Position numbers and translations under genes: made by a program. From assembly GCA_964035545.1 (NCBI GenBank), contig OZ037772.1, positions 12,770,818 through 12,834,817 on the forward strand: DNA of 64,000 nt, read 5' to 3'. This document shows, in pieces, positions 1-64,000 of this stretch. Position 1 is the stretch's first letter, and every line of letters begins with the position of its first letter. This stretch comes from Bugula neritina (Eukaryota; Animalia; Bryozoa). A model generated the notes under the pieces. It had not been told where the DNA came from. It saw nothing but the letters and a program-made list of their open reading frames with translations, and searched no databases.

Positions 1-1064
1 TATATGACCAATAAGCAGCTGAGTTTATCAGGGCTTAAGTATTTGATTATAGTTATTATTTTCAAAATTTGGAATCGTTTATTTATTATATTTATGAAGT
101 TATTTCACCTCCTGGCTCACTGGTGTATAACTATATTATTATTATAATTACACATGACACAGTATTTGTTACGAGCTGTTTTATACGTATTATATATCTA
201 AATATTTACTTGGTGATAAAATATTGTGAAAATTACATATAGGTGTGATGACACCTGCATGTATATTTTACAAGAACGGTTAATGTATTCATAGTTCATA
301 CTGGATCCCTTGAACCAATTACTTTCAAGCAGCTATATAAGTGTGTCAATTATAAATGATAATTAATAATAGCTCATTGCTTGTGTGACAAAAGTATTTA
401 TGTTATATAATAATAAATTAATCTACATTATTATATATTATAATTTGACAAAACAAGTCAATTATAATTAGAAGAATGTTTTGATTTTTTTGGTTTTTTT
501 TTATGCTGATTACGCAACACAACACTGTGGGTTGTTTGCGTTATATATTTTATATTTTACTAGCAGTTATCCACTTTTAATTCCATTAACTATTTTCAAA
601 TTTATATTTTGTAACTTTTGATCAATAACTTTAGGACATTAAAATGATTTTAGACATAACTTGATAGTGTGCATAACATCAAAAATTTATCCTGAGTGCT
701 TGCTAGAATTGTATTAAATTTGTTTGTTTTGTTGTATCAATATAATATAATATATATTATATTTGTTGTAGGCTATTAACATAATGTTAATATATTTTAT
801 TTTTTTGATAAAACCATTTGACAAACGATTAGCAAATATTGTATTACACCCGGATGCATCACATCACATCACAAGATAATGTGTTAAGAAATTCGTATAA
901 AAACTCTCACTGAACTATTAGCTTATTTCTATTAATGCAAGACTACATCCAGAAATATTCAAAACAAAAACATTTTTTCTAATAGAAATACTTGAAAATA
1001 AAAAAATTTGTAGCTTTAAAAACAGTCATACATTGAAAAAACCGCTAATCCAAATATCTCAGTT

Positions 1065-1471
1065 TTAGGAGAACAGCTTTTTAAAACCTCCAAAAAGTGT
1101 TGTGACTCTGTCATATGCAGTTTGTGCAGTGACTGCAACTGCATTCCCCACACCTCTAGCAGCACCAAATGTAAGCTTTGTGGCTCCTTCACCGATATCT
1201 TCTACCCAAGTTGCCTCACTATCACCAGAGGTTTTAACTAATTCTTGTAACTCTTTCAACTCTAATTGTCTCTTCAATTCCGCAGTTTCTCGATTTTTGG
1301 ATTCTATTTCTTCTTTTTCAAGGGACTCCATTTTTAATCTCATATCTTCAAATTGCTGCTGTGAAATCATTTTCTGATTCAGTTGATCCTGTAGAGATTT
1401 TAGCTGCTCTTCATGTCTTTTTGCTATTTCTTGTACTTCCCTTCTATCCTCTGTGGCCAGCTTTTCTTTTT
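1065..1471 (-). CDS. Terminal exon of a coiled-coil protein with a C-terminal amphipathic, Gly/Ala-rich tail; upstream exons not resolved
   Basis: ORF 1065-1478 is entered through acceptor ttattttgtcag (AG at 1473-1472, phase 1). About 80 aa of E/K/Q-rich heptad-like sequence is followed by WVEDIGEGATKLTFGAARGVGNAVAVTAQTAYDRVTTLFGGFKKLFS*. Confidence 0.6.
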
Positions 1472-1518
1472 CTGACAAAATAATTAACTAAAATATTAAC
1501 ACCTGCAGGGCCTCCCGC

Positions 1519-2023
1519 ATAGAGCAAGTGTGGGGTGCCGAAGGGAGGTATACTGCACTCAATAGGGAAAGCTTTTCTGTTTTAATCAAACTGAAATCCA
1601 ATGTTTATTCTGTCAATTCATATGTAATATTTTCTAAAATCTTGAAAAAACAAACTGAAACAGAGATTAAAAGCCACATAATTAATACAGTGATCTGCTA
1701 TTGGTGGTAACAATACAACATTGAATTTATAATAGCAAAGACCATGAATATAATATCTAGAAAAGTCACCTTCCATGTTGCCAATTGGTTGTCATAGCAC
1801 TCACAGAGAAAACACAAGTATAGCCAGTAGCTGCTTCTGAAGTATTCATATCCTCAATCGCAAGCTAATTCTATAGAGCAGGTGTGAGCTGAAAGGTTTA
1901 CTGTACTGCACCTAACAGTAAAAGCTCTCCTGCGTAGATCAAAATAAAAGTTAATGTTTGTTTTATTTCTGTCAACTCAAATTTAATCTTTTTTAACATC
2001 TTGAAAAAGCAAACTGAAACAGA
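1519..2023. repeat. Diverged direct duplication of ~145 bp (about 1519-1665 and 1872-2023)
   Basis: Shared blocks atagagca.gtgtg, tactgcac, aaagct, tttattt?ctgtcaa.tca, tcttgaaaaa.caaactgaaacaga. Confidence 0.6.
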
Positions 2024-2699
2024 ATTCTTTGGATTAGGTGAATGTCGCATGTTATAGATAATAATCAATAATACATTCAATTAGATTAACATTGAGATAT
2101 AATATAAATCATAAAACACATCTATTCACATAACAAAGCAGTCAAGTAGAATGGTATTTTACAGAGGAGAGTGAAACCACTGGGGCATATTAATTAAAGG
2201 CTGTTATTCTTAAGAAATCAATTCTATGTTCAGAGTTCATATAAACCCTTTATTGCATCCTGCAGAGTTAGGTTCAACTCAAAGCAATGCCAAACAGCTC
2301 AATGTTAAGGCTTCCAGTTGTACTGTAGCTGACTGTTTTGTTTCTTCTCATATTTACAAAGGAAATACGTTGAACATTGAGTGTGCATTGAGCAACACTA
2401 TATAACTGTTAGGAAAAGCAAACAGTTAGCAATTTAGACTGCAGTGTTTACAGGTTTACCTGTTTGAAAGGTTATCAATGTCATCCTAAACAACTAATAC
2501 CAACAGCATATAATTCCAGTATCAGATGCTTAAATAGAATAAAATATTTTGCTTCATAATGATGCCCAATTAAATCATTGTTATGATCTTATAAAAATCT
2601 GGTTAGCCAGCTTTCTGTTATATATTAAGGTATGCCATGTAGTTACATCATAGCCATTTGGAAATAACATCTACTAGCTGCCTATCGCAAGCTTATATA

Positions 2700-3007
2700 C
2701 CCCCTATTCACACATTGCAGTAACAGCAAACATTCACCATTATTTTAACAACATATTATATTTAAAAGAGAGACTTCTTCTTTTAATTGCTTTTATCTAG
2801 TCAATAACATTTCTATCATATATTTTAAGAAGAATGTTGCGACAAATAACTGAAAAATATCCTAAGATATAGCCTTATTATGATTGGCCGCAGCTCAACA
2901 TTTTACTTTTGTCAATGTGTGAACGCCTGTTGATGAAACATAACAGCAGCGCCATTTTGTTTTGTTGTTACAGTCTACAATACGGCTGCAGTGTGTGAAT
3001 AGGGGGG
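2700..3007. mobile_element. MITE, PIF/Harbinger-like termini
   Basis: Terminal inverted repeats ccccctattcacacattgcag / ctgcagtgtgtgaataggggg. A related copy lies in the opposite orientation at ~17377-17670. The superfamily call is inference from the TIR pattern. Confidence 0.6.
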
Positions 3008-3652
3008 TAGTCTTACATATGAAGTATATTTATTTGAACTCATTATTTTGCTTTCACATCTACTTGAGAGACATGCATGATGACAGTTACTAAAGTTACT
3101 TCATGTTTCTGTAACATACAATTGTTTATTGAATGTGTATAAATAATACTATTAAATAAAATATATTTAATTGAATACATTATTTTGCTTTGACCACCTG
3201 ATTTCATGATTCCATCTAAGTTTGGAAAAGTTAAATAATAGAAGGAGGTCTGATTTGCTTGTTGTTGGGATGATTGTCTCGTAGAGGAATGGCTGAAAAG
3301 AGCAAACTAAAAATTAGGGCTCAAATCTCTTGGTACATAGCAACTACATTTTATAAATAATTGCATTAAAATAATGTAAACAAAGCAAAGTAGTTTGGTT
3401 TTTTATTTATATAAGATAGAAAAGCAAGTTAAGCATCTAAAATAAGGCTGGCTCACCGCATTCAAGTAACTTGGTAATAAATTGTAAAACGGTGTCTAAC
3501 TTTAATCATAATTTTATTTTGTACTATAGTTGTTTTTCTTTGTGCAATTTGTTTTAGAAAATAGTATCATGTATTTTACTAATAATGTTATATAAAACAT
3601 TTAAAGTTTATTATAATGTTTTATTTGCAGATTTATTTCAAACATAAAAAGC

Positions 3653-4400
3653 TAACTCTACTATGATGAAGGTGCACGGAAAGATAACTCTACTATGATA
3701 AAGGTGCATGAAAAGATAACTCTACTATGATGAAGGTACATGAAAAGATAACTCTACTATGATAAAGGTGCATGAAAAGATAACTCTACTATGATAAAGG
3801 TGCATGAAAAGATAACTCTACTATGATAAAGGTACATGAAAAGATAACTCTACTATGATAAAGGTGCATGAAAAGATAACTCTACTATGATGAAGGTGCA
3901 TGAAAAGATAACTCTACTATGATGAAGGTGCATGAAAAGATAACTCTACTATGATAAGGGTGCATGAAAAGATAACTCTACTATGATGAAGGTGCATGAA
4001 AAGATAACTCTACTATGATAAGGGTGCATGAAAAGATAACTCTACTATGATAAAGGTGCATGAAAAGATAACTCTACTATGATGAAGGTGCACGAAAAGA
4101 TAACTCTACTATGATAAAGGTGCATGAAAAGATAACTCTACTATGATAAGGGTGCATGAAAAGATAACTCTACTATGATGAAGGTGCATGAAAAGATAAC
4201 TCTACTATGATAAGGGTGCATGAAAAGATAACTCTACTATGATAAGGGTGCATGAAAAGATAACTCTACTATGATGAAGGTGCATGAAAAGATAACTCTA
4301 CTATGATAAGGGTGCATGAAAAGATAACTCTACTATGATGAAGGTGCATGAAAAGATAACTCTACTATGATAAGGGTGCATGAAAAGATAACTCTACTAT
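3653..4400. repeat. 32-bp minisatellite, ~23 copies
   Basis: Unit aaaagataactctactatgataaaggtgcatg repeated head-to-tail with 1-2 variable positions and no unique spacers. Confidence 0.95.
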
Positions 4401-5690
4401 AACATTCGCATTTCCACCACAAAAGTAACTACTATAAATTACAGTATTTGTAACGCTTGAGTATTTTCAGTACCTGACTTTTAGTTCAATTAATGAGTTG
4501 GGTCTTACAACTCACAATATATTTCTTCAAGTACTAAAATGTTGTAGTCACGAGAATTATGTGAGTCAGTAGAATTATCTGAGTCAGTAGAAGGACTGTA
4601 GTCAAAATTACTGTAATCATAGACAACAAGGGAGACAAACCCCTATTACCATAAGCTGCCATACTATACCACATGTGCGCAACACTTATATAAAGCAAGT
4701 TTGATAGATTTTGGTTATAAATATAATATATTGTGCATAATATAGGAGAAAAAACTTACAGGTTTCTTGCGCTACTATAATATATTTTATAGATATATAT
4801 TTAAAGTTACGAGTAAGTGACACGTTGATCATCATGTAATAAGAATGAACAGTAAAAATCGAATACCACCAAAATCTTGCATAAATAATACATATTAAAA
4901 TGCCAAGATAAATGTTAAAAATAACTTTGTATAGAAGTAAAAATATAAAGCTAAGTAGTTAATTATAACAAAAAATTGAAATTCTACCATATAACAGCAT
5001 TTTAAAAAGTTGCCACGTTAGATTAGATTTATTCAAATTTTTGAATTGGCACCAAGACTATTTTCTACATTTTTTGGTAATTAAAATTTGCATTTATTTG
5101 CTTTGGTTGAGCAGGATTAAAATCTATTTGTACTACACCAATTAGCCAGTTTTGGGCAACTAAATTTTAAGGGCTATATAATTGACCTACGGTATTCAAA
5201 TCTTGCTATAACCAAGCACTTTAAATTTGAATTTTTGAATTTTTGTCAAATATGCTAAAGATATTTTACTTACAAAATGCCCCTGCATAAACTTAGTTTT
5301 GCATTTCTCTTCATAGACACAAAAAAGTCATTAATAATATATTTTAGTTTTTAGGAAGAAAAAGGATAGAAATCTTCAAAAGTAATTCATATGGTTCTAA
5401 ACTAGTAAATGGTTATTAAAAACAAAATAATTATTTATAGCAATACATCAATATTCTAAATAGTAAAGAGATGAAAGCATAACATTTTCTATTTTATCTT
5501 TAACAAATAAGCAGCTAAATAAATTTTGTGTAATATGTTAAGAGTTAAAATCAGTCTTTGATATACACTATTTGGAAGGGTAAGCAATAATAAGAAAATT
5601 GGTAAATAATGAAATAAACTATAATGTTCAGTATGATTAGCTTCAGTAAGAATTTTTGCAATTTTTAAAATACATTTAAAAACTATCGAG

Positions 5691-5987
5691 TGTTGAGCTT
5701 GAGGCTGATGCCATCTTTGTAATGTTAATTATTGTGATTAAATAAGTAGAGTTGTAATTCACAGAACCATTATATTTTATGTATATTGAGGAAGAGGAAG
5801 AAGAAAAGAATTGTGGGTAATATAATAATATAAAAGACTAATTACAATATATTGTGAGTTATCCACACTTGCTATTTAGACATAAGAGAAAAGATAATTA
5901 CTAACATGAGTGTTTTAATAGCATTGGTAATATTATGTGAATATTATATGCATTGTCATTAGAGCGGAAGATTGCACTCTATCAACA
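5691..5987 (-). repeat. Copia 3' LTR
   Basis: Direct repeat of 10032-10328, preceded on the minus strand by the polypurine tract GAGGGGGCG (5996-5988). Confidence 0.95.
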
Positions 5988-8900
5988 CGCCCCCTCAATC
6001 TGTAGCTGGGTAACGGCGTTTCGATGTAAGATTGCTCCTAATGGTTTGGTTAGGATGTCAGCTTTATTTTCATCAGTGCGGATGTAGTCATACACAATAG
6101 CTGATTGCTGTCTAATGAAGTGGTAGCGAATGTCAATGTGTTTAGTGCGACTATGTTGTCCTGGTCTGTCATCAGTAAGTGAAATGGCTCCTTGGTTATC
6201 GCAGAGCAGTGTGGTGACATCTGGTTGAAACATATTTATAGAGTTGCAGAATGTGCGAAGGTATAGCAACTCCTTGGTAGCATCTGCTAAAGCCATGTAC
6301 TCTGCCTCACAAGATGACAGAGCAACTGTCGGTTGCTTCTTGGTTTTCCAGCAAATTGGTGCTCCTCCTAGAGTGACTACGTAGCCAGTTGTAGAGCGTC
6401 GGTCTTCCACGTCACCTGCCCAGTCAGAGTCTGCATATCCTACTAGTTTCCCATCTGTTGGGGTGTAGGTAATCGTGTATTGCTTTGTCCCTTGAATGTA
6501 GCGTAGCAGCCTTTTCACAGCAGCTACATGTGTTGGGCTTGGTCTATCAAGGTATTGTGATAGCTTGGAAACTATCCAGCTAATGTCGGGTCGTGTTCCG
6601 GTCATCAAGTATATCAGGCTTCCAATAGCTTGGCGATATGGGAACTGCTGTTTGATAAATTCGTTGTGTTCTTCATCTGTTGCTTTTTTCAATACAAGTC
6701 CTTTTTCTGCGGGAGTAGCAGCTGGCTTGCATTTGTTCATTTTAAATCTGTTGAGGATTGACTCAGCGTAGCGTTCTTGGCTGATCTGGAGATTTCCATT
6801 TTTAAGTCTTTTGAAGTCAATTCCTAGAAACCAGTTGATTTCCCCACGATCATCCATTTTGAATTTGTTGTTCAGCATTTCCTTTGTGGTGCCAATCAGT
6901 TCTAGGTTGTTGCAGGCTATTATAATGTCGTCTACCCAGAATAAGATGATTATCTGGTCACCGTTTTCTGCATGGTAAGTGTAGACGCATTGATCACTTT
7001 GGTTTGGTGTGAATCCCTGTTCTTTGAGGAAGTCGGTCAGTGTGCTGTGCCAATTCCTGCCACTTTGCTTTAGTCCATAGAGAGACTTTTTGAGATGACA
7101 AGTGAGAGGAGTTCCATTGGAGTCTGTCTGTTCGTATCCTGGAGGTTGTTGAACATAGATGTCCTTGTCAATTGGTGCGTTTAGATAGGCGCCCTTGACA
7201 TCCATTTGATGTAGGTGTAATCCCTCGTTGGTAGCTTGTTGTAACAGTGTACGGATACTGACAAATCGTGTAGTCGGTGAGAAGGTCTGCTCGTAATCAA
7301 TACCGTGTACCTGTGTAAAACCCTTGGCAACATAGCGTGCTTTGTATTGTAGTTCACCGGCAGTTTTTCCTTGCTTTAGGGTGTAAACCCAACGTCCTTG
7401 TGTTTCAGTGCGGTTGTCAGGTAGATGTGTAAGTTCCCAGGTCTCGTTGTTGTTGAGTGTTGTGACTTCGTTGTCCATAGCTGCTTTCCACTTGTCAGAA
7501 TTTTCAGAGTTGATGGCTTCATCATATGAGGATGGGATGAATTGTGTAGCAGCATAGGCGTAGTCAACTGTAGCCATGGTGTAGTAATCAGCAAGGTGTT
7601 TGGGTGGTCCAGCGTTGCGTTTTGGTCTGTCAGCTGGAATTGTTGGAGTTGTCTGCTCGCCGTCAGTAGCTTGCTCTGTTTGGATTGGTGTAGTGTGTTC
7701 TTCGTCAGTATGTTCAAAGTCAGTAGGTGTGATGTCAGTAATGTCAGTGTCTTGATGTATGCGTATGTTGCGTGTAGTCAGTATGTTATTGTTTCTGCTA
7801 TTCAATACATAGTATGCTTGGTTTAATGGGTTGATGCCCAAGAAGGTGCCGTGCTGACCACGTGCATCGAACTTCTGTTTTTGGCCCTCGATGTAGAATG
7901 TACACTTCAAGCCAAATCTGTGTATGTGCTTCATGTCTGGTTTTCTCCCAGTGAACATCTCGTAAGCAGTGGCTCCAGTGCGTCTTTGATAGGCACGATT
8001 CCTCAAGTATTGGGCATAGCGAACAGCGTAAGGCCAGTAGGGTTTGTGTAAAGAAGAGTCAGATATCAGGCATCGGGCCATCTCTAGCAAGCTTCGCCAT
8101 GTCCGTTCAGCTTTTCCGTTCTGATAGGGAGTGTAGGGAGCAGTAGTGGAGTGTTTTATGCCATTGTCCTGTAGAACAGTTTGAAATGTAGCGCTGATAT
8201 ATTCTCCACCATTATCACTGTGTATTTCTCTTATTTTTCCAATAGGGGCTACATCAGCAATGAGCCTTTTTAGGGCAGTCGTCGCTTCGTCTTTTGTGCG
8301 TAGGGTGTAAACAAATAGCATGCTAGTGTATTCATCTACAAAGTTTATCACATATCTGTGTCCTTCACGTGATGTAGGTTCTATCGGTCCGCATATATCT
8401 GTATGCACACGTTCCAGAGGTTTTGTAGCATGTTTTGGAGTAATGTCCTCTGACTTTGGTTGTCGCGTAATTTTGTTTTCTGTACAAACTTGGCAATTTA
8501 TGGTTTGTTTGGTGTTTGTAACTTTCATTCCTTGTGTCACTTTCTCCAAGGAAAGAATGTCGTCATAGTTCATGTGTCCTAAGGTTAAGTGCCATTCATG
8601 AAGGGTTTTGACTGTGAAAGTTGAGTTAGTTGAGTATGTATTCTCAGTTTTTGTAGTTTTTGTCAAGTTAGCTGTCTGGGGTTCAGTAGTAATTGGGTGG
8701 TCAAGTGTGAGGTCAGTCATAGTTGTTGCACTCTGCTGTATAGCATCTGTAGGCAAAAAGAACAAATTTCCTTCTCTGATGAAATTGAAAGTTGTGTTGT
8801 GTGAGGTCAGGTTAGCAGTATTTTTAGTGAATGTTACTGTACCTCCTGCGTCTGTTGCAGCTCTTACTGAGAATAAGCTTGCTGGGAATTCTGGTGCTAG

Positions 8901-10055
8901 CAGAGCATTCGTGAGTTTGACTGTATGGGGCGTGCTGTTGTTATCCAGTATGGTGTATTCAGCTACTCCTCTTGCTATAGCCAGTGTGTTGCTGCTGTGA
9001 CCATCAGCGAGCTGTATATAATGTTTGTTTGGGTCGAAGTCTGGGTCGTAGCTTGTAAAATGTCTTTTGTCATTGACAATGTGGCAAGTGGCTCCACAGT
9101 CAACTAGTAGTTTGTCTTTTGTCAAGTTTTGTCTGGGTGATTTGCGTGTAGTTGTGTCAGCGTGTGTTAGAGTAGCAGTAAATGAAAAGTTTGTCATTTG
9201 GTGTTGGTGTGTTGATGTTTGCAGTGCACTCTGTGTTTTCTTCTTCTGAAAACATACGCTTTCAACATGTCCATTTTTGTGACAGAAGTTGCAGGTGAGT
9301 TTAGACTTCGATCTGCATTCTTTGGTGCTGTGGTTGGTGCGTCCACATGAGAGGCATTGTTTGTTGGCTGGCTGAGAGTTACGTCGTGTCTGTGAGTGTA
9401 TTTGTGGCTTGTATTTATAGTCTTCTTTAGCTGCTAGTGCTGTAGAATGTGCGGTAGCTCTGATAGATTCAGTGTTAGCATGGTTGTGTAGAGCGGCTTT
9501 AAATTCTTTTAATGTCTTTTTTGATTCACTTTGTGTGTGAACTACCACAAATGAATTATAAGACGCAGGCAGTCCTTTTAATAGCATAGCGATTACTAAA
9601 TTATCAGATATGGTCTCACCTGCTAGCCTGAGTCCTGTAGCAGCACTTTCAGCGCGTATTAGGTAGTCAGTCACGTCTTCAGTGTCAGTCATAGTAATGG
9701 TAGTTAGAATTTCATAGAGTGTCATGATGCGAGGTTTTTCTGTGCTGGCATAATGGTCTCTCAGAATTTTCAGAGCATCACGTCCATTGTTCTCGGCATC
9801 ATTCATGATGAGTTGAAGTGATTTTTCATCCAATACTTGTACTAACTCAGCATATGCTCTTCTGTTTTTCTTATTGAAATCTGTGTCCTCAGTTTCATCA
9901 CTTGATAGGGGAAGAATGGCCTTGTGTACTCCACTGTCCAGTGTGTATAAGTAATTTATAAATCTTGTTTCCCAGATTTTATAAGCTGTAGAGTCTCCAT
10001 TAAATTGTAGTTTGCTCCTGGGCCCATAACCTGTTGAGCTTGAGGCTGATGCCAT
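5982..10055 (-). CDS. Copia Gag-Pol polyprotein (probable start MASASSTGYGP at 10055)
   Basis: Two CCHC knuckles (CLSCGRTNHSTKEC, CNFCHKNGHVESVC), protease LVDCGAT, integrase WHLTLGH..CQVC plus the VHTD / SDNGGEY / AER core, RT HQMDV..LYGLKQSGR..WVDD, RNase H GYADSDW..CDNQG..ADILTK. Confidence 0.95.
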   Translation of the reverse strand: MASASSSTGYGPRSKLQFNGDSTAYKIWETRFINYLYTLDSGVHKAILPLSSDETEDTDFNKKNRRAYAELVQVLDEKSLQLIMNDAENNGRDALKILRDHYASTEKPRIMTLYEILTTITMTDTEDVTDYLIRAESAATGLRLAGETISDNLVIAMLLKGLPASYNSFVVVHTQSESKKTLKEFKAALHNHANTESIRATAHSTALAAKEDYKYKPQIHSQTRRNSQPANKQCLSCGRTNHSTKECRSKSKLTCNFCHKNGHVESVCFQKKKTQSALQTSTHQHQMTNFSFTATLTHADTTTRKSPRQNLTKDKLLVDCGATCHIVNDKRHFTSYDPDFDPNKHYIQLADGHSSNTLAIARGVAEYTILDNNSTPHTVKLTNALLAPEFPASLFSVRAATDAGGTVTFTKNTANLTSHNTTFNFIREGNLFFLPTDAIQQSATTMTDLTLDHPITTEPQTANLTKTTKTENTYSTNSTFTVKTLHEWHLTLGHMNYDDILSLEKVTQGMKVTNTKQTINCQVCTENKITRQPKSEDITPKHATKPLERVHTDICGPIEPTSREGHRYVINFVDEYTSMLFVYTLRTKDEATTALKRLIADVAPIGKIREIHSDNGGEYISATFQTVLQDNGIKHSTTAPYTPYQNGKAERTWRSLLEMARCLISDSSLHKPYWPYAVRYAQYLRNRAYQRRTGATAYEMFTGRKPDMKHIHRFGLKCTFYIEGQKQKFDARGQHGTFLGINPLNQAYYVLNSRNNNILTTRNIRIHQDTDITDITPTDFEHTDEEHTTPIQTEQATDGEQTTPTIPADRPKRNAGPPKHLADYYTMATVDYAYAATQFIPSSYDEAINSENSDKWKAAMDNEVTTLNNNETWELTHLPDNRTETQGRWVYTLKQGKTAGELQYKARYVAKGFTQVHGIDYEQTFSPTTRFVSIRTLLQQATNEGLHLHQMDVKGAYLNAPIDKDIYVQQPPGYEQTDSNGTPLTCHLKKSLYGLKQSGRNWHSTLTDFLKEQGFTPNQSDQCVYTYHAENGDQIIILFWVDDIIIACNNLELIGTTKEMLNNKFKMDDRGEINWFLGIDFKRLKNGNLQISQERYAESILNRFKMNKCKPAATPAEKGLVLKKATDEEHNEFIKQQFPYRQAIGSLIYLMTGTRPDISWIVSKLSQYLDRPSPTHVAAVKRLLRYIQGTKQYTITYTPTDGKLVGYADSDWAGDVEDRRSTTGYVVTLGGAPICWKTKKQPTVALSSCEAEYMALADATKELLYLRTFCNSINMFQPDVTTLLCDNQGAISLTDDRPGQHSRTKHIDIRYHFIRQQSAIVYDYIRTDENKADILTKPLGAILHRNAVTQLQIEGAC
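10018..10031 (-). promoter_or_regulatory. Primer-binding site complementary to the tRNAiMet half-molecule (anticodon-region priming)
   Basis: GGTTATGGGCCCAG abuts the 5' LTR end. This is the hemivirus-type PBS known from Drosophila copia and yeast Ty5. Confidence 0.8.
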
Positions 10056-10328
10056 CTTTGTAATGTTAATTATTGTGATTAAATAAGTAGAGTTGTAATT
10101 CACAGAACCATTATATTTTATGTATATTGAGGAAGAGGAAGAAGAAAAGAATTGTGGGTAATATAATAATATAAAAGACTAATTACAATATATTGTGAGT
10201 TATCCACACTTGCTATTTAGACATAAGAGAAAAGATAATTACTAACATGAGTGTTTTAATAGCATTGGTAATATTATGTGAATATTATATGCATTGTCAT
10301 TAGAGCGGAAGATTGCACTCTATCAACA
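10032..10328 (-). repeat. Copia 5' LTR
   Basis: Direct repeat of 5691-5987, immediately followed on the minus strand by the PBS. Confidence 0.95.
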
Positions 10329-10494
10329 TCGAGTAGCAAAATGAATTTAAGGCTAGCTACAAATATGGCATTTTCATTTATCCAATTTTACATTTGCAAG
10401 AATGTAGCGGTAACTAATTCTTTGATAAAAATTAGATAGAAATTAGAAAAGCAAAATTAGTAAAACAAACCGAGCCAAGAACTTTGCACTGCAG

Positions 10495-24940
<14,446 letters not shown>

Positions 24941-24993
24941 TCTTACAATTTTTCAAAGTAGTATTTCAGATGGCGACTGGTTTTCTTTGTTTC

Positions 24994-25935
<942 letters not shown>

Positions 25936-27681
25936 TCATTACACTCTTTACTTAGTCAGTACATAATCTAAAATTTAGAGCTGGTTGTGGTAAAAGTATC
26001 TATTGTCAAATTTTCTATTAGACACCAGTTTCAATCAAATACCTGTATAGTTCTTTAACTTCTTTCCAGCCTGCAATACCCGAACAAGATCAACTGCTGT
26101 TTTTCAAGCTAAAATATTAACACTGCTGGAGGCTTTTCATAGAACAGGTGCAGCCAAGGCATTTTACACCTAAATACATAAATTAAGCTTTCTTTGTTGA
26201 AACAAAAATTGAAATCAACGTACATATTTTTCTGTCTATTCATGTTGAGTCCTTTGTGCATTTTGGAAGAACAGACTATAGTGAAAAACCATTGTTTTTG
26301 GTAAATTTTGGAGATACTCAATAATATAGAATGTATACAATTAGAATAATATGGATATATGATATAAACCATACAACAACACTGTTTACATTATTTTATT
26401 GAGCAAAGTATACAATGAGTTATGTTATAATAATCTTATATACATGCTGAAGTAAACATGGGAGACAATTGACCTTCATTGAATATTGTAATTGGATTAT
26501 AATATGGTCACAGTTCAGCAGACCTTTTATTATAGCCAAAGCTAAATTCAACTTTTAGCAATTGTTTTGTTTCTATTCAGCTTCTAAAAAGCTTTGTAAG
26601 TTACAGTATTTGCCCAGCAATGTACAGTTACCACTAGCAAGCTAATAAGCAGCCTGCATAATATGATTTAGATATTCTATAGCCCGTATCTGTGGCAGCC
26701 TTAAAATATAAGAAAAAGTTCGCTTACTGGCCACATTAAACAGCATACAAATTGACTACTTTTTAATAATTACAATGATAATTGGTTTATTAATATGTTA
26801 TGTATAATGCTATTAATAGTATTGTACTGCACTATAAGCATCAAGTGTACTAGTTATGTAAAGTTAAATTTACTCAAGTGTGTGTTTTTTACTTTGATAA
26901 TATATTATCATTATCGGTAAGATGTACCAAGACAGTACCAGCAGTGATATACACTGTCTAGACTGTAGGCCAAGAGTCTGTCTTGCTAGTCGTAACTGCG
27001 AACTGTGAACATTGATTGTTAGAGCTGCCTAAAAGACTGAAAATAAAGTAACAAATTATTAAAATAAATATTTTAATGACACCCATGAGTTTACAAGTTA
27101 TTTCTCTGTAGAAGAGAATAAAATGTACTAAATTGAATTTAAGATTCTTGGTTAGGAGCAGGAATGAAGAATTTGTTGTATTATTCTGTTGAATTGGCTA
27201 ATAAATGGCTTCTGTTTTGCAGAAAATTCATGGTGAATAAAAATTCAAGATTGCTGTATGCTGATGATTAAAATTTAAGAAGATTTGTTAGAAGTAATAT
27301 AAGTGGCAGTGGCTTTAAACCTTTTAAATGCTATGTAAAAGTGCTGCAGCTAGTGTAATATAATATTTATTGCTGTATAAATGGATCACAAAGGAATCTG
27401 TAATACCTCAAACTGAACTGAAAAGTTATAGATATAAAAAAATCTGCAATTGTATCAATAAATAAAATATGTAAACAAAAAGTAAGTGTAAGAGCTTCAC
27501 TTATATATATTTATAAGGTCAAGGCTAACAGAAAGGAGTGGGCTAGCTAATGGTGCACACAAATACTTAATTTGTAGAATAAGAGCAGCATGACATGGTG
27601 TGATGGTGTGGTATTGTATGCATGTTAACACAATGTCAAGTAGTAAGTTGCTACAACAGCGTGATAAGTTCCTTGAGGCAA

Positions 27682-30600
27682 CTAAACTTTCTTTTCTGAC
27701 TGCGGTGCTGTGTTAGCCATAAATGAGTCATCAAAATGGCCCTCTGTAGCAAGCTGAGAATACCTTTCTTGAGAGAAGAGCTCAATGTTGGCTACTTGAT
27801 GTGGATAGTCACACTCTATGTCTTTGAAAGCTTGGCTCAGCACCACTGCCTGGTAGATGGGGGTTCTAAGCCCAAAGTTTACAGTGGACACAATCTCTCC
27901 AATAAGCATTCCAAGTGGCAAGAATTGAATTCCTTTTAAAACATAGAGTAAGCTTCCGCAATCTCCTGCGTTCAGATTCCTTGAAAATGCATTCAAAAGA
28001 AACTATTGTAATAATTCATTGTATTCTTCGATTATTTAAAAGTTGTGGTGTGAAGGACCTTATGCAACCTACAGTAATATTAGCAAAAGCTAAAAAAACA
28101 CATCAATTTTAAGTTTTTTTCTATTGAATTACATATTTGTAATGCATATTATGATGTATTTTTAAAAAAACTTGAGTGTATTAAAATAGAACTTACAGCA
28201 TATCTCCAGATGAGTCTTGTGAAGTCAATGCAAAGTTGATGTGGAGCCCAAACTTGGGTTTATCCAGGCTGTGTCTTAATCTAATATATACAATCTTTCC
28301 ATACATTCCTTGAATCAACACTTCCTGGCCAACCAGCTGTCTCAACTCTTCTTCTGTAGATATTTGCACGAGGTTGTTAGAAATCTGAAAACCTGTTGCC
28401 TGATTGCTATTTTCCTTTTTGATATTTTCTTCAAGGAATTTATTGCTTCTGCTGTCTAACACACTTTGCAGATGATAAGCCTGGCTGTGATGAATAGGTA
28501 CAAGTGCTATGTCATTCATAAACTTGTGAGGACATTGATGTAAAGTAGGCTGTGTACACTTTAGTTGAGGACAATCAAATTGACCCACCTGATAATACCA
28601 ATGGCGGTAGCCTAACAATAGAGGGTGTCCTAAGTCGACAGAGTATTTGCTCTCCTGCTTATCCACACACACAAAATGTAGGCTCCTGGAAGACTGGCCT
28701 TCAACTTCAGCTCGGACTTTTGAAATTAATGGTATTCTTTCTTCATCCCTGTTAGCATTATCTTCCGCTAAAACTAACTTTGCTGACTTTTCTGGTGAGA
28801 CACCTGAAGCCTCTTTGGTGCCAAGTTCAGTTTCATTATCGTGAATGGCAAGCTGCTTTAAATAAAATTTTTCTGGGGCTGCTAATTCTTGATTTTGTTT
28901 TGGGGTAAGGATTAAATGTGCTGGAGCCACTGCATACACCGACTTTTTTCCAGAAGGATCTTCTCTCCAAGTACAGCATGTATCAGCAAAAGCAAAAAGC
29001 TCACAAGTAGCATTTTGGGTAGGCTGCCACTTTTCCTTGTGCAATTTCTTTTGATGGAAGCTCAATACCTTTTCCCAGCTAAGCATTTTCATTGTGAAAG
29101 AATGGGTACCATCAATAAAATTAATTTCAAAATCTTTTAAGGATTCGCTTTGCAAGTATTCGTGAAGATCCTGTTTTATATTCAAAACATTTTGGCCAAT
29201 GATATAAATTTGTCTCCAGTCATCAGCAGATTGTATAACAGCGGTAGGTACGATGGCATGGCTTTCAAAAAGTCTACAAAACGATATATTTTTATTTGCT
29301 GCTCCATCTAGTGGTGCTTTAGCATAAGCTGTTAACTAAATTAAAATAAATAAATTATTGTTTGCTAAATGAAGATAATTATTTTGTTGTAATCAAAAGT
29401 ATATAAGTTTATTAAGATTTATAATGTCAAAATATGTTGATTAAAAGAAAAAAATTAACCAATAATGGCACTTCTATGATGGATTTTTGAAAAACGTAGT
29501 TACATCTTAAAATTTCAGAGCTAGAATTTTGTGGAAATAGAGAATTTGAAGATTGTTGAAAAAATCATTGAAATTTTTGTGGCCTTGTGACTTTAGTTGC
29601 AATAAAGGTGAGGTAGTTAATTGGCAAAATCACTTGAAATGTGATAGATTCATGAAGTAAAGCATTAAAAAATTCTTCAATTTGTATTTGTATGCAAATT
29701 ATCTTATGATTAATTTGAGTTAATACATAAACTGTAGTTAGAACTGCTAAATAATTCCATGATACCTTTCAATTTCAGCAGTCAACGACTCTGGTATGGG
29801 TTTGTATGGAGCTTGAGGTGTCAGGCTTCTAGTAATCTGATTTAGTACAACTTTAGCTGCAAATAAATTATAAAATAAACAGCAACATTTTAGTTTTCAA
29901 TATTAAATAATAAAATATTAGTACTGCTATTTGAAAAAAATATATGTCAATTATAGCAGAACATTAAACTTAGTATAATTACGATTATATATATTTACTA
30001 CTTCAAATTCAAAATTTTACATCAGACATGTGTTTGGAACTCATTTGCTAGCTCTTTTGGTGAAGAAAACAATAAAACCTAACTGCTGGTTAGCCCACCA
30101 GCCCTGCATTTTGTGCTTCGATCAAAATGGAAAAATGCAAATAAATTTAAAATCTGTTATGTCTAAGTGAAGCGAACTACAATTTAAAAAGCCAAATGGC
30201 AACATTTGTGTGCACTTTAAGCATCTTGAACAGTTTATAATTTAAACTACAAACAATCACTATAGTAAAGCTGTAACTATTATTTCTTTTGTTGTTTACT
30301 GCATAATCAGCTTTGACAATTAAGTTAGAAACTAGAAAATCTCAATCTAGTTTAAATTATAGAGAAAATATGTGCTAAAAGTTATTGAAACCAAGAATAT
30401 CCTATCCAATGCCAAACTCCACTTGAATAAAAAGATTCTTACTAAAATTGTCAAATGTTGACTTTAGGGCATTGACTTCTTGCTGCAGCCTTCCAATTTC
30501 AGCACTCTGATTCTGAAGCTGTGTGTGGACTTCTGTCCTAAATGGTTCAGAGTCTTTACCCTCAACAATCCCTTCTACTCTACTCTTCAGCTCATTGAAC

Positions 30601-31494
30601 GTTCTGCTCATATCCTCAAATCTGATTTTCAACTCTTGCTTCTCTTCCCCAGAGACCTCTTGATCAAGCTCATTTCTGTATTCTCTGAACTTTATATCGG
30701 CTAGATAGTAGGACTCAAATAGTTTGTCTACTTCATTGCCCACCAGTAAATCACTCTCTTCCGTGTCGAGGCTTGAAATACGTTTTACAATTTCACCAAG
30801 ACCAGAGCCATAAATGTTATTAAAAGTTGCAAATTTTATAGGAATATTCTGCTCTGAACAGTAGTTTTCCTACAAAACAAATTAACAGAATAATATTGTT
30901 ATGAGCTTATTCATTTCGAAATTTCAAACTTTGATAACATTTACTATATGACTATATAAAGTATTAAAGCGTTATCAATATTTTAGTACAGCAAATAAAA
31001 TAAGCTTGCATTTGAATAAAACTCTTAAGGAAATCATTATAGTTGTTAATGCAATAATTTTTTTCCAAATATAGCTACATACAGCCTTAATTACATTTCT
31101 CATAGTAGAGGCAACATAATATTGATAGATCCAGGTATTTATATTACATCCAATCATCAGATAGAATACTTCCGGTAGCCATGAGAACCTGCTGGAAGTG
31201 TTTTAATGCTACATACTTCTCAGCCTGAGCATCATTCTAACTTACCCCATAACTTCTAGACCTCATGTTGGAAACACTCACTGCCACTTTGTCAACACCA
31301 TCTAATAATAGAAGATTAACATTTCTTCAGATAAAATCTTCAGATAAAATGTTAAGATGTAATACATTATATCTTAACATTTTATCGTTGCTACTCTAAA
31401 GATGGGCACAGTGGTGCCCGAAATATCAGTAATAAAGTAATAAATCAACAATGTTTCTCGTATACTTATTTATTATTAAATTATTAGCTCGCAA

Positions 31495-31540
<46 letters not shown>

Positions 31541-32651
31541 CTGTAATATAATTCTTAATCAAAGCCTTACTTGCTTGTAATGGTAGTTGTTCCGAGCACA
31601 CTTTACAAAATGAGTCACTGCTACAAAATAAAACATACATCATTCAGGAAACTATCTATCAACTTCTAGTTCAAAGAAAATTAAATATTATAATACAAAA
31701 CTTGCTTAAGAGATCAGGCCGAAGACCAAATTTGGCCCTTTTTTATTTAAACTAAGGCTTTTTCACCCACTATTTGCCTTTAGTTAAGAGAAACTTTGTA
31801 GGACTACCTCAAATCCAAACAGGGCTTGCAGATGTAATGGTTGTTACTGCACCACTTAATTTCTGGAAAGCCTAAATCTTTTTCACAAATGCTACAAGTA
31901 GGCTTACCAAGCACCTAAAAGTAACAATGGACATATTACAACAATGTCTAAAATTAAAGCCGTAATGGACCCTTTTCAGAGGTCTCTGATTATCTCTTTA
32001 CAATTAAGAGTTGTGGTCTCCTAAAGGGAATAGGTTGAACCTTTGTATAATGAGCAAACTCATTAAAAATTTACAGTTTGGCTGCTACTTAAAATTCTAA
32101 TTCTAAGATGGATATTTTGGTATAAGCACGCATATTATTAGCAGTTCAAAATTTTTTTTAAAAATATTTCTTCATGGATAACTTTGACAAAAATAATCTT
32201 GAAAGCATACTTTGTTTCAAAAAGCATTAACTTAAAGCACTACAACGTAATAATATATTTTAAATTGTTACGGTCTTAGAAGTTTCTGATTCAGCCATTT
32301 TCTTTGCTATACACACTAAAATAAAAATGATAATATCATATAATTACAGTTAGGCAAACTAAAAGCAAACAGCTACTGTCAAATCAAAATTTCTAGACGT
32401 ATAATATAAGAGTTTGTATGAATTCTTATGTTATTATGAAGGTCTAGAAAGTGCCTTTTAATGCAATGCATGGAAATAATAGCAATTAGTGAAAATTATA
32501 TTTAATCTGATAATTTTTGTTTTTCCACTTTAGCTCTAATGGTATCAATAACTCGTAAACCTAAGCAAAGCTAACACAAATTAAAGCTAAAAGGAAAGTG
32601 GTTTGACTTACAATAATCAACTTCTTCTGATCTCAAAGAAAACTTGACCAT
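27682..32651 (-). CDS. Coiled-coil plus chymotrypsin-fold (PA clan) protease with a predicted His-Asp-Cys triad, ~660 aa, 6 coding exons
   Basis: Phase-consistent GT-AG exons 32651-32612, 31620-31571, 30869-30443, 29856-29766, 29273-28197 and 27979-27682 (1983 nt). Motifs: YAVAPAH (His codon 28918-28916), NDIALV (Asp 28513-28511), AGDCGSLLYV (Cys TGC 27960-27958), then LGMLIG. The first two exons are less certain. Confidence 0.75.
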
Positions 32652-33616
32652 CGCACACGTTGATGCAAACTCTCATATTTTTGAGACTTTTTTTAAAAAA
32701 TGACCGATCTACAAAAAAGCAAGTCATTAACGTTATTATTGTGCCTAACGACAAAAAACCAAACTTGAAGCAAAGCCAGCACAGCACTGTTTTATACTAA
32801 TTGATCTACTAACTTAAGCACTATTGTGATGGATTTACATAATATAATAATGTGGAATTATCTTCCCTCTGTTTGGGGAATACTAAAGGACATATTATTG
32901 TGCCTAATATGAAAAAACAAACTTGAAGCAAAACCATCACAGCACCTGTTTTATGCTAATTTATCTACTAACCTAAGCACTATAGAAATGAGACACTTGA
33001 AAATGCATAATAATATGTATAGATAAGAACTTTCAACCTAACAAAAACACAATGTGCTCATCATTTTACCTAATGAGGCAGTTTTTGGTGAAGCTTGTTT
33101 GGTTTTATTTAAAACTCTTCTGCATAAGGTTTAAACTGACCTCAACTTCTTCTAATGTACTACATGTCGTATATACAAATTCACTGAATTAAGCGCTTTA
33201 CAACTCGCCATGGTCTCCCCAACTTATCCCTTACACAGTTTGAAAATACCATCAGCTTGGTTGGATACCCTATCATTTGTTTGATCACTGGACTATATAC
33301 TATATATCTAATGTTATCAGCTTGCCCATAGGTTATTAATTTTTCGATATGGGAGCTTTTAATACTTGATAGAATAGGATAACCTGTCGCTTAAGCTATA
33401 TATAGATGGGAAAATATACTATTAAGCATTTCAAACACTTCACATTGCAACTTATGATATTTTGTAGCTCGGTGTTGATTATGGATGTGATTTCTTCAAC
33501 ATGACTATTGAAATTACTGGGAACAATTTTTATGCTACAAGATTACTATACAGGTCATCCTGGAGCTTATAACTTTTGGTGATAGTTATCAATTACTTTA
33601 AGTCTTTCAACTATAC

Positions 33617-34007
33617 CACGGGTGTCCAACTTTTTCAGAGCAAGAGCTACTAAAAGGGAACATTTCAATGATGAGGGCCACATTGTCAACTTTAGATTGT
33701 GCTGGGGGCCACAGCATTAGTGTTTTCAAATTACTTTATTCCAAACTCTTATGAATAGTTGCACAATAAAGTTCAAATAGTGACTACAGGCTGCATGTTT
33801 TGTAGTATGTGTATAAATAGGACATTAATTTAAAAGGTGGTTTTCCATTCTAATTCATATACGGTGTGAGAATAATTTTATGTGCTTATATGCACTAAAC
33901 TGAAACTATATAAACTATATAGTTCAATGGTGTTATGTCTCTGAGGGCCACATAAATGTAGGCTAGGGGCCACATCCAGCCCTGGGGCCGCCTGTTGGAC
34001 AGCCCTG
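33617..34007. mobile_element. hAT (Charlie-like) MITE
   Basis: TIRs cacgggtgtccaac / gttggacagccctg, internal gggccaca motifs, and a degraded 8-bp TSD (aactatac / atccatac). Confidence 0.7.
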
Positions 34008-35000
34008 ATCCATACTCTCTCAGTCCAGCGTATGACCATGTATATCAGTATATATCACTTATATACTGTAGAATATACATCAGTGTATATACAAGTATAA
34101 CAAGCTGATGATTCCTATATAACCCTAAACCAACAGAAGAGGAACATATTTTATGAAGTTTTCTGTAAGATACATTGTGTGGGTCAACTTTTATATATGG
34201 TTTAGCTTGGAGAATTAGAATAAACACTAGATTATTTTAAAAAGAATCCTAGCTAAAACTTAACAGGACAATACAATTTCTTATAGCCAACTTAACAAAA
34301 GAATAAATAACTCTTCAAAAATTTTGGTAGATGAGCTCGCTTAAAAATCAAATTTTAAGGTGTTTTAGTGCAAAATATGTGGTATCCAGATATCTGGGAC
34401 AGGGTTAAGGGCTATAGAATATGCTTGAAGCTGGTGAGACAGAGGAGAATAATTTTTGTGTGCATTGTTACATTTTACAAAAATCTTATAATTACAAACT
34501 CATCATATTTACTTTTAGACTTATAGCAACATCTTGCCATGAGAATATATTAATTCAGATAAGAGTTTAAAAAAATAGGCTTTCCAATTCTTTAAAAACC
34601 ACAGATATTTTTGTATTGTTGGGTTAATATCAATATATTGTATATAATGGGTAGAAATTTCAGAGTTTTAGCCCTCTGTATAAGTGCTGAATGTTTGAAA
34701 TTGCAGTGATTATTATTTAATCTTTTAACAACTGCTTGCACTATTATTTGTACAGCAGTGAGAGCTACCATTACTGTATAACTGTTTTCTAGTTGCATAC
34801 ACATTATAGCTTACAACGCAATAGAATCTTCCATAATTACTTCAGCTAGTATAACCATTTATACCAGCTTATATAGTGTCACATCTCCTTACACACCAGT
34901 AAACTCCTACTATCAATAGATAGTGCTGCAAATTCTATATGTTGCTAGAATTCTACTATTAAACTTTTTAATGTAGATTGTAGATATTTACATTTTCAGT

Positions 35001-35452
35001 AGGTGTCATTCCAATTAGACGCTATAAGACTAAATTTCCCAGTTGGACGCTATTTATTTATTTCAGTACAATATATATTTTATGTGCAATTTATTTGAAT
35101 ATTGTCGAAATATATCTATATTTAAATAAACTTGGACCAATTGCTTGTTATTTAGCACATAAAAAATTTCCTTTGATCTGCATTAACTTATTATTTTGCA
35201 TTTTCTATACTTCCGGTTGTTTGAAAAGATATTTCGTTAGTAAGTATTTATTAAAAATAATATCTATCATCCATGAATTACTGTTTTCTGCCCCACAAAA
35301 GTCTGTGAAAATTGGATTACTATTCCAGATAATTTATATTAGTTATTATAACTATAAGCATATTAGCTATTTAGCAATCAATACAATAGTTATGTAGATA
35401 CCCAAATAAAAAATAGCGTCTAAGCAGGTAACGTCTATCTGGGATGAAACCT
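35001..35452. mobile_element. Degenerate MITE
   Basis: Imperfect inverted termini aggtgtcattccaattagacg / cgtctatctgggatgaaacct, plus gacgctattt / aaatagcgtc. Confidence 0.45.
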
Positions 35453-35780
35453 TCCAGTAAAGCCACTTTCTGAATTGAAGTGGGCTAAGCATGTTACTAG
35501 AGTTGTTTTTCCAACTGGTGAATTGAGGTATTCTTTGATTGAATTAACATCTAATTGCAGTAGATTTAACAGTCCACTCTCAAGTTATAGACGTGCTTCT
35601 GAGGGGGAATTGCGGTAGGCTGGAGGCTCACAGGTCAATCAACATGAATATGGATCTAGATTGGCTGTACTTGTACTTGTAGGTTACAGTTACCAGTTAG
35701 TAATTAATAATAATAGTGAGCAACCGCAACTATCAGGGTGCATGTGATAGCATGAGTATGGCTATTAGTATTACCGTGAC

Positions 35781-37576
35781 CAGGGATGTAGTGGTACCCA
35801 TACGGTCCCATACGCCGTATGGCCTAGAAGAAAATAGGCTGTTCTTGGCCATACGCCCGTATGGGCATATATTTTTTGAAAGTGTTACTGATTAGTGCAC
35901 AGGATAGTTAGGGCATCCTCACTGAGACTATCATAAATTTCGCTCATAATCTAGTTTAAGTTCTTGTTATGTTAATGCTATGTGGGTGGCATGCGTGTTG
36001 CCTACTTGTGATTGTTTAGCCTGAGATTACACTATGAATATAAGCAGCTATTAACATTCCATCTTCTCATCTCTACGTGTTCACTGAAGCGCGAAATGCT
36101 GCGCATTAGTGATTACTAAGGAAAAAATATTTCAACTTCAGTGTATAAATCACTAACTTGTAGAAAATCTATGAAGGCTATTGAAAAGATAAGAAAGTTT
36201 GCTATGCATAAATTTCTCAGGTTTCCGACAGTGTTTGTTTTATTCAAATACCATGCTTTCCTGCTGAGATATTTGGCAGGGATTGAAAAATAAACTTTTC
36301 AGGTAAAATTGGCCAAAAATAGTAGATTTTTGTCTATAACCTTGCAAAAAAATATTGAAAATTTGAAAAATCAGGTGCTCTGAGGAACAGGAAGATCTAA
36401 AGCATAGTTTTTAAATTTTAATTCTAGCACAATTAGGCTAAGTATGGTTTTATTTGGCGGGACTGAATTCTTATAATATACCAATAATGTGGCCTCAGCA
36501 AGGCAGTGACAGCTAGAAGGTTGCCCTTATCTATCTTGTGTAGACTTGCATTTTGTCAATAAGCAATGAAATTTGAAAAAAAAACCAACTTGAAATCCAG
36601 AAATAAAATCAAAATGTCTTCAGGAAACAGTACCAGGTGTGTAGGAGAGGTTAATGAAAATTTATCACTGAGGTCTACAGGTACTATATCCACATTTTGG
36701 TTGCGTTATTGCATGTTAATGATCAATGCAATGAGGTTTTGCAAACTGAACACCACCATAAGTAACCTTTTATGTTTGATTGTACTACCGTCTGGCTTTA
36801 CATTTAATCATCTCCTAGGTTAACACATATTGAACCTGTCAAATTTGTTCTTTTGGGGTATATTTCCTTGATGTGTCTAGTGGAAGCTCAGGGGTTTTAC
36901 TTTAAAACTAAGTTAACATGCTATTCTTAGGTGTGCTTTATTGTGTGTAAGGAGGTGTGGTGGTATCTCCTTATGGATTAGACTAGTATTCTAATAAACT
37001 CCAAATAGGTTTTCAACCAATGAGTTATCAATTCAAATTGCTTTTTATAAATAACCAACACACATTTTCCGATTTGCAATCTTCCTCTGTCCTGATCTAT
37101 AATTCTTTTTCTGTGCACGTCAGTGTATTAGATATTTGAAGTAATCAGGTTACATTTGGAGAGCACTTGTTACCTGTCTCTATCCTTCCATCTTTTTGAG
37201 CTCTTCAGCAATTTTTCTGTACAGGTTGGACTTAGTGTCAGAACAAACCTAACTGCAGTTGTGTAAGACTACATTACATTACATTACAGTCAACAGGTAT
37301 GGGACAAGACTGAATATTTATGTAGTTTGCAGCAATGCCCAGTCGTCATGTAGCTGGTATGGTATGAAAATAATAGCGAGGTGCACATTTCAACACAGAT
37401 TTTTTTCAGAAGAATTATAATTCACAATGGCTTTAGATTGCATAAATTTGTATCAGAAGCGCTCTGAGGGCTTCGGCGGCCGGGGCGCTGCCCCGGACCC
37501 CGCCGGGGGCCTGGGCGGCCCCCTGGACCCCCGGCCTAAGAGTATGGCCTAGAATATTTTTGCCACTACATCCCTG
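35781..37576. mobile_element. Non-autonomous hAT DNA transposon (1796 bp)
   Basis: TIRs CAGGGATGTAGTGG / CCACTACATCCCTG with a perfect 8-bp TSD ACCGTGAC at 35773-35780 and 37577-37584. Subterminal ccatacg / gtatgg motifs. No intact transposase. Confidence 0.9.
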
Positions 37577-38988
37577 ACCGTGACTGTTATCTATGCCTCT
37601 CACTTTGTATCACACGCTGATAGTCATACTCATAGTCATAGTGATACTCTACTGATACACTTAATCTTATAAGTTACAACTCGGTATGAGTTTTAATTAA
37701 TACAATCATGATAAAAAAATTAAGCTGCTCTTAAACGTCGTTTTACCACCATTTTAGTTTAAGCTGCAACACTGAAAAAATACTGGTCATTGTGATAGTT
37801 ATACAGTTATACTTATACTAGAGTATTATTACTATTAATAGTAATATGGTGATCGAAAGACAGAGTTACACTTACTGTTAGTATTTACTTTTAGTTTTAG
37901 TCTTGGACTGTAACTTTAGGACTATCAGTAATGTGAATATAGCATCTTATTCTTATTTATTAAGATGTGACCTCACCTGTTTAGGCTTATGAAAGAAACT
38001 GGAAAATTACTATTTTGATAGAAAATAAAATGATAATTCTATTTTATTCTGCAGTTGCCGTCTGTGAAGAGTAGCGCTTTCCGATAATGTATAGAAAATC
38101 CACCTTTTACGCAGTAGAAGTACCTCAGTTTCGTTTTACATTAATGGAGTTATTTTCTTAAATGAGCACTAGTTTGAAAAACCAAACTTACATTCCTCGT
38201 GATATATATACCGCACCCTGAACGTATGCGCTATAATGTGCAGTTGTTTTGATAACGACGACAACTCCAAAGCTACGTTGGTTGAAGACCAGAATTTGCA
38301 TCTAAACTTAGTTGCTTTGTCAAAGCTCAAAAACAGAGACGTTGATTGGGGAATGGGTATTTTGCGCAAGCAGTTCCGCTTTTACTCGAGGCTACAAGTA
38401 GACGTGATAGTTAAAAAATTGAAGAATAATTTTATTAGTCAAGACTACCTCTTGAAGATTTGAGTAGGTTTTTACAATTTGAAAATTTAAAGAATTTTTT
38501 GCACATAAGTGAGCTAATCTGATTATTATTACATTTTACCATCATGTGCGAAGGGTACGAGCATTGAACTTATAGTTTCAGTTCAGTGGCCGTGGGTACG
38601 AAGTGAGCCTGTTTATACGAATGGTACTACTACATTCGTCATTCACCTTCAGTTTCACTTCAACACTTAGTTTTACATTATGATTATGACTTTGAGCATC
38701 ATTATATAATTTTAACTGTTAGACTTGAAGTTAGTGTTGTTAAAGCTGTTAAGCTGTTAAGCTGTTGAAGCTTGTTAATATGAACTTATTGAACAAAAAT
38801 ATGTCTATTCAGTATTCAGATGATATTTTATTATAATCATAATGAATATGATAGATTAAATTTAAAAGCTATTAAAATTAAATTAAACTTGATGTTTGAT
38901 AATCTAATGACTATGAGTAGAGACTAAGGGTAAGTTTAATCACCAATGAGTAATGACTAAATCTAATGACTATGAGTATAATAAGTAT

Positions 38989-39293
38989 TGTGGTGGCTCG
39001 TGGAGCTACCAGCAACACAATACGCAAGGTTGCGTATTGACCCGGAACAATGTATTAGCCAATTAGCTAAGCTGTTTTATAAGTAATAGTAGCCGCTTCG
39101 CGCTACTAGCTCAGTTGAGGATAGTGCTGTAAACTAAATAGACGTGCGTATCATTACTGTTGTACATTGGATTTCTATTATGTATTCTTGTATTAAATAT
39201 AACGATATCTACTCGACTTAACTGGTGAAGTTTCTCTAGTGTTAAATAGACTCTCTTGGTGACACATCAACCCTAAATCTGAAAACTATAACA
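38989..39293 (+). repeat. Gypsy 5' LTR
   Basis: Direct repeat of 46124-46428. Confidence 0.95.
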
Positions 39294-39294
39294 G

Positions 39295-39312
39295 TGGTGG
39301 CAGCGGTGGGAT
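39295..39312 (+). promoter_or_regulatory. Primer-binding site, tRNA-Leu
   Basis: TGGTGGCAGCGGTGGGAT, 1 nt after the 5' LTR, is complementary to the 3' end (..ATCCCACCGCTGCCACCA) of metazoan tRNA-Leu. Confidence 0.85.
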
Positions 39313-39326
39313 AGTGTATATCAAAG

Positions 39327-40193
39327 ATGGAGACTGAAAATGCTAGAATGCAACCACCCCCAGTAGAAGGTGAGCGTAGAAATGCTGTTAATCCTGTGAA
39401 TCGTGAAGGAGAAGAAGCTTATAGACATTGCTTGAAAGCTCCCACCTTTACTGGGTCGGAAGATGTCGAACAATTTATACAAGAATTTAGAGAGGTAATG
39501 GAAGTTGCTCAATGGCCGCATAGAGTGGCCCTTATCAAATTGCGGAGGGCGGTGACGGAGCAAGCCAAGCCGTACGGAGTGGGAACGGACGTAGACGGCA
39601 TACTGGCTGCGCTGCGGGCCCGTTTTGGCACCTCCGTCATAGACGCCAGGACCAAGCTGGAGAGATTGTGCCGCACCCCGGGGACCTCGCTACAAGAACA
39701 TGCTGCGACGGTGAAGAAGCTGGCGCAGATTGCATATAGCGATCTGCCAGCACAACACCAAGAGCGTTACACCTATGACGCCTTTGTCCAGTCCCTAAAC
39801 GACTTGGGCCTAGACCATCACCTACGGGCTAAAGGGATAACCAGAATAGAGGATGCCCTGAAGGCTGGAGAAGCTTACCTGTTGGCTACCCAAATGCATC
39901 GAGCACAACGGAACCCACCAGTAGTTGGAGTCAGCGCTGCTCGGGCTACGACAGGCTCCGAAGCCCTCCCGCTGGAAGCCGAAGTGGACCGTATGGTAGA
40001 GATGCTAGGACAATTGGTGACCATTCTGGCCGGTGCTGGCCCCGGTCAGGCCTTGCGGATGCCCCCAACACCTGTGGGGCAAGGCTGGAGTAGCGCTGAT
40101 CAGGACCAGGGACAGAAAGGACGACCCCAATACCAGGGGGCGTTAAACTGTCACGGCCCGCGGACACTCTCCCTCCCCGCAGGCCGCAACTAA
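39327..40193 (+). CDS. gag: Gypsy Gag
   Basis: First ORF after the PBS, with capsid-like motifs PTFTGSEDVEQFIQEF..W..LRARFG and SLQEHA..LAQIAY. Confidence 0.85.
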   Translation: METENARMQPPPVEGERRNAVNPVNREGEEAYRHCLKAPTFTGSEDVEQFIQEFREVMEVAQWPHRVALIKLRRAVTEQAKPYGVGTDVDGILAALRARFGTSVIDARTKLERLCRTPGTSLQEHAATVKKLAQIAYSDLPAQHQERYTYDAFVQSLNDLGLDHHLRAKGITRIEDALKAGEAYLLATQMHRAQRNPPVVGVSAARATTGSEALPLEAEVDRMVEMLGQLVTILAGAGPGQALRMPPTPVGQGWSSADQDQGQKGRPQYQGALNCHGPRTLSLPAGRN

Positions 40194-43100
40194 AGGAGTA
40201 TGGTGGAACACGCCGTCGTCTGTCCGTACGGACCTGGCGGAACATTCTACCCGAGTGGCAGGTACCACGCAGGACTAGTAGGCCCGCACAACGGCCTAGT
40301 ACCTTTTCCCTGCCACTCGCTAACCGGTTTCACCGGTTACCTCGGGAGGAGGAGCCCGCCACTGAAATGGAGCCAGAAGGCCCAGTGGAGAGGCCCAAAC
40401 CCCGCCGGCACCAACCTCGCCGCCGGAAGCCCCGTAAACCACGGGTGGAACCCCCGCCGTCCTGTCAAACCAGGACAGCACATGCGGGGGGGGTGAAAGT
40501 ACAACCACATGGAGAGAGCTATTTCCTACCCGGAAAGGTGGCCGGCAACGCCGTCACTTTCCTGCTCGACTCCGGTTGTACTACCAACCTTCTCAGCCGT
40601 AGAGTCTTTGAGGCACTGCCCCGCCGGGACAGGGATAGAGTACGACCGTATACTGGAGAACATGGCACCCTGGCAGACGGGTCATGTATCCCCTTTTATG
40701 GTATTATCGAGCTCCCTGGGCGTGTCCGAGATCAGGCTGTACAGGAGACCTTTATCATAGGTCAACTGGAGGAAGATGCTATCCTCGGCATGCCCTTCTT
40801 GAAGCAACACCAGTGCCGAATAGATTTTAGTAAGTCGGTGGTGCTGATGGGCGGGCGAGAACTCGCCTGTGTGGATAAGTTTGGGCGTCCTCTGGTGGGC
40901 GGTGTTCAGGTAGTTCGGAACTGCACCGTACCCGGACGCTCCAGAGCTACTATCCACTGCCGAGTGAACAGCAACCGGATAGCCAGGCTCGGGGTCGTTG
41001 AAAGCGCGCACGAAAAGATCCAACTCGCCAGTAGTCTAAACCGACTAACTGAGCGAGGGGAGGTCTTAGTGCAGTGCGTCAACCCCTTTACCGAGCCCAT
41101 TGAGCTCCCAGCTGGGTCAATGCTGGGCCGGTTCCATTCCGTCCAGGAAGAGGACGTGGGCCCGTCGCTGGGTGACGCGACGGAGGCACCCCCTCGACAC
41201 CCTATTCAGGGACGAGGGGCAGTCCCGACACATCTCCGGGAGTTATACGAAACAGCCAGTGGCGGCTGCGCGAGTAACAGAGAACGCCAAGCTATGGCCA
41301 AGTTACTACGCGACTACGGTGATGTGTTCAGCAGCGGGGAGAATGACGTGGGACTGACTGGAATTGTCAGACACGAAATACCGCTGACTGCAGGGACAGT
41401 CCCTGTCCGGCAGCCCACGCGCAGGCTGGGGCCGGAGAAAGAGAAGGAGGTTAGCCGACAAGTACGGGATCTTCTGGACCGGGGACTGATAGAGCCCGCC
41501 CATAGTGCGTGGAGCTCGCCAGTCGTACTGGTCCGGAAGAAAGACGGCAGTTGGCGGTTCTGTGTGGACTACCGCAAACTCAATAGCGTAACCATACAGG
41601 ACGCCTACCCTCTACCTCGCATTGACGAGTCATTGGACGCCCTAGCCGGCAGCAAGTACTTCAGTACGTTAGACTTGCTAAGCGGCTATTGGCAGGTTCC
41701 TCTGAGTCCCGACGCCCAGGAGAAAGCGGCGTTTATCACACGGGACGGTTTGTGGAAGTGGAAGGTGCTGCCCTTCGGGTTAACCTCCGCCCCGGCCACC
41801 TTCCAGAGGCTGATGGAACAAGTCCTTAGCGGACTCCATTGGAAGACACTGCTGGTCTACCTCGATGATGTCATCGTAATCTCTCCAGACTTCGAGACAC
41901 ATGTCAGTCGTCTGCAGGAGGTTTTCGAGAGACTCCGAGGTGCCGGTCTTAAGCTCAAACCTTCCAAGTGCGCTCTATTGCAGCCGGAGGTCAAGTACCT
42001 GGGGCACGTTGTCGGTCGAAACGGCGTGGCAACGGACCCCGAAAAGGTACGGGCAGTAGAAGACTGGGTCACCCCCCAAGACTTGACCGGACTCCGGGCT
42101 TTCTTGGGGCTGGTAGGGTATTATAGGCAATACATACCAGACTTTGCGGGCATAGCCCAGCCGCTAAACCGGCTTACCGCAAAGGGAGTGACGTGGCAGT
42201 GGACTCCAGTCGAACAAGAAGCGTTCGACCGCCTCAAGGGCTGCCTCCTAGCGGCGCCCATCTTGGCCTACCCAGACCCCACTCTGGAGTACATCCTAGA
42301 CACAGACGCCAGTGACCAGAATGTTGGCGCTGTGCTGTCGCAAGTGCAGGACGGCCGAGAAGTAGTAGTAGCCTACTACAGCAAGTCTCTCTCTCCCGCT
42401 GAACGAAATTACTGCACTACCCGCAAGGAGCTGCTGGCAGTAATCAAGTCAGTGAAGCACTTCAGACCATACCTATATGGCAGGAAGTTCCGGCTGCGTA
42501 CGGATCATGCCTCGCTGATCTGGTTGTGCAGGAGAGCAGAGCCCTCCAGTCAGGTCGCCCGGTGGCTCGAAATCCTAGCTGAATTCTCGTACCGGATCGA
42601 ACACCGACCGGGCAAGAGACACAGCAATGCAGATGGGTTGAGTCGCCGACCTGACGGAGGTTGTAAACAGTGTCTCAACATCGAGAGGAGGGATGGAGGT
42701 CCCCCACGATGCGAGTTGGAGACGCTGGCTCATCACGGAGCACCGTTTGACTGGGATCAAGGTCAACTCAGGCAAAGAGTTGATGAGTCCCCGGAGGATG
42801 TACAAAACCTCCGCGCCAACCCTATACTGGCCGGTAATGTTCGAGAGCTGAAGAAGCTCCAAGAAGAGCTGCCGGGAGTCGTGGCAGACATCTACCGGGC
42901 CAAAAGGGAAGGGCGACGACCCAGCGAGGAACGCATACGACAGGGATGCGCCGAGTTCCGGCTATACTGTCAGCGTTGGGACTCGCTGCGGATCGGGCAG
43001 GATGGGTTGCTAACCATCTCTCTAGCTGCCAGCGGCAGACACCCGGAAAGGAAGAGGGTAGTCTGCCCCACAGCCATCCGCCGTGAGTTGATTTGGGATA

Positions 43101-44182
43101 CTCACAAGCAGGCTCACGCAGGGGTCAAGCGAGTGATATCCAAATTACGACTCCGGTGGTATTGGCCGCAGATGGAGCGTGACGTCCGGCTCAGAGTCAA
43201 ACAGTGTGAGATCTGCCAGGCCAGTAAGCATAGCCGCCCCCCTGGTGAAGCAGGACGGCGGAGGCTATATGCTGGTAGGCCCTGGCAAGTGGTCGCTGTA
43301 GACCTGGTCGGACCCATGCCCCTGACCCCCAGAGGCAATAATTGGATCCTAGTACTAACCGACCACTTTACTAGGTGGGCGGATGCTCTGGCTATCCCAG
43401 ATGCATCAGCCCCAACAGTGGCCAGGGCACTAGACCAACATGTATTCTGTTATTTTGGGCTTCCCGAACAGATACACTCTGATCAAGGCGCTCAATTCCA
43501 GTCTCAACTGATGAGCGACCTTTGCCACCTCTGGGGAGTAAATCAGAGCAGGACCACCCCCTACCACCCTCAAGGTAACGGGGTGGTGGAGCGCAACAAC
43601 CGGATGCTAGGTGATGCGCTCCGGAGTCTCCTCCTTGGACGAGGTCAAGAGGAATGGGATACGGTGTTGCCGCAAGTCATGCGTGCATACCGTAGCACCC
43701 CACACACCAGTACTGGTGAGACCCCAAACCTCTTGATGCTCGGGAGAGAGACTCGTGTCCCTGACCATCTCACCTATCACGTTCCAGAGCAGGATAACTC
43801 AGTCCATGAGTATGCCAGTGAACTAGTGGAACGGATGAAGGCCGCACACGAGATACTGCGTCAACAGCAGTGGAAGGTGCGGCACGAAGATTCCGATGAA
43901 CCACCCCTCTATCAAAGAGGAGATAAGGTGTGGATGGTCAATTACCGTAGGCGCCGCGGACAGGCTGATAAGCTGAAGCCTAAGTTCGTAGGCCCCTACG
44001 TGGTCGTCGAGGCTATGCCCAATCATACGTACAAGATTGAGCGCTCAGGACAGGTGTCTATCCAGAATGAGTCTCGCTTGAAACCGTATTGGGCTAGCCC
44101 TGACGGAGTGGGAGAAGCCCCCCCCGTTGTTAGAGCCAAGGAGGCAGACAACGACGCGCGGGCGACGGCGGCATGGACCTGA
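40094..44182 (+). CDS. pol: Gypsy Pol (PR-RT-RNase H-INT), entered by frameshift
   Basis: FLLDSG protease; WRFCVDYRKLN, LPFGL and YLDD in RT; DTDAS..RTDH in RNase H; HKQAH..CEIC, VDLVGP, SDQG and VERNN in integrase; GPY motif. Confidence 0.95.
40142..40185 (+). promoter_or_regulatory. Probable -1 ribosomal frameshift signal (gag to pol)
   Basis: The pol (-1) frame is open from 40094 and overlaps the end of gag. G TTA AAC at 40142-40148, a 6-nt spacer, then stem GGCCCGCGG (40155-63) / CCGCAGGCC (40177-85). Confidence 0.7.
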
Positions 44183-44768
44183 ATACGAAGTGGTCATACC
44201 GCGGGAGGAAAACTTGGTGAGAGAGGAGCGGCAGCTTTTGTCAACAGAAGCGTGTCCGCCACCGCCAAGTCTAATTCCATCACTTCCAGAAACCGAGCCG
44301 GTTCCGGAAGTGCAAACCCCCACGGAGGGAGGGGCTCCATCCGGAGAACAAGAAGAGGTGACCACTAACGGTGAAGTAGAGACGCCATTAGAGGCCCCTA
44401 CTAACGAACCGACAAGTGTGTCACCCCCCCTAGAGAGGGGACAGCGTACGAGGAAGCCCCCACCGTATTTGAAAGACTTCATATGTGACTGCATTAGAAG
44501 CGGCGCACATGAAAGTCTAGGGGAAAACCGTACGATAAAATGTTGGAGTTGTGAACCCCACGCAAATATCAACTTTTGCGAGGGCGGAATAGTGGGAGGA
44601 ATTAATGCGCGTAAAGCAAATAGTTCCGACCTCGTGCCTCAGAAACGATGCTCAGCCTTTTCTTATGCTGACATCGCCAAAGGCAGACGTATCTCACAAC
44701 CAGCTCCAACCTTACCAAGAACGTTGAGTATGGACATTAATACCGAGTTCCCAGGTAAGCCAGTATAA
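44127..44768 (+). CDS. Probable C-terminal tail of Pol, split from it by a +1 indel in a C8 run
   Basis: Removing one C from 44118-44125 gives EAPPLLEPRRQ... continuing to RGQRTRKPPPYLKDF, the R..RKPP..L.D(F/Y) motif typical of LTR-element integrase tails. Confidence 0.7.
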   Translation: MLEPRRQTTTRGRRRHGPEYEVVIPREENLVREERQLLSTEACPPPPSLIPSLPETEPVPEVQTPTEGGAPSGEQEEVTTNGEVETPLEAPTNEPTSVSPPLERGQRTRKPPPYLKDFICDCIRSGAHESLGENRTIKCWSCEPHANINFCEGGIVGGINARKANSSDLVPQKRCSAFSYADIAKGRRISQPAPTLPRTLSMDINTEFPGKPV

Positions 44769-44785
44769 GTCTTGTATTCCTATTC

Positions 44786-45859
44786 ATGGAAACGGGCTCG
44801 ATGCCAGTAGATTCTGAACTAATTCAGCAGATTGAATCAGAATTACTGGGAACCACGTTTCATGTGAATGACGATGAAGACACTGTAATGGCCGATGGTC
44901 TGTTAGACCTGGAGCTAGACACTGTTCTTGGTCAGTCCACACATGATTCATCAGTTCCTCGAGTGCATTCCAAAAGCAGTGACTCTCAGGCTAGCAACGG
45001 TCGACAGTCACTAGAATTAGGTTGTAAAGATCCACCGCGATCTAACACTAATTCTACTTTTGTAGACACACTCGCGCCCGTCTCTCCGGGCATGCCTTCT
45101 CTAGAGATGGCGTGGGACTCAGAGCCGGCCCCAACAACTTCTACCACCAGGAAACTGCCACCCCAGTTGGAAGCAACCTCCAACTGGATTACCCCTGCCA
45201 CAGAGAGAGAGATCAGGACCCATCAAGGAGGTGAGGGTAATCGTGAATGCAACCTCTGCCAACAGCGATTCACGACCCACCGCAGACTAAAAGTACACTT
45301 GCTGCAACACTACATCACCACTTTCTGCCCTTGCGGAGAATATAGCTACAATCGTGATTACCTGTTGCGGCACCAACGTACTATGCAGTGTTATCAAGGG
45401 CATGTCTATGAAGTAGACGAATCATCCTATCCTGCTTTTCTCAACGCCATCAAACCACTCATCACTGACTCAGCTCGGCTATCTCGCCTGGAGCAAGGCT
45501 TCCCTTCCCCGCGACCCATCATCTCTGGAGCCGCAGATAAACCTACACAGTCTACTAACTCTCCACCTCACAGTCCTATACGCATGCCGCATACCTTTCC
45601 TCGTGTCGTACTACAGAGAGTAGACACAAATGCGTATACACTCCCTCCTCCTCTTCCATCCTCAGAGCGGAAACGACACAGGCAACCAACTTCCTCTCGT
45701 TCGTCCCCCTGGGCCCGTAACCTACGTGAGGTAGAAGCTAGGGCGCATGACTTGGAGCAAGAAGTGTACAGGCTGGCCCCACGAGTACAGGCAGCCTCCA
45801 GTGGACTCAAATATTTACAGGAGTCTATTAAGCGCATGAAACGTGCGGCCCGCAGTTAA
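44786..45859 (+). CDS. Gypsy ORF3: acidic/disordered N-terminus, two C2H2-like zinc fingers, Pro/Ser linker, C-terminal coiled coil (357 aa); not env
   Basis: Intact ATG-to-TAA ORF inside the LTRs containing CNLCQQRFTTHRRLKVHLLQH and CPCGEYSYNRDYLLRHQRTMQC. No signal peptide or transmembrane segment is visible. Confidence 0.8.
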   Translation: METGSMPVDSELIQQIESELLGTTFHVNDDEDTVMADGLLDLELDTVLGQSTHDSSVPRVHSKSSDSQASNGRQSLELGCKDPPRSNTNSTFVDTLAPVSPGMPSLEMAWDSEPAPTTSTTRKLPPQLEATSNWITPATEREIRTHQGGEGNRECNLCQQRFTTHRRLKVHLLQHYITTFCPCGEYSYNRDYLLRHQRTMQCYQGHVYEVDESSYPAFLNAIKPLITDSARLSRLEQGFPSPRPIISGAADKPTQSTNSPPHSPIRMPHTFPRVVLQRVDTNAYTLPPPLPSSERKRHRQPTSSRSSPWARNLREVEARAHDLEQEVYRLAPRVQAASSGLKYLQESIKRMKRAARS

Positions 45860-46123
45860 CTCGAGTCTACCTACCACTCCCTACTACTCATTCCCCTACC
45901 TCTCTGTGGCATTCCCTACCGTAATGGTGGCACGTACTCTATATGTAGATAGGACCTTCTCTTGCTTATTACTTAGTGCACGATATATATACCTGTATAT
46001 TTTTTACCAGTTGTTGTTTTTTTTATATACTTTTATGCTGTTCTCTTATCCCCCAACGAAGTATACGTTTTTTTATGTAAATCTTATTTTATCAGAAAGT
46101 GGGCTTTCTGCTGGAGGGGGCAG

Positions 46124-46428
46124 TGTGGTGGCTCGTGGAGCTACCAGCAACACAATACGCAAGGTTGCGTATTGACCCGGAACAATGTATTAGCCAATTA
46201 GCTAAGCTGTTTTATAAGTAATAGTAGCCGCTTCGCGCTACTAGCTCAGTTGAGGATAGTGCTGTAAACTAAATAGACGTGCGTATCATTACTGTTGTAC
46301 ATTGGATTTCTATTATGTATTCTTGTATTAAATATAACGATATCTACTCGACTTAACTGGTGAAGTTTCTCTAGTGTTAAATAGACTCTCTTGGTGACAC
46401 ATCAACCCTAAATCTGAAAACTATAACA
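46124..46428 (+). repeat. Gypsy 3' LTR
   Basis: Direct repeat of 38989-39293, preceded by the PPT. Confidence 0.95.
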
Positions 46429-47351
46429 GTATCATTTTTGACATGAGGCTGGTAAGACTAACTCTAAATATTAGTGAGTGTCCATAGTGATGTCAATGGT
46501 ATGTCATCACACTAATGAGTAATAATACATCTAGTAATCTACTGCTAGCTCTAAGTTTACAAAAAAGTGCTCCATAATTATAGTGATGGTATTGGGTTTG
46601 CTGTATTGTTGAATAGCAACTGCCTATTTTTACATGCAAGTTATAACTTAATGGTTATTCCAGCAGCAATTGGGAGGCATCCTAGCCATAAGCCTGAGGG
46701 TTTAGTTCAAATCTCAGCAGGGTCACCTGCTCATTATACTAGTTGTATCTTATCCGGTCTCCCTCTTATAATGTCCCTCTTTTATAATGATTAGATGGAT
46801 AACAGGAAGGGATGTGAAGAAATCATCTCTTTGCTAATCATTTACTATCTGGTGCAACTTTCAACAAGAACTTCGATCATGTTGCTAATTCATATTATAG
46901 TTTATATTTATTGTTTTGAGAACTGAAGTGCTGAGTGCAAGAGGTTTGATTATATAATTTAAATTATGCTGTTCTTTTTGGTCAGCATATAATTGATGGA
47001 GTTGGGCATTTTATATTGATATTATTACAAAAGCGCAATTGGTTATTTTATATATTCTATGTTTTGCACCGTACCTTTCAATGTGATGGTAGCAATACAA
47101 TCATAATGATAACAAGTATTAATTTTAATAACTGATTTGATTTCAACTAAATGTATTGGTATTGGCGAAGGTATCAGCCTGGTTTATTTATATCTCTCAA
47201 GCAACATACAGGCTTATAAGAGTAAGTTTCAGGTTTGGCTTTAAAGTGTATGGACTTTGTCACACGTTCATTAATAATTTCTAATTTGCTGAGGCTGTGA
47301 TCATTTTGTTTGTACTCGCAATACCCTCTCACATTTTCGTCATCTTTGTAG

Positions 47352-50300
47352 GTTGACGATGATTTGATATGTTCTCACTGTAATAAAGTTCTTCGTGATG
47401 CGGTATTTGTTAAACCTTGTGGCCATACTATCTGCTTCAGTTGTCTAAAATATAAACAAAGGTATACCAAATCATCTTGACAAATTTCTAGAAGTCTCTA
47501 ACGTAATATATGCTTTTAAGGTGTTTGGAATTGTTTCATGAATCATCTATGTGTTTTCTTTAATTTTCTGATGGCTGGCACTTCTAGTAGAAATTTTGCT
47601 TTATAGATACTTGATAGAGCATTTCTTCTTATTTACATGCCTTGTCCTTCTTTTTCTGGATGTGTGCTGGTATAATGGAGAGATGTCTATTGTAATTATT
47701 GCTGAGTAAGTTGACAAGGAATTCAGTCTTTTAATATACTTTACTATTTCACTGTGATTTTATTCAATAGCTTGAAATTATTTTACATTAATTACGGTTT
47801 TTTAGCAATGCTGCTGAAAAATACTGTCCAGTTTGCTATGGCAAGAGGAGTTATTCCGTGGACAGTGGGCTTCAGACGTCATCTATTGGTACGTGTGCAC
47901 TTAGGAAAACGGGTTTTTATTCATTGTTGTGTGTTTTAGGAAGTTCACTGCAGTTTATATGACGAAATTCTAGTTTGATAACTTGTTGCAACTATATGTT
48001 TGCAGTTGGGATACTTGTCAGGAACTTGTGTAGCACCTACATGCTCTGCCTTGCCATCTGTTATGTAATACTTTAGCAGCATTTTATTTTGGACTTGTGC
48101 CTCTTTATTTGAAGTGTGGGTTGACTGTACCCATTACCCATGTATGAGTGTTGCTAGCAACGCATGGAGAGAGTAGCAACTTCACATCTTGAATACTGAC
48201 TGCAAAGCTTTGCCTGTGTTTCATTTGTTTGTTTTCGAAGCCTCACAAAGAATGTCATATTTTATTCAGATTCCAAGAAGGTTATACGCCATTTGGAGGC
48301 CAGAGAGCAAGTGAATAGGCTGAGAGTTAGATGTCCTCAAGGCTGTGGTGCTGAGAGTTTAGTCTTGAAGGATTTGGAGGTAAAATGGACAAGTAGTGCT
48401 TATGTGTTGTCTATATGATAGGTTCAGCCATTTGGGCTGTACGCTAAGTGCTTTTTGTTTTTCCGATACATTAAAAAGGAACTGGCTCTTAGAAAAACCA
48501 CATGTCAACTTATAAAGTTACGTGTATTGTAAAAACCTAACTTATAATTTTGGATTCCTACAGCTTATAGACACCTGATATATAAATAATGAGTGTTGTA
48601 AGACATAACATAGCATTATCATAGGGTTTAAATATCATCTCAAAGTTACCTGTATTACTGATATTTTGGTGGGTGTTGAACTTTAATAAAAGTGGCAGAT
48701 ACTTGTTTTCTCTCTTAATAGAAGCTATACGAGTAATTATTAGTAAATACTCATTATCTTCATTACTGGTGAAATACGTTCCATCTTTGCTCATTGTCAT
48801 CAACTTACAGACTCACAAGTGTATGAGGTCTCCGTCTACAAGGAGCGTTGCTTCTGCCACCGATCTGACCGAAACTTACTCTACCAGCTCTGTGATGTCA
48901 GAGGGTCAGTTTAACCTAGACAGTGTGACCCACTCTGATAATGAGAGTCACTTTGATAATGGGACTCACTCTGAAAATGGGACTCACTCTGACAATGTGA
49001 GTCACTTTGATAATGAGAGTCACTCTGATAATGTGACTCACTCTGAAAATGGGACTCACTCTGACAATGTGAGTCACTCTGATAATGAGAGTTACTCTGA
49101 TAATGTGAGTCACTCTGATAATGTAAGTCACTTTGAGAATTTTAGTTGGGCTGTTAGCTAGTCTAATTCTGAGTGTCACTGCTCAAGGGCTGATGTGAAG
49201 TAATGGAAATCATAAAGTACTTTAATATATCTGTTTTCACCAAGACTTACATCAAAGCTGCAAGTCATAAAAGGTTTCAATAGTTGCTAGATATGTGAAT
49301 GCTTTGACAAGATATAGAGCTGGGGTGATTTTATAATTGTAGGAAAATGGGAGTGGCGGTCATTTCATGAAAGCTAAAGGTTTGTAATCAAAATATATGC
49401 GTTGAAGATGTTGATGAGAAGAAGTTTTGAAGTTTTTGTATTTGCTAGAAATTACTGTTGATTATTATTTTTTCAAAGTGATTTCTCTCTATTGTTTTGC
49501 TAACCGTCTGGAGAGTTTCTGGGACGTTCTGTGAAGCTCAAGTGTTTAAGTTGTTGGATTTCAAAAATGTTGAGTCATTTTTATGATATTAGCTTGTCTG
49601 TTACTAACACATCGGTGTATTCATTAGGGAAGTTTTAATGATCTGTTAAAGTACATTCTCAAAAGTGTCTCAATAAATTACCTTTTTATATTTAAAGTTA
49701 TTATTTTAAATATTTAGACTCCAAAGTTAAGAATTAGGAAAGGAAGCGACTTTAAACTATTTGATACAAACCATGGCTTTTTACAATTAGTTGGCAAGGT
49801 TAATTTAAAAGTTTAAAGATTTTTTTCAACTTTTTTGCTTTTATTCTTCTAGAAATCAACAACACATGGGAGAAAGACCCGAATATGAATAGAATACAGG
49901 TGCAGTTAATAATCATAATAATCATAAATAGTTGTATAACTTTTTTCTGCAGACATTTTGTTTCTGAAACTATTAGTTACCATTGCCTATCTACACGCTG
50001 ATTTGTTTCTATATTTCAAAGGTGTTAATTTTTAGAATGCATTCGGCATGCCTGGCTTTTCATGTAAGCCAAAAGCTAAATCCGATGATGTTCTCACTCT
50101 CATGCAAAAGGAGTCACGAGACTTCCATGTAGATGCTTTGAGTGCCAGTGTAAATCGGGTAACAAAGAAAGTTGATGGTCATGACAGAGAAATTAATTCA
50201 CTAAAGGCTGGAGTTGAGTCTCTTCATTCCAAGATAGAGCATCAACAGAAAGACATTAATGCAAACAAACATGACTTAGACAGCCAGCAGAAAGAAACTG

Positions 50301-51572
50301 TGGCCCAATTTGCCCACTTGAACCAGCAGCAAGGCGAGGTGCACGAAGCTTTCTTGGGGAAAATCCAATCGTCCGAAGAGCACTCTCTGCGCCAGTTCCA
50401 GAGTCTACAATTGCAGAGTGCTCTTCAGGCAAATAGTCTGAGACAGACTCAAGCACAGGTTAATCAGCAATTCAGAGACCAGCGCTTTGTCAACCTGTTT
50501 CAGAGAGACTTCAACGCTGAGCAACTTGAAAGTGCTCGCTTAACAAATCAAAATCTGAGGTTAAGAGGTAACGTTTGTTTGAAATAATGTGTTTCAGTAA
50601 TCATTTACTCAATGTTATAAATCTCCCCAAGCTGTTAAACTTTGGTCTCTGTATCTATAATAAACAACTTAAAATGTTAGTAGTGTTGGTGGCAATGGCC
50701 ATGACGTGCCAGCACATAAAACACAATTATAGTTTATGCAAGTTTCAATTCTTCTCATTAAAATCCTTATGAACAGGTCCGTTTTTTTGGTGCTTTTTCA
50801 GAGAGACGAGCCCTTTCAGCCAGGTTTGCTAGCGACTTTCCAAATTATAATCAACTTGCTTTGCCTAGATTAGAATCTTGGACAGGTAGCCTGCCTTCCT
50901 TGCATTCCAATGATCCGGAAATGCCAACTGAATACGATAACACCATTAACAACAGCGTTGTATCTCTACACTCCGGGAACTTAGACACAGACCAAGACAC
51001 TGCAGGGTGAGGGTTTACAGAACTTATGCAATCCTTGTCTTGTTGCAAAGCTTTCTGTGTACACTGATAAGTCAATGATGTAGGGAGAACACAACTCTAA
51101 AAAGTACTATTCATCCTTCCATAACACTTTACTCTGTTTTCAGATGGTGCTTTTCTAACGCACATAATATCTTCATTGTAACTAGGCTCAGTAGATTTCA
51201 AAATTTCTAATAATATAAAAGCAACACAACAAGATTTGAATTAATTTAAACGACATAATTGGCTTACAGAAATTGATTTGGTAACTTAAAATATTATTTT
51301 TGTCAGCTTCTAAAGATATTTGAATAGTGAGTAGCTGGGGAGAAAATTTAAACAAATTCAGTGTGTAACTCAGTTTGAAATAATATAATTCGATTGATTC
51401 TTAGTTTTAAAATATGGAAATTCTGTAAGCTTTTATTGTTAGCTTTTAGTCTTTGATCTTTACAGATATAATATAACGTCTTTTTTGTAGAGCTGGGGCT
51501 ACCAATTTTGAACCCTCTGAAGAAAATATTACTATAACAGCTGTCCCTATCTCAAGTCATTCTGGTCAGTAA
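47352..51572 (+). CDS. TRAF-like C3HC4 RING / zinc-finger / repeat / coiled-coil protein with no MATH domain; first coding exon not identified
   Basis: Exons 47352-47461 (CSHC..CGHTICFSC), 47806-47888 (CPVC), 48270-48379 (VNRLRVRCPQGC..LKDLE), 48811-49122 (THKC + repeats; alternative donor at 48904), 49718-49793 (needs a GC donor), 49853-49899, 50036-50567 (coiled coil), 50802-51006, 51491-51572. Under this model the intron-phase series matches the minus-strand paralog, and both RING exons are 110 nt. Confidence 0.75.
48919..49140 (+). repeat. 18-bp tandem repeat (~12 copies) encoding HSDN(V/E/G)(S/T)
   Basis: Unit cactctgataatgtgagt and variants, in frame with the exon starting at 48811. 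Confidence 0.9.
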
Positions 51573-51784
51573 CTTCAATCAACTTCCAATAGAGAATATT
51601 TTCAGAGGTTTTCAGTGAAATGCTGGGTCAGGTTTTCATGATCCAGGGTTATAAGGTGCCAGCTTAATATCAGAATATTGAATACTCAATAATAGTTTCT
51701 TACCCCTTCGCACCTCCTCCTTGCCCTGTAGCGGTAGCGGATGCCTGCCGGAGATCAAATCCTCATCCAGGCATTTTATTGTCA

Positions 51785-52080
51785 GGTTGATAAGCACCTT
51801 CAACTATATAGGAACCTCGTTGTTATATAGCATCCTTGTTAGTTTTCCCCATCTGTTATAAACTTTGTAAATGCGCAGCTCAACCTTGGTTCTAAGATAT
51901 TTGAAGGCTGTGCGTGTATTAGTTAAAACTAGTACTATCATATCTGTTGTGCCTGGTGTCTCTCGTAGGCGGAAAATACCCTGCTTTGGCATGGTTAATT
52001 TTGAAGGCCTATTACTTATTCCAGTCCTCGAACCTCTCCTCCAAGTCATGCATTTCTCACACAACAACTTCACAGGGTTT
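51785..52080 (-). pseudogene. Degenerate non-LTR retrotransposon (RTE-like) RT C-terminal fragment
   Basis: Translation AFKYLRT..ELRIYKVYNRWGKLTRMLYNNEVPI*LKVL resembles the FKYLG..RI..W..L..P..LK region of RTE-clade LINEs, interrupted by a stop. Confidence 0.4.
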
Positions 52081-53911
52081 CTTCACCTCCACCCATGCAA
52101 TCACTTTCATAATAATTATAAACAATAATGTACTCAGTGTCAAACCTTGATGCGGTACTCTAGTTTCCTCTGACTCGTTTGCACTTGTCACAGCACCTGC
52201 CCTCACTTGTCACAGCACCTGCCCTCACTTCATCTAGCTGATTCTATAATCTCAACACCCCTCTTCCTTACAATCTTGCTGGGGAACATAGACTCTGGTG
52301 ATTCTATCTACTACCTTGCCTTTCAGGCATATTATCTTGTGCTTAGACTAGCTGACTGTCATTTTGTGTTTTCCCTGCATGCTGAGATAGGGAGCTCAAA
52401 AACTCAGTTTGTTGCTCTACTATTTTCTCCAGAAGGCTGGAAGCTGTTTATATAAGCCAAGAAACCACATTATATAAAACCTTGGCAGCTAGCATTGACC
52501 TACTGATTGTAGACTCTGATGCTGTAGTGGTGGATGACACCTTCCCTCACTTCTAAGATAGTCCTAGCTCAAATCCAACAGGAGACAACAACTTCTACTA
52601 ACAAAAGCTCTCTGTGCTATTCAAGTCAGTGATAAACTGCCTAAACATGACCATTTCTGCTCAATGCTGGACCAACCTAGGCTTCTCCTAGTATCAATAC
52701 TCACATTACATGTTTAATCTGTATATTTGAATCTTGCAATCACTTGTCCAATTATGTAATATCTTTTATTGCAGGACAATTCTATGACGTATTATGCAAC
52801 TTTTTTACACACTGGCTTGTGATTTAATTTCACGGTTTGTTCTATATAGGCATTATTTTGTTACATATCATGCGTATTATATTTACTTTGCATCATACTT
52901 TTACAAACTTTATTTATCTTTTCTACTTTTACATCAATGGTTAGCTACAATTTGCAAAAGCTAGAATATACAAAATAAACATGTCTTTGACGGTTAAGTT
53001 GTTTTATAAGTTTATTATATAAAGGAGTATATAATCATGGTGCAATTATTACTGGTATGATAATAGTTTTATAGTGAAGGGTAATGCATAGAGTAAGGAG
53101 TTATTGGTTAGTCGAGATGGACACTGAAACATGGCCCCCAATACTACGACTCACCAGGTGTATCTCAGGCTGCAGTGCCTCTGCTAGTGTAGCTGAGAGT
53201 ATTGGTTGAGATGTTTCAGGGGGGACAACCAACAACATGCATAGTTGACTGGAAGAACTTAGCCTACAGTCTAGGCTGGCAAGAGAGATCAAAGTAGTAC
53301 CACAGGAAGTCGCGGTGGCCATGTTGGACCTAGATTAACCAGGTCAAACATGGCCGCCGCAAGAAATCTTATAGCACCATTTGTCTCCCAACAGTTATAA
53401 CTGAAGGTGTTAAAATTGCACCAGAGTAAAAATTAGAAGAAGCACTTGAAAACTATGTATAATTACAAAACTATTCAAAGAGTGTATAAAAAGCCGTATG
53501 AGTAAATATTTGAATCTAAACTTGTATAACATAATCAGTATCAGTATGATGACCCCGTAGTATAATTATATGAGTACAGGAAACGTAAGTATTTTAAATT
53601 GTCTAAATGAATGCAACTTCGGGAGTTGCATGCACCATGACTGTGACTCATCGGAGATTCCATGGCCCCCGGAATCTCCGAGTTGTCCTTGAGTCCCCAA
53701 CCAGCAATTGGCAAACAGGCCAATCAGATTAGAGGTAAGAAAGACCAGCACTGGCTTGGAGCTATAAGATTAATCATCATATAAACACTGTATAGTAATA
53801 TGGAGACCCCTTGACGAGTTTTATGGCTTTGGCTTCGTAGTCACTCATTGGATGGAATTGCAGCGGCTAACAACTAAGTCGCCACTCGTAGCCGGGCAGG
53901 GGAGATGAATC

Positions 53912-56900
53912 TTATGCGTCATGTTTAGGAATGTCGTCTATGCTTTTGGCTCTGTAGGCTACGAAGTTGTCCCACAGAGAGCAGATAATTTCAGCTGCTG
54001 TGAGGTCGTTGACGTGAGAGGCTACCATCCTACAACCAGAAGTAGAGAAGTCTGAGAGAAACTGTAGTGACAAACTATAGGGAAACTCATTAAACACACT
54101 TGCATTCGTTATTGTTAAGTTCAACAAAATCACAACTCAAGTCATGACTTGTATGTTTCAAGTACCTCAAGACAAAGACTCCATCCTGTCTCAAGTAGTT
54201 GTTAGTGAACTCCTGGACTAGCTTTCTCTCCTTATCTGATCCACCATTCAGTCTGTTCATCACCTTCAGGTACTTGCCAACAAATCTGAAACACAGAATC
54301 ATCAAACATAATTTATTTGCATTCGGTTCGGAAGGCAACAACCCGCCCCTTCCATACATAATAATAAAGGCTGAAGAAACAAGTCACATTTCGAAGTTAT
54401 TTTCTCAATTAAATGCAAAAAGCCCGAGAAGACAATCCCCAAATCACACGAATGCTACCAGTAGAAGTGATGAGAAGGGAGGGAAGTTGAGTCCTTAGAA
54501 CTGAGGCTACACAGATCATTAGCATTTGATGACTTGGCACTCAAGCTAGACAGTTTAATTAGTCCTTAAACATTCAGTTTAATTATTGATACAGGAGAAG
54601 TATGCAGTGCCAGTGACATTTTATTACCTCCAAGAGCCAAGAGTCTACCATGTAATGGGTTTCAGAGTACCCCACATGAGATATTTATTGTAAACAATCT
54701 AGAGAGCTGTATATTTATACAAGCCACTCTAAACATCACAACACAATGTTATCATCTACTTCAACTAGAACTTTATTATCCAGCTAATCAATTGCCAAGA
54801 TGCCTGGGGTAGATAAACATTAACCCTAAATCCTCTCCTGACCTAACCGCAGTAGAGGGGGGGGGCTAAACTCCACTCTGAGATATGTTCAGTATGTTGA
54901 CATTTGAAATTAAATAAATGATAAGAAAGTTTAAATGCATAGTATATAATAGCCTAGTCCCTAGTAATACCAGCTAGACTGATACCTAGTCCTTAGTAAC
55001 ACCAGCTAGACTGATACCTAGTCCCCAGTTACACTAGCTAGACTGATACCTAGTACCCAGTTACACTAGTTAGACTGATACCTAGTACCTAGTTACACTA
55101 GCTAGACACTGCTGACACCTACACTGCCGACAGGCTGACACACACTATGCTATCCTAAGGCAGCTGTTGGAATTCATACTCCACCCAACTAATTTTAAAT
55201 TAGAAATTTGACTCTACAGAATTTTATTCAGGAGAAACTCAAATAACAAAGACATCAGTTTCATGTAGTCTAAACTATTAGCTGAATTGTCAGCGCTCCT
55301 ATTTCATTCAACTTCTTTATTGCTGCCCATTCATTATACAATAATATTAGACGCTAAATCTATTGATTATTAACACAAATATTTACAATGGACTCGCTGC
55401 TTAAAAAATACTGATTGCATCATCACCGCTGACCAATTAGCAATCTCATAAGAAAATAAACCAATTAACAGTTTTTTAGCTGAGCATTATTACTGGTTTA
55501 ATTCATTACGTATTGGGGAGTCACACCACTAGGTGAGGTAGAGAGAGCTGAGTAGAGAGAGGTGAGTAGAGATAGAGAGAGTAGAGATAGAGAGAGTAAG
55601 GAGTGAATTATATTTATACTAGAGTTAGATGAGTTATTGATTTGCTGGTAGTTTAGAAACTATCAAAGGTAGATTCAAACTTGTTTTCTCCTGATTCAAA
55701 TTTAAATTCATTTCACAGTTATTATTGAGTCTATGGAATCATTTTGTTGACTTTTGAACAGCTGGTTATTGACAAACAAGCCAGTCTAGTTTAAACTAGT
55801 AACTAACAACAGAGTAGCATCATTAACCACAGCTCTGCTATTATACTTGTAATACACACTATTGTTTCTATGGCGTTAGTAATGAAAAACATCAGTCGGC
55901 CATACTGGGTGTTGTCTACGACTTTCATGTGATAGCATGCTAGTCAGAGCATGCGCGGTATTGGGAGCACGCGACTTAGAGCGTGATAGTGGAGTGTGCT
56001 GGTAACAGCTAGTAGCCATGCTTTGTTGTGGGAGGTGTGAAGGGAGACACGTTCTGTGTGACTCAGCCAGACTGACTAGACTTGGAATAGGGGGAGGCAC
56101 TTCAAAGGAAGTGAAGATGCAGACGGCAAGCTGATGAAATTCCTAACCAGTACTTTTGGCAAGCTGTCAACACGACGTACTGTCCCAGCTGCGTATTTGT
56201 TAGTTAGTAAATACAATTGTACATCAACACTGAGTTAATCATTGTGAGGTCGAGTGGAAATGCTTCCAGTGTGTAACACGAGCTGCATGCACTGCTGTGC
56301 TCGTTGGAGCTGAATAATAGATGGTTGTATAACATGTGATTATTGTTGAGTGTTGCAGGATTTATAACTCTATCTGAGTATCTGGGTCATTGCCTGTCGT
56401 AGTTATGGTGTAGTGTAGCCAATCAGAGCAGACTGACAGTAAGACTGAGCCAATCACGAAGCTGCTCTCAGTTCACTGTATCCACTTCTAGTAACTATAG
56501 TTGTTACACAGCTAGTTGGCAGTGGTTCAACTAATACATTACACTACCAGGCGTATAGCTGCATCAGTTGTCAAGGTGCCAAATCAAAGCCTGATTTCCA
56601 GTAGAGAGGTGGGGACAGACAACCCTGGCCCCCTCATCCAGCACAGTTTTGAAATGTTAGCCTGACTTTTATATTTGAAGTTAGGAATTTCTGAGCATTA
56701 AAACAGCAGTTATGGTAGCTGTGGATGGTGTACTGAGGCAGACATATTTCAATGTAGATTCATCATGAGACTAAAATTCTGAATACATTAGCTGGATGTA
56801 GAGTGATTCAAACCTGGATTATGATTCTAAATATTTGCCTCACAGCTGACTTAGTAAAGTGTAGACTGAGGAGCGAACTGGTAGTAGAATAGAGAGCCGA

Positions 56901-59900
56901 GGCTAGGTGAAGAGAGAAGGCAGTGATCTAGTGCGTAGAGCTAGAGTAGTGTGACAGAGTAGTGTGACGGAGTAGTATGACAGAGGATAGCCTGAGGACT
57001 TAGCCCCAACTAGGCAGTAGACAGGACTAATACGGGGAGAGGGAGATAATATAGAGCTAGCCTTAGGACCATACCTGGTGTTGCTGTTGGGGAGGAGAGT
57101 GAGGAACCAGACCAGCACCCCGATGCAGGACATGGCGATGACAAAGACCAACCACCACCAGAGGAAGATGTAGATCTTCTCGTTGAACAGGTTGTAGGGG
57201 AGGACACACTGTACTGTGTAGTTGTGTAGATTCTGTCCCAGTTTCCTTATCTGCAAATATATAGTATAGTATTATATAGTGTATTGTATTATATTATATA
57301 GTGTATTGTATTATATTATATAGTGTATTGTATTATATTATATAGTGTACTGTATTATATTATATAGTGTACTCTATTATGTAGCATGATATTATATAAT
57401 ATGTTACATAATACATTACATAATACATGATATTGCAGCCCAGTCTACTCAAACATAGCCACTGTGTGTTGAGTTGAGAATATCAGACAAGTCAGTGAAA
57501 ACTTTCTGAGAATTTCTTGTAAACTGACACCTTATTGGCTGCTCTCATAGACTAGAAAGAAGATGCCTTGATGCGGTGTGTAGATAAGTATGTGTATAGA
57601 CTAACTAGTATGTATAGAGATGAGAAGATAAGCAGTAATGGAAAATTCCTCAACTCTGACAGCTTTTGATGTGTAGGAATCCAATAGCATCAGATAATAT
57701 CAAATGACTCGACCAATGAGGTGTCAGTTTACAGGCAGTCAGCCAATCAAGTAGCTCGACCAATGGGGTGTCAGCTTACAGGCAGTCAGCCAATCAAGGA
57801 TAGACTGAGAACTTACCCTGAAGTCGCAGAGGGTTACTCTGGGGAAGAAGGGGGAGGCCTCCCACCCTTGATTGTTGAGGAGGTCGGAGATGACCTGCAC
57901 ACCGTACAAGTGATAGCCTGTGAATAGAAAGCATGCCGTTAGAGCTCAGACTAACATGTCACATGACTGAAGGTGAAGCTGAAGGTCATCTCTAGCAATC
58001 GGTGTAGGTGTTGAATCAACAGGTGAAATCAGGTGATTTACAATACAGAAAACTGATTCTACTGAAGTGTCAGTCTACATGCTGCCTACGTCCAGTGCTG
58101 CCTACACAGAGCCAGTGTTACATAACAGCAACTAGTAAGTTTACAGTCTACCACTGGAACTGAAGAAATACACAACTGATGAAACATAAAGAGTAAGTTA
58201 CAGTTAAACACCACCAAGCAGCTACTTACTGTTCCCATTGGCACCTATAACAGTAGAGCAGTAGTACATATCTACACCTTACTAGACACAGGCAGACAGG
58301 GTGAGTTTAACCAATGAAATGCGGTGTTAGTAAAGTGATAACTAGTGAAACAGATTAACAAAAAGACTGGAGACATTGAAGTAGCACATGCATGTCAGCA
58401 GGCCTAAGGCTAAGATGATGAGTCACACAAGATGGCTGACTATGAGTCATAGGAGTGAATGATGTGATTGGTTATAGAAGTGGTTAGGAGATCTTACATG
58501 AAGTGGCTGACACAACACCCACAGGGCGCTGACTTAACACTCACAGGCAGCAACTCTAAACAAAGCCAGGCAAGGCTGTCATGCAGAAACTAGTTACATC
58601 TAGAAGCATTAACTGAAACAGGATGTGATGTCATACAAGCGGCTACCCGCCATACGCTGGGACCCGCCCAGGATATGACAGACGTACAGACAGACAAGGA
58701 GGCGTGGTTAGAAGACAGAGTGGTGAGTAAGTGGGTTACTTAGAAAATGGTTTACCTGAATAATTGGGGTTTGAAGCTGAAAAACAGCACAACAGTACGT
58801 CAGTGACTACAACTAAACAACACAACTACAGATTCTAGAACGTTCTGTTCAGAGAGGAAACTCACTGTTTCCGATGACGTAGTTGAGTCCGTAGAGCTGG
58901 AGGAAGGCGATGGCGATGTAGAAGAACTTGACGACCATGTAGAGGATGAAGAGGTAGTTGCCGTAACGTTTACCAATCATACAGCAACTCTCGGCAGCAC
59001 GCTGTCTCATCCTTGCTAGACCACCTCGTCGGTACTCTCGTCTGTAACCTGTAACACATCAATCATAGAGTAGGGGGCGTCAACACCACCACCCCTCACA
59101 TTACCTCATATTCCTGGCCAGTACCAGCTCTACCGGCAGGTCTATATTCAAACATTAAGATTTCAGAGCTTAAAATTCAACTATTAAAAATTCAAAATGG
59201 CCGACATTCCCAAGCCAAAACTACAGAGTGACTAAGTGGTGGTTGTCAGGTGATGTGATTAGTATTCATGATATGTTAATTTTCTGAATGATAACCTAAT
59301 TCCAGCCAGTGTCAATCACACAACAGTCTTTAGGGTTGGAGGTTGTGTAACCAGCCATTAGCTATTCAGGAGATGGAAATTGGCAGGCAGAGTAATCCCT
59401 CCAAACATCACAGTTGTTCGTTACAGCCCCAGTTGCCGGGCAACAGGCTGTTCATTACCTTGAACTTATTTTCACCTACCTAACTTAACTACAGTACTTT
59501 AATGGCGGATTGAGAACTGCCATGCTTACTATTGCTGGGCATGTACCATATCACAATACACTGTGACACAGGGAGCAGGTTCCCTCTGTACTCTGCTGTG
59601 ACACAGGGAGCAGGTTCCCCTCAGCACTCCACTGTGACACAGGGAGCAGGTTTCCCTCAGTACTCTACTGTGACACAGGGAGCAGGTTTCCCTCAGCACT
59701 CTACTGTGACTACAGCAAGCAGTGCTTCATAAAACTTGGTTAATGAGAAATTCCCACCCAAAGAACTGAACAAATCAGCCACCAGACATCCTGGGGAGAT
59801 ATCTATCTGTAAATCTAATCTAGTCTCTAGACTCTAGTGAGTGATGCACGTGCCAGACACTGATGTCTAGATACGGCCAATGACCCCTAAACAATGCTAT

Positions 59901-61231
59901 GCAGTATATTACCCAGAAGTCTGTCCACGTGGTTGGTGATATAGGCAATGGCACCATCTCTCTTTTCTGGGTTCAGGTTGTCTGAGCCGTTGCAGATGTT
60001 GACAATCTGGTGGATGTCGTATCCAGCACCAGAAGAGAAGACCTACAGGAAATATAAATCTTTTTACAGATAATGTGATTGGATGAAATAGAGTAGAATC
60101 TGTTAGAGATGATATGATTGGATGAAATAGAGTAGAATCTGTTAGAGATGACATGATTAGATGAAATAGAGTAGAATATGTTAGAGATGATATGATTGGA
60201 TGAAATAGAGTGACTCTGAAGTGTCACTCCAGTTTGACATATTTCTGGCATCAACTACTAATTACAAGGTCAGTAAAAGGTCACAGTTGAAATTCAAAGT
60301 CCAGCATTGAGTTTCCACTGGAGGGTCTGATAATGCCATCAACATGACATTTGAAACCATTGCTTAGTTTATTATCAGAGTGAGGTTAAACTATAACAGC
60401 TTGCGGTTACACTCTGGTTACACTCTGATTACACTCTGGTTACAAAGTTTATTAAATTATGATAAAGTTGACAAGCTAACGAGGCAACCACTCGATATGT
60501 AGTCAGGACAATGAATTTGGACACAACACAATGGCTGCAGTGTTCTATAATAAGATACAGAGGTTTGAGTCTTCTGGCGCAGGAGATGAGACATTACAGA
60601 GGAAACAGTGGTAAGTAACCACATGAAGGGATAAGGATGAATTAGCATGTATGGGGGCTTTTGCGTTAAATGAAAAAACATGAATTGAGTTTGATTTTAT
60701 TTCTACACTAAAGTAGGACATCTGCACAAGACAGGACTGAGAGTCATATACCTTCCAGAGAAGTCCAGGGATGAGAAAGAGGAAGGCCTGGAAGGCGAGG
60801 ATGATTGGTGTCCACTGGTAGTATGTGATCTCCAGGTCCTCTCTGATGGCGTGGCTGGGGAGGTTCTCTGTCAGAGGCACGTAGTACGTGTTTTTCACCC
60901 AGCAATACTGGTCCGCGTACTTCGTCCACTGGCCACTGAACTCAGCTGGTGTCCAGCAGTCTATCGGGTCTCCAATGTACTGACCTGGTGGAATAGCAGA
61001 GGTTCTCGTTAGAATACAGATAGAGGAAATACCAGCAGTCCATAAAGAGTAGAGAGCTAGAAGTAGGTAATATGGAGTAGAGAGAAGGAGTAACTTACCT
61101 CCAGAAACCAAGAAGGCAAAGACCAGACAGATGGCGACGCTGTACCGGGAGCTGACTCTATCGTAGGAGTCGTCATCTCCCCTTTTCATCAACTCCACGC
61201 CAGATTTAATGGCACCAATAAACCCAGACAT
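53912..61231 (-). CDS. inx: Innexin (gap-junction / pannexin family), 8 core coding exons
   Basis: Exons 61231-61099, 60984-60752, 60042-59913, 59048-58866, 57917-57817, 57250-57075, 54285-54166, 54029-53912, all GT-AG and phase-consistent. Signatures DD..DR, QYIGDPIDCW, YADQYCW, YYQW, GNYL, FPRVTLCDF, QCVLPYNLFNEKIY, YLRQDGVFVLR. Confidence 0.95.
54953..55105. repeat. 32-bp minisatellite (~5 copies), innexin intron
   Basis: Unit cctagtccc.agt.acac.agctagactgata. Confidence 0.85.
58756..58776 (-). CDS. Candidate 21-nt frame-preserving microexon of the innexin (adds TSNPNYS)
   Basis: ...cactgac..ttgtgctgtttttcag|CTTCAAACCCCAATTATTCAG|gtaaac. Phase 1/1, no stop, 89 nt downstream of exon 4. 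Confidence 0.55.
59561..59710. repeat. 36-bp minisatellite (~4 copies), innexin intron
   Basis: Unit ctgtgacacagggagcaggttcccctcagcactcca. Confidence 0.85.
60076..60210. repeat. 39-bp minisatellite (~3.5 copies), innexin intron
   Basis: Unit tgattggatgaaatagagtagaatctgttagagatgata. Confidence 0.85.
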
Positions 61232-64000
61232 CTAAAATAGAATGTACATTGTTCACTCTAGCAGCGCTAACAGCACCTGGAGACTGGTGAAATCTCAGGT
61301 TGAGACAAATCCTACACCCTAGCACATATCATTAGATATCAGATTACAGTGTCAGAAAGACACTATTTACTCAGTACAGAGGTACTTGTTCCTTATGTAC
61401 ACAAGTCCTGGCAGTGATAGATGACAATGAAGAGCTAACACTAACAAAACTTGTACATTGGTTAGTTGCGACACTTGTAGGAACTGCTGGGGTCAGGATG
61501 ATTGTATCCAGTGTCACAACTGTTATTATATCTGTTTATCATCAATCGTAACACCATCTTACTCAGAGCTAGAGAGTTGTTCAACTCTCATCTCTAGTAT
61601 GGAGTAGTTATAAGTTATGGACATTGTATATTGGTTAGTTAATGTTGTATTAGTTATAAGTTATGATGGTAGGCAATTTGTATAGCACTTACATATTGAG
61701 AGGAATTTCGCAGGCATTTCGTGAAAAATGCCTTATAATGATTAGGATTGCTTCGCTAAGAAAATTCAGCAGTTAAAAATTTAAGGAACTTTATAGGGTT
61801 AATTTTTTCAAATGAAATAAAAAATTGAAGCTAAGAAAATGTAGCTTGGTATCAAGATTTATTGTGTACTTGATGACTAATTTTCTGTTTATAAAAATTC
61901 TTTGGGTGTTCTTTGGACAGAATTATGGCCACATAATGTTTACACAATGATAACGCAGTAAAGAGAGAATTCTGTTATAAGATATTGTAGGAGAAGGGTT
62001 TGAGATAAGGCACAGTGTAGCAAAAGATGGCGGCCAACCACCATAGCTTTGAAATTAAGTCATACATAGGATTGAGTACTGGAGCTATTTATGGCTGCCT
62101 GTAAGCTAAATGATACGACACATGAGCATTGCTTAGGTTGAACCAATTAAATAGCTCAAGATGTGAGAACTTTATGACGTAGGAATAATGTTTTTATTGT
62201 AGACACAAGATGGAGATGGTCCCTATCTACTCAGGAGGTGAACTGGGATAATTAGTCTCATTACCAATTAGTTGGTATGATAAAGCTTATCACTCTTTTA
62301 TGAGAAATTGATGTTAATTCATGAACAATAGGCCTTCAATTCTTTTCAAGTCCAAACCTTAGGGCCAAAATGTATTGTCTTGTTTTGAAGATCAAAGTCA
62401 TGGCTATGAAGGTGTGAAACTTGATCAAATTTAACCTTTGGCCCAAGATGAAACTCTGCAGTAATGATTAAAGAGGAACCAAAACGTATGTCACTATTTT
62501 ACAAATATATGTTACCATTTCAATTATGAATACAATTTAATTGCATCAATTCTAGTAGATAAAATTATGTTACTTATTGAAAACACAATCGAGTTACATG
62601 CGCGATTAAAATTACTATTAGTATCTCACTAAACTCTACATTACTTGAAGTTGAACTAGTTAAACTTAATGATAATACTAGGAGTATGTGAAACAAAAAC
62701 ATTTCACTGCGGCTACAAATGGGTTATCACTATAATTTAAACTTTAACTTGCTTGAGCATTGAATTACAAACTGCAAAATAAAGGTTTACTATTCACCAT
62801 GAACTAAAATATAGTCATGAAACTACATTAAAATAACCGAATTGAAAATGAATTATAAATTAATTTTCTATTTTGATAATTTTCAAAGTCAAAGTGAATA
62901 AATTTCCGAAACCTATAACTAACACTTTAGATTTAAAGCGGAAATAGAACTAATCCAATATTTGGATACCTCAACTAAAATTTAAATTGCTATTATATTT
63001 AATTTACTTCAAGTTCAAATGAAATTGAAGAGTTGAACTTTGAGTGGACTAGAAATAGATGAATTTGAAACTCAACCTTAACCCGAGTTAAAGAAAGCTC
63101 TACAGCACCTTTTATTTTAGGCTCAACACAAATCAAAATATTAATATTACCTTGCTGGTTTTCTTTCTCCCACTCTGTTTTTCTTATTTTGTTATTTGAG
63201 GTTTACACTGTTCCGTTCAGATCTTCCACTCCACTCAGTGTTGTTATCTTCACCACACTGTTCTTGTAAATAGAAACACTGAAAACTCAACAGGTGGTTT
63301 GTGAAGAGGCCAGAGATAACATTGGCTGTTTGTTTTACAAGTTCCGCCTCTTTCAACCGCAGGCCTCTACCGCAGCTCATTGTAACAATGATACTCAGTC
63401 AGTGACAATATTTCACTCAATGGGAGGAACTAAGTAAAAGAACCGCCTACATTCAAATATTGGACATCCTCCTGCTTCGGACCCTAGCTAAGACTGAGAC
63501 ACAGCTACTTCAAGTTGGCATCCAAATCATCAAGCTGCATGTACAGGTAATTTTCATTATTCTATTTTATACTTCGTTTTTAAACTATTTTTTTGCATTA
63601 TCTTATAACTCTCATTACAATTTTTCCCCCCAACAAGTTAAAACTTAAAAAGAGGATGAATTTGTAACTTTTGAAAAATCTTTATTGGTGATTTGAAGCA
63701 AAAATCTAATTTTATCAGGTTCTGTAAAAATAAGAGTTAAATTAATTATTAATTTATTATTAGTATATTATCGTTATCATAATTGTTATTTGAGCTCACT
63801 AAAAAAGTCAGGTTGAGGTTGTTTTTAAACTTGAATAATACACTAAGAATCGAATTAAGTTTAGTCAGACTAGAAGTAGAGGTCAACTAGAAATGCAATA
63901 AAATTAAACCGTACACTTTTTATTTTGATAATTATTATAAATCCACTTATAATTATAATATTACTATTAGATTTACTTTTCCTATAATAGTTACAGAATT

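Follow-up and report, generated by a model that had tools for sequence, protein, structure and literature searches.

Proteases that combine the chymotrypsin fold with a cysteine nucleophile have been described as viral, whereas in the cellular ones the nucleophile is serine (PMC4576821). Picornavirus 3C/2A, potyvirus NIa and coronavirus 3CL share with the protein described here the chymotrypsin fold, a His, an acidic residue and a Cys in a G-x-C-G turn. To our knowledge, the PA-clan cysteine members in MEROPS are viral and the cellular ones are serine proteases. Neither a cellular PA-clan cysteine family nor the bryozoan protease family reported below turned up in our literature searches.

The best structural match is a cellular enzyme, rice NARROW LEAF 1 (NAL1; Pfam Nal1_C; related to fungal Ssy5, peptidase S64), which, like our protein, is intracellular, non-secreted and built from a trypsin fold that carries large insertions and is extended at its N-terminus. 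The same fold occurs in HtrA/DegP/DegS (S1C) and in human FAM111A; HtrA-type enzymes are intracellular or compartmental and are regulated by assembly. TRIM/RBCC E3 ligases share another part of the architecture, namely a C3HC4 RING at the N-terminus, helices after it and, at the C-terminus, a "business" domain that varies and that in TRIM-like architectures usually binds targets.

We consider it probable that the locus examined here, on the minus strand of the window (the whole stretch of 64,000 nucleotides analysed), is an intact bryozoan gene with eight exons and that its product is an intracellular protein of 710 residues. In this protein a C3HC4 RING, a three-helix region and a short conserved linker would precede a divergent PA-clan protease of cellular descent (His372-Asp507-Cys619), with a probable zinc site and a proposed thiol mechanism, and the gene would belong to a family of ~25 copies.

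Gene model and exon structure

The predicted model runs on the minus strand from 32298 to 27682 and comprises 710 codons in eight exons, stop-free, with AG/GT at every splice site (14 of 14 intact) and compatible phases.

32272-32298, minus strand: exon 1, ATG and 8 codons, hydrophilic, without a signal peptide; donor GTAACA; placed from splice sites only
31808-31914, minus strand: exon 2, ligands 1-6 of the C3HC4 RING finger (C-x2-C-x11-C-x3-H-x2-C-x2-C)
31571-31620, minus strand: exon 3, C-x2-C that completes the RING finger; entered in phase 2 and left in phase 1
31246-31301, minus strand: exon 4, spacer of 19 codons that returns the frame to phase 0
30443-30869, minus strand: exon 5, helical region with three helices (38-67, 74-103 and 110-134 of the exon product)
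29766-29856, minus strand: exon 6, linker exon of 91 nt (PYKPIPESL..IE)
28197-29273, minus strand: exon 7, N-terminal extension, beta-barrel 1 and the larger part of beta-barrel 2, with the His, the C-x4-C-x7-C-x-H motif and the Asp
27682-27979, minus strand: exon 8, GDCGS with the Cys nucleophile, last strands of barrel 2 and C-terminal helix; stop codon at 27684-27682

The preliminary description had joined three minus-strand open reading frame pieces into a protein of ~660 aa. All three pieces are present, and the last two do join in phase (exon 7 donor CT|GTAAGT, exon 8 acceptor caag|G); the first two, at their best splice sites, need a 91-nt exon (29856-29766) between them because exon 5 leaves phase 1 and exon 7 needs phase 2. 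The length rises to 710 codons with four small upstream exons (ATG at 32298), which add the RING finger. The RING finger, the linker exon, the zinc-like Cys/His motif and the near-neutral substitution pattern had been missed in that description.

The join of exons 7 and 8 is also made in the annotated paralogues P0002, P0047 and P0015, and the joins of exons 6, 7 and 8 find support in annotated homologues and in Watersipora subatra, whose introns agree in position and phase. The exon 6 product is homologous to the pre-protease linker in P0015, P0017 and P0046, and W. subatra has an equivalent small exon with a matching intron position. Exon 1 is identical in the B. neritina loci L049 and L050 and exon 3 is conserved in both, while exon 4 carries an in-frame 6-nt insertion in the B. 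neritina copies. The link of exons 1-5 to exons 6-8 is predicted from splice phase. A search for RNA runs that cover the locus gave none; the one run found, X1, consists of DNA-like contigs without exon joints. Read from the sequence, the locus is consistent with an intact eight-exon bryozoan gene. As previously proposed, there is no signal peptide, the N-terminus being hydrophilic, and the protein is probably intracellular.

RING finger and helical region

Read across exons 2 and 3, the ligands follow C-x2-C-x11-C-x3-H-x2-C-x2-C, ~8 residues, C-x2-C, which falls within the RING spacing of C-x2-C-x9-39-C-x1-3-H-x2-3-C-x2-C-x4-48-C-x2-C with its eight Cys/His ligands. Exon 2 alone, a partial domain, matched Pfam Sina_RING weakly (E 0.005, 17.4 bits, cut-off 29.3). 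Three paralogues of exon 2 lie nearby on the same chromosome, which also holds two paralogues of exon 5; further downstream, the neighbouring RING-helix paralogues showed no recognisable domain.

The exon 5 product was predicted by AF2 to fold as three helices of 25-30 residues each (pLDDT 77, pTM 0.73), not as the N-terminal coiled coil originally placed at ~30443-30700, and gave only weak coiled-coil-type noise against Pfam. The protein differs from TRIM/RBCC ligases in that its helices model as a three-helix unit instead of one long antiparallel coiled coil, in that it has no B-box (exon 4, with its 19 codons, and exon 5 are without a Cys/His-rich motif), and in that its C-terminal domain is a protease and not PRY-SPRY, NHL or similar. 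No TRIM-family HMM gave a match.

Catalytic residues and fold of the protease domain

The motifs AVAPAH, FMNDIAL, GDCGS and LGMLIGE were found in the order given in the preliminary description. The predicted catalytic residues and the zinc-like motif are placed as follows.

28918-28916, minus strand: codon of catalytic His372, exon 7
28573-28526, minus strand: C-x4-C-x7-C-x-H motif, exon 7, just ahead of the Asp
28513-28511, minus strand: codon of catalytic Asp507, exon 7
27960-27958, minus strand: TGC codon of nucleophile Cys619, exon 8, within GDCGS

The order His, Asp, nucleophile is conserved across the family, and the protein terminates ~90 residues past the nucleophile. In alignment A2, columns C246, C259, H261 and D266 are invariant, and H112 and C251 nearly so; the catalytic His and Asp and the C-x4-C-x7-C-x-H motif are thereby kept, fully or almost fully, throughout the family. 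In alignment A3, the G-x-[CS]-G turn has two invariant Gly, and no residue other than C or S stands at the nucleophile position, a restriction kept across 27 sequences with a mean column identity of 34%. His372-Asp507-Cys619 is the triad predicted from these sequences, and C487, C492, C500 and H502 probably form a structural zinc site.

The fold was modelled on the annotated paralogue P0002, which is 45% identical to the window protein. Its AF2 model (pLDDT 76, pTM 0.74) has the chymotrypsin-type fold of two beta-barrels that had been anticipated, with the His after a strand at a helix start, the Asp opening a strand and GDCG preceding a strand hairpin; these are the placements known from chymotrypsin-type enzymes. 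The earlier assignment to the PA clan is supported: His, Asp and Cys follow the canonical order and also occupy the canonical secondary-structure positions. In Foldseek the top 27 matches of P0002 were all rice NAL1 (best E 5e-6). In VIA the Z score was at least 8 for 782 of 998 PA-type chains, led by NAL1 (Z 14.6, 246 residues aligned), HtrA1 (11.9), FAM111A (11.4) and DegS/DegP (~11); the alignments to NAL1 spanned 234-246 residues. The aligned ranges agree with the position of the NAL1 triad, H234/D291/S385 (PMC12012508).

Searches by language model and by shape also led to Nal1_C and S64-type clusters, some of them from molluscs. Pfam searches with every exon product and with 30 members of the family gave no protease family, neither Trypsin_2 nor Trypsin, and only coiled-coil noise apart from a DUF3924 match at E 0.001 (19.5 bits against a cut-off of 21), and profiles A2 and A3 found nothing meaningful among PDB sequences. 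The Nal1_C HMM (PF25819) had no match among the 30 members at E <= 10, nor in the whole genome at E <= 1, the latter being weak evidence since the control genomes were silent too. The modelling supports the assignment of the window protease domain as a very divergent member of the PA clan (chymotrypsin fold).

The window protein differs from NAL1 in its nucleophile, Cys in place of Ser385 (PMC12012508), and in that the RING, helices and linker take the place of the NAL1_N domain. HtrA and FAM111A likewise all use Ser; compared with HtrA (S1C), the window protein lacks a PDZ domain and has much longer insertions. DIAL after the catalytic Asp and a small residue followed by the His are HtrA-type features that it has in common with these enzymes.

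Cellular versus viral origin

The GxCG motif and the His-Asp-Cys order, as in viral 3C/2A, had left room for a domesticated cysteine protease taken from a picorna-like RNA virus. Foldseek did match picorna-like polyproteins, with a best E of 1.5e-4, and, at E 3e-3, the 3C protease of Seneca Valley virus; the zinc-like site is reminiscent of enterovirus 2A and HCV NS3. Cellular serine proteases, however, scored better, as the NAL1 values above (E 5e-6, Z 14.6) indicate: in Foldseek the viral match stands at rank 32, and the top 50 chains by Z include no viral one. The DIAL and PAH motifs are similar to those of HtrA/S1-type enzymes, Pfam on the 30 members gave no Peptidase_C3-type match, and helicase, polymerase and capsid ORFs are absent next to the gene. 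With Ser in eleven paralogues and intron positions shared between bryozoan families, we regard viral capture as very unlikely, and the suggestion of a domesticated 3C-like gene is not upheld.

The evidence instead points to cellular descent with nucleophile switching, because the proteases closest in fold (NAL1, HtrA, FAM111A) are cellular and use serine, because GDSG-type motifs occur in 11 paralogues of the same genome, and because intron positions are conserved between bryozoan families. The other origin put forward at the outset, host descent with a Ser-to-Cys switch, fits these observations, although we infer the direction of the switch. The same thiol chemistry would be expected as in the viral PA-clan cysteine families. 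Unlike those, the window gene is cellular, intron-containing, multi-copy and fused to cellular domains; it is not part of a polyprotein, Ser is the nucleophile in its sister paralogues, and the structural matches to the viral enzymes are weaker.

Exchange of the nucleophile within the family

HMMER found 26 relatives of the protease domain, and 29 exon matches to it occur within its own genome. Word-index homologue searches gave no named match beyond bryozoans. The nucleophile codons among the paralogues in the window's genome are 14 Cys (TGY) and 11 Ser (AGY). The Cys form is also present in B. neritina P0002, P0034 and P0047 and in W. subatra P0015, and the intron before GDCG stands at the same place in both species.

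A single substitution separates TGC from AGC or TCC, and a B. neritina copy of the window gene, L049, carries TCT (Ser), so that the Cys codon might have been a mistake of sequencing or assembly, or else a variant private to this copy of a protease that otherwise has Ser. This is essentially refuted, and we give it next to no credence: Cys recurs in 13 other paralogues, in the closest B. neritina copy (L050, TGT) and in W. subatra, and a depth-58 DNA contig of run X1, which may share the assembly's sample, covers 27787-31364 without alternative letters and agrees with TGC at 27958-27960. Conservation of the Cys in a family, one of the checks first suggested, is thereby borne out by 14 paralogues here together with B. 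neritina and W. subatra.

Three codon routes (TGY, AGY and TCT) all lead to Cys or Ser. The best exon 8 tree has two nucleophile changes, and a tree with all Cys forms together was not rejected (p-AU 0.064); the root of the tree and the direction of the Ser/Cys change are those that we infer. The family is an undescribed, fast-evolving bryozoan one of ~25 copies per genome, with members alternating between Cys and Ser, and its protease domain is joined to varied N-terminal modules (ankyrin arrays elsewhere, a predicted RING-and-helix module in the window gene). Close paralogues, and even near-identical gene copies, that differ only in Ser versus Cys constitute a natural counterpart of the nucleophile-exchange experiments done in the laboratory, and would permit a direct test of how far an active site tolerates a changed catalytic atom. 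A family invisible to Pfam also shows the extent of lineage-specific enzymology in poorly annotated invertebrate genomes.

Tentatively, the family may be a nucleophile-permissive, Pfam-invisible branch of cellular chymotrypsin-fold proteases, in which single substitutions (AGY/TGY, TGT/TCT) would repeatedly turn functional Ser enzymes into Cys enzymes and back. The protease would then be the cutting effector on exchangeable modules for sensing or ligation (ankyrin arrays, RING and helices) of a fast-evolving intracellular defence-type system, with the window gene coupling it to ubiquitin ligation. We hold this broader proposal to be possible but on balance doubtful.

Proposed mechanism

In the proposed thiol mechanism, His372, oriented by Asp507, would take a proton from the Cys619 thiol, which would attack the scissile bond to give a thioester acyl-enzyme; backbone NH groups of the G-D-C-G turn would form the oxyanion hole. 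The RING-helical module may recruit an E2, self-associate or both, and ubiquitin ligation would thereby be tied to the cutting of a bound target or of the protein itself. If true, the RING fusion would be an unusual pairing of ubiquitin ligase and endoprotease in one polypeptide.

It is improbable, in our judgement, that the protein is a catalytically silent pseudoprotease whose trypsin-fold domain gives the RING ligase a scaffold or a means of binding, with a Cys that is not a nucleophile. The family keeps His and Asp with hardly an exception, and in 27 sequences the nucleophile position admits only two chemically competent residues, whereas the case for silence draws on large insertions between His and Asp (~135 residues apart) that could occlude the site and on the C-terminal domains of TRIM-like proteins, which usually bind targets. 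That three codon routes all yield Cys or Ser would be hard to explain without selection for a nucleophile.

Substitution pattern of the window copy

The pN/pS of the window gene was 0.97 against L049 and 0.93 against L050. Exon 7 alone differs from the B. neritina copies by 48-60 nonsynonymous and 10-11 synonymous changes, and identity to these copies is about equal in exons (94.5-97.4%) and in introns and flanks (93.9-96.0%). The window copy may accordingly be under little constraint, as judged from these substitutions. Copy number, domain shuffling and the near-neutral substitution rate together suggest a biological role of the conflict or innate-immunity type.

Ratios this close to 1, the similar identities of exons and of introns and flanks, and a sole sequencing run at the locus that is DNA-like and without exon joints would also suit an unconstrained copy en route to a pseudogene within an otherwise functional family, its frame intact only because the process is recent. 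We think this unlikely, though it deserves some weight. Diversifying selection also gives a ratio near 1, and neutral divergence of ~5% should, by a rough estimate, have brought stops or indels, whereas all eight exons, 14 splice sites and 710 codons are intact and the triad, the zinc-like ligands and the RING ligands are all kept. The B. neritina copies carry 1-nt deletions that seem to be assembly errors: P0045, the product of an independent contig with the same allele as the deletion-bearing copy, reads through.

Gene structure

The three open reading frames from which the protease had been assembled in the preliminary description were found on the minus strand at 30402–30743, 28193–29185 and 27682–27996, and the motifs AVAPAH, FMNDIAL, GDCGS and LGMLIGE were read in them in the order claimed, with TGC (27960–27958, minus strand) as the nucleophile codon. 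Direct splicing of the first two pieces failed at the best sites, because exon 5 leaves in phase 1 and exon 7 must be entered in phase 2; a 91-nt exon 6 spans this gap. We read the minus strand and checked the phases by script, which gave an eight-exon model.

Predicted exons of the window gene
E1, 32298–32272, minus strand, predicted exon
E2, 31914–31808, minus strand, predicted exon
E3, 31620–31571, minus strand, predicted exon
E4, 31301–31246, minus strand, predicted exon
E5, 30869–30443, minus strand, predicted exon
E6, 29856–29766, minus strand, predicted exon, 91 nt
E7, 29273–28197, minus strand, predicted exon
E8, 27979–27685, minus strand, predicted exon, stop codon 27684–27682

The predicted coding sequence of this model is 2130 nt (710 codons) with zero stops, and all introns are GT...AG with a pyrimidine tract and compatible phases. 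The exon 6 product (…PYKPIPESL..IE) is homologous to the pre-protease linker of the family proteins P0015, P0017 and P0046. The gene for P0015 (Watersipora subatra XP_067949544) has a small exon equivalent to exon 6, an intron at the identical position ahead of the large exon, and the same phase-2 intron four residues ahead of G-D-C-G. The splice claimed between exons 7 and 8 agrees with the annotated paralogues P0002 and P0047, which join at the same place. Neither exon 6 nor the conserved start of exon 7 contains an in-frame ATG, so upstream coding exons are required; judged by splice phase and proximity only, exons 1–5 would belong with exons 6–8.

In contigs of the public sequencing run X1, depth rose from ~58 to ~25,000 in intron 3 (31303–31463) and to ~11,000 in intron 1 (31947–32107), probably reflecting high-copy miniature repeats. 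At 31386–31324 the sequence briefly matches the B. neritina locus in inverted orientation. Intron 3 also contains a lengthy (TA)n microsatellite (31487–31548), at which X1 contigs break off.

Cysteine and serine at the nucleophile

Cellular PA-clan proteases are serine enzymes in published phylogenies (PMC4576821). The TGC codon was confirmed in an X1 DNA contig (depth 58) that spans 27787–31364 with zero differing letters, from a sample that may be the same as that of the assembly. Searching the window genome (216 Mb) with exon 8 gave 29 matches, 25 of them readable across the motif, and cysteine recurred across the family: 14 encode Cys (all TGY) and 11 Ser (all AGY). The B. neritina proteins P0002, P0033, P0034 and P0047 likewise carry Cys, as does W. 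subatra P0015. Among 27 aligned sequences the nucleophile column holds Cys or Ser only, and both flanking glycines are invariant. The GenBank B. neritina contig VXIV02000785.1 carries two copies of the window gene ~27 kb apart, with 86–96% DNA identity to the window.

Copies of the window gene on VXIV02000785.1
L049, 10814–31698, GAT-TCT-GGA, Ser, a codon route unlike AGY
L050, 37612–54987, GAT-TGT-GGA, Cys

These copies are 94–98% identical to each other and may represent either a tandem duplication or two haplotypes that the assembly has placed on one contig; in the latter case, Ser/Cys would be an allelic polymorphism.

Sequence family and conserved motifs

The protease domain fits no sequence-based family definition. 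Pfam detected no protease family among the exon products or 30 family members, PDB sequence profile searches gave no match, and the Nal1_C HMM found none in the window genome, with control genomes equally silent. HMMER, run exhaustively against 1.84 billion representatives, returned 26 matches only; all named homologues are from Bugula neritina or Watersipora subatra. A literature search found no paper describing this bryozoan protease family.

Invariant columns of the family alignment A2 are C246, C259, H261, D266 and F359, and nearly invariant ones include H112, C251, N265, A268 and L269. Directly ahead of the catalytic Asp lies C-x4-C-x7-C-x-H (window codons 28573–28526), a candidate structural zinc site retained in Cys-type paralogues and in one or more of the Ser type. 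In L046/L015 (G000:C3:21646911–21648447), a divergent paralogue of Ser type that reads G-Q-S-G, the His and Asp are kept and this motif is missing; the zinc-like site is therefore not universal in the family.

Predicted fold and origin

The fold was predicted by proxy on P0002 (B. neritina EB796_006759), which contains both halves and shares 45% identity across exon 7, from a 30-sequence alignment (mean pLDDT 76.3, pTM 0.74). The model is of chymotrypsin type, in line with the earlier proposal. In it, His112 comes after a strand, where a helix begins; Asp266 lies at the beginning of a strand; and GDCG (376–379) stands ahead of a strand hairpin. All three positions are canonical for this fold. 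In Foldseek against the PDB, ranks 1–27 were all rice NAL1 (best E 5e-6), followed by thrombin, factor B, Seneca Valley virus 3C (E 3e-3) and TEV protease. VIA placed NAL1 first (Z 14.6, 246 aligned), then HtrA1 (11.9), Deg2/Deg9 (~11.7), FAM111A (11.4), and DegS, DegP, alpha-lytic and Streptomyces proteases (~11). From the aligned ranges (model 53–454, NAL1 184–458), H112, D266 and C378 fall within ~10 residues of the NAL1 triad H234/D291/S385 (PMC12012508). ESM Atlas gave Nal1_C, S64 and Trypsin_2-type clusters, mollusc clusters among them.

Either host descent or a domesticated viral gene had been proposed. The viral library BFVD gave weaker matches (picorna-like polyproteins, best E 1.5e-4, lower TM), and the structural comparison favors cellular descent, with the Cys protease domain probably derived from the NAL1/HtrA/FAM111-like part of the PA clan and working in a manner that would resemble a 3C-type thiol protease.

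RING finger and helical head

Exons 2 and 3 together encode a complete C3HC4 RING pattern (C-x2-C-x11-C-x3-H-x2-C-x2-C, ~8 residues, C-x2-C); exon 2 alone gave a sub-threshold Sina_RING match in Pfam (E 0.005). The region described previously as an N-terminal coiled coil is a helical region in exon 5, predicted to fold as three helices of 25–30 residues (pLDDT 77, pTM 0.73). Two or three further sites on the window's chromosome, no more than 100 kb away, carry paralogous RING exons together with paralogous helical exons; at G000:C8:12705326–12707968 and 12756191–12765672 (L047, L048; 14–65 kb ahead of the window start) these stand in the same order as in the window gene. No protease exon was found near these neighbors. 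This points to a regional family of RING-helix genes whose C-termini vary; the protease module was apparently added to it by shuffling. In P0017 and P0046, ankyrin repeats replace this head. One of the two loci adjoins a 1984-aa retroelement pol-type ORF (L048 221–6175, minus strand).

Evolution and constraint

The exon 8 tree with the nucleophile masked needed two Ser/Cys changes, a single change not being formally rejected (p-AU 0.064); TCT-Ser in L049 is an extra, recent switch within an otherwise all-Cys clade. Ser (AGY) was likely ancestral, since all structural relatives use Ser. The pN/pS of the window gene was 0.97 against L049 and 0.93 against L050, and identity to these copies was similar in exons (94.5–97.4%) and in introns and flanks (93.9–96.0%), a pattern compatible with diversifying selection as well as with weak constraint. 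Both B. neritina copies contain scattered 1-nt deletions, and a single stop occurs among them; assembly errors are the probable cause, because P0045, an independent product of an L050-type allele, reads through. The intact 710-codon frame and kept ligands favor a living window gene.

Proposed mechanism

The protein would be intracellular, with a RING-helical head that could recruit an E2 protein and self-associate, and a tail that may act as a thiol protease by conventional PA-clan chemistry, in which His372 would serve as the base, Asp507 would orient it, Cys619 would be the nucleophile and the backbone of G-D-C-G would form the oxyanion hole. The number of copies, the shuffled domains and the substitution rate are what suggests a possible role in conflict or immunity.

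Other features in the window

A block at 39327–45859 (G+C 51–59%; large plus-strand ORFs of 288, 1271, 213 and 357 aa) corresponds to a Gypsy-type element that neither adjoins nor forms part of the protease gene. The 2-kb block at 18001–20000 has 10% G+C against 30–35% around it and is presumably a simple or low-complexity repeat.
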